Below are positions 1 to 64,000 of a stretch of 64,000 nt of DNA, piece after piece. The DNA is taken from NCBI GenBank assembly GCA_963798485.1, contig CAWCTR010000030.1, positions 160,001 to 224,000 of the forward strand, in the 5' to 3' direction. Under the pieces are notes generated by a model. It was not told where the DNA came from. It saw nothing but the letters and a program-made list of their open reading frames with translations, and did not search any database. This DNA comes from an uncultured delta proteobacterium (lineage in GTDB: Bacteria > Desulfobacterota > Desulfomonilia > UBA1062). Every line of letters begins with the position of its first letter. The stretch's first letter is position 1. The position numbers and the translations under genes were made by a program.

Positions 1-1058
1 TTCTTGTTCGCCCCTGGGAGAGTGATAATCTGTTCACAAGAGTGATAGAAGACGCTGAATATTCTGTTTCGAGAATTCCAGTTGCCGTAAAACAGCGCCA
101 TGAGGGGGTAGATTATTTCAGGGTTGCACGTTGCATCCTGTATCTGTATCGGATTGTGCGGGAAGGTAAATTCCATCTGGTGCACACTCATGGTTATTTT
201 GCTGATATTATTGCCATGCCTGTTTGCAAGCTTCTGGGAATTCCACAAATATCAACATGTCACGGTTTCATCTCCAACGACTCAACTCTGAAATTGTATA
301 ACTTGTTAGACAAGATCATACTCCGGTTCTGTAAGAAGATAATTGCCGTCTCTTCAGAGATAATGAACGATCTGGTAAGAAGCAGGATAAAAGAATCACG
401 CATTGTTGTGATCCAGAATGCGGTTCAGATTCCCTATGGGAATAAAGAATTCGAAGATCACAGAATCAATAAAAGGCAACAACTCTTGATAGATAGCGAT
501 ATCTTTGTGGTAGGATATGTCGGCCGATTAAGCGAGGAGAAGGGTGTCCGTTATCTGATTGAATCTGTTTCGTTACTGAAAGAAGACGGGGTATCATTCA
601 AGCTCATCATACTTGGCGATGGTCCGAAGAGAAATGAATTAGAAACCCTCACTAAGTTGCAAGGGGTTGATAAATATATTGAGTTCTTAGGGTTTCAGAG
701 TGACATCGAAGAGTGGCTACCTGCCCTGGATGTTTTAGTTTTACCCTCCTTGTCCGAAGGGACCCCCATGGCTTTGCTCGAGGCAATGTCCGTGGGCATA
801 CCCATTATTGCCACTGCAGTGGGAGGGGTGCCGGGGGTTGTCTCTGATGGCGTGAACGGGTTTCTGGTTGAACCTGGAGACGTGTACGGGTTGAAAGAAA
901 AAATGCTGACATTGTTTGAGAACAGTGAATTAAGAAACAAGCTGTCAGCGGGTGCCATCAAAACTGTTGAAGAAAAGTTCAATGCTTATGACTGGTGTAG
1001 AAAAATTGAACAGCAATATAATCTCCTTTTCCAGGGAAAGGCACCATCATGTGGTTGA
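1..1058 (+). CDS. Glycosyltransferase family 4 (GT-B), 5' end outside the window
   Basis: Frame is open from base 3. Motifs VGRLSEEKG and PSLSEGTPMALLEAM...ATAVGG are typical of GT4. Confidence 0.9.
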   Translation, partial: LVRPWESDNLFTRVIEDAEYSVSRIPVAVKQRHEGVDYFRVARCILYLYRIVREGKFHLVHTHGYFADIIAMPVCKLLGIPQISTCHGFISNDSTLKLYNLLDKIILRFCKKIIAVSSEIMNDLVRSRIKESRIVVIQNAVQIPYGNKEFEDHRINKRQQLLIDSDIFVVGYVGRLSEEKGVRYLIESVSLLKEDGVSFKLIILGDGPKRNELETLTKLQGVDKYIEFLGFQSDIEEWLPALDVLVLPSLSEGTPMALLEAMSVGIPIIATAVGGVPGVVSDGVNGFLVEPGDVYGLKEKMLTLFENSELRNKLSAGAIKTVEEKFNAYDWCRKIEQQYNLLFQGKAPSCG

Positions 1059-2275
1059 TGCCCGTGTATGTGACCGTTATAATGCTTTTGATCTATTTGG
1101 CTTTATCGACAATTTATCAGCTGGTTCTGGCTGCAGTCTATTTTGTTGTCCCTGAAAGAAAACAGCTTCAACCGGATAAGCATAATCGATTTGCCATACT
1201 GGTGCCTGCTCATAATGAAGAGCTGCTCATTTCCCGTTTGTGCGAGAGCCTCTTGGGAATTCGGTATCCCCGGGATAAGTTCGTCATATATATCATTGCA
1301 GATAATTGCACCGATGAGACGGCTTTGATATCGGGCCGTTATTCAGTAAGATTGCTGACACGCAACGATACATCGCATACAGGAAAAGGGCATGCCATCA
1401 ACTGGGCGCTCGGGTTGGTTCCGTTGGGAGATTTCGAGGCTGTATTAATTGTGGATGCTGATAACATTGTTGATCCGAATATTCTCGATGAGCTTAATAT
1501 CAAGATAGACAGCGGTGAGCAGGCCATCCAATGCAATAATGCAGTCGGCAACCGTGGAGACAGCTGGTTTACCCAGCTCCTTTTTGTTTCGCGCACAGTG
1601 GGTAACCTCCTGTATCACCATTCTAAATATAAATTGGGCCTTTCATCCTACTTGATGGGTAATGGTATCTGCTTTTCAACCAAGCTCTTGGCGAGAAAAC
1701 AATGGACAGCATTCTCAGTGGGTGAGGATTGGGAATACTACGCGCAATTGATCCAGGATCGAATCAAGATAGGGTACGCCGTCAAAGCCAAGGTGTTTCA
1801 TCAGGAATCCCGCTCATTGAAACAGGCGACGACACAGAGACTGCGATGGTCGAGCGGCAGATTCCAGGTGTTAAGGGAATATGGTATCAGCCTTTTCAAG
1901 GATGGAATAACAAAACGTGATTTGTTTACGTTAGATGCGTCTCTACCCCTGATTTTCCCAAACTATTCTCTGCAGATCAATCTCACTATCATTTACCTGA
2001 TCCTTTCTGTCATATTCACTGCGTCATATTTTCGGCGAGTACTTCTAGCTATAGGGTTATTCCTGGTAATAGGCCAGATTACATTATTTATGGCCGGGAT
2101 ATACCTATCTAAGTCTTATAAAGAGATATTCAAAGCGATTCTTCATGCCCCATTTTTTCTGATATGGAAGGCCGTCATCGATCTTTTAAGTTTTACGGGT
2201 ACTTACCGGGAGAGAAAATGGATTCGTACACAAAGGCATATTTCCAATGATAAACTAGGATCGAAAAACAACTGA
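1049..2275 (+). CDS. Glycosyltransferase family 2, membrane-bound (cellulose-synthase-like fold)
   Basis: PAHNEE, DNCTD, DAD, GED and QRLRW (QxxRW) motifs; N- and C-terminal hydrophobic helices. Confidence 0.9.
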   Translation: MWLMPVYVTVIMLLIYLALSTIYQLVLAAVYFVVPERKQLQPDKHNRFAILVPAHNEELLISRLCESLLGIRYPRDKFVIYIIADNCTDETALISGRYSVRLLTRNDTSHTGKGHAINWALGLVPLGDFEAVLIVDADNIVDPNILDELNIKIDSGEQAIQCNNAVGNRGDSWFTQLLFVSRTVGNLLYHHSKYKLGLSSYLMGNGICFSTKLLARKQWTAFSVGEDWEYYAQLIQDRIKIGYAVKAKVFHQESRSLKQATTQRLRWSSGRFQVLREYGISLFKDGITKRDLFTLDASLPLIFPNYSLQINLTIIYLILSVIFTASYFRRVLLAIGLFLVIGQITLFMAGIYLSKSYKEIFKAILHAPFFLIWKAVIDLLSFTGTYRERKWIRTQRHISNDKLGSKNN

Positions 2276-2280
2276 ATGCC

Positions 2281-2835
2281 ATGAAATTTAATGTGAAGGA
2301 AATCAAGAGAACTGTTTATTGGATACTTTATTATGTCTTTGCAAGACATCTCCCAAGTAATTATGCACCGTATGCTTTTGGAGCTAAAAAGCTGAGGGCA
2401 TTTCTTTGCAGGCCACTTTTTCAATATTTCGGAAAGAATGTAGATATAGGGCCCAAAGTTGAATTTTTTAATGTCCGTAAATCTGAGATCGGAGATAATT
2501 CCGGCATCGGAGCCTATTCTTCAATTGGGACTATAATAATTGGTAATCATGTAATGATGGGAACACATTGTCTTATCTTAAGCCAAAACCATCACTTCGA
2601 TGATCTCACTGTGCCAATGTCTCAGCAGGGTTTCCAGGAAGACAGGCCAGTCGTGATTGAAGACGACGTCTGGATAGGCAGCAGAGTGATCATACTGCCC
2701 GGTGTTAGAATCGGACATGGTTCGGTCATAGGCGCCGGGGCGGTTGTTACTAAAAGTGTTGAACCATATACGATCGTCGGTGGCAATCCTGCCAAGGTAA
2801 TAGGACACAGAAATGGCGTATGTGAAGAAGATTAA
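2281..2835 (+). CDS. Left-handed beta-helix O-acetyltransferase (maltose/galactoside acetyltransferase-like)
   Basis: Hexapeptide repeats VVIEDDVWIGSRVIILPGVRIGHGSVIGAGAVVTK and terminal GGNPAKVI. Confidence 0.88.
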   Translation: MKFNVKEIKRTVYWILYYVFARHLPSNYAPYAFGAKKLRAFLCRPLFQYFGKNVDIGPKVEFFNVRKSEIGDNSGIGAYSSIGTIIIGNHVMMGTHCLILSQNHHFDDLTVPMSQQGFQEDRPVVIEDDVWIGSRVIILPGVRIGHGSVIGAGAVVTKSVEPYTIVGGNPAKVIGHRNGVCEED

Positions 2836-3947
2836 TCTTCTTTTTGTGTTGATCCAAGTAGCCATGGGAGGCACTGAAAGAATAGTGCTTGACTTGGTAC
2901 GAAAGATCGACCGGACTCGGTTTAATATATTTATGGCCTATTTCAATGATGGAGCTATGAAAAAGGCTTTTGAAGAGGTATGCCAAGGGATCTACAGAAT
3001 TCCAAAGAGGAATGGTCTTGATCCTTTTGCTATGCAAAGAATCTCAAGCATAATTAAAGAAAATCATATCGATGTAATCAATGCGCATCATTATCATGCC
3101 GTTCTTCTATAGTTTCCCTGGGAGTAGAATTCTGCACAGGAAGAAATTGATTTATACCGAACATTCTGTGCTCGAGGTAGAAACAATTTTATCAAGTAAG
3201 CACAGAAAAGTACTCTCATTAATGATGCCACACACAAATATTGTGATGGGTATATCAAGAGAAATAGGGGAGACTTTCAAGAATGCTTATCCAAAGTATT
3301 CGGATAAGATTCGAGTCATAGTTAACGGGGTGGATGTTGATCGATTCAATATTTCAGTTGATCGCGACAAGTTGAGGTCTGACTGGGGAATTTCACCAGC
3401 CCACTTTGTCATTGAAACCGTTGCTAATTTTCGAAGGGTAAAGAATCACGTCTGTCTCATAAGGGCACTTAAACAGTTGAGCGCCACCTATCCCCAAGTC
3501 CGAGTTTTACTTGTCGGGCAAGGATTTCCCCAAGATGATGAGAATTCAGAGGGGCAGGTGAGAGACCTCATCAAAATGTATGGCCTTCAGGGGAAAGTTA
3601 TCTTTACAGGGTTCCAGAATGATATACCCAGTATGCTGAAGATATCAGATGTGTTTTGCCTGCCGTCATTTTCTGAAGGACTTCCCGTGGGTGTCCTGGA
3701 GGCAATGGCGGCAAAAATACCTGTTGTTGGAAGTGATGTTAAGGGGATAAACGAAATCGTTCTTCAAGAAAACACAGGGCTTCTCTTTTCTTCTGATGAC
3801 GAGAATGCCCTTGCTCATGCCCTCGAACGTTTGATCAAAGATACAACTCTTAGAGATCTAATATCCAGTAATGCATATGAGTATGTTTGTAAAGAGCATG
3901 GGTTATTACAGTGGGTTGCAGCATATGAATGTTTATTTGAAATTTAA
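2813..3947 (+). CDS. Glycosyltransferase family 4, split by a +1 frameshift near 3095
   Basis: ORF 2813-3112 carries the N-terminal GGTER motif; ORF 3081-3947 carries PSFSEGLPVGVLEAM. Removing one base at ~3095 gives continuous INAHHYMPFFYS. Confidence 0.8.
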
Positions 3948-4334
3948 TAAAAGTTGATAGATAAGAACCATTTGAGATGTAGCATAGTTCATAGGAGATT
4001 GTGGTTTTCATGATTACATTATCGAATGTGAAGGAACAAAATTGTTTCTTCGCATAAGAGGATAAATTGTATAATATACTTTGTTAAAGCCTCCCCATAT
4101 TCTTATCCTTGAATTATCATCAGAGAACAAGATAAAAACTAGCAAGGCTTTCTTGAGATAATATATTATTAATGGAAATAATTAAACATATCTTGATTCT
4201 CGGTTATATAAGTATATAAGAGCATTAGGATTGATTTTAAGTTAATTATTATCATATGTTTTTAGAACACCATATCACCTGGACTTCACGGTACTCTAAA
4301 TTAATCAGCTTAAGTTGGTGTGTGAATTAATATA

Positions 4335-4350
4335 TGGCATGATCGTTGCT
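4335..4350 (+). promoter_or_regulatory. Sigma-54 (-24/-12) promoter
   Basis: TGGCATGATCGTTGCT matches TGGCA-N6-TTGCW with exact GG-N10-GC spacing, in an AT-rich intergenic region ~45 bp before the ATG at 4394. Confidence 0.75.
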
Positions 4351-4393
4351 TGATAAATAATTGATTAATACATATCACCTGAGGAGAAATAAA

Positions 4394-6955
4394 ATGAGAC
4401 AACCAAACAAATATATGATTGGAGCTATTGTTTTATGTCTTAGTTTATTAATACTTACATGCGAAACCAAGGCAGATCAAGACCCCCCTTTCTCTTCAAC
4501 ATTTAATTGCACTGCAGCAAACGTAGTCAGTGGTTGGGGTGGGTGCGATCAATATACATATTGGGGACCATCAGCAGGAACTACAAGTCACACCCAAATT
4601 ACAAGTTCTGCCAATAATCCCCTTGGGAGTGGGAATGGTCTTAGGACATGGATAAATTGTGATGGGGCTGGAACTGTTAATTTTTCAGAAACCATAGTCC
4701 ACGGATTCGTTAATTATCAGAAAGAACTATGGATCAGATTTTATATAAGATTTCAAACCGGAATCGTTGCATCGAACCTAGAATACAATAAACTATTCTA
4801 TATCTACCCCAATGATACCGCCAGATCCGCCGGTATTGCTTGCATCCCCGAATTATATAATCCTGATCAATTCACTATCAATGCTCAAGCAACCAGTAAT
4901 CCTTTGCAGGCATTAGGAGACAACTGCGGATTTTCCACAATGAATGGTGGAACGACAGGAAACAATAGTTGGCACTGTATAGAAATACATATAAAAATGG
5001 ACACGAACGCAACCAGCGCCAGTTCTACCGGGAATGGCATAGCTCAAATGTGGTTGGATGGTGTTCTGAAAATTAATAATACATCCATGAATTTTTCCTG
5101 CGGCAATTCTAATGCAAAGTTAGGCTGGCTCTATTATCAAATCCCCAACAATGCTAATACTGGTGCATACAATACCAGCGGCAGTGATATGTATTTGGAT
5201 TGGGATGATATAGCTGTCAGTAATACTGGGTATATAGGTCCTCTTGGTACAGTTGCACCACCCACACAATCTTCTCCTGTCGCAAATTTCTCAGCAACAC
5301 CACTGAGTGGCACCGCTCCTCTCACAGTGTCCTTTACCGATACAAGTACCAATTCCCCCACATCATGGGCATGGGATTTCGATAATAATGGGACCACTGA
5401 TAGCACATCACAAAATCCCACATATCAATACACCTCAGTTGGGACATACTCGGTAAAACTAACTGCTACGAACGCTTCGGGTTCCAATAGTATAACCCAA
5501 ACTGGATATATCACCGTACTACCAGCTACACCTGTCGCGAGTTTCTCAGCGACTCCCCTTAGTGGTACCGCTCCCCTTACAGTGTCCTTTACCGATACAA
5601 GTACCAATTCCCCTACATCATGGGCATGGGATTTCGATAATAATGGGACCACTGATAGCACATCACAAAATCCCACGTATCAATACACCTCGGCTGGGAC
5701 ATACTCGGTAAAACTAACTGCTACGAACGCTTCGGGTTCCAATAGTATAACCCAAACTGGATATATCACCGTACTACCAGCTACACCTATCGCAAGTTTC
5801 TCAGCGACTCCCCTTAGTGGTACCGCTCCCCTTACAGTGTCCTTTACCGATACAAGTACCAATTCCCCTACATCATGGGCATGGGATTTCGATAATAATG
5901 GGACTACTGATAGCACATCACGAAATCCCACATATCAATACACCTCGGCTGGGACATATTCGGTAAAACTGACTGCTACGAATGCTTCGGGTTCCAATAG
6001 TATAACCCAAACTGGATATATCACCGTGAATGATAGTAGTAGTTCTGGAAGCTCGAGTTCAGGCACCACGCTCTTTACTGAGTCATTTGATGATAGCAAT
6101 TTTAGTGCAAGAGGCTGGTACGATAATACGGCACAAGTGATATCCACGGATGAGCACTATGAGGGAAACTCCTCCCTCCAATGGGCCTGGGCAGCCGGTG
6201 ATATCACCCCGGCCGGTGGAGCTAGCATGCGAAAGTCGTTCACACCTTCTGATTCCGTTTATGTGAGTTATTGGGTAAAACACAGCAGCAATTGGGTAGG
6301 GTCAGGTATAGCTACTCATCCCCACCTATTTTACATCCTTACAGATACATCAACTGCATATAACCAGCTAGCATGGACTGAAACCACAGCTTATATTGAG
6401 GAAAATAGTGGGGTTCCAAGGTTAGCATTGCAGGATGGCCAGAATGTGAATACATCGGGTACCCTCCCAGACAATTTGTGTTCAACTACCGAGAACAGGG
6501 CTGTAGATGGTTGCAATGGAAGTTGTGATAGTTATCCTGCAGGATCTTGTTATGCACAAGGTAGCGGGTATATGAATGGTCGCTATTTTGATGCTTCGGG
6601 TGTATACTTCTCTGATACGGCAGGGTCATATTACAAGGGTGACTGGCATCATGTTGAGGCCTATTACCAGATGAACACCATTGTAGGCGGCGTAGGTCAA
6701 GCCAACGGAGTTGTGAGGTATTGGTATGATGGAACGCTCATTATTGATCATGCGGATGTCCTTATCAGGACCAACCAGAATGCTAACATGAAGTTCAATC
6801 AATTTGTGATGGGCCCCTACATGGGGGTTGCTTCACCGGTTGCACAGACCATGTGGATTGATAGCCTCACCGTTTCTACAGCAAGGCCAAGTGGGTCTGC
6901 AGATACGACTTTGCCGCCTACACCTTCAGGTGTACAGGTCAAAATAGTAAATTAA
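4394..6955 (+). CDS. Secreted protein with three PKD domains between two beta-sandwich/polysaccharide-lyase-like domains
   Basis: RBS GAGGAG at 4381 and ATG at 4394; signal-peptide-like N-terminus; three PVAxFSATPLSGTAPLTVSFTDTS...WAWDFDNNG...NPTYQY..GTYSVKLT PKD units; both flanking domains contain WHxxE...NG...WxDG. Confidence 0.8.
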   Translation: MRQPNKYMIGAIVLCLSLLILTCETKADQDPPFSSTFNCTAANVVSGWGGCDQYTYWGPSAGTTSHTQITSSANNPLGSGNGLRTWINCDGAGTVNFSETIVHGFVNYQKELWIRFYIRFQTGIVASNLEYNKLFYIYPNDTARSAGIACIPELYNPDQFTINAQATSNPLQALGDNCGFSTMNGGTTGNNSWHCIEIHIKMDTNATSASSTGNGIAQMWLDGVLKINNTSMNFSCGNSNAKLGWLYYQIPNNANTGAYNTSGSDMYLDWDDIAVSNTGYIGPLGTVAPPTQSSPVANFSATPLSGTAPLTVSFTDTSTNSPTSWAWDFDNNGTTDSTSQNPTYQYTSVGTYSVKLTATNASGSNSITQTGYITVLPATPVASFSATPLSGTAPLTVSFTDTSTNSPTSWAWDFDNNGTTDSTSQNPTYQYTSAGTYSVKLTATNASGSNSITQTGYITVLPATPIASFSATPLSGTAPLTVSFTDTSTNSPTSWAWDFDNNGTTDSTSRNPTYQYTSAGTYSVKLTATNASGSNSITQTGYITVNDSSSSGSSSSGTTLFTESFDDSNFSARGWYDNTAQVISTDEHYEGNSSLQWAWAAGDITPAGGASMRKSFTPSDSVYVSYWVKHSSNWVGSGIATHPHLFYILTDTSTAYNQLAWTETTAYIEENSGVPRLALQDGQNVNTSGTLPDNLCSTTENRAVDGCNGSCDSYPAGSCYAQGSGYMNGRYFDASGVYFSDTAGSYYKGDWHHVEAYYQMNTIVGGVGQANGVVRYWYDGTLIIDHADVLIRTNQNANMKFNQFVMGPYMGVASPVAQTMWIDSLTVSTARPSGSADTTLPPTPSGVQVKIVN
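5276..6030 (+). repeat. Three near-identical 255-bp tandem repeats encoding PKD domains
   Basis: Units start at ~5276, 5531 and 5786 (cctgtcgc/cctatcgc...tttctcagc) and differ at few positions. Confidence 0.95.
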
Positions 6956-6968
6956 GATGATGAGTTAT

Positions 6969-7010
6969 AGAGAACTCTCCGTACTCAAGTATGGGGAGTT
7001 CTCTTTCTCT
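6969..7010 (+). terminator. Rho-independent terminator
   Basis: AGAGAACTCTCCGTAC / GTATGGGGAGTTCTCT hairpin followed by TTCTCT, just after the stop at 6955. Confidence 0.65.
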
Positions 7011-7225
7011 ATTATGATTATAATCTAAAAAAATAATCGAATTATACAACCTTATTATTGTGATGATTTCTTCTTGATATCCTTAGGTTCCATGTCTTTT
7101 AGATAAGAAGATTTTGCGGTACCTTTTTTTATCCAATACATAAGATTTACCCATCGAATTCATTGGTGGTTTTCCCTTTTAAACCTGGACGAACAATTAC
7201 AGCGGTTATGTAAAGGTAGCTCTCA

Positions 7226-8311
7226 ATGCGGCAGAATGGTTTCACAACCAATAATTTTGATATGATACGGTTATTTGCCGCATTTCAGGTGGCTTTACAT
7301 CATTCTGCTCAACACTTAAAAGTTGATCACTTGGATTGGTTTTTATTCAATTTCACTGTCCTCTTTCCCGGTGTCCCAATCTTTTTCTTCATCAGCGGTT
7401 TCCTGATCAGCAAATCATATGAAAACAGCTTAAATATAATCAATTATGCACAAAACAGAATATTGCGTATATATCCTGGTCTCATTGTTTGTGTATCGGT
7501 ATCGATTCTATCCGTCTGGCTGCTGGGTTATTTCAAGACAACAGATGCGAGTCTAATGGATGTGTTAGTATGGCTTCTGGCTCAGATATCTATCGTCCAG
7601 TGTTATAATCCTTCATTCATGCGGGCATATGGAGTAGGCACATTGGACGGAAGCCTGTGGACGATTGGGGTAGAGCTTCAGTTTTATGTTCTGGTTCCAA
7701 TCTTATATACCTTGTTCAACCTAAAAAATGGAAAAAGAAGAAATGTTTTATTGATCACGTTGATAGCCCTTTTCATGATTTTCAACAGGCTTTTCATCGG
7801 CCTTGAAGTGAGATATAGCAGCAATATTTTATATAAACTGATCGGAATCTCATTTATCCCATGGTTTTATATGTTTTTAACCGGTGTCTTTATTCAGCGG
7901 AATTATGATGTGTTAGGGAAGTACCTGGAGAATAAAGCCCATTTCACGATTATAGTATATAGCTCTCTGGCACTATTACTGTACAAGGTTTTCCATTTCT
8001 CACTTAGTAATGGCATAAGTCCTTGGATTTTCATGCTACTGGCTCCCACCATTTTCTCTATAGCATTTTCCAAAAGGGGATTAAGTACCAAGCTGCTGAA
8101 AAAAAATGATGTCTCATACGGCATTTACATATATCATATGCCTATAGTTAATGCCCTGTTATACTTGGGGATATCCAAAACAATTCAATCTTTAGCGCTG
8201 ACGCTGGTATGCACTTTTCTTATTGCTGCAATTTCATGGAGAATCATCGAGAAACCAAGCCTTATGCTGAAACAACATCCCTTGAACCCGTTACGCATGG
8301 TTAATCCATGA
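7226..8311 (+). CDS. Acyltransferase family 3 (OafA-like membrane O-acyltransferase)
   Basis: FDMIRLFAA, GVPIFFFISGFLI, RILRIYP, LWTIGVELQFY, SYGIYIYH and IEKP motifs. Confidence 0.9.
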   Translation: MRQNGFTTNNFDMIRLFAAFQVALHHSAQHLKVDHLDWFLFNFTVLFPGVPIFFFISGFLISKSYENSLNIINYAQNRILRIYPGLIVCVSVSILSVWLLGYFKTTDASLMDVLVWLLAQISIVQCYNPSFMRAYGVGTLDGSLWTIGVELQFYVLVPILYTLFNLKNGKRRNVLLITLIALFMIFNRLFIGLEVRYSSNILYKLIGISFIPWFYMFLTGVFIQRNYDVLGKYLENKAHFTIIVYSSLALLLYKVFHFSLSNGISPWIFMLLAPTIFSIAFSKRGLSTKLLKKNDVSYGIYIYHMPIVNALLYLGISKTIQSLALTLVCTFLIAAISWRIIEKPSLMLKQHPLNPLRMVNP

Positions 8312-8489
8312 GAGTGCTTGCAGTTTGATGGATGTACCATTAAGCATGAAAATTTGCAAAGTCTCTGACTTCATCACAGTCATTCACAACCCAACTGCAG
8401 GAAGCTGTGAAAACAATAGTAAAGTGAGCTTATGCTGTTAAAATATTATTTTTACATGTATATACTTGACAACTTATAAGGAGAATTAG

Positions 8490-9512
8490 TTGATCTATTC
8501 CATTCAATATTTGAGGGGTTTGGCTCGATATTAGTCTTAATTCGGCACGTGGCGTTCAAAGGAACGCAGTATGCGGGTGATCCTATGCCTTGGTATCGTA
8601 TAGGAGGGGATGCAGGAGTTGAGCTCTTTTTTATTATATCCGGCTTTATCATGTGTTTCATAACAACCGAAAAAGCTGAAAAGAAGGGCTCAATAGGGCA
8701 TTTTCTTGCGAATCGGTTTACCCGAATCCTTCCCCTCTACTGGATACTGACATTGCTTGCTTTGATAGTCTTTTTCCTCTTCCCTGATAAGGTGAACATC
8801 GGAGGGGGAGATACTAAGGTTCTTGATTCATTCCTGCTGATTCCCACAAAAGGCGTTTATCTAATCAAGAATGGCTGGACCCTCAGTTATGAGTTCTTCT
8901 TCTACTTCATATTTTCTCTGGGCATGTTTTTCCCGATAAAGGTTGGACACCTCGTCACCTCCATGATCCTGATCGCATTAACCAGCCTGAATTTCTTGGG
9001 CTACAGAGATAATATAATCCTTTCTTTCATCTCAAGTACGCTCCTGCTGGATTTCATCCTAGGGATCATTTTATTTGAGCTTTTCAAACGATTCAAAGAG
9101 GTTCCCAAGATATTTTCAGGGATTATGATATTGACTGGATCGATATTACTCATCATACTCAACCACAGATTTGACTACGGGATGCCGCTCTTAGGCATTG
9201 GTATATCCTGTTTCTTGATATGCCTTGGCTCTGTCTTTCTAGAAGAGCAGATCAGAAAGCATGAAGTGCCGTTCTTCACAATGATAGGGAATGCTTCATA
9301 TTCCCTCTACCTTTTTCATCCCTTTGCCTTAGCCGGAGGGGCATTGTTGTTGTCACATTTCGGGCTCAACCATGGCATATGGGCATGGCCCTTCCTTGTT
9401 ATTACAGCTGCCATATCCTTAATAGGAGGTATCCTTTGCTACATATTTCTTAGAGAAACCAGTTACGAAAGAAATACGTTCTCTTTTATCAAAAACATTT
9501 TATTTTAAATAA
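8490..9512 (+). CDS. Acyltransferase family 3, with apparent frameshifts near 8526 and 9452
   Basis: RBS AGGAG then TTG at 8490 gives MIYSIQYLRGLA, which shifts into ORF 8549-9508 (GVELFFIISGFIM, RFTRILP, WTLSYEF, SYSLYLFH). The conserved EKP end lies in another frame from 9453 to a stop at 9512. Confidence 0.78.
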
Positions 9513-9559
9513 TCCTGAACTATTCCATAATCTCATCATAGGAATAAAAAGCATAAATA

Positions 9560-10310
9560 GGCATGTATCGTCTACGTGGGTACAGTATGCACTTATATCG
9601 TTAGCATTTGTAACAAGTATATTTTTATTATTGTTTACTTTGTGGACATGCCCATAAAGGGATCAATGAAATGGATCTCCTTAAACTAAAGTTGCGAGTT
9701 ATTCTCATGAACAAGCTGACAGCATCAAGGGACTACTCATATTTTCCAGAGTCGGGAAGTGATGGAGGTGAAAGGAAGGTACTGTATGTACTGGGTGGAA
9801 ATCAGGTTAATCTAAAATTGAAATTTACTGCGGCAGCAAGCTTTATCACAAAGGAATAGTTAAAAAAATAATTGTACTTTCTGTTCCTGGTATCACTGAA
9901 TATGACCAGAGATATCCAAAGGAATTTGACGAATGATGAGTGGTCAACTAAAAGATTATCCAATCTGGGAATATGGAAGGATGACGTGGAATTCATTCAT
10001 GTTAAGGATGGTTTTTTCGGGACTCTATCTGAAGCGAGGACATTCCAGTAAGATACTTTTGAGAAGAGGGATAAAGGAACTTTTACTCGTTTGCTCCTCA
10101 TATCATGGGAGGAGAGTGGGAATTGCATTTTCGACGTATTTGAAAGATGACGGCGTGAAATTGAAGATTTTTCCGGTAGATGAAAAGGTCCCCCTGATTT
10201 ATCTCTTGGTAGAATATATGAAATTGATCTTGTATGAGAATTTTCTAATTCCTTTAGAAGTACATACTGACGATACACATGGAGAGAAGGTAGCAATACA
10301 AAAAGGATAA
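9560..10310 (+). pseudogene. YdcF/DUF218 (ElyC/SanA-like) family gene broken by several frameshifts
   Basis: Pieces in successive frames: an N-terminal hydrophobic helix, VLYVLGG, LYHKGIVKKIIVLS, GFFGTLSEA and LLLVCSSYHGRRV. These match the DUF218 pattern VLGG...T.xEA...VtS.yH.rR. Confidence 0.6.
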
Positions 10311-10439
10311 AGAGTCTGTTGGAAGTATAAACGGCCATACGATAGTGAAAGAGATTGAATGGCAGGGATTGGCCGGATGTCAGTGTGAAATAAGGTCTAT
10401 TTCTTAAAAATGATAATCCAGGAAAGATGGAGGTAGTCC

Positions 10440-12548
10440 ATGAAAATTGGGATAGTCGGGTGTGGGCTGAATTCTGATTATCATATTAAATTCGCAAGCA
10501 CATATCCTGGGGCTGAGATTGTTGGAGTTGTAGACAAGGATCAGCTCAAAGCGAAAAAGTGTCTGGAGCGTTTCGGTATAAAGAACAGCTATTCAAATAT
10601 CGACGAGCTAACCGCCCAGGTCAAACCGGATGTAATCCATATCGTAACGCCTCCCCCGACGCACTTTGCGCTTGCATCACAGGCTATAGAAGCGGGTTGT
10701 CATGTCCTTATCGAGAAGCCCATGGCCCTCAATCTGGAGGAGGGTAAAAAGCTCTTCAAGCTGGCTGAAAAAAAAGGCGTGATGATCTGCAGCATGCACA
10801 ATCACTTCTTTGACCCCTGCATGCTCCGTGCACGGGAGCTTATTGCATCGGGCAAGCTGGGCAGGATTGTCAATGTGGAAAGCCATTACGGTTTAAATAC
10901 AAGGATAGATGCATTCAGGCGATATCCCGCTCCTGATGTGCTGCCATGGTTGTACAATCTGCCGGGGGGTGTCTTTCATGATTTCATGTCTCATCCCTTA
11001 TATGTGATGCTGCCCTATCTGGGTAACCCCGTTGATATACAGGTAATGGAGAAGAGCTTCGGCGAGCTTCCCCAGAGGATTTCAGATGAACTGAGGATTC
11101 TCATCAAAGGTGAAAATGCATTCGGTATGCTTACCTTTTCTTTTGCTGCAAAACCGCATCATCATTTTGTGAAGATCTATGGCACCGACATGATGGTCTA
11201 TGTGAATTTCGATACCATGACTACTACGCTCCACCCGGTCAGCCACCTGCCGAAGGCCGCCCAGAAAGCGACCTACAACCTGAGCGAGAGCCTGCAGCTT
11301 GCCTCCAACACGATTTCCAATGTCTGGAATTTCGGAACCGGCAAGTTAAGACCGTACCAGGGAATGAAGATCCTTATCCATCGGTTCTATGACTCCATAA
11401 AAACCGAGGGGGAGCAGCCTGTTTCAAAAAATGAGGCGTTGAATGTCCTGAATGTGATGGACAAGATATGGCCTCAAATAAAGAACACCAAGCTTCGCTT
11501 CGACCCGATTATTCCCGAGAAGACCAAACAGCCTGCCAAGGCGGGGCTGAAGGTCCTCGTGACAGGAGCATCAGGATTCCTTGGCACGAAGCTTGTGGAG
11601 AAGCTCTGTGAGAGAGGGTATTCCGTGCGCGCACTGGTTCGGAAGCTCTCGAATATCGAGAGACTCAAAAAGTTTCCTATTGAGATCCTTTACGGTGATG
11701 TCGGGAGCATGGAATCGCTCAAACCTGCATTCGAAGGGATAGATATTGTCATCCATGCGGCTGCTGATACACAAGGGCGGGAGGAAGAGAGCGAAACCAG
11801 TACGATTAAGGGAACACGCAATATTATCGATTTATGCAAGGAACATCAGGTTAAGAAACTTGTGTATATAAGCTCCTGTAGTGTCTATGGGGTTGCTGAT
11901 TACTCCGAGAACGAGAAGGTCACCGAGGATTCCGGACTCGAACGATTTCCTGAACAGAGGGGGTTCTATTCGTATGCAAAGCTTAAGGCCGAGGAAATAG
12001 TCAGGGAAGCCATGAAGAAGGGTGATGTCCCGACAGTCTGCCTCAGACCCGGTACGATCTTCGGTCCAGGTGGAGAGGTATTTACACCGATGATGGGGTT
12101 TTCACTGGGGCAAAAGGTTTTTGCAGTCATCGGGAGCGGCGATTTTGTGCTACCCCTTATCTATATCGATAATCTCTGTGATGCTCTCATTACAACAATC
12201 CATAGTAATATAGGTGACGGGCAAGTATTCAATCTCGTCGACAATGGGAATATTACTAAAAAGGAGTATACTAAGAAATTGATAAAAGAATTATACCCCA
12301 AGGCATCAGTCTTTTATATTCCGTTCAAGTTGCTTTACGAGGTTGTACATCTACAAGAGTGGTTGACCGATGTTATGGGAAGAAGGCCATTCCTCACCAG
12401 GTACCGTTTAATCTCATCACAGAAGAAGGTTATCTATGACTCTTCAAAGATCGCAAAAACCTTCGGATGGTCACCGCCATATACCATTGAAGATGGCATT
12501 AAAGCTGTTCTCGATTTTGAGCAGGGAAAGTCAGAGAGGTTGAAGTAA
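10440..12548 (+). CDS. Gfo/Idh/MocA oxidoreductase fused to an extended-SDR NAD-dependent epimerase/dehydratase
   Basis: N-terminal GIVGCG and EKP motifs; C-terminal VLVTGASGFLG and YSYAK (YxxxK). Confidence 0.85.
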   Translation: MKIGIVGCGLNSDYHIKFASTYPGAEIVGVVDKDQLKAKKCLERFGIKNSYSNIDELTAQVKPDVIHIVTPPPTHFALASQAIEAGCHVLIEKPMALNLEEGKKLFKLAEKKGVMICSMHNHFFDPCMLRARELIASGKLGRIVNVESHYGLNTRIDAFRRYPAPDVLPWLYNLPGGVFHDFMSHPLYVMLPYLGNPVDIQVMEKSFGELPQRISDELRILIKGENAFGMLTFSFAAKPHHHFVKIYGTDMMVYVNFDTMTTTLHPVSHLPKAAQKATYNLSESLQLASNTISNVWNFGTGKLRPYQGMKILIHRFYDSIKTEGEQPVSKNEALNVLNVMDKIWPQIKNTKLRFDPIIPEKTKQPAKAGLKVLVTGASGFLGTKLVEKLCERGYSVRALVRKLSNIERLKKFPIEILYGDVGSMESLKPAFEGIDIVIHAAADTQGREEESETSTIKGTRNIIDLCKEHQVKKLVYISSCSVYGVADYSENEKVTEDSGLERFPEQRGFYSYAKLKAEEIVREAMKKGDVPTVCLRPGTIFGPGGEVFTPMMGFSLGQKVFAVIGSGDFVLPLIYIDNLCDALITTIHSNIGDGQVFNLVDNGNITKKEYTKKLIKELYPKASVFYIPFKLLYEVVHLQEWLTDVMGRRPFLTRYRLISSQKKVIYDSSKIAKTFGWSPPYTIEDGIKAVLDFEQGKSERLK

Positions 12549-12653
12549 TAACTCCTACTCATATCTCCGGACACAAATTAATAACGTCTGTCATCGAAAA
12601 TGAAAACGACAAAGATTCGAGCATGAGCCGCAAGGGCAAGGAGTATTGAAGAT

Positions 12654-14555
12654 ATGTGTGGCATTTTTGGTGTGATATATAGTGATTATAAGGATTATCC
12701 GCTGGAAGAGTCTACTGATTCGCTTGCTCACCGGGGGCCTGACGGCTATGGCTATCATCGTGATGACACCATTTACATGGGCCACCGTAGGCTGAGCATC
12801 ATTGACCTGGAAGGTGGCAGCCAGCCTATATACAGTGAGGATGGGTCAAAGTGTATAGTCTTTAACGGCGAGATATACAATTTCCTGGAACTCAAGGATG
12901 AACTGGTGGAACATGGCCATGTATTCACTACGAAAAGCGATACGGAGACCATCCTTCATGCCTATGAGGAATGGGGAGAGGAATGTGTGGAGCGGCTCCG
13001 CGGCATGTTTGCCTTTGCCATCTGGGATACAAAGAAAAAGGAGTTGTTCATTGCGCGGGACAGGTTTGGCCAAAAACCACTTTTTTATGCGCAACACAGC
13101 GGAAGGTTCTATTTTGCATCAGAGATGAAAGCCATCCTTACAGACCCTGATTTTCCGAGAGATATTGATGAAGGGGCCATGGTGTGCTATTTCACGCTCT
13201 CCTACATTCCTTCACCACTTACCATCTTTTCAACCATCAGCAAACTCATGCCGGGGCACACGTTGACGTTGAAAGATGGGCGGATAAGCATACGGAAGTT
13301 TTGGGATTTGTATATTATTCCTGATAGAGGCAAGAGTGAACAATATTTTATCGATGGTTTTCTGGAACACCTTGAAGAAGCGGTGGGGACGCATCTTATC
13401 AGCGATGTTCCTCTGGGTGCCTTTTTAAGTGGCGGTATTGACTCCAGTGCTATGGTTGCCATGATGAGCAAGGCAAGCAGTGAGAAGGTGAATACCTTCA
13501 CTATTGGCTTTGGGGGTGAGGTAGGAGGGTATTTGGATGAGAGAAAATATGCCCGCATGGTAGCACAGAGATATTCGACAAATCACTGTGAATACGAAGT
13601 TCTTCCTCGTCCGGAAGGACTGATCGAGAAGATAGTCAGAGCCTTTGATGAACCCTTTGCCGATGATTCGACCATACCTTCATACTTTGTCTGCGAGATT
13701 GCAAGAAAACAGGTTACCGTCGCCCTTTCAGGACTTGGAGGAGATGAGGCCCTGGGAGGATATGAGAGATATTTGGGATTCATGCTCAGAGGTTTGTATA
13801 ACAAGATTCCTTTTTTCTTTAGAGAACAAATCTTTCGGAACCTGATTGAGAAATTTCCCGAGAGAACAGATGGTCATTACACAATAAACCACATGAAGCG
13901 ATTTATGCGTTCAGCATCGTTAAATCCTGACCTTGCTTACTTTGGGTTCGTATCAAGGATTAATCCGGATTTGAGTGGATCCTTTTATGCAGATTCCAAG
14001 AGATATGACAAATATTATGATCAATGCCGGGATATCATACGGAGCAATTTCAACAGCAGCAATGTTGATGGAAGGGAAGATGCAATCGATAGGGCATTCT
14101 ATTGTGATGTAAAAACATATCTCCCTGATGATATACTCGCTGTGACAGATCGAATAAGCATGCATCATTCGCTTGAGGTCAGAGTCCCGTATCTGGATCA
14201 CAAACTGTTTGAATTTTGTGCACGGATACCCTCGGAAATAAAGATGAAGTGGTTTCAGAAAAAATATTTGTTCAGAAAAGCAGTAAGGCCATTGTTACCC
14301 AGAGAAGTCCTGGACCATCGCAAACAGGGTTTTATCGGACCGATGACACAATGGCTAAAGAAGGATCTTAAACCATTTGTCCTGGAGTCATTATCCAAAG
14401 AAAACCTGGATAAGCATGGGTTGCTCAACTATTCTACCATACAGAGAATACTCAATGAGCATTTCGCAGGCAGGGAAATTCATGATACGCTCATATGGTC
14501 ATTATTGGTTTTTCAGGTTTGGTTTGATCTATACATAGAAAATGAAAAGATGTAG
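12654..14555 (+). CDS. asnB: Asparagine synthase (glutamine-hydrolysing)-family amidotransferase, probably acting on the glycan
   Basis: N-terminal MCGIFG, HRGPD, RLSIID, NGEIYN, FLSGGIDSS and SGLGGDE. Confidence 0.88.
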   Translation: MCGIFGVIYSDYKDYPLEESTDSLAHRGPDGYGYHRDDTIYMGHRRLSIIDLEGGSQPIYSEDGSKCIVFNGEIYNFLELKDELVEHGHVFTTKSDTETILHAYEEWGEECVERLRGMFAFAIWDTKKKELFIARDRFGQKPLFYAQHSGRFYFASEMKAILTDPDFPRDIDEGAMVCYFTLSYIPSPLTIFSTISKLMPGHTLTLKDGRISIRKFWDLYIIPDRGKSEQYFIDGFLEHLEEAVGTHLISDVPLGAFLSGGIDSSAMVAMMSKASSEKVNTFTIGFGGEVGGYLDERKYARMVAQRYSTNHCEYEVLPRPEGLIEKIVRAFDEPFADDSTIPSYFVCEIARKQVTVALSGLGGDEALGGYERYLGFMLRGLYNKIPFFFREQIFRNLIEKFPERTDGHYTINHMKRFMRSASLNPDLAYFGFVSRINPDLSGSFYADSKRYDKYYDQCRDIIRSNFNSSNVDGREDAIDRAFYCDVKTYLPDDILAVTDRISMHHSLEVRVPYLDHKLFEFCARIPSEIKMKWFQKKYLFRKAVRPLLPREVLDHRKQGFIGPMTQWLKKDLKPFVLESLSKENLDKHGLLNYSTIQRILNEHFAGREIHDTLIWSLLVFQVWFDLYIENEKM

Positions 14556-14712
14556 CACCTTTTCAAATGTCTGTTGAGGTGCCACTCAATGAGGCTGTGA
14601 TTGAATCAGAAGAGCAGTCTACTTCCATGCCAATGGAATTAATTTGCTTATATATCCAGTAAATTATCTGGATCTATAATGCTAACTGATTGAATTATCA
14701 TCAATTGCTTGT

Positions 14713-14728
14713 TGGCATTTTAATTGCT
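14713..14728 (+). promoter_or_regulatory. Sigma-54 (-24/-12) promoter
   Basis: TGGCATTTTAATTGCT with exact spacing, upstream of a PEP-CTERM gene; such genes are known to be sigma-54/PrsR regulated. Confidence 0.75.
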
Positions 14729-14839
14729 TAGACTTAATGCAATTTTGTGCTTTTAAACCAACAAATGACTCGGGGATTCTTGGGCATAAGGATTATGATG
14801 TAAGTGCATCTTTATAAAAAATGGTGTCGGAGGTTGACA

Positions 14840-16648
14840 ATGGAAAATTCAGGGATGAAGAGAAACGTCGTAATCTTAAGTTGGATGATCGCAATTCTTG
14901 TATTTGCTTTCATCGTTACCCCCTTGCGCTCGCATGCAGACGACAATTATTGGATTGGAAACAGCGGGGACTGGACCGGCACCACTAACTGGAGCCTGGG
15001 ATATGAACCCATAGCAGGGAACAATGTCTACCTCTCCCCTCAGACTGCCAATACTTTAGTTACCTATGACACGTTGAACAATCCAGTACTCGGTACCGTA
15101 CAGATCGATGGTTCCGGGGGATATTCCCTGGAGTTACAACAGACCCAGGGTACACTTACTTCCACCACTCAGTACATAGGCTACAATGGCAATGGGATTT
15201 ACACTCAGACCGGTGGTGCTAACAGCATTGGTATCACGAACAGTCAAGGAACTCTCTATCTCGGCTATAATAGTGGCAGCAGCGGGACGTACAACCTGAG
15301 CGGTGGCCAGCTCTCTACATATGGACTTGACGAGTACATTGGTTATTCCGGCAATGCTACTTTCATCCAGACTGGTGGGAGTAACTCTGCAGGGGAGGAC
15401 CTTGTCCTCGGCTATAATGCTGGAAGTACCTTCTCATACAACCTGAGCGGGGGCTATTGCGGTGCCGGTTATTTAGAGATCATCGGTTCATTAGGCGGCA
15501 CCGGGACATTTACCCAGTCTGGAGGGAGTAACGTGGCGGATTCGTTGTCTCTCGGTGCTAGTAGTACGTACAATATGAGCGGTGGTGAAATGCGGTTCCA
15601 GGGGGAATCCATCAGTGGCAAATTTACCCAAACTGGTGGTACGAATAGACAGTCAAGATTGTGAACGTTAATGGCTACTTATGAGCTGAGTGGAAATGGC
15701 TCACTCACGGCCAGTTCTGAGGAGAGAATCGGTAATTCAGCTATAGGGCAGTTCACCCAGTCCGGCGGTACAAACTTTGTAGGTCTTCTCTTCCTTGGCT
15801 ATTCGGCCGGGAGCAATGGGACATATAACTTGAGCGGCGGTACCCTAACAGGGGGCATCGAAGTTATCGGTAATAATGGTACTGGCACCTTTAACCTCTC
15901 CGGCGGAACACTCACGGTCAATGGCGGGATCACCAACAATGATACGCTCAATTACTCAGGCGGTACACTCACGACCAACCTAACCAACAACGGCAATGTA
16001 AACCTAAGCGGCAGTGGCACACGAACCGTGAATGGGGATGTGACTAACAACGGCACATTTAAGGTAACCAACACAACTGCCGTCTATACAGGTACCTTTA
16101 CCAACAACGGAACCTACATTAGTGATCCTGCAGTCAACAAGTTCTATAACCTGATAATTACACAGACCGGATACCTGCAAGGTGGCACGAGCGACCAGTT
16201 CCTCATCTCCGGATACTTCCAGAATATGAGCACCAGCACACTTTGGAACACCTCGGATGCCTTACTTGGTTTCGATGGTAGCGGTTTGCATTCTCTCCAT
16301 GAGGCCAAAGACTCTTATTGGGACACGCTTAAGATATTTGATGGCAACTCAATCTCGCTGAGCGGGACAGGTTCTCTTTACCTGGAACACATTATCGGCG
16401 TAGCCTTTGATCCGGCAGGTAACACTATCACCAATATCTGGGGGAATGGTTTGATGAATATTTATTACGATGTTGCTGATAATCCATGGCTCCATGGGAG
16501 CACCTATTCCCTCGTGGGCGGAGGATATCTCATGGCCTACAATCCAAATCCCGTACCTGAACCTGCCACATTACTTCTTCTGGGGACAGGTCTATTTGGT
16601 CTTGCCGGATTTAGAAAGAACAAGAAAAATAATACCACACATAATTGA
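14840..16648 (+). CDS. PEP-CTERM sorting-domain protein with Gly/Thr-rich beta-helix-like repeats, interrupted by an in-frame TGA at 15662-15664
   Basis: RBS GGAGG then ATG at 14840; signal peptide; repeated GTYNLSGG/FTQSGGTN units; C-terminal VPEPATLLLLGTGLFGLAGFRK. ORFs 14804-15664 and 15671-16648 are in the same frame. Confidence 0.85.
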
Positions 16649-16656
16649 AATGGTTG

Positions 16657-16684
16657 AGGCAGGGTCGAAAAACCCTGCCTTTTA
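16657..16684 (+). terminator. Rho-independent terminator
   Basis: AGGCAGGGT-CGAAAA-ACCCTGCCT followed by TTT, after the PEP-CTERM stop. Confidence 0.65.
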
Positions 16685-16731
16685 ATCTCAGCCGGGTTAA
16701 TTCCCCGCAGCTTGCTGCGGGGTAATTCATT
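16682..16731. mobile_element. Miniature palindromic element (IS200/IS605-type end, short copy)
   Basis: TTAATCTC...TTCCCCGCAGCTTGCTGCGGGGTAATTCATT; shares both ends and the hairpin with 32153-32251. The family assignment is from recognition, not a search. Confidence 0.55.
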
Positions 16732-17025
16732 GAACCGTGTTAGCATTAGCTTTATTCGATTAACATTGGGATAGTAGTGAACCATTATAATACCTTAAAG
16801 TTTGAATTGAATGATGACGAACAATCATTAGATTTACTATAAGGTAGGGGACTCTTGATGATAGAGTAATGAATTTTTCGTTGACCAGATCCTCACCTTT
16901 TTCGCGGAGCTATCATCAGGACTTATTTATAAGCACTAGATGAGATAACATAATATTGTGGTTTATTCGGTAGCCACCCGATGAGGCTTTAAAAGGGTTA
17001 TGAAATAATTCAAGCAGGAGAAAAA

Positions 17026-18078
17026 ATGAAAATTCTTGTGACTGGGAACATGGGATATGTCGGGCCATCAGTAATCAGGCAACTTCGCAAATCATATCCA
17101 ACGGCATATATTATGGGATTGGATATTGGCTATTTTGCAGGATGCTCCATATCTCAAGATATTCTTCCGGAGGTTACGCTTAACCAGCAATATTTTGCAG
17201 ATGTGAGACAGTTTCCTGAAGATATTTTAAACGGTGTCGATGCTATTGTTCATCTGGCGGCTATTTCCAATGATCCGATTGGTAACCTTTTTGAAGCTGT
17301 TACCATGGATATCAATCATCGTGCCAGTGTTGATGTGGCCACCAAGGCCAAAAAGGCCGGGGTCAAGGCCTTTGTCTTTGCATCGAGTTGCAGTATGTAC
17401 GGGTCAGCAGAAGGGAGTGCGCGTACTGAGGATGCCCCTTTAAATCCATTGACTGCTTATGCAAGATCGAAAGTATACACGGAAAGAGACTTGAAACCAC
17501 TTGCAGGTAATGGGTTTACGGTAACCTGTCTTAGATTTGCGACGGCATGCGGAATAAGCGACAGATTAAGGCTTGACCTGGTCCTGAATGATTTTGTTGC
17601 CGGAGCGGTCTCTTCCAAACGGATTTCCATACTTAGTGACGGAACCCCCTGGCGCCCACTCATTAATGTAAATGACATGGCCAGGGCCATAGATTGGGCG
17701 ATCTGCCGGCAGCCTTCTATAGGAGGAGATTTTCTCGCTGTCAACGCAGGTTGTGATCAAGGGAATTACCAAGTGAGAGAGTTAGCTGAAAAGGTGGCGA
17801 ATATCATTCCCGGGGTTAAAGTCAAGATTAACGAAAATGCACAGCCTGACAAGCGATCATATAAGGTAAATTTTGACCTTTTCAAACAGCTTGCCCCCCA
17901 TCACCAACCGGTTTACGACCTCACCGCTTCCATTTCCGGTTTGCATGAAGGTCTTCAAGCTATAGGGTTCATAAATGAAAATTTTCGCAGTTCGCTCTAC
18001 ATGCGTCTTGTGCACCTGAACCATTTACGAGAAAAGGGATATTTGAGTGATGATCTTCGCTGGATTAGGCCGATATAA
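17026..18078 (+). CDS. NAD-dependent epimerase/dehydratase (extended SDR)
   Basis: [26 protein letters not shown] and YARSK. Confidence 0.88.
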
Positions 18079-18182
18079 AAAATCCTGTGTATGTTACAAT
18101 GCAAAATATGCAACAACTTGTGGCATTATTAAACTAATGTCAGAATAGATTGCCCTAAAAGAATAGAACTAGGAGGACTGTA

Positions 18183-19421
18183 ATGCAAGCCGCCTGCACC
18201 TGCCGTTTCTGTGGTGAACAATTGAAGCAAACGTTTGTTGACCTCGGCATGTCGCCTTTATGTGAAAGCTATGTCAGTGAAGCACAGTTGAACTCCATGG
18301 AACCCTACTACCCACTCCATGTTTATGTCTGCGGGAAGTGTTTTCTGGTCCAGCTTGATGAGTTCGTCAGTCCGGATGAGATTTTCACGGAGTACGCCTA
18401 TTTCTCATCTTATTCTGACAATTGGCTTAAGCACGCTGAAGATTACGTCACGATGACAATCGAACGATTTGGGTTGAATCATGAATCTCAGGTCGTCGAG
18501 GTAGCCAGCAATGACGGGTATCTTCTCCAGTATTTCCTTAGTCGGGGAATACCGGTGCTGGGGATTGAGCCTGCTCGGAATGTTGCCGAGGTGGCCATTA
18601 AGAAAGGTGTTACTACTGTCATGGAGTTTTTCGGTGAAGAAACGGCAAAACGGTTTCGAACAGAAGGCAATAGCGCCGACCTTCTTCTTGGGAACAATGT
18701 CCTTGCACAGGTGCCGGATATCAATGATTTTGTCAAAGGGATGAAAATCCTGCTCAAACCGCACGGGGTCATCACCATGGAATTTCCTCACCTAATCAGG
18801 CTCATGGAAGAAAACCAGTTCGATACCATATACCACGAACATTTTTCTTATTTTTCATTCATTACTGTGGAAAAGATTTTCGCAGCACACGGTTTGACCC
18901 TATTTGATGTCGAGGAACTGCCGACCCATGGCGGCTCTCTTCGTATTTATGCACGGCACAGTGACGATTATTCCCGGGAAATCAACCCAAGGGTGAAAGA
19001 GCTCAAAGCCCGGGAAGAGACAGCTGGAATCATCAATCTTGAAACCTACAAAGATTTTGCTGAAAAAGTCAAAGAGACTAAGCGGAATCTGCTCAATTTC
19101 CTGATTGAAGCCAAGCGGCAGGGAAAAAGAATTGTCGGTTATGGCGCTCCAGGTAAGGGTAATACTTTGCTAAACTATTGTGGAATTCGTACTGACTTTC
19201 TCGATTATACGGTAGACCGAAATCCTTACAAACAAGGCAAGTTCCTTCCGGGAACTCATATTCCAATTTATAGTCCGGAAAAAATATGCGATACAAAACC
19301 CGACTTTCTTTTTATCCTTCCATGGAATTTCAAAGATGAAATTATGACACAGATGTCCTGCATCCGCGACTGGGGTGGCCGATTTATTGTGCCGATTCCT
19401 GAAGTGAAGGTGTATGAATGA
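18183..19421 (+). CDS. NDP-hexose C-methyltransferase (SAM-dependent, N-terminal Zn site)
   Basis: CRFC...CGKC zinc motif, EVASNDG, FDTIYHEH, THGGSLR and GYGAPGKGNT. Confidence 0.88.
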   Translation: MQAACTCRFCGEQLKQTFVDLGMSPLCESYVSEAQLNSMEPYYPLHVYVCGKCFLVQLDEFVSPDEIFTEYAYFSSYSDNWLKHAEDYVTMTIERFGLNHESQVVEVASNDGYLLQYFLSRGIPVLGIEPARNVAEVAIKKGVTTVMEFFGEETAKRFRTEGNSADLLLGNNVLAQVPDINDFVKGMKILLKPHGVITMEFPHLIRLMEENQFDTIYHEHFSYFSFITVEKIFAAHGLTLFDVEELPTHGGSLRIYARHSDDYSREINPRVKELKAREETAGIINLETYKDFAEKVKETKRNLLNFLIEAKRQGKRIVGYGAPGKGNTLLNYCGIRTDFLDYTVDRNPYKQGKFLPGTHIPIYSPEKICDTKPDFLFILPWNFKDEIMTQMSCIRDWGGRFIVPIPEVKVYE

Positions 19422-19957
19422 TCTTTACCGAAACACCCCTCAAGGGTGCGTATATCATTGACATTGAGAAACTGGAGGACGAGCGCGGGTTTTTTGCCCG
19501 GTCCTGGTGTCGGCGCGAATTTAAAGCGCATGGGCTGAACCCGCAATTGGTGCAGTGCAATATCTCTTTCAATACCCTCAAGGGAACTATGAGAGGGATG
19601 CATTACCAGGTAAAACCTTTTGAGGAGGCTAAACTGGTTCGATGCACAATGGGTTCAATATATGATGTCATTGTAGACATCCGCCCTGGTTCTCCCAGTT
19701 TTAAGCAATACCTGGGCGTTATTCTATCTGCTGAAAATCGGAAGATGCTCTATATCCCTGAAGGGTTTGCCCATGGTTTCTTGACCATCGAGGATAAGAC
19801 CGAAGTCTTTTACCAGATGTCAGAGTTCTATGCTCCGGATCACGCAAGAGGTTTCCGGTGGAATGATCCGGGCTTCGGAATTGAGTGGCCGGCAAATGTT
19901 CATATAATATCTGATCGCGACCGGGATTATCCCAACTTCATTTTTGAGGAATTTTAA
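19418..19957 (+). CDS. rfbC: NDP-4-keto-6-deoxyhexose 3,5-epimerase (RmlC family)
   Basis: DERGFFAR, RGMHYQ, KLVRC and YIPEGFAHGF. Confidence 0.9.
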   Translation: MIFTETPLKGAYIIDIEKLEDERGFFARSWCRREFKAHGLNPQLVQCNISFNTLKGTMRGMHYQVKPFEEAKLVRCTMGSIYDVIVDIRPGSPSFKQYLGVILSAENRKMLYIPEGFAHGFLTIEDKTEVFYQMSEFYAPDHARGFRWNDPGFGIEWPANVHIISDRDRDYPNFIFEEF

Positions 19958-19962
19958 AGACC

Positions 19963-21261
19963 TTGAATTTTACCAACCTTAAAAGCTCAATCGCCCCAAC
20001 TGTAGCTGGCCAGGAAATGTATGCATTGATAACAGAACTATACCCGCTTTGTCGCAGCATCACCGGGAATGGATTACGAAAGACCCTTGGATTTCTTCGC
20101 CGTCATATCCCCATTGAGGTTCATGAAGTTCCTACGGGAACAAAGGTGTTCGACTGGGTGGTGCCTAAAGAATGGAATATCAAAGACGCCTATATAAAGA
20201 ATTCAAAAGGAGAGAAAGTAGTAGATTTCCAGGAATCCAACCTGCATGTCGTGAATTATAGTGTGCCGGTTAAAAAAATTGTTTCCCTGAAAGAGTTGAA
20301 GGAACACCTTTTTACGCTTTCTAACCATCCGGACTGGATTCCCTACAGAACTTCCTATTATAGAGAGGATTGGGGCTTTTGCATGAGCCATAACCGATTT
20401 TTGCAACTTGAAGAGGGAGAATATGAAATATTAATAGATTCAACCCTGGAGAATGGCTCACTGAGCTATGGGGAACTCTATCTTCACGGTGAAAGTGAGG
20501 AAGAAATCTTGATCTCCTGCCATGCCTGTCACCCATCATTGGCGAATGACAACCTCTCAGGTGTAAGTTTGGCTGCTTTATTGGCTAAACAAATCAGCTC
20601 TGTCAGGCGCAGGTATTCATATCGTTTCCTTTTCATCCCCGGAACCATCGGGGCAATTACCTGGCTGGCCATGAATGAGGATAAAGCTTTTAAGATAAAG
20701 CATGGTCTGGTGATATCGGGTGTGGGCGATAGAGGGAATATTGCTTATAAGAAAAGCAGGCGTGGAGATACGGAAATTGATCGGGTTGCTTATCATGTTT
20801 TAAAGAATTCTGAAGATGCATTTGAAATAATAGATTTCTTTCCCTACGGATACGATGAACGCCAGTATTGTTCTCCGGGATTTAATCTTCCTGTCGGCTG
20901 TTTTTCAAGGACACCATATGGTAAATATCCTGAATATCATACTTCTGCCGATAATCTCGATTTTGTCCAGCCTGGTTTTCTGGGGGATAGTTTCGTTAAG
21001 GTCCTATCGATATTGGAAATGCTGGAAGAAAATTTTTCATATTTAAATCTTAATCCAAAATGTGAACCCCAATTGGGTAAAAGAGGATTATATAATACCA
21101 TCGGGGTTAATGAGATGGCGATGCTCTGGGTTTTGAATTTATCGGATGGCAAGAACACGTTGCTCGACATTGCGGAAAGATCTGAACTAAAGTTTGATGC
21201 AGTTCTTAGTGCTGCTAAAACTTTAAGCGAAAATGATCTTCTGGAGAAGGTTGCTCAATAA
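19963..21261 (+). CDS. DUF4910-type protein (M28 aminopeptidase-like fold with C-terminal winged helix)
   Basis: RSITGNG, FDWVVPKEWNI, CHPSLANDNLSG, GYDERQYCSPG, EYHTSAD and CEPQLGKRGLY; TTG start. Confidence 0.8.
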   Translation: MNFTNLKSSIAPTVAGQEMYALITELYPLCRSITGNGLRKTLGFLRRHIPIEVHEVPTGTKVFDWVVPKEWNIKDAYIKNSKGEKVVDFQESNLHVVNYSVPVKKIVSLKELKEHLFTLSNHPDWIPYRTSYYREDWGFCMSHNRFLQLEEGEYEILIDSTLENGSLSYGELYLHGESEEEILISCHACHPSLANDNLSGVSLAALLAKQISSVRRRYSYRFLFIPGTIGAITWLAMNEDKAFKIKHGLVISGVGDRGNIAYKKSRRGDTEIDRVAYHVLKNSEDAFEIIDFFPYGYDERQYCSPGFNLPVGCFSRTPYGKYPEYHTSADNLDFVQPGFLGDSFVKVLSILEMLEENFSYLNLNPKCEPQLGKRGLYNTIGVNEMAMLWVLNLSDGKNTLLDIAERSELKFDAVLSAAKTLSENDLLEKVAQ

Positions 21262-21306
21262 ATTGAAAAGATCCTTCTTTTTACTTAGATAAGGAAAGGG
21301 GCTGAG

Positions 21307-22083
21307 ATGAAAGTAGTATTATTCTGCGGCGGTTTGGGTACTCGTTTGAGTGATCATTCTGGTGAGATTCCCAAACCGATGGTGAAGATCGGTTACAGGC
21401 CAATATTATGGCACGTTATGAAATATTATGCCCACTTTGGGCATAAGGATTTCATCCTGTGCCTTGGGTATAGAGCAGATGTAATTAAAGAATTCTTTTT
21501 GAATTACAATGAGTGTGTCTCCAATGATTTTACGCTATCAAATGGAGGCAAGGAACTTCGTCTTAAACAAAACGATATCGCCGATTGGAGCATCACCTGT
21601 GTAGATACCGGATTAAATTCCAATATCGGGCAGAGATTAAAGGCGGTGGAAAAATACCTTGATGACGAGGAGTATTTCTTGGCTAATTATGCCGACGGGT
21701 TAACCGATCTCCACCTGCCGGACATGATTGATGACTTTAAGAAGAGTGGGAAGACAGGGGCCTTTATTTGCGTTAAGCCGTCACAGAGTTTTTCCGTTGT
21801 TTCGCTGGGTGAAGGAAATCGTGTTGAAAAAATAGACTATGTCAAAGATGCTGATATGTATATCAACGGCGGATATTTTGTCTTCAGACATGAATTATTC
21901 CATTATATGAAAGATGGCGAGGAACTGGTAGTTGAACCATTCAATCGATTAATTCAAGAGAATAAATTGATGGGGTATAAATACGATAAATTTTGGCATT
22001 GTATGGACACCTTTAAAGAACAAAAAGAATTAAATGATATGTATGAGCGAGGTACTGCCCCTTGGGAATTGTGGAAAAAATAA
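21307..22083 (+). CDS. rfbF: Glucose-1-phosphate cytidylyltransferase
   Basis: CGGLGTRL, PKPMVKIG, INGGYF, FWHCMDTFKE and terminal APW. Confidence 0.88.
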   Translation: MKVVLFCGGLGTRLSDHSGEIPKPMVKIGYRPILWHVMKYYAHFGHKDFILCLGYRADVIKEFFLNYNECVSNDFTLSNGGKELRLKQNDIADWSITCVDTGLNSNIGQRLKAVEKYLDDEEYFLANYADGLTDLHLPDMIDDFKKSGKTGAFICVKPSQSFSVVSLGEGNRVEKIDYVKDADMYINGGYFVFRHELFHYMKDGEELVVEPFNRLIQENKLMGYKYDKFWHCMDTFKEQKELNDMYERGTAPWELWKK

Positions 22084-22116
22084 CGATAAATATTAATTGT
22101 AATATAGGACAATGAT

Positions 22117-22770
22117 ATGCTCAAATTCAAATTTGCTATCAATAAGAATCGCCCCCTGAAAATATTGTGCATGGGTGCGCATAGTGATGATATCGAAATA
22201 GGCTGCGGAGGCACAATATTACGGCTATTATCAGAATATGATGATGTTGAAGTCTATTGGGTAGTTTTAGGATCAAGCGGCCAAAGAGACAGTGAAGCAT
22301 CTGCCAGTGCACATAAATTTTTATCGGGTACGAAGAAGAAAAAAATCATCATAAAAAATTTCAAGGATGGTTTTTTCCCTTACATCGGAGAAGAAATTAA
22401 AATATTTTTTGAAGAGTTAAAAAAACAAGTATCGCCGGATGTTATCTTTACCCATTACCGCAATGACCTGCACCAGGACCACCGGCTGATTTCTGAACTG
22501 ACCTGGAATACCTTCAGGAATCATCTGATCCTCGAATACGAAATTATGAAATATGACGGCGATATGGGTAACCCTAATTTTTTCGTTCATCTGGATCAAC
22601 ATACCTGCAAGATGAAGATAGAGCTGCTATTGGAGTCATTCAAGTCTCAGTCACACCATCAATGGTTCAGCGAGGATGCCTTTTTTGCGCTGCTCAGGCT
22701 TAGAGGCATTGAAAGCAGCGCTTCCGGGAACTATGCTGAGGGTTTTTACTGTCGAAAAGTAGTTATCTGA
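22117..22770 (+). CDS. PIG-L/LmbE family deacetylase
   Basis: GAHSDDIEIGCGG and DLHQDH metal-binding motifs. Confidence 0.88.
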   Translation: MLKFKFAINKNRPLKILCMGAHSDDIEIGCGGTILRLLSEYDDVEVYWVVLGSSGQRDSEASASAHKFLSGTKKKKIIIKNFKDGFFPYIGEEIKIFFEELKKQVSPDVIFTHYRNDLHQDHRLISELTWNTFRNHLILEYEIMKYDGDMGNPNFFVHLDQHTCKMKIELLLESFKSQSHHQWFSEDAFFALLRLRGIESSASGNYAEGFYCRKVVI

Positions 22771-22793
22771 AAGTTGATCTTTCTGGAGAATAG

Positions 22794-24275
22794 ATGGAGG
22801 ATTTGAAGGAGCGAGTGGTTCGTGGAGGATTTACTAAACTCTGCGGTCAAGCCGCAAGTTTCGCTCTTTCCCTAGTCTCAATGGCGGTTTTGGGTCGTCT
22901 GTTGGACCCGAAAGACTTTGGGCTAGTAGCTATGGTAACTGCCGTCTCAGGGATTTATACTATTTTCCTGTATGGTGGGCTTTCGTCGGCAACAATTCAA
23001 AATGCTAGCATCACAAACGAACAGATTTCGGTATTATTTTGGATCAATATACTGTTGGGGGCTATCCTCGGTTTTTTGTTACTTGTAACTGCTCCATTTC
23101 TTGTTTTATTTTATCATGAGCCTCGTCTCTTCTGGGTGTCAGTGGCAGTAGCGACAGGGTTCCTCATCAGCGCGGCAGGGGTGCAACACAATGCACTTCT
23201 TCAACGCCAATTACGCTTTGTTACAACGACAGTGATCACATTGCTGTCACAAGTGGTAAGTCTTTCTGTTGCCATCGGCATGGCTATTGGTGGTTTTGGT
23301 TATTGGGCTCTTGTTGCATCAACAATTTTTTCCACGGCTACTACAACCGTCTGTTCGTGGCTGACCACATCGTGGATTCCGGGGATACCACGAAGGGGAG
23401 TTGGGGTCCGCTCAATGGTGTATTATGGGGGTACGCTCACTTTGAATAACATCATTGTTTATATTGCTTATAATTTTGAAAAGGTACTCCTTGGGCGCTT
23501 TTGGGGAGCAAATGCTCTCGGTCTTTATGGAAGGGCATACAGCCTTATCAATATCCCGACTGATAATATTAATTCTGCGGTAGGCGGGGTGGCTTTTTCG
23601 GCATTATCACGGCTACAACATGACCCTAGCCGCTCAAAAAGTTACTTTCTTAAGGGATACTCTCTGGTCTTGTCAATGACACTCCCAATTACTTTATTCT
23701 GCGCTTTGTGTGCCGATGATATAATAATGATTCTCCTTGGACCAAAATGGAAAGATGCGGTAGTTATTTTTCGCTTGTTGACCCCGACCATCTTGATATT
23801 CGGTATGATCAACCCATTTGGAGGATTGCTCCAAGCAATTGGATTTCAGGTGAGAAGCTTAAAAATTGCACTAGTCATCGCTCCTCTGGTAATTGGTTCT
23901 TATGTCATAGGATTGCCTTTTGGACCAAGAGGTGTTGCCTTAGCATATTCGACTGCAATGAGTTTATGGCTTATTCCGCATATCATATGGTGCATACACG
24001 GCACAATGATTTCTCTAAGGGACATAATGCTAGCAATTAGCCGTCCTTTCATTTCGGGCATAGTATCTGCTTTAGTCACATTAAGTGTCCACCTGTTTTT
24101 CGTGGAATTGCTACCCCCTTTCCCTAGGCTTTTATTGGGGGGCTGTGTTATGCTTGGGACATACCTTTTGATGCTTTTATTTGTTATGGGACAGAAAGAG
24201 ATGTACCTCAATCTTCTCCGAGGATTAAGGGGGAGTTCTTCAGTTGAGAAAGTGATAGAAGATGAGATTAGTTGA
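22794..24275 (+). CDS. wzx: Wzx/PST-family polysaccharide flippase
   Basis: RLLDPKDFGLVAM, GYWALV, LGLYGRAY and LLGPKW; many transmembrane segments. Confidence 0.85.
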   Translation: MEDLKERVVRGGFTKLCGQAASFALSLVSMAVLGRLLDPKDFGLVAMVTAVSGIYTIFLYGGLSSATIQNASITNEQISVLFWINILLGAILGFLLLVTAPFLVLFYHEPRLFWVSVAVATGFLISAAGVQHNALLQRQLRFVTTTVITLLSQVVSLSVAIGMAIGGFGYWALVASTIFSTATTTVCSWLTTSWIPGIPRRGVGVRSMVYYGGTLTLNNIIVYIAYNFEKVLLGRFWGANALGLYGRAYSLINIPTDNINSAVGGVAFSALSRLQHDPSRSKSYFLKGYSLVLSMTLPITLFCALCADDIIMILLGPKWKDAVVIFRLLTPTILIFGMINPFGGLLQAIGFQVRSLKIALVIAPLVIGSYVIGLPFGPRGVALAYSTAMSLWLIPHIIWCIHGTMISLRDIMLAISRPFISGIVSALVTLSVHLFFVELLPPFPRLLLGGCVMLGTYLLMLLFVMGQKEMYLNLLRGLRGSSSVEKVIEDEIS

Positions 24276-24417
24276 GGAAATTGATCGTTCTGATTAGTTT
24301 TATTCCGCTTGCTGTTAATTGAAATAAGATGTCTTTTCAATAGGCCCTCGATTCCTTTTCATAAATAACACCCGCTTTCCAGCAGCAGATGATAGCTGCT
24401 ACCAGGTGATATAAAGA

Positions 24418-24873
24418 GAGATCTATGCACAACCAACTTACTCTTAGACGTAGACCTAGATTGAGTAGATATCTCGCGATGGAAGCGAATAACAAATTGA
24501 TATTATTGATGATAAAAGGTAGTCTTTCCCTAGCAATTAAAGAGCAAGGGGAGACGCCATGTGTTTTAAGGAATACGAGAAGAACATGAGCTTCCTGGAC
24601 ATGGAACAGAACAAGACCCTGGGGATATCAAGGACAGAGAGGGGTTTGAAGGAGAGATCCATCCCTTGCGTTCAACATCAAGCGAGCATACCTTGTGTGG
24701 TCAGGAAGACGGTTCCTGTGCATGTAACCTAGGGACAGGTGTGTCAGGAGGATGCGAATGGCTACAGGGCAGAAGGGGGAGATCGGACACAAGAAGCAGC
24801 TCACATCCATGGGTTTTAAATGAAAAATGAACCATAGCGGTCTGATCTCAAACAGTGAATATGCAAAGGTTTC
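24418..24873 (+). mobile_element. Internally deleted IS5-family element
   Basis: Left end GAGATCTATGCACAACC and right end TGCAAAGGTTTC are inverted repeats of the GAGACCTTTGCA type. Transposase N-terminus MCFKEYEKNMSFLDM (from 24559) is joined to C-terminal AFNIKRA. Confidence 0.65.
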
Positions 24874-24899
24874 CATATTTGATATAAAAAGGGTAAAAT

Positions 24900-25874
24900 A
24901 TGACAAATCAACCATTAGTGTCTATTGTTACACCTGTTTACAATGGAGAAAAGTACTTATCTGAGTGCATAGAAAGTGTGCTCGATCAGCACTATTCTAA
25001 TTGGGAGTATATTATTGTAAATAACTTTAGTATTGATAGTACCTTTGATATTGCTTCTACTTATGCAAAAAAAGATGCTCGTATTAGAATAATTAATAAT
25101 ACAAAATTTGTTGACGTTATTGAAAACCATAATATCGCTTTTAAGGCAATATCTCATGAAAGCAAATACTGTAAGGTCGTATCTGCGGATGATTGGATTT
25201 ACCCCGAGTGTATTGAGCGACTGGTTGAGGTTGCAGAGAAGTATCCATCAGTAGGAATAGTAGGATGCTATATTATTAGTAACATGGGAGTTTTCGCGAT
25301 TGATCTCCCTCTGAATACTACCTTTTTTACGGGCCAAGAGGTTTGTCGAAAGCAATTACTAGGTGTACCTATATTTAAAGCACCATCCTCTCTTCTTTAT
25401 CGCGCTGAAATGATTAGAGGAACGGAGCCTTATTTTGTAGGTTCTGCCCCAAATGCGGACTTGGATGCCTTTTTCAGAGATTTGCAATATAATGACTATG
25501 GCTGTGTGCATCAGATACTAAGTTTTGAAAGAGTACACAAAGAAGCTATAACTTGGGGATTGGTGAAATTTAATTCGTTCTTGGTCGATCGTTTAGAGTT
25601 TCTTGTTAGGTATGGGCCTATATATTTAAGCAAGCAAGAGTATGAGAAACGTATGATACTATTGCTAAATGAATATTATGAATATCTTGCTGAACGAAAG
25701 GTCAGTTTCGTGAATAGCCAATTCTGGGATTATCAAAAAAGAAGGCTTTCGGAGTTGGGATATCAGATTGATAATATCAGATTGGCTAAAGCTGTTTTCC
25801 ATAAAATTATGGATTTGTTATTCAATCCTAAGCGGTCGATCGAGAAAATAATTAAACGTCTGAATGCCGAATGA
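24900..25874 (+). CDS. Glycosyltransferase family 2
   Basis: PLVSIVTPVYNGEKYLSECIESVL and SADD motifs. Confidence 0.9.
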   Translation: MTNQPLVSIVTPVYNGEKYLSECIESVLDQHYSNWEYIIVNNFSIDSTFDIASTYAKKDARIRIINNTKFVDVIENHNIAFKAISHESKYCKVVSADDWIYPECIERLVEVAEKYPSVGIVGCYIISNMGVFAIDLPLNTTFFTGQEVCRKQLLGVPIFKAPSSLLYRAEMIRGTEPYFVGSAPNADLDAFFRDLQYNDYGCVHQILSFERVHKEAITWGLVKFNSFLVDRLEFLVRYGPIYLSKQEYEKRMILLLNEYYEYLAERKVSFVNSQFWDYQKRRLSELGYQIDNIRLAKAVFHKIMDLLFNPKRSIEKIIKRLNAE

Positions 25875-25979
25875 CACATCACCCGGACTCAAAAGAATAA
25901 AAAATATCTTTCTAATTTTGTATCATCTGGAATAAAGGGTAAATGAAACTTCGAAAAAGAGTGTATCGGGAGAAGAATT

Positions 25980-27434
25980 ATGTACATTCAATGCTCCACA
26001 AAGCTGCAAATTATTTTAATTGTCCTGGTGGTCGCTGCTCTTTTTAGTGATTGCTCTAAATCTGCTTCTGTCGTTAGTATTAGGCCAACTTCAGTATCAA
26101 GTATAAATTGGCCTCTCCGGATTAATACAAAAGGGAGATATCTTGAGGATCAATCAAGTGTGCCATTTTTGTTGACTGCTGATGCCGGCTGGCTTGCAGC
26201 AGTGCAAATCAGTCAGGAAGATGTAATAACCTATCTTGATGATAGGGCTGCCAAGGGATTCACTGCGGTTGAATTCATGGCTATAAGTAAATATGACCAA
26301 TCTAACGCGCCCGACAATTATTATGGACAAGCCCCCTTTACGAATGGTTCCGGGGATTGGTCTGTGAGGAATGAGGCTTATTGGACTAATGTGGATTTTT
26401 TTGTAGCAGCGGCAAAGGCCCGCAATATGGCCGTTCTTATGTTTCCCGCCTATTTAGGTTGGGGGTGTGGTTATGATGGTTGGTGTTCTGATATGCAGGC
26501 GCAAACAGATGAAGCCATGACCAGTTATGGAACGTGGATCGGGAATAGATATAAAGATTATGGCAACATTATCTGGATGGCTGCTGGTGATGCTGACCCT
26601 TCAAGTTACCCTAATGTTCAAGCAAGAGAAGAGGCCCTCGTTTCAGGTATAAAGGCGGGTGATCCGGATGCATTCTTTTCTTGCGAACCACATTATGAAC
26701 AGATAGGCGGGATAGATTCGTGCACTACATTGGTTGATATTAATAGTCTCTATACCTATGGTTTTCAGGCATCAAAGGCGCAAATAGCATATGGAAATGC
26801 ACGCCCATTCATGTTTCAAGAAGGACATTATGAAAATGAACATGGAAGTACACTTGTTCAGTGGGATTCTCAAACACTGGTAACCATATTAGGTGGTGGC
26901 CTTGTTGGTGCCGTATACGGGTGTTGTCCTTTGTGGAGTTTTGGGGCCCAGGTATCCCTATATTGTAATTCCACTTCAGCACCGTATGATTCATGGAAAG
27001 ATGCTATGAACGCCTCTGGAGCAGTGTCCCAGGGAAACATAGGAAAATTGCTGAGGTCTCGCCAATGGTGGTCTTTTATACCTGATTATACAAATGTGGT
27101 AGTGACTTCAAATAAAAATACTGAGGAGCATTATCATGCAACGGCACGAGAGAGCACTGGTGAAACGGTCATGGTATGGTGTCCTAATACAGATCAAGTC
27201 ACGGTTGATATGACTAAGATCGCAGGTACTAATGCGAAAGTGTGGTGGTTTAATCCTGACGATGCATCGACTTCTTTGATAGGCACTTATCCAACTACTG
27301 GAATGAGAAACTTCACTCCAAATGCAAGGCGAGTCTTGGTTCTTGATAATGCGGATTTAGGATTTGCTGGACCTGGGACTACTGTTTATTCAAAGAAGAG
27401 TACTCTTTCTTTGTCTAAACGCCACCCACGATGA
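25980..27434 (+). CDS. Secreted DUF4038 (GH140/apiosidase-like) protein with a C-terminal collagen-binding-type domain
   Basis: Signal/lipobox-like N-terminus; GRYLED..VPFLL.AD.GW, YLDDRAAKGF, NIIWM.AGD, EGHYENE and WWFNP. Confidence 0.7.
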   Translation: MYIQCSTKLQIILIVLVVAALFSDCSKSASVVSIRPTSVSSINWPLRINTKGRYLEDQSSVPFLLTADAGWLAAVQISQEDVITYLDDRAAKGFTAVEFMAISKYDQSNAPDNYYGQAPFTNGSGDWSVRNEAYWTNVDFFVAAAKARNMAVLMFPAYLGWGCGYDGWCSDMQAQTDEAMTSYGTWIGNRYKDYGNIIWMAAGDADPSSYPNVQAREEALVSGIKAGDPDAFFSCEPHYEQIGGIDSCTTLVDINSLYTYGFQASKAQIAYGNARPFMFQEGHYENEHGSTLVQWDSQTLVTILGGGLVGAVYGCCPLWSFGAQVSLYCNSTSAPYDSWKDAMNASGAVSQGNIGKLLRSRQWWSFIPDYTNVVVTSNKNTEEHYHATARESTGETVMVWCPNTDQVTVDMTKIAGTNAKVWWFNPDDASTSLIGTYPTTGMRNFTPNARRVLVLDNADLGFAGPGTTVYSKKSTLSLSKRHPR

Positions 27435-27657
27435 ATAGCTCTATGTTAAAACAGAAAGGTGTCAATTCAAAGATAAACGATAGGTAAACACAGTATCTCG
27501 GATAAAAGATAATATATTGGAGGCATGAGGAGCAGAGATTCGTAGGGTATCTGACTGAATATGAAATGTAGAGAAAACGGGATGCTTAACCAGGGTCCAA
27601 GTTAGTAACGGCCTTGGAAAGTATCTTAGAGAGTATGTATCAAACCAGAGAGGGCAT

Positions 27658-28737
27658 ATGATGAAACTGAAGGTAGGCGATTGGGTTGAGGTCCGAAGCA
27701 AGGGGGAGATCTTGAGGACGCTCGACAAGAAGGGCTGTTTGGAGGGACTCCCCTTTATGCCGCAGATGTTTCAATACTGCGGTAAACAGTTCAAGGTATT
27801 TAAGCGCGCACACAAGACTTGTGATACAGTTACCAAGACAGGTGGTCGAAGACTTTCCAATGGAGTTCATCTCAATACTCGATGTGATGGACAGGCTTAC
27901 GGAGGATGCCAGGCGGCATGCCTGATTTTTTGGAAAGAAGATTGGCTGAAGCCTGTTGATAATAGTAAGAGCCTCACAGCGTCATCATCGAGAAAAAAGT
28001 CTGCGCGGAAAGTTGAGTCACCCGCTGGTGAATGCTGCGCGGAGGAAGATGTCTTGGCTGGAACATATTCCGAAGACCAGCATGCCATCGAAGAAATGAG
28101 ATATGTGTGTCAAGCGACCCAATTGCCTTACTTCACTACACTCCTTCCATGGTGGGATATCAGGCAGTATCTTGAAGATTACTGCTCGGGTAATGTTTCT
28201 CTGAAACAAATGTTTAATGGGTTTATTTATGCTGGTTTTTATATGTTATGCTTTCGAATATCCCGAATTTGGTGTAGCTTAAGTATCCTCCTTCGTTGGT
28301 TTTATGATAAGGTTCAAGCTCTTCGAGGTGGCCTTCCCTACCCACGAAAAGCAGGTATAATTCCTGCCGGGCAACCCACTCCAACGTGTAGTTTGAATCT
28401 CCAGCCAGGTGAATTGGTGCGTATAAAATCATATGAAGAGATTATTGCAACACTGGACACAAATAATAAGAACCACGGACTCTATTTTGACGCAGAAATG
28501 ATGCCATATTGCGGCGGGACTTATCGAATAAGGACACGATTGAATAAGTTTATCAACGAAAATACTGGTGAGTTGATAACGGTAAAGAATGCAGCCATAA
28601 TCCTTGACGATGTCTGTTGCCAAGCCCGTTATAGCGATTGCCGTATGTTCTGTCCAAGGAGCATTTATCCATGGTGGCGTGAAGTTTGGCTTGAAAGGGT
28701 TACCGAAGTTAACTTGTATAATTATGGTCTTCAATAG
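27658..28737 (+). CDS. Hypothetical Cys-rich protein with two homologous SH3-like domains
   Basis: LKVGDWVEVRS..EI..TLD..G...GL.F...M..YCG...C...WKEDWL is repeated as LQPGELVRIKS..EI..TLD..N...GL.F...M..YCG...C...WREVWL. Confidence 0.75.
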   Translation: MMKLKVGDWVEVRSKGEILRTLDKKGCLEGLPFMPQMFQYCGKQFKVFKRAHKTCDTVTKTGGRRLSNGVHLNTRCDGQAYGGCQAACLIFWKEDWLKPVDNSKSLTASSSRKKSARKVESPAGECCAEEDVLAGTYSEDQHAIEEMRYVCQATQLPYFTTLLPWWDIRQYLEDYCSGNVSLKQMFNGFIYAGFYMLCFRISRIWCSLSILLRWFYDKVQALRGGLPYPRKAGIIPAGQPTPTCSLNLQPGELVRIKSYEEIIATLDTNNKNHGLYFDAEMMPYCGGTYRIRTRLNKFINENTGELITVKNAAIILDDVCCQARYSDCRMFCPRSIYPWWREVWLERVTEVNLYNYGLQ

Positions 28738-30148
28738 CCTTCAATTCCTTGTTTTTTTCATAGCTGTCTATTCGATCTATCTGGTGCTGGGTCACCGAGC
28801 TCAAAATAGGTTCTTGCTGGTCGCGAGTTATGCTTTTTATGCCGCCTGGGATTACAGATTCCTTTCCTTGCTTATTATCTCAACCACTATCGACTATTTA
28901 ATAGGTTTAAGAATTGCCGACAACAAAAGTCATATGGTCCGGAAACGACTGATTTCGAGCACTATCATTTTTCACCTAGGGCTGTTGGGCTTTTTCAAAT
29001 ACTTCAATTTTTTTGCTGATGGTCTAAGTGGATTGGTTGCCCTGATAGGCTTTTCAGCTTCACATTTTACCTTGGATGTAGTACTGCCGCTGGGCATCTC
29101 ATTTTACACATTTGTATCCATGAGTTATGTGATTGATGTTTATCGTGATCGGATTACACCATGTCGTAATTTCTTAGACTTCGCCCTTTTTATAGCCTTT
29201 TTCCCTCCGTTGGTATCGGGTCCGATCGGACGGGGGCCTTTATTGATTCCTCAAATCCTAAAGCCTCGCGTAATAACCCCTGATAACTTGGCAGACGGCT
29301 TCTTTCTTATCATCTGGGGCTTATTCAAAAAGGTTGTTATTGCAGATAACCTGAGTTTCACAGTGAATGAAATCTTTGCCAAGAGCCATGGATTTGTTGA
29401 TGGAGAGGTGTTCATTGCTGCACTATTTTTCACATTCCAGATCTACGCGGACTTCTCCGGATATACTGACATAGCACGTGGAATCTCGAAGCTGATGGGC
29501 TTTGATTTGATGCTGAACTTTAATCTGCCATATTTTGCCCGTAACCCTAGTGATTTCTGGCACCGATGGCATATAAGCTTATCCAGTTGGCTGAGAGATT
29601 ACCTTTATATACCCCTGGGTGGTAACCGCTACGGAGAGATCAGGACGTACCGGAATCTAATCTTGACTATGACACTAGGGGGGCTTTGGCATGGGGCCGC
29701 CTGGAATTTTGTATGCTGGGGGTTTTATCATGGCATCGTACTGACCGCACATCGTTTTTTAGGCCGAGTCGGTTTTATTAACCCGGATCGTCAGCACGGG
29801 TTAATAATAGAGGAAGTAATTAAGTACAGTTCGATCGGTGTAATGTTCATATTCACCATTTACGGCTGGCTGCTTTTTCGAGCGAATAGTTTAACACAGA
29901 TTGCCAATATGACAGCAGCCATCATGAATCTATCGCTTAACAGTTTTGTTTTCAGCAAAATAGCAAAGCTGATATTTTATATATGGCCGCTGATATTTAT
30001 TCAGATATGTCAATACTACTCTTCGGATCTCCGGATTGTAACCCGTAGCCCCAGACTGTTGCAGGCGGCTATGTATTTATTGTTGCTGTTTTTCCTTATG
30101 GTGTTAGGAAATTTCGATGGAACGTCATTTATCTATTCCCAGTTTTAG
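28724..30148 (+). CDS. MBOAT family O-acyltransferase (AlgI/DltB-like)
   Basis: Start MVFNSLQF at 28724; LPLGISFYTF, QIYADFSGY, FWHRWHISLSSWLRDYLYIPLGG and GLWHGA. Confidence 0.92.
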   Translation: MVFNSLQFLVFFIAVYSIYLVLGHRAQNRFLLVASYAFYAAWDYRFLSLLIISTTIDYLIGLRIADNKSHMVRKRLISSTIIFHLGLLGFFKYFNFFADGLSGLVALIGFSASHFTLDVVLPLGISFYTFVSMSYVIDVYRDRITPCRNFLDFALFIAFFPPLVSGPIGRGPLLIPQILKPRVITPDNLADGFFLIIWGLFKKVVIADNLSFTVNEIFAKSHGFVDGEVFIAALFFTFQIYADFSGYTDIARGISKLMGFDLMLNFNLPYFARNPSDFWHRWHISLSSWLRDYLYIPLGGNRYGEIRTYRNLILTMTLGGLWHGAAWNFVCWGFYHGIVLTAHRFLGRVGFINPDRQHGLIIEEVIKYSSIGVMFIFTIYGWLLFRANSLTQIANMTAAIMNLSLNSFVFSKIAKLIFYIWPLIFIQICQYYSSDLRIVTRSPRLLQAAMYLLLLFFLMVLGNFDGTSFIYSQF

Positions 30149-31112
30149 AAGGCATCACCCCACGCAGGCCATCGGTTTGTTTCTTGTGGGTGTTCTCGTA
30201 CTGGAGCTGATTTGCCATACGTATTTGCCACGGAGCTACATGGAGCTCCAATTCAATAAGATCCGCCAGTGTGTTGTGGGTGGCTCTGCTCCTGCAATCC
30301 AGATCATGGGAGATTCTGTCGCTGCAGGTGGCATACTGACGACTTTTCTGGGTTGCGATGGTAAAACAATACGGAATGATGCCCTTGTCGGAAGCGGTCC
30401 AGCCTTCAGCTATTTTCTCTTGAAAGATGAGATTGCTGCTCATCGTAATCCAGCATATCTGATTCTGGCTTATTCACCTCATACATTCAGCGGTATTCGT
30501 ACCCCTGTCTTTATAGGTAGTTTCGCTTATTGGTCTGAGCTTCCGGAGCTTTTCTGGAATAGTGACGACCGCTTTTCTTTTCTCTATGGCATACTGACAA
30601 GGTTATCCTACATCCTTGCATATCGCGATCAGTTCAAAGCCCTCCTTACTAATGGAGACTATCATTTTTTCATCAGCAAACCTGATACGGACAAGTCTGA
30701 AAAAAATCGGTTGAACGAATACAAGGCACTGCTTGATAAGAACAAATTTAAACCAAAATCATTGGGGGATGGGCTCTGGGACATGTACAAGGAGCCATTT
30801 CGGGTGTCTCCGCTCAATGATCTTTACTTCTGCCGGTTGCTGCAACTGACTAAATCACACGGTATCAAGGTGTACTGGATTACGATGCCAGTAACTCAGC
30901 GTGTACATAACTATCGACAAGGGATCAGTTATGAAAGCAACTTTATTAATTATTTGGATCGGTTCGTAAAACGGGGTGAACTGAAGTATATACAGCGAGA
31001 TTTTTTGGTTTACGAAGACAAATATTTTGACGATCTTTCCCACATAAACATGAACGGTGCTATCAAATTCAGTTCACGACTGTCTGAGATCCTGCCGGCG
31101 GAGGTTCAATAA
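30117..31112 (+). CDS. SGNH-like periplasmic acyl-transfer partner (AlgJ/PatB/DltD-like)
   Basis: N-terminal anchor, IMGDS and C-terminal DDLSH (DxxH); overlaps the MBOAT gene. Confidence 0.6.
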   Translation: MERHLSIPSFRRHHPTQAIGLFLVGVLVLELICHTYLPRSYMELQFNKIRQCVVGGSAPAIQIMGDSVAAGGILTTFLGCDGKTIRNDALVGSGPAFSYFLLKDEIAAHRNPAYLILAYSPHTFSGIRTPVFIGSFAYWSELPELFWNSDDRFSFLYGILTRLSYILAYRDQFKALLTNGDYHFFISKPDTDKSEKNRLNEYKALLDKNKFKPKSLGDGLWDMYKEPFRVSPLNDLYFCRLLQLTKSHGIKVYWITMPVTQRVHNYRQGISYESNFINYLDRFVKRGELKYIQRDFLVYEDKYFDDLSHINMNGAIKFSSRLSEILPAEVQ

Positions 31113-31126
31113 CTAACATTATTTAT

Positions 31127-31202
31127 TGGTGCCGAGGGACTGAGTTGAACCGCCGACAGGAGGATTTTCAGTACGCTGCTCTACCTGCTGAGCTACTTCG
31201 GC
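31127..31202 (-). pseudogene. Degenerate tRNA-Phe(GAA)
   Basis: Minus strand reads GCCGAAGTAGCTCAGCAGGTAGAGCAGCGTACTGAAAATCCTCCTGTCGGCGGTTCAACTCAGTCCCTCGGCACCA (76 nt, CCA end). Mismatches: one in the acceptor stem, two in the anticodon stem, one in the T stem. Confidence 0.8.
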
Positions 31203-31218
31203 ACCGTTTGGATGTGTA

Positions 31219-31440
31219 GAGACCTTTGCACAACCGCTGACCTTTGAGGGTACGAAGAATCCCATGAAATTTGGTCGGGATCTGGAGTCTGAGTGGATGA
31301 AAAGGAAAGAGGTTCCGTTCTATGGGATGAAAGAGTACGCATCAATAGATGTGAACAGTGGGCTTGTGATGTCACGCTGCTATTGAAGGCATCCGAGAAT
31401 GATACGAACTACTTTCAGTATACGGTGAGCATGAGACAGT
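31219..31440 (+). mobile_element. IS5-family remnant (left IR plus internal transposase fragment)
   Basis: GAGACCTTTGCACAACC end, followed by a broken frame KFGRDLESEW...FYGMKEYASIDVNSG...ASENDTNYF that resembles the IS5 DDE core. Confidence 0.65.
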
Positions 31441-31455
31441 AATGGAGGGGAAAAT

Positions 31456-32148
31456 ATGAATATCTTTGATTTTCAAATAATGACATTTTTTAATCAGTTT
31501 TCTCAGCATTCATTGATATTTGACAATGCCATTAATATATTACAAAGCAATAAATTATTAAAGGGGGGCGTCCTATTAACTATTTATTGGTATGCATGGT
31601 TTAAAAGAGAAGAACGTCATTCACAAAATCGTGAACATATAATTTCAACTCTATCTAGTTCCGTTATCGCCCTAGCCTTGGCAAGAACTTTGGCAGTGAC
31701 ATTGCCATTTCGTATCAGGCCGCTACACGAAGCGGGTTTACATTTCTTGCTTCCATTTGGTACTGAACCAGGTGCGTTAATGGGATGGAGTTCATTTCCG
31801 AGTGACCATGCTGTATTATTTATTACTCTCTCTACGGGACTTTTATATATATCGAGACGGATAGGTGCATTTTCACTTTGTTATACTTTATTATTTATTG
31901 AATTTCCACGATTATATTTAGGATTTCATTACCCAACTGACATTATCGCAGGTTCAATTATCGGAATGGTGGTTGCATTATTGGGAAATATCTACCTTGT
32001 AAAGAGCAAAGTTATACAATCTATCACGAACTTGTCATATTCGAAACCTCATTTTTTTTATCCATTGTTTTTCCTGTTTACTTATCAACTTGTGGATCTG
32101 TTTAATGAAAGTAGGGTGATTGTTATTGAGGGGGTAAAATTACTCTGA
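31456..32148 (+). CDS. PAP2 family phosphatase (possible undecaprenyl-PP phosphatase)
   Basis: RIRP, SFPSDHA and PRLYLGFHYPTDI motifs. Confidence 0.88.
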   Translation: MNIFDFQIMTFFNQFSQHSLIFDNAINILQSNKLLKGGVLLTIYWYAWFKREERHSQNREHIISTLSSSVIALALARTLAVTLPFRIRPLHEAGLHFLLPFGTEPGALMGWSSFPSDHAVLFITLSTGLLYISRRIGAFSLCYTLLFIEFPRLYLGFHYPTDIIAGSIIGMVVALLGNIYLVKSKVIQSITNLSYSKPHFFYPLFFLFTYQLVDLFNESRVIVIEGVKLL

Positions 32149-32152
32149 CATA

Positions 32153-32251
32153 TTAATCTCGTTTGGGGTTGATTCCCCTTAGCTTGCTACGGAATGTCTA
32201 TTCCTTATTGAGGCTTTTGATACCCAGTAGCTTGCAGCGGGGTAGTTCATT
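32153..32251. mobile_element. Miniature palindromic element (long, decayed copy with two hairpins)
   Basis: TTAATCTC...TTCCCCTTAGCTTGCTACGG...ATACCCAGTAGCTTGCAGCGGGGTAGTTCATT, homologous to 16682-16731. Confidence 0.55.
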
Positions 32252-32318
32252 TCCTAAAAAATATCCTGCGGACGCTTTACTGATGATTTTTTTCGTAATC
32301 CAAATGAGGTTTGTAGGC

Positions 32319-32346
32319 TTGAAAATCATGTTTTGATGTGTATAAT
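32319..32346 (+). promoter_or_regulatory. Putative sigma-70 promoter
   Basis: TTGAAA-N16-TATAAT about 90 bp upstream of the ATG at 32437. Confidence 0.5.
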
Positions 32347-32436
32347 GATCACAGTCTTTCACCGTGGAATTTCTCATCGAATAAAATCATCTTTGATGTT
32401 GCTGCTATTTTTATAAATCCTTTGAGGAGGTACAGA

Positions 32437-33370
32437 ATGGAAAAGTTTCAGGAGAAGAATTGTTCGTGTTTGGCCATGGGGTGGCTTCCCGATTACCCGG
32501 ATTTCCGAGATTACACGGCTTGGGACAAAACGTGTTTCGCAAAGGCTTTTAGACCTGAACCAGAAGGATTCGCCGCATGCCATGCTGGTAAAGGCCGGAG
32601 TTTCTGAGCCGGTAAAGGTGAAAGAGCCTGCAAAGGTTGATCTCAGGAGGTGGTGCTCGCCGGTGGAGGACCAGGGGGACTTGGGTTCATGCACTGCCAA
32701 TGCGGGTGTCGGGCTCTTGGAGTATTACGAGCGCAAGGCATTCGGAAAACACATCGATGCATCACGCCTCTTTCTCTACAAGACCACACGCAACCTCATC
32801 CATATGAAGGGTGATACCGGGGCATATCTGAGATCCACTATGGAGGCCATGGCACTCTTCGGCATACCGCCGGAAGAATACTGGCAGTATGACATCAGCA
32901 AATTCGATGATGAGCCGAGTGCTTTTTGCTATTCGTTTGCACAAAATTACCAGACATTGCAGTACATCAGGCTTGACCCTCCGGGAACTGCGAAAGATCT
33001 TCTTCTCAAGACCATTAAGACCAACCTTGCTGCCAAGATCCCTTCCATGTTCGGTTTCACGGTGTATGACTCCGTCTCTGAAGCAGACGAGAACGGCAGA
33101 ATACCATTCCCCGGGCCGAAGGAGAAGGTGCTTGGGGGGCATGCGATAATGGCTGCAGGGTATGATGACAAGATGAAGATCGAGAACACACACAGCGGTG
33201 CATCCACAACCGGGGCACTGCTTATCAGAAATTCCTGGGGCAAGGGCTGGGGTGAAAAGGGCTATGGCTGGCTTCCGTACGACTATGTGCTCCAGGGTCT
33301 GGCTGAGGACTGGTGGGTCATGCTCAAAAATGAATGGATCGATACCGGAGAGTTCAGATTGGACGAGTAG
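32437..33370 (+). CDS. Papain-like cysteine protease (C1A), with a frameshift near 32530
   Basis: RBS GAGGAGG then ATG at 32437 (MGWLPDYPDFRDY N-terminal segment); catalytic QGDLGSC, GGHA and RNSWG in ORF 32582-33370. Confidence 0.85.
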
Positions 33371-33392
33371 GCCAGGATATTAAGAGACGTAT

Positions 33393-33440
33393 AATGGTGG
33401 CCGCCTAAGATGTGGAAATCTTAGGGCGGCCACCATTTTT
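33393..33440. terminator. Terminator hairpin between convergent genes
   Basis: AATGGTGGCCGCCTAAGAT / ATCTTAGGGCGGCCACCATT followed by a T-run. Confidence 0.8.
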
Positions 33441-33448
33441 TGTAGGAG

Positions 33449-34129
33449 CTAACCCCTTTTTTCCATGGCTTTACTGTCTAAGGCGGGCCTGATGTAGAGG
33501 GGCTGCACATCTTGAGAAAGGCTTTCAACAGGGAAGCTCTGTGCAATACCGGCGAGCACGGAGGCCCTTGGGTGCCAGAGAAGGGGAGGTCCTTCGTGGT
33601 AGAGCCCGCCAAGGTCTTTGATAAGCATATCCCGATAGATGTCGCAGCCGTTGCCCACGAACAGGGTGCCTTCCCTCACAAGTGCGGCAATGCCTTCGGG
33701 GCGAAGGTCCATGAAATCAGTCAGACGTGAGCCATCCTTATTATATAATGCGCAGAAGACCTCTGACTTTTTGGCATCGAGAATGGGCATGATGTGCATG
33801 GATGAGGGCAGGGCTGAGTGAGCAATGATATCAAGGGTGGGTATGCCTACAAGGGGGCAGCCAATGGCTTTGGCAAGCCCTTTTGCAGTTGCAATACCGA
33901 TCCTGAGGCCGGTGAATGAGCCGGGGCCGGTGCCTGTGGCAATGAACGTTATATCATCCTTACTGGTAGAGCTCTTGGTCAGGACTTCGTCGATTACCGA
34001 CAGGATCATGCCCGCATGCCCCACCTTGACAGCGAGGTTGATCTCGCAGATAGTTGCCTTGTCCCTCATCAGTGCAACGGACAGGCAGCTTGTGGATGTG
34101 TCCAGGGCGAGGACATTCACCTTGGTCAT
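33449..34129 (-). CDS. tsaB: tRNA threonylcarbamoyladenosine biosynthesis protein TsaB
   Basis: LALDTS, GPGSFTGLRIG and terminal PLYIR. Confidence 0.92.
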   Translation of the reverse strand: MTKVNVLALDTSTSCLSVALMRDKATICEINLAVKVGHAGMILSVIDEVLTKSSTSKDDITFIATGTGPGSFTGLRIGIATAKGLAKAIGCPLVGIPTLDIIAHSALPSSMHIMPILDAKKSEVFCALYNKDGSRLTDFMDLRPEGIAALVREGTLFVGNGCDIYRDMLIKDLGGLYHEGPPLLWHPRASVLAGIAQSFPVESLSQDVQPLYIRPALDSKAMEKRG

Positions 34130-35478
34130 CCTTTAAATATGCGGGTGATGTCGTTGTAAAAGGCAAAGAGCATGAGCATGATCAGGATGAAGAGTCCGAT
34201 CTGCTGGGCTAACTCCCGGGGTTTGCCTTCAACGGGTTTACCGGTGATTCCCTCGATAAGGAAGAGCAGCAGGTAGCCGCCGTCAAGTACGGGGATGGGC
34301 ATCAGGTTGATAATGGCAAGGTTGATGCTGATGAAGGCTATCAGAGAGATAAACGCAAGCGGGCCTTCCCTGAAGGTCTGCCCGGAGACCTGTGCTATCT
34401 GGATGGGCCCTCCAAGGCTATCCTTGGCACTGATGGTACCCTTAATCATCTTTCCAAAGGCTATACCTGTGAGTTCTATGATCTTATAACACCGGCCGAA
34501 CCCATAGCCGATACCGGCTAATGGTCCGTATCTCTTTTTGCCTACTTCTCTCTCCTTGGGACTGATCCCTATTATCACCTGAGAATGTTTTTTACCGAAG
34601 AAGCTCGTACTTACTTGCATTTCAGGCACGACATGGAGCGTTGTAGGCTTGCCGTCCCTGGTTACTTCAATCTCAATATTCTTACCTGCGCCTATGTCTT
34701 GGAGTTTCTGCTGTATATCCTCCCAGTTGTCCATAGGGGTCTGTGCAACTGCCACGACCCTGTCACCGGATTTCAATCCAGCCTTATCTGCGGGAGAACC
34801 CTTATCTATCTCCCCCAAGACAGTATCATAAGGGCTGATTCCGATTATAAACCTGGGAATCTGTTCGCCGAAGAGGTTCTTCTGCATTTTTATGATAGGG
34901 GTTACGTGCAGAACGTATACCTTGGAATCCCGCATGAGTTCGATCTCAACACTCTTACCCACAACCGAGTTTTGAAGAGAGGTCGATATATCTTCAAAAG
35001 CGAATATCTGTTTATTCTCTATAGTCTGTATCCGGTCACCAGGTAATAATCCTGCCTTATCGGCAGGAGAGTCCTTCTGTACCCCGCCTACAACCGGCAG
35101 GAGATAGGGCACGCCCACCCAGGCAATAACCGTTAAGATCACTACTGCTAACAGAAAGTTGAAGAAAGGGCCTGAAAAGACAATTGCCGCCTTAGCGCCG
35201 AGCCCTTTGCGCGAGAAGGACTTCTCCGGGTCGATGTGGGTAAGCTGATCCTTGTCATCCGGGTCTTCACCGAGCATCTTGACATAACCGCCAAGTGGAA
35301 ATGCCGCCAGTTGGTATTCCGTCTCACCGAATCTCATTTTAATGAGCGCCGGACCGAAGCCTAACGAGAACTTCAGCACCCCGACCCCGCTTGCCTTTGC
35401 CATGAGAAAATGGCCGAGTTCGTGGAAGAAGATCAGGATTCCAAGGACGATAATGAATGCTAGGATTGTTATTATCAT
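34126..35478 (-). CDS. rseP: RIP metalloprotease RseP (two PDZ domains)
   Basis: HELGH, PLGGYVKM and NLMPIPVLDGG; position downstream of dxr. Confidence 0.93.
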   Translation of the reverse strand: MIITILAFIIVLGILIFFHELGHFLMAKASGVGVLKFSLGFGPALIKMRFGETEYQLAAFPLGGYVKMLGEDPDDKDQLTHIDPEKSFSRKGLGAKAAIVFSGPFFNFLLAVVILTVIAWVGVPYLLPVVGGVQKDSPADKAGLLPGDRIQTIENKQIFAFEDISTSLQNSVVGKSVEIELMRDSKVYVLHVTPIIKMQKNLFGEQIPRFIIGISPYDTVLGEIDKGSPADKAGLKSGDRVVAVAQTPMDNWEDIQQKLQDIGAGKNIEIEVTRDGKPTTLHVVPEMQVSTSFFGKKHSQVIIGISPKEREVGKKRYGPLAGIGYGFGRCYKIIELTGIAFGKMIKGTISAKDSLGGPIQIAQVSGQTFREGPLAFISLIAFISINLAIINLMPIPVLDGGYLLLFLIEGITGKPVEGKPRELAQQIGLFILIMLMLFAFYNDITRIFKG

Positions 35479-36602
35479 GGAATGAATGCCTCTGCAGTCT
35501 TTCTGGATTTTCTGTCAAGTCTCATTATATCTTGCGGTCCTTCTACCGCGGAATCAGTAAGTGTGTCCATGGTCTTTTTCACCACCTGCGTAATCTCATC
35601 AAAGCGGAGCCTGCCTTTCAGGAAGGCACCTACGGCCACCTCGTCGGCAGCGTTCATGATGCAGGGCAGCACTTCCGGCCTGCTCATGGCATGCCTGGCT
35701 ATGGAAAGCGCCGGGAAATTATTTGTATCCGGCGGCAGAAAGTCCATATGCAGGGTTTCAGCAAGGGGCAGGGGCTCAAGCGGCAGCTCCATGCGTTCAG
35801 GCCAGGAAAGGGCATACGCGATGGCCCCGCGCATATCCGGCAATGAGAGCTGGGCCTTGATGCTCCTGTCCATGAACTCTACCATGGAGTGGACAATGCT
35901 TTGTGGGTGGATTGTCACTTCGATTCTCTCTATGTCCACACCAAAGAGCCAGCATGCCTCGATGATCTCGAGGCCTTTGTTCATCATGGTTGCAGAGTCG
36001 ATGGTTATCCTTTTGCCCATAGACCAGGTGGGGTGGTCCAATGCCTCTTCAGGGGTGATATCCTTGAAAGTCCCTGCTGGCCTGTTTCTAAAAGGGCCGC
36101 CTGATGCGGTGAGGATGATGCGGCGGACAGAAGAACGGTTTTCTCCGTTCAGGCACTGAAACACTGCCGAGTGCTCCGAGTCCACAGGGATGATGGGCAC
36201 ACTAAAGTTTTTTGCCTCTTGAAGCAGAAATCTTCCACCTATGACCAGCGATTCCTTGTTGGCAAGGGCGAGCGTTGCCCCTGATCTGACCGCCTCCAAG
36301 GAAGGAAGGAAGCCTGCAGCGCCTGATATGCCGTTCACCACGATATCCGGCTCAGAGCGCCTGATTACCTCAATCGATGAAGACTCGCCGGTAAGGATTT
36401 CAAGTCCTGAAGTAACCGTGAAAGAAGGGGAAGTTGCTCCAAGGACCTTCACACCGAATTCTGCAGCCTGGCTTTCAAGGAGCCTGTTGTTGAAACCCGT
36501 AGACAACCCCACGACCTTGAATTTGCCTGGATGCATACGTATGACATCCAGGGTTGACTCCCCGATGGAGCCGGTTGATCCGAGAACAACAATCCGTTTC
36601 AT
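35475..36602 (-). CDS. dxr: 1-deoxy-D-xylulose-5-phosphate reductoisomerase
   Basis: LGSTGSIG, LANKESL, PVDSEHSA, TASGGPF and HPTWSMGKRITIDSATMMNKGLE. Confidence 0.96.
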   Translation of the reverse strand: MKRIVVLGSTGSIGESTLDVIRMHPGKFKVVGLSTGFNNRLLESQAAEFGVKVLGATSPSFTVTSGLEILTGESSSIEVIRRSEPDIVVNGISGAAGFLPSLEAVRSGATLALANKESLVIGGRFLLQEAKNFSVPIIPVDSEHSAVFQCLNGENRSSVRRIILTASGGPFRNRPAGTFKDITPEEALDHPTWSMGKRITIDSATMMNKGLEIIEACWLFGVDIERIEVTIHPQSIVHSMVEFMDRSIKAQLSLPDMRGAIAYALSWPERMELPLEPLPLAETLHMDFLPPDTNNFPALSIARHAMSRPEVLPCIMNAADEVAVGAFLKGRLRFDEITQVVKKTMDTLTDSAVEGPQDIMRLDRKSRKTAEAFIP

Positions 36603-37087
36603 GGGCCCACACTTTTTCTTGAGTATGTCTGGTTGCCAAGAGTCCGGGGGGCAGTGCTCCCCCCTTTTATAACATGGGGTTGGGGGGTAAGGGGGGCAGA
36701 ACTCCCCCCTTTTATAAAGGGGGGGCGGGGGGGATTTTGAACTAAAAAATTATATATACTCTCCACTACCCCATCGATATGAGTAAGCACTTCATTATTG
36801 TTGAACCTCATTACAGTAAATCCTAATTTGGAAAGATAGGTATCTCTTATACGATCAGCTGATTTTTCTTCTTCAATAAAATGTTGTGAGCCATCAACTT
36901 CAATGATAAGACGGGCACGAGGGCAATAAAAATCGACAATGTAGTTGCCGATGTTTTTCTGTCTGTAAAAATGAACACCGTTGACCTGCTTATTTCTAAG
37001 CTTTGACCAGAGTTTAATTTCCGCATTGGTCATGTCCTTTCTCAAACATCTGGAGATATTTTTGAGATCCCTCCTGTATGGAAGCAT
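36599..37087 (-). CDS. DUF559 (Vsr-like PD-(D/E)XK) endonuclease-domain protein
   Basis: Likely start MLPYRRDLKNISRCLRKDMTNAE at 37087; LWSKLR, FYRQ, YIVDFYC, IIEVDGSQH, D..RD..L...G..V.RF.N. AT-richer than its neighbours. Confidence 0.88.
   Translation of the reverse strand: MLPYRRDLKNISRCLRKDMTNAEIKLWSKLRNKQVNGVHFYRQKNIGNYIVDFYCPRARLIIEVDGSQHFIEEEKSADRIRDTYLSKLGFTVMRFNNNEVLTHIDGVVESIYNFLVQNPPRPPFIKGGSSAPLTPQPHVIKGGSTAPRTLGNQTYSRKSVGP
36646..36738. repeat. Two tandem ~45-bp poly-G/poly-C palindromic units downstream of the DUF559 core
   Basis: GGGGGGCAGTGCTCCCCCCTTTTATAACATGGGGTTGGGGGG and GGGGGGCAGAACTCCCCCCTTTTATAAAGGGGGGGCGGGGGGGATTTT. Confidence 0.85.
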
Positions 37088-37088
37088 G

Positions 37089-37128
37089 AAAATCCCCCCT
37101 ATCCCCCCTTTAGAAAAAGGGGGGAATT
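37089..37128. repeat. Palindromic unit upstream of DUF559, inverted relative to 36700-36738
   Basis: Reverse complement AATTCCCCCCTTTTTCTAAAGGGGGGATAGGGGGGATTTT aligns with AACTCCCCCCTTTTATAAAGGGGGGGCGGGGGGGATTTT. Confidence 0.88.
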
Positions 37129-37203
37129 CTGATGACAGCTTAAAATTATGTGCACAACCATTGTCCCTATTTAAAAAGTGGATGTATTCATGGTTGTCCA
37201 TCT

Positions 37204-38032
37204 TTATGTTGCTATTTTGAGGATACAATAGAGCACACACCCTACAGGGATGATGCCGTCCATCCGGTCCAGCATACCGCCATGGCCGGGGATAAGGTTT
37301 CCCATGTCTTTGATCTGGAACTCCCGTTTGAAGAGCGAGGCGGTGAGGTCTCCTGCCAGGTCAAGAACACCGATGCATGCCGACAGAAGAACCAGGAGCC
37401 ACAAGGGGTAAACGCCCTGGAGGGGGTCGAGCTGATAGGCGATGACTACCTTATTATATAATACAAAGGTAACATAGCCCAACGCGATGCTCGAACATAT
37501 GCCCCCGATAAAGCCCTCAAGGGTCTTTTTAGGACTGAGCCTGGGTGCGATTTTTCGGCTCCCCAAGTTCTTGCCCACATAGTATGCCCCGGTATCCGAT
37601 CCGAAGACACCGACAAGACAATAGATCATCCAGAACCTACCGTCCGTACCTACCCTGAGAAGCACCCAGAAGCCGATCAGGGCCATGGGGTAGATCAGGC
37701 CGGTAATGGAATAGACAAGGTCTTTGGCCCCGGCCTTGTTTTTTTCAAAGAGGAAGAGTGAGGTGATCATCAGGATAACGCTCGTGATGCCGATGGTGAG
37801 GAAGCACCCGTCCGTATCGCCTCTGTTGGCAAGAATGAGGAAAGGTACCGATGCAGCCATGGATATAAAGGCAAGGGCCATGGCGGATGGGTCGATGGCT
37901 ACCCGGAACAGCTCATACATGCACATGGGCACGACCAACAGGGCAATAAGCAGCAATGCCCAGGCAGGGCCGAAGACGGCCGGGATTGCGAACAGAACAA
38001 CCAGGATCAGTGCCCCCTATGATACGTTTCAT
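37204..38032 (-). CDS. cdsA: Phosphatidate cytidylyltransferase (apparent +1 frameshift in a G5 run at 38013-38017)
   Basis: SDTGAYYVG, SPKKTLEG and KDMGNLIPGHGGMLDRMD. The ATG at 38032 directly follows the uppS stop and reads MKRIIGALILVVLF if one G is removed. Confidence 0.9.
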
Positions 38033-38746
38033 CTATCTTGTGCCCTCCACCTGTTCACCGGTCATACCGAAGCGCCTCTGCCGGGTATCGAACCAATGGA
38101 TCGCCTCATCCAGGGCCTTTTCGTCGAAATCAGGCCAGAGGGTATCAGTGAAGTAGATCTCGGTATAGGCCAGCTGCCACAACAGAAAGTTGCTCACCCG
38201 CCACTCCCCGCCTGTCCTTATGAGAAGGTCGGGGTCCGGCATAAAGGCCGTATCCAGTTGATCTGAAAAAATCCGTTCATTGATCTCTTCCGGGCCAATT
38301 CCTAGGTTCAAGAGTTTCTTTACTGTCCGGATGATCTCATCACGGCCCCCATAGTTCAATGCTATGGCCAGGTGCAGATCGGTATTATCCCTCGTCTCTT
38401 CAAGGGTCATCCTGATCTTGTCCTGGAGGCTCTCAGAAAATCGTGACATATCCCCAATGATATGGATGCACACCCCGCTTGTCTTGAGACGAAGGACCTC
38501 CTCTTCGATGAACCGCTCCAGCAGCCTGAAAAGACCTTCGATCTCCTCTTTCGGCCTGCTCCAGTTTTCCGAGGAAAAGGCATAGAGGGTGAGGTATTTG
38601 ATGGAACGGGCTTTGGCAGCCTCCACGATCCGCTTTGCCGCCCTGGCCCCCATGTCATGGCCCTTCAGTCTTGGGAGAGACCTTTTTTGCGCCCACCTCC
38701 CATTGCCATCCATGATGATGGCAAGGTGGTTGATCTTATTCTGCAT
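38033..38746 (-). CDS. uppS: Undecaprenyl diphosphate synthase
   Basis: HLAIIMDGNGRWA, YAFSSENW, ALNYGGRDEI and DLLIRTGGE.RVSNFLLWQ. Confidence 0.95.
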   Translation of the reverse strand: MQNKINHLAIIMDGNGRWAQKRSLPRLKGHDMGARAAKRIVEAAKARSIKYLTLYAFSSENWSRPKEEIEGLFRLLERFIEEEVLRLKTSGVCIHIIGDMSRFSESLQDKIRMTLEETRDNTDLHLAIALNYGGRDEIIRTVKKLLNLGIGPEEINERIFSDQLDTAFMPDPDLLIRTGGEWRVSNFLLWQLAYTEIYFTDTLWPDFDEKALDEAIHWFDTRQRRFGMTGEQVEGTR

Positions 38747-38798
38747 GGAAAAGCTTGTTAACACAGGGGGTATGGAGGGTCAACAATGGTTACATGGG

Positions 38799-38831
38799 TT
38801 CCCCTTAATAAGGAGGGAACAGGGAAGATTT
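38799..38831. repeat. Degenerate solo copy of the DUF559-flanking palindrome
   Basis: TTCCCCTTAATAAGGAGGGAACAGGGAAGATTT follows the pattern C-run/TT..AA/G-run/spacer/G-run/GATTT. Confidence 0.5.
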
Positions 38832-38849
38832 GCCCAAACGCATAGCATT

Positions 38850-38880
38850 GTAGGTTGGGTTGAGCCTGCGAAACCCAACA
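38850..38880 (+). repeat. GTAG-family REP sequence
   Basis: GTAG followed by the hairpin GTTGGGTT-GAGCCTGCGA-AACCCAAC. Confidence 0.7.
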
Positions 38881-38952
38881 ATACCAATTTCATCATGGTA
38901 TCATGTAAAAGGAATGACGTTCGGGGTGTTTTGCAATTGTCTCAACTTTGCA

Positions 38953-38979
38953 GCTCAATTGCTCAATTGCTCAATTGCT
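38953..38979. repeat. 8-bp tandem repeat (GCTCAATT) x3.4
   Basis: gctcaatt gctcaatt gctcaatt gct, preceded by degenerate units. Confidence 0.85.
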
Positions 38980-39062
38980 TTTTTGTTATTTTGCCCCTTG
39001 ACTTTTCCCTGACCATTGAGATACAGACTCCTGGTGCGTAAGCTATGGGTGCGCCAAGAAAG

Positions 39063-39138
39063 GCTGGAGTAGCTCAATCGGTAGAGCAGCTGATTTGTAA
39101 TCAGCAGGTTGCGGGTTCGAGTCCCATCTCCAGCTCCA
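39063..39138 (+). tRNA. tRNA-Thr(TGT)
   Basis: GCTGGAG acceptor stem, anticodon loop TTTGTAA, GTTCGAG T-loop, CCA end. Confidence 0.95.
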
Positions 39139-39151
39139 GAAAGAGACACCG

Positions 39152-39236
39152 GGAGGGGTTCCCGAGCGGCCAAAGGGAACAGACTGTAAATCTGTCGGCG
39201 AAGCCTTCGGAGGTTCGAATCCTCCCCCCTCCACCA
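39152..39236 (+). tRNA. tRNA-Tyr(GTA)
   Basis: GGAGGGG acceptor stem, loop CTGTAAA, long variable arm, CCA end. Confidence 0.95.
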
Positions 39237-39298
39237 TAAGTATGAGGGATTGCAGGAGACGTGAGTCTTTAAGACTGCACAATCCTAAAAAAGATGAT

Positions 39299-39375
39299 GC
39301 GGGAGTAGCTCAGTTGGCTAGAGCGTCAGCCTTCCAAGCTGAGGGTCGCGGGTTCGAATCCCGTTTCCCGCTCCA
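39299..39375 (+). tRNA. tRNA-Gly(TCC)
   Basis: GCGGGAG acceptor stem, loop CTTCCAA, CCA end. Confidence 0.95.
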
Positions 39376-39402
39376 TATCCCCTCTTAATTATGTGGAGAC
39401 AT

Positions 39403-39480
39403 GCCCACGTAGCTCAGTAGGTAGAGCACTTCCTTGGTAAGGAAGAGGTTTCCCCGGTTCGATCCCGGGCGTGGGCTCCA
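39403..39480 (+). tRNA. tRNA-Thr(GGT)
   Basis: GCCCACG acceptor stem, loop TTGGTAA, CCA end; canonical Thr-Tyr-Gly-Thr-tuf order. Confidence 0.92.
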
Positions 39481-39527
39481 CTTTAAGGGCTTGTGCGGAG
39501 AAAAAATATTACAAAAGGGGGAAGTAC

Positions 39528-40724
<1,197 letters not shown>

Positions 40725-40740
40725 ATTAAGGTAGACATCC

Positions 40741-40890
40741 ATGAGAGACATTATTACTTTGGCATGTTCCGACTGCAAGAGGCGTAATTATATGTCCACG
40801 CGGAACAAGAAGAAAACCACGGACAAGTTGGAGGTGAAGAAGTACTGTTCTTCTTGCAGGGTTCACACGCTCCACAAAGAGACAAAGTAA
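40741..40890 (+). CDS. rpmG: 50S ribosomal protein L33 (Zn-ribbon type)
   Basis: Own translation [49 protein letters not shown]; below the ORF-track length cutoff. Confidence 0.95.
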
Positions 40891-40900
40891 AAAATAATGC

Positions 40901-40976
40901 AGGCCAGTAGCTCTAATGGCAGAGCGCCGGACTCCAAATCCGGATGCTGGGGGTTCGAGTCCCTCCTGGCCTGCCA
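40901..40976 (+). tRNA. tRNA-Trp(CCA)
   Basis: AGGCCAG acceptor stem, CCGGA-CTCCAAA-TCCGG anticodon arm, CCA end; lies between rpmG and secE. Confidence 0.93.
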
Positions 40977-40996
40977 ATCGAGTTGGTAAGGAAGGT

Positions 40997-41209
40997 ATGG
41001 AAGACGAAAAATTAGCGGTTATCCTGACGATCAAACAGTTCTTCAGGGAGATCAAGGCCGAATTGAAGAAGGTTACCTGGTCCGGCAGGAAACAGGTCAT
41101 GAGCGGGACAATTGCCGTGATTATCTTGAGTATAATCATAGCGGTGTTCCTCTCGGTTATCGACGCAGGCCTGTCCCAGGTGGTCAAGCTCTTGTTGGGG
41201 CTCGGGTAA
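40997..41209 (+). CDS. secE: Preprotein translocase subunit SecE
   Basis: FFREIKAELKKVTW followed by one TM helix; synteny. Confidence 0.92.
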   Translation: MEDEKLAVILTIKQFFREIKAELKKVTWSGRKQVMSGTIAVIILSIIIAVFLSVIDAGLSQVVKLLLGLG

Positions 41210-41214
41210 AGAAC

Positions 41215-41760
41215 ATGGACGAGCAGTTGGAACATAAGTGGTATGTGGTTCACACCCACTCCAATTACGAGCACAAGGCGAAACTGTCCTTGGAGGAACG
41301 GATAAAGGCTTACAACTGCGAGGATTATTTCTCCGGTATCCTCGTCCCTTCCGAGCAGATCAAGAAGGCAACAGCTGCGGGCAAGAAGAAGACCTCGGCC
41401 AGGAAGTACTTCCCCGGGTATATTTTGGTCAGGATGGCCCTGACCGACAAGACCTGGCATGTGGTCATGAGTACGCCCAAGGTAACAGGCTTCGTCGGCG
41501 GGAGGATCACCCCGTCCACCATCCCGGATAGCGAGGTGGAGACGCTCCGATCCCAGCTCGAAGGAGGCATGGAGTCACAGTCCTTGCGGTGTGAATTTTC
41601 CGTAGGGGACCAGGTGATCGTCAATGAAGGACCGTTCCAGAACTTCAGCGGTGTCGTGGATGACTGCAAGCCCGACAAAGGCAAGGTACGCGTGCTTGTA
41701 AGCATATTCGGGCGTTCGACGCCCGTGGAGCTCAGCTTCGACCAGATAACCAAGAAATAG
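41215..41760 (+). CDS. nusG: Transcription termination/antitermination factor NusG
   Basis: KWYVVHT, FPGYILV, KOW GPFQNFSG and SIFGRSTPVEL. Confidence 0.96.
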   Translation: MDEQLEHKWYVVHTHSNYEHKAKLSLEERIKAYNCEDYFSGILVPSEQIKKATAAGKKKTSARKYFPGYILVRMALTDKTWHVVMSTPKVTGFVGGRITPSTIPDSEVETLRSQLEGGMESQSLRCEFSVGDQVIVNEGPFQNFSGVVDDCKPDKGKVRVLVSIFGRSTPVELSFDQITKK

Positions 41761-41778
41761 ACCTTTTAGAGGTAACAT

Positions 41779-42204
41779 ATGGCAAAGAAACTACTGGCAA
41801 AGATTAAGATTCATATACCCGCAGGCGAGGCAAAGCCGTCGCCTCCCGTCGGACCCGCTCTGGGTCAGCACGGGGTGAACATTATGGAGTTCTGCAAGGC
41901 ATTCAATGCAGCCACGGACAAACAGCGCGGATACAAGATCCCTGTGGAGATCTCCGTTTTTGCAGATCGCTCGTTTACCTTTATCACCAAGAGCCCCCCG
42001 GCCTCCACACTGCTTATCAAGGCCGCAGGAATCGAGAAGGGATCATCGGTGCCCAACAAGGACAAGGTGGGTAAGGTTACCAGAGACCAGCTGATCGAAA
42101 TCGCGAAACAGAAGATGAAAGACCTCAATGCTGGGGATATGGACAATGCCGTCAACATCATTGCCGGCACTGCCCGCAGCATGGGAATCGAGATTGTTGA
42201 CTGA
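41779..42204 (+). CDS. rplK: 50S ribosomal protein L11
   Basis: [24 protein letters not shown] and GTARSMG. Confidence 0.97.
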
Positions 42205-42218
42205 AGGAGATGCACGCT

Positions 42219-42923
42219 ATGGCGAGGTGTGGCAAGAAATATGCTGAGGCGAGGAACAAGGTAGACCCTCAGAAGAAATACGTACTGACTGACGCAGTTG
42301 CCCTGGTGATCGACAATGCCTTTGCCAAGTTCGACGAGAGTATTGATGTGGCATTAAGGCTCGGTGTCGATCCCCGGCATGCCGACCAGATGGTGAGAGG
42401 CTCCGTGGTCCTTCCGCATGGTACGGGCAAGACCACCCGTGTCCTTGTATTCGCCAAGGGCGAGAAGGAAAAAGAGGCCAAAGAGGCCGGGGCGGACCAT
42501 GTAGGGGCCGAGGACATCGCCGAGAAGATCCAGGGCGGTTGGCTCGATTTCGACAAGGTCATCGCTACGCCCGACATGATGGGCACTGTCGGCAAGCTGG
42601 GCAAGGTCTTAGGACCTCGCGGCATGATGCCGAACCCCAAGCTGGGCACCGTCACCTTTGATGTGGCCAAGGCCGTGACCGACATGAAGGCCGGACGGGT
42701 GGATTTCCGGGTCGACAAGGTGGGCATCGTTCACTGTAGCGTCGGAAAGGTGTCCTTCGGTCTGGATAAGATCCTTGACAATCTGAAGGTCTTGCTTGAG
42801 ATGATCATGAAGCTCAAACCCTCGGGTTCCAAGGGGACGTATGTCAAGGGCGTGGCCGTATCTTCCACCATGGGGCCGGGAGTGAGGATCGATCCGTCCG
42901 AGGTTTCGAGCTTTATTAAATAA
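42219..42923 (+). CDS. rplA: 50S ribosomal protein L1
   Basis: [23 protein letters not shown] and STMGPG. Confidence 0.97.
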
Positions 42924-42932
42924 AGTAAACAA

Positions 42933-43025
42933 GTCCTGGTCAAAGACAGCGGGGGCGCATAATAACTATGCGCTTAATATTCCCGCCGAGATCCGGGTAT
43001 CTCATAGGCACCCTTTGACAGGATT
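42933..43025 (+). promoter_or_regulatory. L10 leader (rplJL autoregulatory RNA)
   Basis: AAGACAGCGGG...TTAA...CCCGCCGAG core enclosed by TCCTGGTCAAAG/CTTTGACAGGA pairing, upstream of rplJ. Confidence 0.75.
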
Positions 43026-43056
43026 AATCTAAAAAAGAAAGGGGTGAGGTGTTTCA

Positions 43057-43581
43057 TTGAAAAGGGATGAAAAAGAACAGTTAGTGCAGGTCCTGCACGA
43101 TGAGCTGGGTAAATCGCAGGCGGTCTTCGTAACCGATTATATGGGGCTGACCGTTGAAAGGATTACCAAGCTCAGGAGAGAGATTAAAGGCGTAGGTGGT
43201 TCCTATCAGGTCGTAAAGAATACCCTTCTCAGGAGGGCGACTGAAGGAACGCCTGCAAAGGGCATTGAGCGGTTTTTCGTTGGTCCCACGGCCATTGCCA
43301 TTGCCAAGACCGATGCAGTGGCCGTTGCCAAGGCGCTGGTGAACTTCGCCAAGGACAACGAAAAATTTGAGATCCAGGCGGGTATGCTGGGGAATCGAGC
43401 CATTACCGCCGCAGATATCCAGGAACTCTCAAAGATGCCGCCTAGGGAAGTGCTGCTGGCGAGGATGCTCGGCTCATTGAACGCCCCGGTTTCAAACTTT
43501 GTGGGCGTACTGTCGGCCATCGTCTCCCAGTTGGTTTATGTGCTCAAAGCAATTGAAAACAAAAAGAGTCAAGGAGAGTAG
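43057..43581 (+). CDS. rplJ: 50S ribosomal protein L10
   Basis: DYMGLTV, VVKNTL and GPTAIA; TTG start; synteny. Confidence 0.95.
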
Positions 43582-43583
43582 AA

Positions 43584-43970
43584 ATGTCACAGATCACGCG
43601 TGAAGATGTTATAAAATTTATCGAGAGCATGACCGTTCTCGATTTGTCCGAGTTCGTCAAGGAGCTTGAAGAGAAATTCGGTGTCACGGCAGCCGCTCCC
43701 GTAGCGGCTATGGCAGCCATGCCGGGCGCAGCAGCCCCTGCAGAAGCAGCCGAAGAGAAGACCACCTTTGATGTGGTTCTCAAGGATGTGGGTCCGCAGA
43801 AGATCCAGGTGATCAAGGTTGTGCGCGCTCTCACCGACCTGGGCCTCAAAGAGGCCAAGGATGCGGTTGAGGGAGCGCCCAAGACACTGAAGGAGGGTAT
43901 ATCCAAAGAAGACGCCGAAGACGCCAAGAAGAAGCTTGAGGAAGTAGGCGCCGTCGTCGAGATTAAGTAG
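43584..43970 (+). CDS. rplL: 50S ribosomal protein L7/L12
   Basis: [19 protein letters not shown] and LGLKEAK. Confidence 0.97.
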
Positions 43971-43992
43971 TTTAAGAAAAAATCGGACACCG

Positions 43993-44030
43993 AAAAGCAG
44001 GGGGGAAGGCGCCGCCTGTCCCCCTTTCTT
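43993..44030 (+). terminator. Hairpin/attenuator between rplL and rpoB
   Basis: GGGGGAAGGC-GCC-GCCTGTCCCCC followed by TTTCTT. Confidence 0.5.
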
Positions 44031-44076
44031 ACCTAGTGTATGGATCACAACTCACTAAAAGAGGAAGACCCAAAAG

Positions 44077-47000
44077 ATGATAGAAAGCATCCTTTTAAAT
44101 CCCCAGTTAAGGCGGAAAAACTTCGGAAAGAGACAGACCATCCTGGACATCCCCGATCTGGTCGAACTCCCGAAGTCGTCCTATAGAGCATTTCTGCAAA
44201 AGGACATCCCGCCGGAAAAAAGGAAGAACGCAGGTCTTCAGCAGGTGTTCAAATCCGTATTCCCCATCAAGGATTTCAATGAGGACGCGTCCTTGGAATT
44301 CGTGGAATACCGGCTGGGTGAATCGAAGTATGACATGGATGAGTGCCTTCAGAAAGGCCTCACCTACGCCGCCCCGGTGAACCTGAAGGTACGTCTTGTC
44401 GTCTATGACCGCGATGAAGAGTCCGGCACACAGAGCATCAGGGACATCAAGGAGCAGGAGGTCTACTTCGGAGAGATCCCGCTTATGACCCCGAGCTCCA
44501 CCTTTATCATTAACGGCACGGAGCGGGTCATTGTAAGCCAACTCCACCGCTCCCCGGGTATCTTTTTTGACAAGACCACGGCCCGGGCGGCTACAGGCGG
44601 AAGAGTCCTCTACTCGGCCAGGATCATCCCTGCACGCGGTTCCTGGCTCGATCTGGACTTTGACGCCAAGAACATCCTCTATCTGAGGATCGACCGCCGC
44701 AGAAAGATGCCGGTCACCACGCTCATGAAGGCCATGGGGTTTAGTAACCAGGATGTCCTTGCCATATACTACCCAAAGGAACGCTACACCTTCGAGAAGA
44801 AAGCGGTCCACAAGCACATCGACATAGAGAACCTCCTGGGGCTGAAGGTTGACTTCGATATTAAGCTCAAGGGTTCCGATGAGGCGGTGGTCAAGGCGGG
44901 ACGCAAGGTCACGGCCAAGATCGCGAGCAAGTACAGGGGCAAGATCTTCGAGCCCATTATCATGGAAGAGAGCGAGCTCATCGGCAAGATCATAGCCGAT
45001 GATATCGTTAACATGGAAACAGGCGAGATCATCGTGGACGCCAATGAAGAGATCACCGAAGAGCTGCTCGAAAAGATCCATGAACACGGCATCAAAGAAT
45101 TCAAGGCCATCTATTTCGATGAGATGAACTACAGCAGTTCGCTCTCTAAGACACTGGCGCTGGACAAGGTAGACACGCCCGAAGAGGCGCTTATTGAAAT
45201 ATACCGCCGCCTGCGTCCCTCTAACCCGCCGACGCTGGAGATCGCGACCCATTTTTTTGACAACCTGTTCTTCAACGCCAGCTATTATGACCTCTCCCGC
45301 GTGGGCAGGATGAAGATCAACCAGAAGCTCTCTATCAGTGTGGAAGAGGCATCGCTTGATTTTACCGTGCTTCGCAAGGAGGACATCCTCTTCACTGTGA
45401 AGTACCTCCTGCAACTCAGAGACGGCATGCCCGGCAGGACCGTGGATGATATCGACCATATGTCCAACCGCCGGGTACGCTCCGTAGGTGAGCTCCTTGA
45501 GAACCAGTACCGTATCGGCCTGGTTCGTATGGAGAGGGCCATTAAGGAGCGCATGAGCCTCCAGGACGTTGAGACCATGATGCCCAACAACCTTATCAAC
45601 CCCAAGCCCGTCTCTGCCGTGATCCGCGAATTTTTCGGCTCAGGCCAGCTGAGCCAGTTCATGGACCAGACCAATCCGCTGTCCGCCATCACCCACAAGC
45701 GCAGGCTTTCGGCCTTGGGCCCCGGCGGTCTCACCAGGGAGCGGGCCGTATTCGAGGTGCGCGACGTGCATCCCTCACATTACGGCCGAGTATGTCCCAT
45801 AGAGACCCCTGAAGGTCCGAACATCGGTCTCATTGTGTCCCTTTCCACCTACGGTCGCGTGAACGAGTTCGGGTTTATCGAGACCCCGTACTATATAGTA
45901 AAGAACGGGGTGGTCACCGACGAAATCCGCTACTTAAGCGCCATTGAAGAAGATGAGCAGGTCATCGTCCAGGCCACCGAGCCCTTGGATGACGATTCCA
46001 AGATCATTGCCGATCTGGTGCGTGTCCGGGTGCGTAACGGCCAGTACAGCATTGTCTCACGCTCCCAGGTCACCTATATGGATGTGGCGACGAACCAGCT
46101 CTTTAGCGTTTCTGCGAACCTTATCCCGTTTTTGGAGCACGATGATGCCAACAGGGCGCTCATGGGCTCCAACATGCAGCGCCAGGCAGTGCCGCTGCTC
46201 TTCTCCATGCCTCCTATGGTGGGAACAGGAATGGAACAGCTCGTGGCAAGGGACTCAGGCGTATGTGTGGTGGCCCACCGGCCGGGGACAGTGCAGGATG
46301 TGGACAGCCAGCGCATCGTTCTCAAGGCGGACTCCATGGGCAAGGATAGGGAAGACACCGGCATCGACATCTACCGGCTCACCAAGTTCAAGCGCGCCAA
46401 TCAGAACACGTCATTCAATCAGAAGCCTATCGTGCACAAGGGCCAGCACGTGGCCAGAAACGAGATCATCGCCGATGGGCCCGCTACCAAAAGCGGCGAA
46501 CTGGCCTTGGGCAGGAACCTCATCGTGGCCTTTATGCCCTGGGGCGGCTATAACTATGAAGACGCCATCCTCATAAGCGAGCGCGTGGTGAAAGAAGACT
46601 TCTACACCTCGGTGCATATCGAGGAATTCGAGGTCATGGCCCGTGACGTAAAGCTCGGCAGTGAAGAGATCACCCGCGACATCCCCAATGCCGGTGAAGA
46701 GGCACTCAAAGACCTCGACGACTCGGGCATCATCCGGATAGGAGCCGAGGTCAAACCCGGTTATATCCTTGTGGGCAAGGTCACCCCCAAGGGTGAGACC
46801 CAGCTCTCCCCCGAGGAGAAGCTGCTCCGCGCCATCTTCGGCGAGAAGGCAAGCGAGGTGAAGGACAGTTCTCTGCGCGTTCCGCCGGGCATCGAGGGCA
46901 CCATCATCGACGCGCGCGTCTTCAACCGGCGCGGCCAGGAAAAGGATGAACGGACACTCCAGATAGAGCATACCGAGATCGAGCAACTCAGAAAAGACCA

Positions 47001-48219
47001 GGAAGACGAGATGGCCATCATCATGGAAGGCGGCCGGACCAGGCTTGAAGACCTGCTTGTGGGCAAGAAGCTCTCAGGACCCATGCTCTCCCACCTGGGC
47101 GACACCATCATCGCCAAGAAGGGAAGCCATATCACCAAGGAAATGCTCGACCAGCTCAGGATCGACGACTTCAAGGACATCCGGGTCGCAAACAGCGAGG
47201 ATATCGAGCAGGAGATCGAGAAGGTCATTTCGCGCATCGACCATCAGAAGAAGCTTATTCTGGACTTCTATGACTCGAAGATCGAGAAACTCTCGGCGGG
47301 CGACGACCTGCCGCCCGGCGTCAACAAGATGGTAAAGGTCTATGTCGCCATCAAACGCAAGCTCTCGGTGGGTGACAAGATGGCGGGCCGCCACGGCAAC
47401 AAGGGTGTCATCTCGCGCATACTGCCCGAGGAGGACATGCCCTTCTTTGCCGACGGAAGGCCGGTGGACATCGTGCTCAATCCGTTGGGCGTGCCTTCGC
47501 GCATGAATGTGGGCCAGATCCTGGAGACCCACCTCGGTTGGGCCATGCACGGCATCGGCGAACTCATAAATAAAATGGTGGAAGAAAAGTTCCCGGATGA
47601 AGAACTCAAGGCAATGCTCAAGAAGGTCTATGCCTCAAAGAAGATCAGCAGGATCATTGAAAAGGCCTCCCGCGAGGATCTCATGGAGCTTGCCCACAAG
47701 ATCAAGGAAAACGGGCTGACCGTTGCGGTCCCGGTGTTCGATAGCGCAACCGAGGCCGATATCGCGGGCGTGCTCAAGCTCTCCGGCGTCACCGATGGCG
47801 GTCGTGTCACCCTGTACGACGGCAGGTCCGGAGAGTCCTTTGACAGCAAGGTGACGGTAGGCATCATGTACATGCTCAAACTGCACCACCTGGTGGATGA
47901 CAAGATCCATGCGCGGTCCATCGGCCCCTACTCGCTGGTCACCCAGCAGCCGCTGGGAGGCAAGGCGCAGTTCGGCGGTCAGCGCCTCGGAGAGATGGAG
48001 GTCTGGGCGATAGAGGCCTACGGGGCGGCGTATTCCCTGCAGGAATTCCTCACGGTCAAGTCCGACGACGTGGCCGGCAGGACCAGGATGTACGAATCCA
48101 TCGTTAAGGGACAGCACGAGCTGGAACCCGGAATACCCGAGTCATTCAACGTTCTCACCAGAGAACTCAAGAGCTTAGGTCTCGACATCTCGTTGATCGA
48201 GGGTCAGGGCCAACACTAA
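44077..48219 (+). CDS. rpoB: DNA-directed RNA polymerase beta subunit
   Basis: [32 protein letters not shown] and [12 protein letters not shown]. Confidence 0.99.
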
Positions 48220-48231
48220 GGGGAGATAACA

Positions 48232-52563
<4,332 letters not shown>

Positions 52564-52672
52564 AAAGTCCTTGACAGAACAAGGCTCGGATTGTTAGAAG
52601 ACTGCGGCTATCCGAGCACGGATTAAGAAAATTTTATTATTTTCTATTGATGAAATAAAAAGGATAAAAGCA

Positions 52673-53044
52673 ATGCCCACACTGAATCAGCTTGTGAGGA
52701 AAGGCAGAAAGACCATCGAGAAGCGGCAGAAGACGAGGGCCCTCCAGGCATGCCCCCAGAAGAGGGGCGTATGCGTGAGGGTGTACACCACGACCCCGAA
52801 GAAGCCCAACTCGGCCCTGAGGAAGGTTGCCCGTGTGCGCCTTACCAACGGCTATGAAGTGACCTCGTACATCCCGGGCGAGGGACATAACCTGCAGGAG
52901 CACTCGGTGGTGCTGATCAGGGGCGGTCGTGTCAAGGACCTTCCCGGTGTTCGCTATCACATTGTCCGTGGCGTAATGGACTCCGAAGGCGTATCCGAAC
53001 GCCGTAAGGGCCGGTCCAAATACGGCACGAAGAGACCGAAGTAG
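52673..53044 (+). CDS. rpsL: 30S ribosomal protein S12
   Basis: [11 protein letters not shown] and [12 protein letters not shown]. Confidence 0.98.
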
Positions 53045-53054
53045 AGGAATCGCC

Positions 53055-53528
53055 ATGCCGAGGAAAAAAAGAGGAAGCCTTAAGAGAGACATCTCACCGG
53101 ACCCAAAGTTCGGCGACCTGAATGTAGCAAAGTTCATCAACTGCCTCATGTGGGACGGCAAGAAGTCCGTGAGCGAGATAGTCTTCTACGAGACCCTGGA
53201 GATACTTGGAGCCAGGACCAAAGAAGACCCGCTGATGGTCTTTACCAAGGGCTTTGACAATATAAAGCCCTCCCTTGAGGTCCGGTCCCGCAGGATAGGC
53301 GGCGCCACCTACCAGGTGCCGCAAGAGGTGAGGCCCGACAGGAGAGACATGCTGGCGCGCCGCTGGATCATCAACGCAGCCCGCGATCGTTCGGAGCACA
53401 CCATGAGCGAACGCCTGGCCGCCGAGATCCTGGATGCGTACAACAACAGGGGAACATCCATTAAAAAGAAAGAAGACACGCACAAGATGGCGGAGGCCAA
53501 CAAGGCGTTTGCTCATTATCGCTGGTAA
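53055..53528 (+). CDS. rpsG: 30S ribosomal protein S7
   Basis: [11 protein letters not shown] and [15 protein letters not shown]. Confidence 0.98.
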
Positions 53529-53539
53529 GGATCATAACG

Positions 53540-55619
53540 GTGAAAAGATCAGTTCCGATAGAGAGACTCAGGAACATCGGTATCATGGCCCATATCGATG
53601 CGGGCAAGACCACGACTACCGAGCGTATCCTTTTCTATACGGGGCGGAGCTACAAGATCGGCGAGGTGCATGACGGCCAGGCCACCATGGATTGGATGGA
53701 GCAGGAGAAGGAACGCGGCATCACCATCACGTCCGCCGCCACCACCTGTTTCTGGAAAGATCATATCATCAACATCATCGACACCCCGGGCCATGTCGAC
53801 TTCACCATTGAAGTAGAGCGGTCCTTAAGGGTCCTTGACGGTGCCGTCGCGGTATTCTGCGCCGTAGGGGGCGTTGAGCCCCAGTCCGAGACGGTCTGGA
53901 GGCAGGCTGAGCGCTATAAGGTGCCCAGGCTGGCCTTTATAAACAAGATGGACCGCACCGGCGCGGATTTCCTGAAGGTAGTGGGCCAGATCAAGGACAA
54001 GCTTGGCGCCAAACCCATTGCGCTGCAGCTTCCCATGGGTCAAGAAGAGAACTTCGCCGGTGTAGTGGACCTGGTGGAGATGAAGGCCGTCACCTTTGAT
54101 GAATCCAGCAAGGGTGCAAGCTATAACTTCGTTGAGTTACCTCCCGAATACAAAGACCTTGCCGAAGAGTACCGCGAGCGCCTCATCGAATCGCTGTGCG
54201 ACGTGGATGATGCCATCATGGAGGCATACCTGGCCGGCAAACAGATCGCCAATGACGCCATCAAGACCGCTATTAAGAAGGGCACCTTGCTGGGTCTGAT
54301 CACGCCGGTGCTGTGCGGGTCCGCCTTCAAGAACAAGGGCGTGCAGCCTATGCTGGATGCGGTTGTCGACTATTTGCCTTCACCTGTCGAGGTAGGGGCC
54401 ATCAAGGGCAAGACCGTCTCCGGAGAGGAAGCCAGCCGCAATCCCAGGGATGACGAACCCTTCGCCGCCTTGGCGTTCAAGGTGATGAACGACACCTATG
54501 TAGGCCAGCTCACCTTTATCCGCGTATACTCCGGCGTGCTCAATAGCGGCGATACCATCTACAACTGCTCTACCACCAAGAAAGAGCGTATAGGCAGGCT
54601 CGTGCGCATGTATGCGGATAAGCGCGAGGAGATCAAGACGCTGTGCGCCGGTGAGATCGCTGCAGTGCTGGGGCTCAAAAATACCATCACGGGCCATAGC
54701 CTGTGTGATCCGGACAAACCCATAATCCTGGAGTCCATGGACTTCCCCGAGCCGGTCATTTCCATTGCCATAGAGCCCAAGAGCAAATCGGACCAGGAAC
54801 GCCTGGGTTTTGCCCTTTCCAGGCTTGCAATGGAAGACCCGTCCTTCAGGGTGCAGTCCAATCACGAGACGGGCGACACGCTCATCTCCGGCATGGGCGA
54901 GCTCCATCTTGAGATCATTGTGGACAGGCTGAAACGGGAATTCAGCGTGGATGCCAATGTCGGCAAGCCGCAGGTGGCATACCGCGAGACCATCAGCAAG
55001 ACCGTCCAGGAAACCGTAAAGTACGTCAAACAGACCGGCGGCCATGGCCAGTATGCACACGTGGTCATCTCCGTGGAGCCCTTGGAGCCGGCATCCGGTT
55101 TTGAGTTTGTGAATAAGATCGTAGGCGGCGTGATACCAAGGGAATACATCCCTGCAGTAAAGAAGGGGATTGAAGAGTCCCTGGATATCGGCCCCATTGC
55201 AGGCTACCCTTTGCAGGATATGCGGGTGTCCCTGCTGGACGGGTCGTTCCACGAGGTGGATTCCTCCGAGCTCGCCTTCAAGATCGCAGGCTCCATGGCA
55301 CTCAAGAACGCAGTGAAAAAGGCAGGCCCCATCATGCTCGAACCTATTATGGACGTCGAGTCGGTCTGCCCGGTGGATTATGTCGGAGACGTGATCAGCG
55401 ACCTCTCTTCACGCAGAGGCAAGGTGCTCGGGATGGACACCCGCTCTGATGTCAGGGTGGTGGCCGCCCAGGTTCCGCTCGCAGAGATGTTCGGTTACGC
55501 AACATCGATACGCTCACTCACCCAGGGCCGCGCAACGTTTACCATGCAGGTATCGCATTATGAGCCGGTGCCGAGCAGCATCTCCGAGACCTTAAAAGTT
55601 TCCAGAGGAGGACAGCTCT

Positions 55620-55627
<8 letters not shown>
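53540..55627 (+). CDS. fusA: Elongation factor G
   Basis: [26 protein letters not shown] and GMGELHL. Confidence 0.98.
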
Positions 55628-56816
<1,189 letters not shown>

Positions 56817-56855
56817 TAAAGGGCTTACCCAGAAGAAAACAGGAGTATAAAAAGC

Positions 56856-57164
56856 ATGGAGACCCAACGGATTCGCATACGACTGAAAGGATATGACCAC
56901 AAGCTTATCGACCAGTCCGTTCAGGAGATTGTTGATGCAGCCAGAAGGACGGGGGCCCACGTGGCCGGTCCCATCCCTTTACCCACCAAGATCGAGAAGT
57001 ATTGTGTCCTTAGGTCTCCTCACGTTGACAAGAAATCAAGGGACCAGTTTGAGATTCGAACCTTTAAGCGTCTCCTGGACATCCTTGACCCCACCCAGCA
57101 GACCGTAGACTCTTTGATGAAACTGGATCTCTCGGCCGGGGTGGATGTAGAGATCAAGCTCTAA
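56856..57164 (+). CDS. rpsJ: 30S ribosomal protein S10
   Basis: IRIRLK, GPIPLPT and [14 protein letters not shown]. Confidence 0.98.
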
Positions 57165-57182
57165 AGCTTTGTGGAGACAGCC

Positions 57183-57812
57183 ATGATCAAGGGTATAATC
57201 GGGAAAAAACTTGGCATGACCCAGGTGTTCAATGAAAACGGGGATATGGTGCCGGTGACGCTCATTCAGGTTGGGCCATGCTATATTGTCCAGAAGAAGT
57301 TCAAGGACAGAGACGGCTACGATGCGCTGCAGATCGGATTCGGCGAGAAGAAGGAATCGCGCGTCAGCAAGCCGGATAAAGGCCACCAGGATAAGGCCGG
57401 CAAGGGTTATTTCTATAACCTGCGCGAAGTTCCTTGCGATGATGTGAGTGCCGTGGAAGAAGGCTCTGAGATCAAGGCGGGCGAAATCTTCGTCAAGGGT
57501 GAGAAGATAAAGATCACCGGTATCTCCAAGGGTAAGGGCTTTGCCAATGTTATCCGCAGGCACGGTTTCGGCGGCCTGCCGGGGAGCCATGGCTCGCTCA
57601 TCCTGAACGAAACAGGTTCCATAGGCACCAACACCTCGCCGGGCAAGGTCATCAAGAACAAGAAGATGCCCGGCCATATGGGTTGCAGACAAGTCACGGT
57701 TAAGGGCTTGAGGGTTATCGATATCTTGGAAGAGAAGAACATGATCGCTATCCGTGGGGCAGTCCCCGGTAGCAAGGGACAGCTCGTTATATTGAGGAAG
57801 CAAGAGGGTTAA
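57183..57812 (+). CDS. rplC: 50S ribosomal protein L3
   Basis: GKKLGMTQVF, SKGKGF and KKMPGHMG. Confidence 0.96.
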   Translation: MIKGIIGKKLGMTQVFNENGDMVPVTLIQVGPCYIVQKKFKDRDGYDALQIGFGEKKESRVSKPDKGHQDKAGKGYFYNLREVPCDDVSAVEEGSEIKAGEIFVKGEKIKITGISKGKGFANVIRRHGFGGLPGSHGSLILNETGSIGTNTSPGKVIKNKKMPGHMGCRQVTVKGLRVIDILEEKNMIAIRGAVPGSKGQLVILRKQEG

Positions 57813-57815
57813 GCC

Positions 57816-58439
57816 ATGCCGGTTGTTGATGTGTTCAACATTGCAGGTGAAAAGGTTCGTGAGATAGAGCTTGATGATTGTGTGTTCGGGTGTGAGGTGA
57901 AACCTCACCTGATCCATGATGTTATCATCTGGCAGAGGGCCAATAAAAGGGCTGCTACGGCCAAGACCAAGACAAGGGCCGAGGTCAGTGGCGGCGGGAA
58001 GAAACCATGGCGCCAGAAGGGCACAGGACGTGCGCGCTCCGGCACCAACCGATCCCCCATATGGAGGCACGGCGGCGTGATCTTCGGACCGAACAACAGA
58101 AATTATGTCATAAGCCTGCCCAAAAAGGTCAGGAAACAGGCCCTGTGCTCGGCTCTCTCCATGAAGGCGAACGAAAACATGCTTAAGGTCGTGGACGCTT
58201 TTGCTTTCAGCGAGCCCAAAACCAAACAGTATGCAAAGGCACTTGGCTCTTTGGGTATGGTGAACTCTCTGGTGATAGTAGGCGATGCCGGGATGAATGT
58301 GGCGCTTGCTTCCAGGAACCATGCAAAGAGCAAACTTCTGGATGTCAAAGGACTGAATGTCTATGACATCCTTAAATACAAAGGCCTTCTCATTGACGTC
58401 AAGGCTGTTGAGCTTATTCAAGAGAGGCTGAAGCCATGA
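57816..58439 (+). CDS. rplD: 50S ribosomal protein L4
   Basis: KPWRQKGTGRAR and GGVIFGP. Confidence 0.97.
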   Translation: MPVVDVFNIAGEKVREIELDDCVFGCEVKPHLIHDVIIWQRANKRAATAKTKTRAEVSGGGKKPWRQKGTGRARSGTNRSPIWRHGGVIFGPNNRNYVISLPKKVRKQALCSALSMKANENMLKVVDAFAFSEPKTKQYAKALGSLGMVNSLVIVGDAGMNVALASRNHAKSKLLDVKGLNVYDILKYKGLLIDVKAVELIQERLKP

Positions 58440-58723
58440 AGACCTTAAGCATACTGAGGCGGCCCCTCGTTACGGAAAAAGGGACCATGCTCAAAGAGAA
58501 GGGCAACAAGGTGATCTTCTCCGTGGCGCCGGACGCCAACAAGATACAGATTAAAAAGGCTGTCGAAGAGATGTTTGGCGTGCACGTCGAAGACGTGAAG
58601 ACCATGAATTTCAAGGGCAAGATCAAGCGTTGGGGATACCGTCCCTACCAGCGCTCCGACTGGAAGAAGGCGATTGTCACGCTGAAAACGGGCGAGTCTA
58701 TCGACTTTATTGAAGGGGTATAA
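58436..58723 (+). CDS. rplW: 50S ribosomal protein L23
   Basis: PLVTEK, ANKIQIKKAVE and WKKAIVTL. Confidence 0.97.
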   Translation: MKTLSILRRPLVTEKGTMLKEKGNKVIFSVAPDANKIQIKKAVEEMFGVHVEDVKTMNFKGKIKRWGYRPYQRSDWKKAIVTLKTGESIDFIEGV

Positions 58724-58726
58724 CCC

Positions 58727-59548
58727 ATGAGCATACGCGGCTTCAAACCAACATCGGCCGGCAGGCGGTCCATGACGGTCTCCACCTTTGAGGAGATCAC
58801 GGTAACTGCGCCCGAGAAATCGCTGACGTTGCGCCTCAAGAAGAACAGCGGCCGGAACAATCTGGGCCGTGTCACGGTGCGGCATCAGGGCGGCGGAAGC
58901 ACAAGGCTCTACCGTATCGTTGATTTCAGGCGCGACAAACAGGGCGTGCCCGGCAAGATCATGACCATTGAATACGATCCCAACCGTACCGCCAGGATTT
59001 CTCTCGTGCAGTATGCGGACGGAGAGAAGCGTTATATGCTCTGGCCCGAAGGGCTCGCCGTCGGCAGCATGGTCCTTGCATCGGAAGAAGCCGAAATCAG
59101 AACGGGAAATGTCCTGAGTTTGAAGGCCATGCCCCTTGGCACGTTCGTCCATAACGTCGAGTGCAAGATGGGCAAGGGCGGGCAGCTCATCCGTTCCGCC
59201 GGCACATACGGTCAGGTGCTTGCAAAAGAAGGCACATACGTTCAGATCAAGATGCCGTCCGGCGAAGTACGCAAGGTCTTTGCCGAGTGCAAGGCCACCA
59301 TCGGCCAGGTCGGCAACGTAAGTCACCAGAACATCACGTATGGCAAGGCGGGCAGGAAACGCTGGCTCGGCATCAGGCCTACCGTGCGCGGCGTTGCCAT
59401 GAACCCGGTTGATCATCCGCACGGAGGGGGCGAAGGCAGGGTTAAGGGCAATCATCCTGTTACGCCGTGGGGCGTTTCCACCAAGGGTCACAAGACCAGG
59501 AACCGCACCAAGGACTCCAATAAGTATATAGTAAAGAGGAGGAAGTAA
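58727..59548 (+). CDS. rplB: 50S ribosomal protein L2
   Basis: EYDPNRTA and [17 protein letters not shown]. Confidence 0.98.
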
Positions 59549-59551
59549 GCC

Positions 59552-59833
59552 GTGGCACGCTCACTGAAGAAAGGGCCGTTTGTTGATGAACACCTGCTGA
59601 AAAAGGTTCTCCAGGCCCAGGAGTCAGGCAGTCGTAAGGTTATCAAGACCTGGTCGAGGCGCTCGGTCATCCTCCCTGAGTCCGTAGGGCTTACCTTTGC
59701 CGTGCATAACGGCAAGAAGTTCGTCCCTGTCTACTGCACCGAGGAGATGGTGGGGCACAAGCTCGGGGAATTCTCGCCCACACGGACCTTCTTCGGCCAT
59801 GCAGCCGACAGAAAGTCATCGAGGAAGGGGTAG
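59552..59833 (+). CDS. rpsS: 30S ribosomal protein S19
   Basis: [17 protein letters not shown] and [11 protein letters not shown]. Confidence 0.98.
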
Positions 59834-59836
59834 GCC

Positions 59837-60169
59837 ATGGAGTCAAAGGCAGTCTTAAAACATTCCAGGGTTTCGCCGCAGAAGACGAGGCTCCTGGCCG
59901 ACCAGGTGAGAAGCAAGCAGATTGCTGATGCGTTACGTATGCTTAATCTCTTAGGCACCAAGCGCGCCCGTATCATTGCCAAGGTCCTGAACTCGGCCGT
60001 GGCCAATGCCATGCATACGGGTATGATGGATGTGGATAATCTCTATGTGAAATCCATCCAGATTGATGAAGGCCCAACCATGAAGAGGTTTCGCCCGCGC
60101 GCACAAGGCAAGGCGAACCGCATCATCAAGAGGACTTCTCACATAGCCGTGGTCTTAGAAGAGCTTTAG
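59837..60169 (+). CDS. rplV: 50S ribosomal protein L22
   Basis: SAVANA and KRFRPRAQG..NRIIKRTSHI. Confidence 0.97.
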   Translation: MESKAVLKHSRVSPQKTRLLADQVRSKQIADALRMLNLLGTKRARIIAKVLNSAVANAMHTGMMDVDNLYVKSIQIDEGPTMKRFRPRAQGKANRIIKRTSHIAVVLEEL

Positions 60170-60184
60170 GAAAGGGGTCGATAA

Positions 60185-60832
60185 GTGGGACAGAAGATTC
60201 ATCCGTACGGATTTCGGCTTGGGGTTACCAAGGACTGGAAGGCCAAGTGGTACGCAGAGAAAAGTTTTGGCATTCTCTTCGTTGAAGATCGCAAAATCCG
60301 CAATTTTATTCATAAGAACTTAAGCCATGCAGGGATCTCGAATATCATTATCGAGCGGGCAGCCAACAAGGTGAAGCTTGTCATCTTCACCGGCAGGCCC
60401 GGTCTTGTGATCGGCAGGAAGGGCCAGGGCGCAGAGACGATAAAGAACGACCTGGCCAAATTCGTGAACAAAGAGATCATGCTGGAGATCAAGGAAGTCA
60501 GACGTCCCGAGACCGATGCCCAGATCGTGGCGGAAGGCATTGCGAGCCAGCTTGAGCGCCGCGTCGCATACCGTCGCGCCATGAAGAGGGCGGTGAGTCA
60601 GGCCATCAGGATGGGTGCCCAGGGCATAAAGGTTGCCTGTGCGGGCAGGCTTGCAGGGGCTGAGATCGCGCGCAGGGAGTGGTACCGCGAAGGCAGGGTG
60701 CCTTTGCATACACTTCGCAGCGACGTTGACTACGGCTTCAAGGAAGCATTCACTATCTATGGGGTCATCGGTGTGAAGGTGTGGGTATACCACGGTGACA
60801 TCATGAAGAAAGCCGAACAGGCAACCGCTTAA
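60185..60832 (+). CDS. rpsC: 30S ribosomal protein S3
   Basis: [23 protein letters not shown] and GRVPLHTLR. Confidence 0.98.
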
Positions 60833-60846
60833 GGGAGATTGTGGCC

Positions 60847-61263
60847 ATGTTGATGCCGAACAAGGTAAAACATAGAAAACAGATGCGGGGACGCATGAAG
60901 GGCAGCCCGGAGCGTGGGTCAAGGGTTGCCTTTGGGACATACGGGCTGCAGACATTGGAGCCCCACTGGATCACTGCAAGACAGATAGAAGCGGCACGCG
61001 TCGCTATCACGCGCTTTATAAAAAGAGGCGGCAAGGTATGGATCAGGCTTTTCCCTGATAAACCCATTACGAAGAAGCCCGCTGAGACGCGTATGGGAAA
61101 GGGGAAAGGCGCCCCGGAGGAGTGGGTAGCACCGGTAAGACCCGGCAGGATACTCTTCGAGATCGACGGAGTGAGTTTGGAACAGGCCAAGGAGGCCTTC
61201 CGACTTGCATCCCACAAGCTGCCCGTGAAGACCAGGTTTGTTGCACGTGAGGGGGCCGTATGA
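60847..61263 (+). CDS. rplP: 50S ribosomal protein L16
   Basis: RQIEAAR and ETRMGKGKG. Confidence 0.98.
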
Positions 61264-61445
61264 AGGTAAAGGAAATACGCGAGAAGTCTGCCGGAGAGAT
61301 CTCCCTGCTCAAGACAAAACTCGAGCGCGAACTGATGGACACACGCTTTAAGAAGGCCATGAGCCAGCTCAAGGACAAGACCCTTATCGGCAAGCTGCGT
61401 CGTGATATTGCGCGGATCAATACGATCACCCGGGAGAAACAGTAA
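61260..61445 (+). CDS. rpmC: 50S ribosomal protein L29
   Basis: [10 protein letters not shown]; synteny. Confidence 0.93.
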
Positions 61446-61702
61446 TGGCAGAAAAATCAAGAAAGCTCGAGTTGCAAGGAGTGGTCACGAGCGACAAGAT
61501 GGACAAGACCGCTGTAGTGACCGTTGAACGGCTTGAGAAGCACCCCGTCTTTGAGAAGTATATACGCAGACGCGCCAGGTTCAAGGCCCATGATGAACGC
61601 AATGAGTGCAAACCCGGTGATAAGGTTCTTATCCGTGAGTGCAGGCCCATCAGCAAAGACAAGAGCTGGAGGATTGTGAAGATCCTCGAGAGACAGGAAT
61701 AA
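61445..61702 (+). CDS. rpsQ: 30S ribosomal protein S17
   Basis: GVVTSDKMDKT and ECRPISKDK.W. Confidence 0.97.
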   Translation: MAEKSRKLELQGVVTSDKMDKTAVVTVERLEKHPVFEKYIRRRARFKAHDERNECKPGDKVLIRECRPISKDKSWRIVKILERQE

Positions 61703-61731
61703 GAGTTAAGGTTTAGTGGCGGAGGCTACCC

Positions 61732-62100
61732 ATGGTCCAACAGCAGACAAGGCTCAAGGTTGCGGATAATTCAGGCGCAAAAGAGATAATGTGCATTAAG
61801 GTATTGGGCGGAACCAGGCGCAGATATGCATATCTGGGCGACGTGATCGTCGCGAGTGTGAAAGAGGCAATTCCCCGTTCCAAGGTTAAGAAGGGCGATG
61901 TGGTCAAGGCCGTGGTCGTAAGGACCAAGAAGACACAGAAACGCCCTGACGGGACGAGCATCAGGTTCGATGAGAACTCGGCCGTGATCCTCTCTAACCA
62001 GAATGAGCCCATCGGCACGCGCATATTCGGACCCGTCGCCCGCGAGCTCAGGGCCAAGAATTTTATGAAGATAGTCTCGCTGGCACCGGAAGTGCTTTAA
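61732..62100 (+). CDS. rplN: 50S ribosomal protein L14
   Basis: [20 protein letters not shown] and SLAPEVL. Confidence 0.98.
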
Positions 62101-62114
62101 TGAGGAGTTGACAG

Positions 62115-62450
62115 ATGGCAGTGGTAAACTACGAGACAGGCAGAATAAAAAAGGGCGACACGGTAATAGTCCTTGCCGGCAAGAACAAGGGCAAGCAGGG
62201 GCAGGTAATGCGTCTCATACACAAGAAGGATAAGCTTCTTGTCGAGCGGGTGAATATCATCAAGAAGCACACCAAGCCCACACAGACCTCGCAAGGCGGT
62301 ATCGTGGAGAAAGAGGCGGGTATCCATAAATCCAATGTGGCCCTTGTCTGCCCCAAATGCAGAAAAGGCGTGCGCATCGGATACAAGGCACATGAAGACG
62401 GCACCAAGGTCAGGGTCTGCAAGCGCTGCGGCGAGGAATTGGATAAGTGA
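62115..62450 (+). CDS. rplX: 50S ribosomal protein L24
   Basis: IKKGDTVIVLAGK and GGIVEKEAGIHKSNV. Confidence 0.96.
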   Translation: MAVVNYETGRIKKGDTVIVLAGKNKGKQGQVMRLIHKKDKLLVERVNIIKKHTKPTQTSQGGIVEKEAGIHKSNVALVCPKCRKGVRIGYKAHEDGTKVRVCKRCGEELDK

Positions 62451-62458
62451 GGTTATAG

Positions 62459-62998
62459 ATGGCAAGGCTCAAGGATTATTATATAAAAGAGATCGTGCCT
62501 GCACTGAAGGCGGAATTCGGATATAGCAATATCCACCAGATCCCCAAGATAGTAAAGGTCGTCTTGAACATGGGTCTGGGTGAGGCGGTCGCCGACGTCA
62601 AGATCATCGACAAGGCGGCCCAAGAACTCACGCTCATCACCGGGCAAAAGCCCATTGTCAGGAAGGCGCGTAAATCTATTGCCGCATTTAAGCTCAGGGA
62701 AGGCATGCCTGTGGGGTGTGCCGTTACTCTGCGCGGCAGTCAGATGTTTGAGTTTCTCGACAGGCTCATCAATGCGGTGCTCCCACGTGTAAGGGACTTT
62801 CGCGGTATCTCCGCGAAGGGTTTTGACGGACGCGGAAATTACACCATGGGCCTTACGGACCAGACCGTGTTCCCGGAGATAGACTTCGATGCGGTTGAAA
62901 AGCTCCGGGGTATGAATATAACCATTGTGACCACTGCTAAGAGCGATGACGAGAGTAAGAGCCTGCTCAGCGCTTTTGGTATGCCATTTCGGAAGTAA
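62459..62998 (+). CDS. rplE: 50S ribosomal protein L5
   Basis: ITGQKP, FKLREG and LPRVRDFRG. Confidence 0.98.
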
Positions 62999-63007
62999 GG
63001 GGATGCT

Positions 63008-63193
63008 ATGGCGAAAAAATCTTTGATCGCAAAACAGAAAAGGACACCGAAGTTCAAGGTGAGAGAATACAACAGGTGCATGCTGTGCGGCAGGCCGCAC
63101 GCATATTACCGCAAGTTCGGCATCTGTCGAATATGCCTGCGGAATCACGCCATGAAGGGCGAGATCCCGGGCTTAAAGAAATCAAGCTGGTAA
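63008..63193 (+). CDS. rpsN: 30S ribosomal protein S14, type Z (Zn-binding)
   Basis: RCMLCGR...CRIC and terminal KSSW; 61 aa. Confidence 0.96.
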
Positions 63194-63207
63194 GAGAGGA
63201 ACATCAG

Positions 63208-63600
63208 ATGCATACCGATCCCATTGCGGACATGATCACCAGGATTCGTAACGCAGCGCTGGCCATGAAGGAGAGCGTTGACATCCCGGCATCAAAACTC
63301 AAGATCGAAATCGCCGACATCCTCATGAAAGAGGGATATATCAAGGCGTACAGGGTTATCGATGACGGCAAGCAGGGCATGCTGCGGGTGAGCCTGAAAT
63401 ATTTCAACTCCCGTCACGTCATAAGCGGCATCCAGAGGGTCTCGCGGCCCGGGAGAAGGGTTTACAAAAGGTCGGACGAGATCCCGAATATACGGGGAGG
63501 ACTAGGCATATCCATCGTGAGCACCTCTACCGGACTCATGACCGACCTTAAGGCAAAGGCCGGCAACGTGGGCGGAGAAGTCCTGATCAAGGTCTGGTAA
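63208..63600 (+). CDS. rpsH: 30S ribosomal protein S8
   Basis: [20 protein letters not shown] and GGEVL; ATG at 63208. Confidence 0.97.
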
Positions 63601-63613
63601 GGAGATTAGAGCC

Positions 63614-64000
63614 ATGTCGATATCAAGGATTGGAAAACTGCCCATAGCAATACCAAAGGGCGTCACGATAAAGGTGGAGAACGGAATCCTCAAGGTGAAG
63701 GGGCCAAAGGGCGAGCTGGAAAAGAAGTGCGTGGGCAATATCGAGGTGAAGATTGAGGCGGGCGAGCTCTCCTTCAGCACGCTTGATGATGAACGCACGA
63801 CAAAGGCCTTTCATGGGCTCATGCGCTCTCTTGCCAATAACATGGTGACGGGCGTTACGGATGGTTTCACCAGGAAGCTCAGGATAGTGGGTATCGGATA
63901 CCGCGGTGAGGGCAAGGGAAACACGTTGGTCTTGAGCGTAGGTTACTCGCATCCGGTAGAGTTCCCTCTTCCCAAGGGGATCAGCGGCACGGTGAGTAAA
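63614..64000 (+). CDS. rplF: 50S ribosomal protein L6 (partial, runs off the window)
   Basis: Own translation MSISRIGKLPIAIPKGV...VKGPKGEL...GYSHPV. Confidence 0.95.
   Translation, partial: MSISRIGKLPIAIPKGVTIKVENGILKVKGPKGELEKKCVGNIEVKIEAGELSFSTLDDERTTKAFHGLMRSLANNMVTGVTDGFTRKLRIVGIGYRGEGKGNTLVLSVGYSHPVEFPLPKGISGTVSK

Follow-up and report, generated by a model that had tools for sequence, protein, structure and literature searches.

In the REP/REPIN-RAYT systems, the gene of a REP-associated tyrosine transposase (HUH/Y1) is flanked by inverted copies of a dispersed hairpin repeat. The BoxC/PIT/TMECO repeats, an established kind in E. coli and in hundreds of genomes that is tied to genome instability, have no known origin or mover. 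Holder et al. (2015, PMC4666352) defined TMECO as C-arm, loop, G-arm, N3 and G-arm and reported 3610 copies across 262 proteobacterial genomes. Near the motifs there were, in their words, "never ... remnants of transposases or integrases", and the part of the paper available to us mentions no partner gene, whereas at the locus described here a nuclease gene lies between the units.

On the enzyme side, no function has been assigned to DUF559/YcjD, a very large family for which a structure has been solved. The protein of the present study belongs to it, as do two uncharacterised proteins, YcjD of E. coli (b1289) and NGO0050 of N. gonorrhoeae (PDB 3hrl). I-Bth0305I (PDB 3r3p), a homing endonuclease with the Vsr fold from a phage group I intron, has the catalytic fold and the motif region in common with this protein. 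The same fold superfamily also includes Vsr and the Caulobacter DUF559 protein VsrA, which has been proposed to act in Vsr-like repair and is linked, in the accessible part of the report, to cytosine methylation and the SOS response (PMC12907096).

The window, by which we mean the whole stretch of 64,000 nucleotides analysed, comes from the genome of an uncultured delta proteobacterium (G000), and a foreign nuclease-plus-repeat cassette is inserted in it at the junction between cdsA and dxr. The features at and near this junction are as follows.

36603 to 37216, no strand: stretch missing from the cdsA-dxr junction of same-genus relatives (614 nt here versus 13 nt there)
36599 to 37087, minus strand: YcjD-type DUF559 open reading frame of 162 codons plus stop, with the domain at 36740 to 37087 and a 46-codon tail of translated repeat and spacer
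37089 to 37131, minus strand: upstream (left-end) unit of 43 nt, reading on the gene strand CAGAATT, C6, T/A-rich loop, G6, ATA, G6ATTTT; single-stranded DNA fold of -10.9 kcal/mol, z -2.4
36697 to 36738, minus strand: downstream (right-end) unit 1, an inverted copy of the upstream unit, inside the tail of the reading frame
36646 to 36690, minus strand: downstream unit 2, a tandem 45-nt copy of unit 1 (83%) with a partly decayed hairpin
36719 to 36733, plus strand (opposite to the gene): G7-C-G7 run, a candidate quadruplex read from the sequence, fitting G3N1G3N1G3N1G3
36603 to 36645, no strand: outer 43-nt segment from the dxr start to the units, homologous to the start of a remnant at the same junction in the relative G013
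37132 to 37216, no strand: outer segment on the cdsA side, with a decayed unit (37162-37184), a short inverted repeat (37151-37161 with 37190-37200) and the new cdsA end
38800 to 38832 (approximate), plus strand: solo triplex-type unit of a sister subfamily, between uppS and a tRNA cluster

The pattern quoted for the G-run is the canonical quadruplex rule. Pfam was run on dxr, cdsA and the nuclease only; rseP, uppS, a tsaB-like gene and tuf were named by eye.

The preliminary description of this DNA had placed a DUF559 nuclease gene at the cdsA-dxr junction, and the profile search bears this out: the minus-strand frame, of the YcjD type and with the Vsr fold, matches DUF559 (PF04480) at E 4.5e-38 and 129.9 bits, against a cut-off of 20.6 bits, over profile positions 3-108 of 109. 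The core, given there as 36739-37088 and AT-rich, has indeed 36.2% G+C versus 53.4% in dxr and 53.0% in cdsA, and comprises 116 codons (36740-37087), the ATG lying at 37087-37085 and thus one base off the boundary of 37088. While the domain was correctly read, the tail had been overlooked: the frame passes the end of the domain without a stop, crosses both downstream units, adds 46 further codons and stops only at 36601-36599, where its TGA and the dxr ATG overlap as ATGA. By this read-through and overlap, cdsA, the nuclease gene and dxr remain coupled in a single co-directional string. Judged from their protein sequences, the four database proteins closest to it (P0002-P0005, 77-88% identity) likewise read through into dxr with this tail, one of them with one unit fewer, and C-terminal tails of translated repeat are carried by many among the best 120 protein matches.

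All 21 invariant columns of the family alignment (31 sequences) are kept in the window protein, including D52, E63, D65 and H69, which have catalytic roles in the fold family and putatively here. With an AlphaFold model of pLDDT 88.9, Foldseek ranked 3hrl first (E 1e-7, TM 0.85), then the PvuRts1I nuclease domain and then I-Bth0305I (TM 0.70-0.76), with Vsr (1vsr) further down at E 0.08; profile comparison gave 3hrl at E 5.4e-35 and I-Bth0305I at E 5e-4, and Vsr was matched neither within E 0.01 by profile nor by Pfam. The score against the NCBIfam model for the E. coli YcjD equivalog (NF007294), 77.1 bits, falls below the 218-bit cut-off, and the window protein is therefore a YcjD relative and not an equivalog. 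PADLOC returned weak local matches to the shared nuclease core only and no defence family. As with I-Bth0305I, we are dealing with an apparently selfish nuclease gene that is present or absent at a conserved site; unlike I-Bth0305I, it is a free-standing frame between units and lies in no intron or intein, its flanks are dispersed repeats and not exon sequence, and its product, apart from about 30 N-terminal residues, is without an additional DNA-binding domain.

That cdsA and dxr are normally contiguous, as had been stated, was verified in the relatives: the cdsA stop abuts the dxr start in seven of the eight same-genus junctions read, five genomes (G007, G011, G003, G002 and G008) having 13 nt between the two flanking BLAST pieces and two (G006 and G014) showing the cdsA stop and then the dxr start directly. 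The comparison with empty sites, which the preliminary description had proposed for finding the ends and any target duplication, delimited a net insertion of about 601 nt, with the last four cdsA codons also replaced, and revealed no target-site duplication at this site. The cassette shares terminal inverted repeats with transposons and MITEs and differs from them in the missing duplication and in having no transposase or integrase frame within about 3 kb of the nuclease gene, the latter as previously claimed. The 100-nt bins touching the insertion are 0.94-1.0 identical to G007, without a dip beside it, and we therefore rejected the idea that the insertion came in with a long tract recombined from a distant donor. 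In G013, the flanks of which are only about 74% identical, a remnant of about 93 nt occupies the same junction, and its first ~50 nt and last ~20 nt match the two outer ends of the G000 insertion; this match would fit a partial deletion of the G000-type insertion as well as a separate event that struck this junction again. The public sequencing runs consisted of short contigs only, with one run covering the gene and none bridging an empty or filled junction; a single weak joint in them (side 24, below 95% likeness) was discarded as unusable.

The layout of the units agrees with what had been described, i.e., inverted units of about 40 bp enclosing the gene with GATTTT inward. The arms at 36697-36738 and 37090-37131 are 42 nt long and 76% complementary (86% over the inner 35 nt), the GATTTT ends of both point to the gene, and the upstream unit, ending at 37089, is separated by a single base (C, 37088) from the ATG. 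Likewise recovered was the second, 45-bp tandem unit downstream (36646-36687 versus 36691-36732, 83%). The pattern C6TTT..AAAG6 occurs twice in the 64-kb window versus zero times in 100 shuffles, and the computed single-strand folds of the units reach -9.6 to -10.9 kcal/mol (z -2.4 to -3.0). Rfam offered best matches of 12.8-22.4 bits against gathering scores of 40-77, hence no known RNA family.

What had gone unrecognised is the kind of repeat to which the units belong. Judged by their build, they are class II (C-G-G) triplex-motif repeats of the BoxC/PIT/TMECO kind: both consist of a C-rich arm, a loop, a G-rich arm, a 3-nt spacer and a second G-rich arm, and both are interspersed, often in inverted pairs, and tied to variable loci. 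The window units differ from TMECO in that their 6-nt C/G arms are extended by T/A pairs and followed by an ATTTT tail, and they do not match the exact TMECO consensus with 9-nt arms (CCCTCNCCC ...); with C6/G6 arms and T/A extensions they are a sister type. The second and only other DUF559 gene of this genome (C1:39464-39778) is also framed by inverted units, and these fit the printed TMECO pattern. A relaxed detector found about 66 triplex-type units of several subfamilies in G000, seven of them of the window type, versus the two DUF559 genes. The earlier proposal of a nuclease-plus-repeat mobile system is supported in part: it holds for a recurrent inserted package and fits less well with these numbers. 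As for the decayed solo unit reported at 38799, a triplex-type unit does exist there (approximately 38800-38832), of a sister subfamily and not of the C6 type.

Two side observations concern the same genome. The second DUF559 cassette adjoins recB, and the RecB nuclease domain holds in-frame translated triplex-type repeats (GEGQGEG-like; G000:C1:39900-41230, L001 1999-3270, minus strand). In the window itself, the four tRNA genes (Thr-tgt, Tyr, Gly-tcc, Thr-ggt) at 39063-39480, just before tuf, are ordinary.

The package of left unit, gene and right unit recurs across phyla and in unrelated contexts. We kept 80 of the 595 confirmed places to which the 31-member family profile led in species genomes, and likewise 80 of the 566 places that a single-protein scan gave in metagenomes. 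By local alignment of the upstream flank with the reverse-complemented downstream flank (score at least 28), inverted flanks were present at 53 of 78 genome loci versus 5 of 780 shifted positions in the same loci (Mann-Whitney p 5.5e-31), and at 51 of the 64 metagenome loci with both flanks complete versus 3 of 418 controls, so that the enrichment which the preliminary description had suggested looking for is evident in both collections. A pyrimidine-arm hairpin lies upstream at 67 of 80 loci (27 of 800 control windows) and downstream at 64 of 80 (33 of 800). The strict unit detector, with a background of 30 units in 352.6 kb, revealed a bias in orientation. On the upstream side, C-G-G units were present in 30 of 79 loci and units of the opposite orientation in 10 of 79; on the downstream side, C-C-G units prevailed, with 35 of 77 loci versus 8 of 77. 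In one sub-clade with unlike left and right units, the contexts are unrelated and the homology extends from the left hairpin to the right hairpin, with sharp ends and no target duplication. Homology bounded by the two hairpins in differing contexts means that the gene moves together with both of its units, as a single piece of about 450 bp.

We scored repeat type, i.e., whether the hairpin arms were T/A-extended or not, on a protein tree of 75 labelled rows. As scored from the sequences, repeat type follows protein clade, with 5 changes on the tree versus a minimum of 17 and a mean of 22 in 200 shuffles, which is the covariation proposed for checking; this test is inflated by the relatedness of the rows, and the spread of one type across phyla is the stronger point. 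Both types occur within each of Chloroflexota, Pseudomonadota, Thermodesulfobacteriota and Myxococcota.

The explanation we put forward, which in our judgement has an even chance of being right, is that a selfish cassette, made of a YcjD-type DUF559 nuclease gene between inverted BoxC/triplex-motif units, landed in the cdsA-dxr junction and was then absorbed into the operon, as is suggested by a frame that crosses the downstream units and terminates only at the start codon of dxr, and that the nuclease is the partner enzyme of these repeats. The nuclease would cut at or beside a unit or unit pair, in the form of a palindromic duplex, an extruded hairpin or a branched structure, and host recombination or repair would copy the cassette or the units from another copy, much as in homing. 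Unlike a RAYT, the window enzyme is a PD-(D/E)XK Vsr-fold nuclease with no Y1 transposase match and cannot rejoin DNA by itself, and host repair would thus be needed for the copying. Solo units and doublets would be the gene-less relatives and the landing sites of the cassette. The mobilising role of the nuclease is one that we infer from comparisons of sequence. The likeness to REP/RAYT lies in a single or low-copy gene, in its inverted short-hairpin flanks, in a repeat scattered tens to hundreds of times with doublets among its copies, and in the co-occurrence of gene and repeats, which is looser here. The window also illustrates how an essential operon can take up such a cassette and stay intact.

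The number of repeats is associated with the presence of the gene, though not strictly. Among the 83 genomes of the same class that are at least 90% complete, 28 have window-type units, and a family match (E <= 1e-15) was found in 13 of these 28 versus 8 of the 55 without units (odds ratio 5.1, p 0.003, uncorrected for relatedness). Similarly, in 121 Pasteurellaceae genomes the gene is present in 38 of 58 with units versus 14 of 63 without (odds ratio 6.65, p 1.6e-6, again uncorrected for relatedness), and in 14 of the 16 with at least 10 units, the exceptions being G138 (24 units) and G202 (13 units). The gene accompanies none of the searched unit pattern in 14 Pasteurellaceae and 8 class genomes, a count that refers to this pattern only. 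Even beside 140-194 units there are only one or two gene copies, and a ratio of 1-2 genes to 10-194 solo units resembles that of REP/RAYT. Nevertheless, of the 16 class genomes with at least 10 units only 9 have a family match, two of these matches being DUF559 domains inside long frames without flanking units, and 7 have none: G022 (124 units), G058 (100), G044 (71, on 9 contigs), G077 (53), G020 (33), G053 (31) and G056 (17). G022 and G020 are empty of the family even at E <= 1, and an inward-facing unit pair in G022 encloses broken frames only and no nuclease. In G022, G044, G058 and G077, which have no detectable YcjD-type gene, the 53-124 window-type units are near-identical. The comparison of repeats with and without the gene, as earlier proposed, therefore upholds an association in three lineages and speaks against strict dependence, against which the gene-less repeat-rich genomes are the main evidence; they fit gene loss, or a gene that lands as a hitch-hiker in repeats spread otherwise.

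As a separate observation, DUF559 domains without flanking units were also met in frames of 399-1129 codons (L114 in G025, L213 in G042, L219 in G043, L210 in G029 and L220 in G027), which are a different family architecture.

The third lineage is E. coli, where ycjD resembles the window gene in ending within a BoxC-type unit and having a further unit downstream. In K-12, the ycjD frame (...SPSP stop) terminates within a decayed right-type BoxC unit, the outer flank of which matches the outer flank of other BoxC copies; downstream follow a 45-nt remnant of the ycjD 3' end and an intact TMECO unit, and the upstream unit is lost. In strain CFSAN061770, the ycjD stop is overlapped by an intact unit. 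The ycjD region is found in 3375 of 5426 complete E. coli genomes and, according to the available part of a recent report, occupies the position taken by the eefRABCD operon in other phylogroups (PMC12817139). We counted TMECO units directly in 11 E. coli chromosomes: the six with ycjD have 23, 20, 28, 15, 28 and 27, and the five without it have 11, 2, 8, 3 and 0 (Mann-Whitney p 0.004), a contrast that follows the phylogroups and is not independent evidence. One likely independent gain of ycjD (CFSAN061770, with 15 units) is barely above the highest genome without the gene (11).

Can the association be explained with the repeats being moved by something else? The alternative that survives best, which we consider rather unlikely, holds that another agent spread the units, and that the DUF559 gene is a free-standing gene of the homing type, for which pairs of units serve only to land or to provide arms of homology, and which has no part in multiplying the solo units. 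This would account for the repeat-rich genomes lacking the gene and also for the asymmetry that the gene is almost never found without units (78 of 80 loci have a hairpin in at least one flank), the reverse being common; furthermore, the nearest characterised relative is a homing endonuclease. Doublets of the order left-spacer-right, with the polarity of the gene flanks, might be its empty sites: they occur in G043, G044 and E. coli (MG1655 has 23 TMECO units and such doublets with 18-30 nt in between), and the order is right-spacer-left in G022 and G000. This difference in polarity counts, as does the missing target duplication, against the nuclease as partner enzyme. However, the junction in the relatives contains no unit that could have served for landing, and here units and gene must have arrived together or stepwise; unlike left and right units travel with the gene; and repeat number rises with gene presence, although some link of this sort is predicted by the alternative too.

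A second alternative, which we regard as improbable, takes the DUF559 protein for a Vsr-like repair enzyme of the housekeeping sort, with units piling up at gene ends or serving as ribosome-binding site, terminator or insulator. The association of VsrA with methylation and SOS, a G6 run 6 nt before the ATG and the stability of the hairpins all agree with such a role. Nonetheless, the gene is patchy, a PF04480 match being present in 4 of 14 same-genus genomes (in G008 and G011 weakly), it is foreign in composition and newly inserted, and, unlike that of Vsr and VsrA, it is mobile with no cytosine methyltransferase gene nearby and, more broadly, no methyltransferase gene adjoining it. As to the units, their spacing to the start varies across loci (median 13 nt, interquartile range 10-25), a T-run is missing from the downstream hairpin, and the same units occur elsewhere by tens to hundreds. 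Finally, a switch by programmed inversion, in which the gene segment would flip between its inverted units, is very improbable, since no invertase gene is nearby, the public-run contigs, sparse in cover, contain no strand-changing joint, and the reported enrichment among predicted inversion targets ("DUF559 domain-containing protein", odds ratio 14.3; "Endonuclease domain-containing protein", 9.6; from the accessible part of PMC9881135) would arise for any gene flanked by inverted repeats and is itself an indirect trace of the inverted flanks of DUF559 genes.

Returning to the nuclease as partner of the repeats, we tentatively extend it beyond this locus. It is possible, if doubtful on the present comparisons, that the YcjD-type DUF559 proteins are the long-missing partner enzymes of BoxC/PIT/TMECO in the manner of REP/RAYT, in ten or more phyla including E. 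coli K-12, that they would recognise a non-B form (hairpin, branched or triplex), and that by cutting they would cause the units to spread and also the genome instability reported at these sites. If true, this would be a second repeat-enzyme partnership beside REP-RAYT, and a mechanistically different one. The link would give the family and the repeats each a testable role, and ycjD makes it testable in E. coli K-12. Our literature searches, which for the most part covered journals other than subscription ones, returned no paper linking DUF559/YcjD to these repeats, the entry on inversion targets in PMC9881135 coming nearest.

Some minor observations on the arrangement of the units may be added. 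A repeated element of 175 nt is present in G000 in two copies, both intergenic and 85.7% identical (G000:C16:5834-6006 and G000:C22:122747-122921), with a right-type and a left-type unit 31 nt apart and their GATTTT ends outward, i.e., opposite in polarity to the gene flanks. The idea that doublet spacers are remnants of gene ends was discarded, no likeness to the gene being found, which also counts against the explanation put forward here. Additionally, tandem or remnant copies of the nuclease 3' end plus right unit lie downstream of an intact gene in two unrelated lineages, namely at L100 (G013:C277) and in E. coli K-12 (L003, 4240-4400). The tandem right unit of the window may be the same phenomenon, and together these copies hint that copying starts or stalls at the right end of the cassette.
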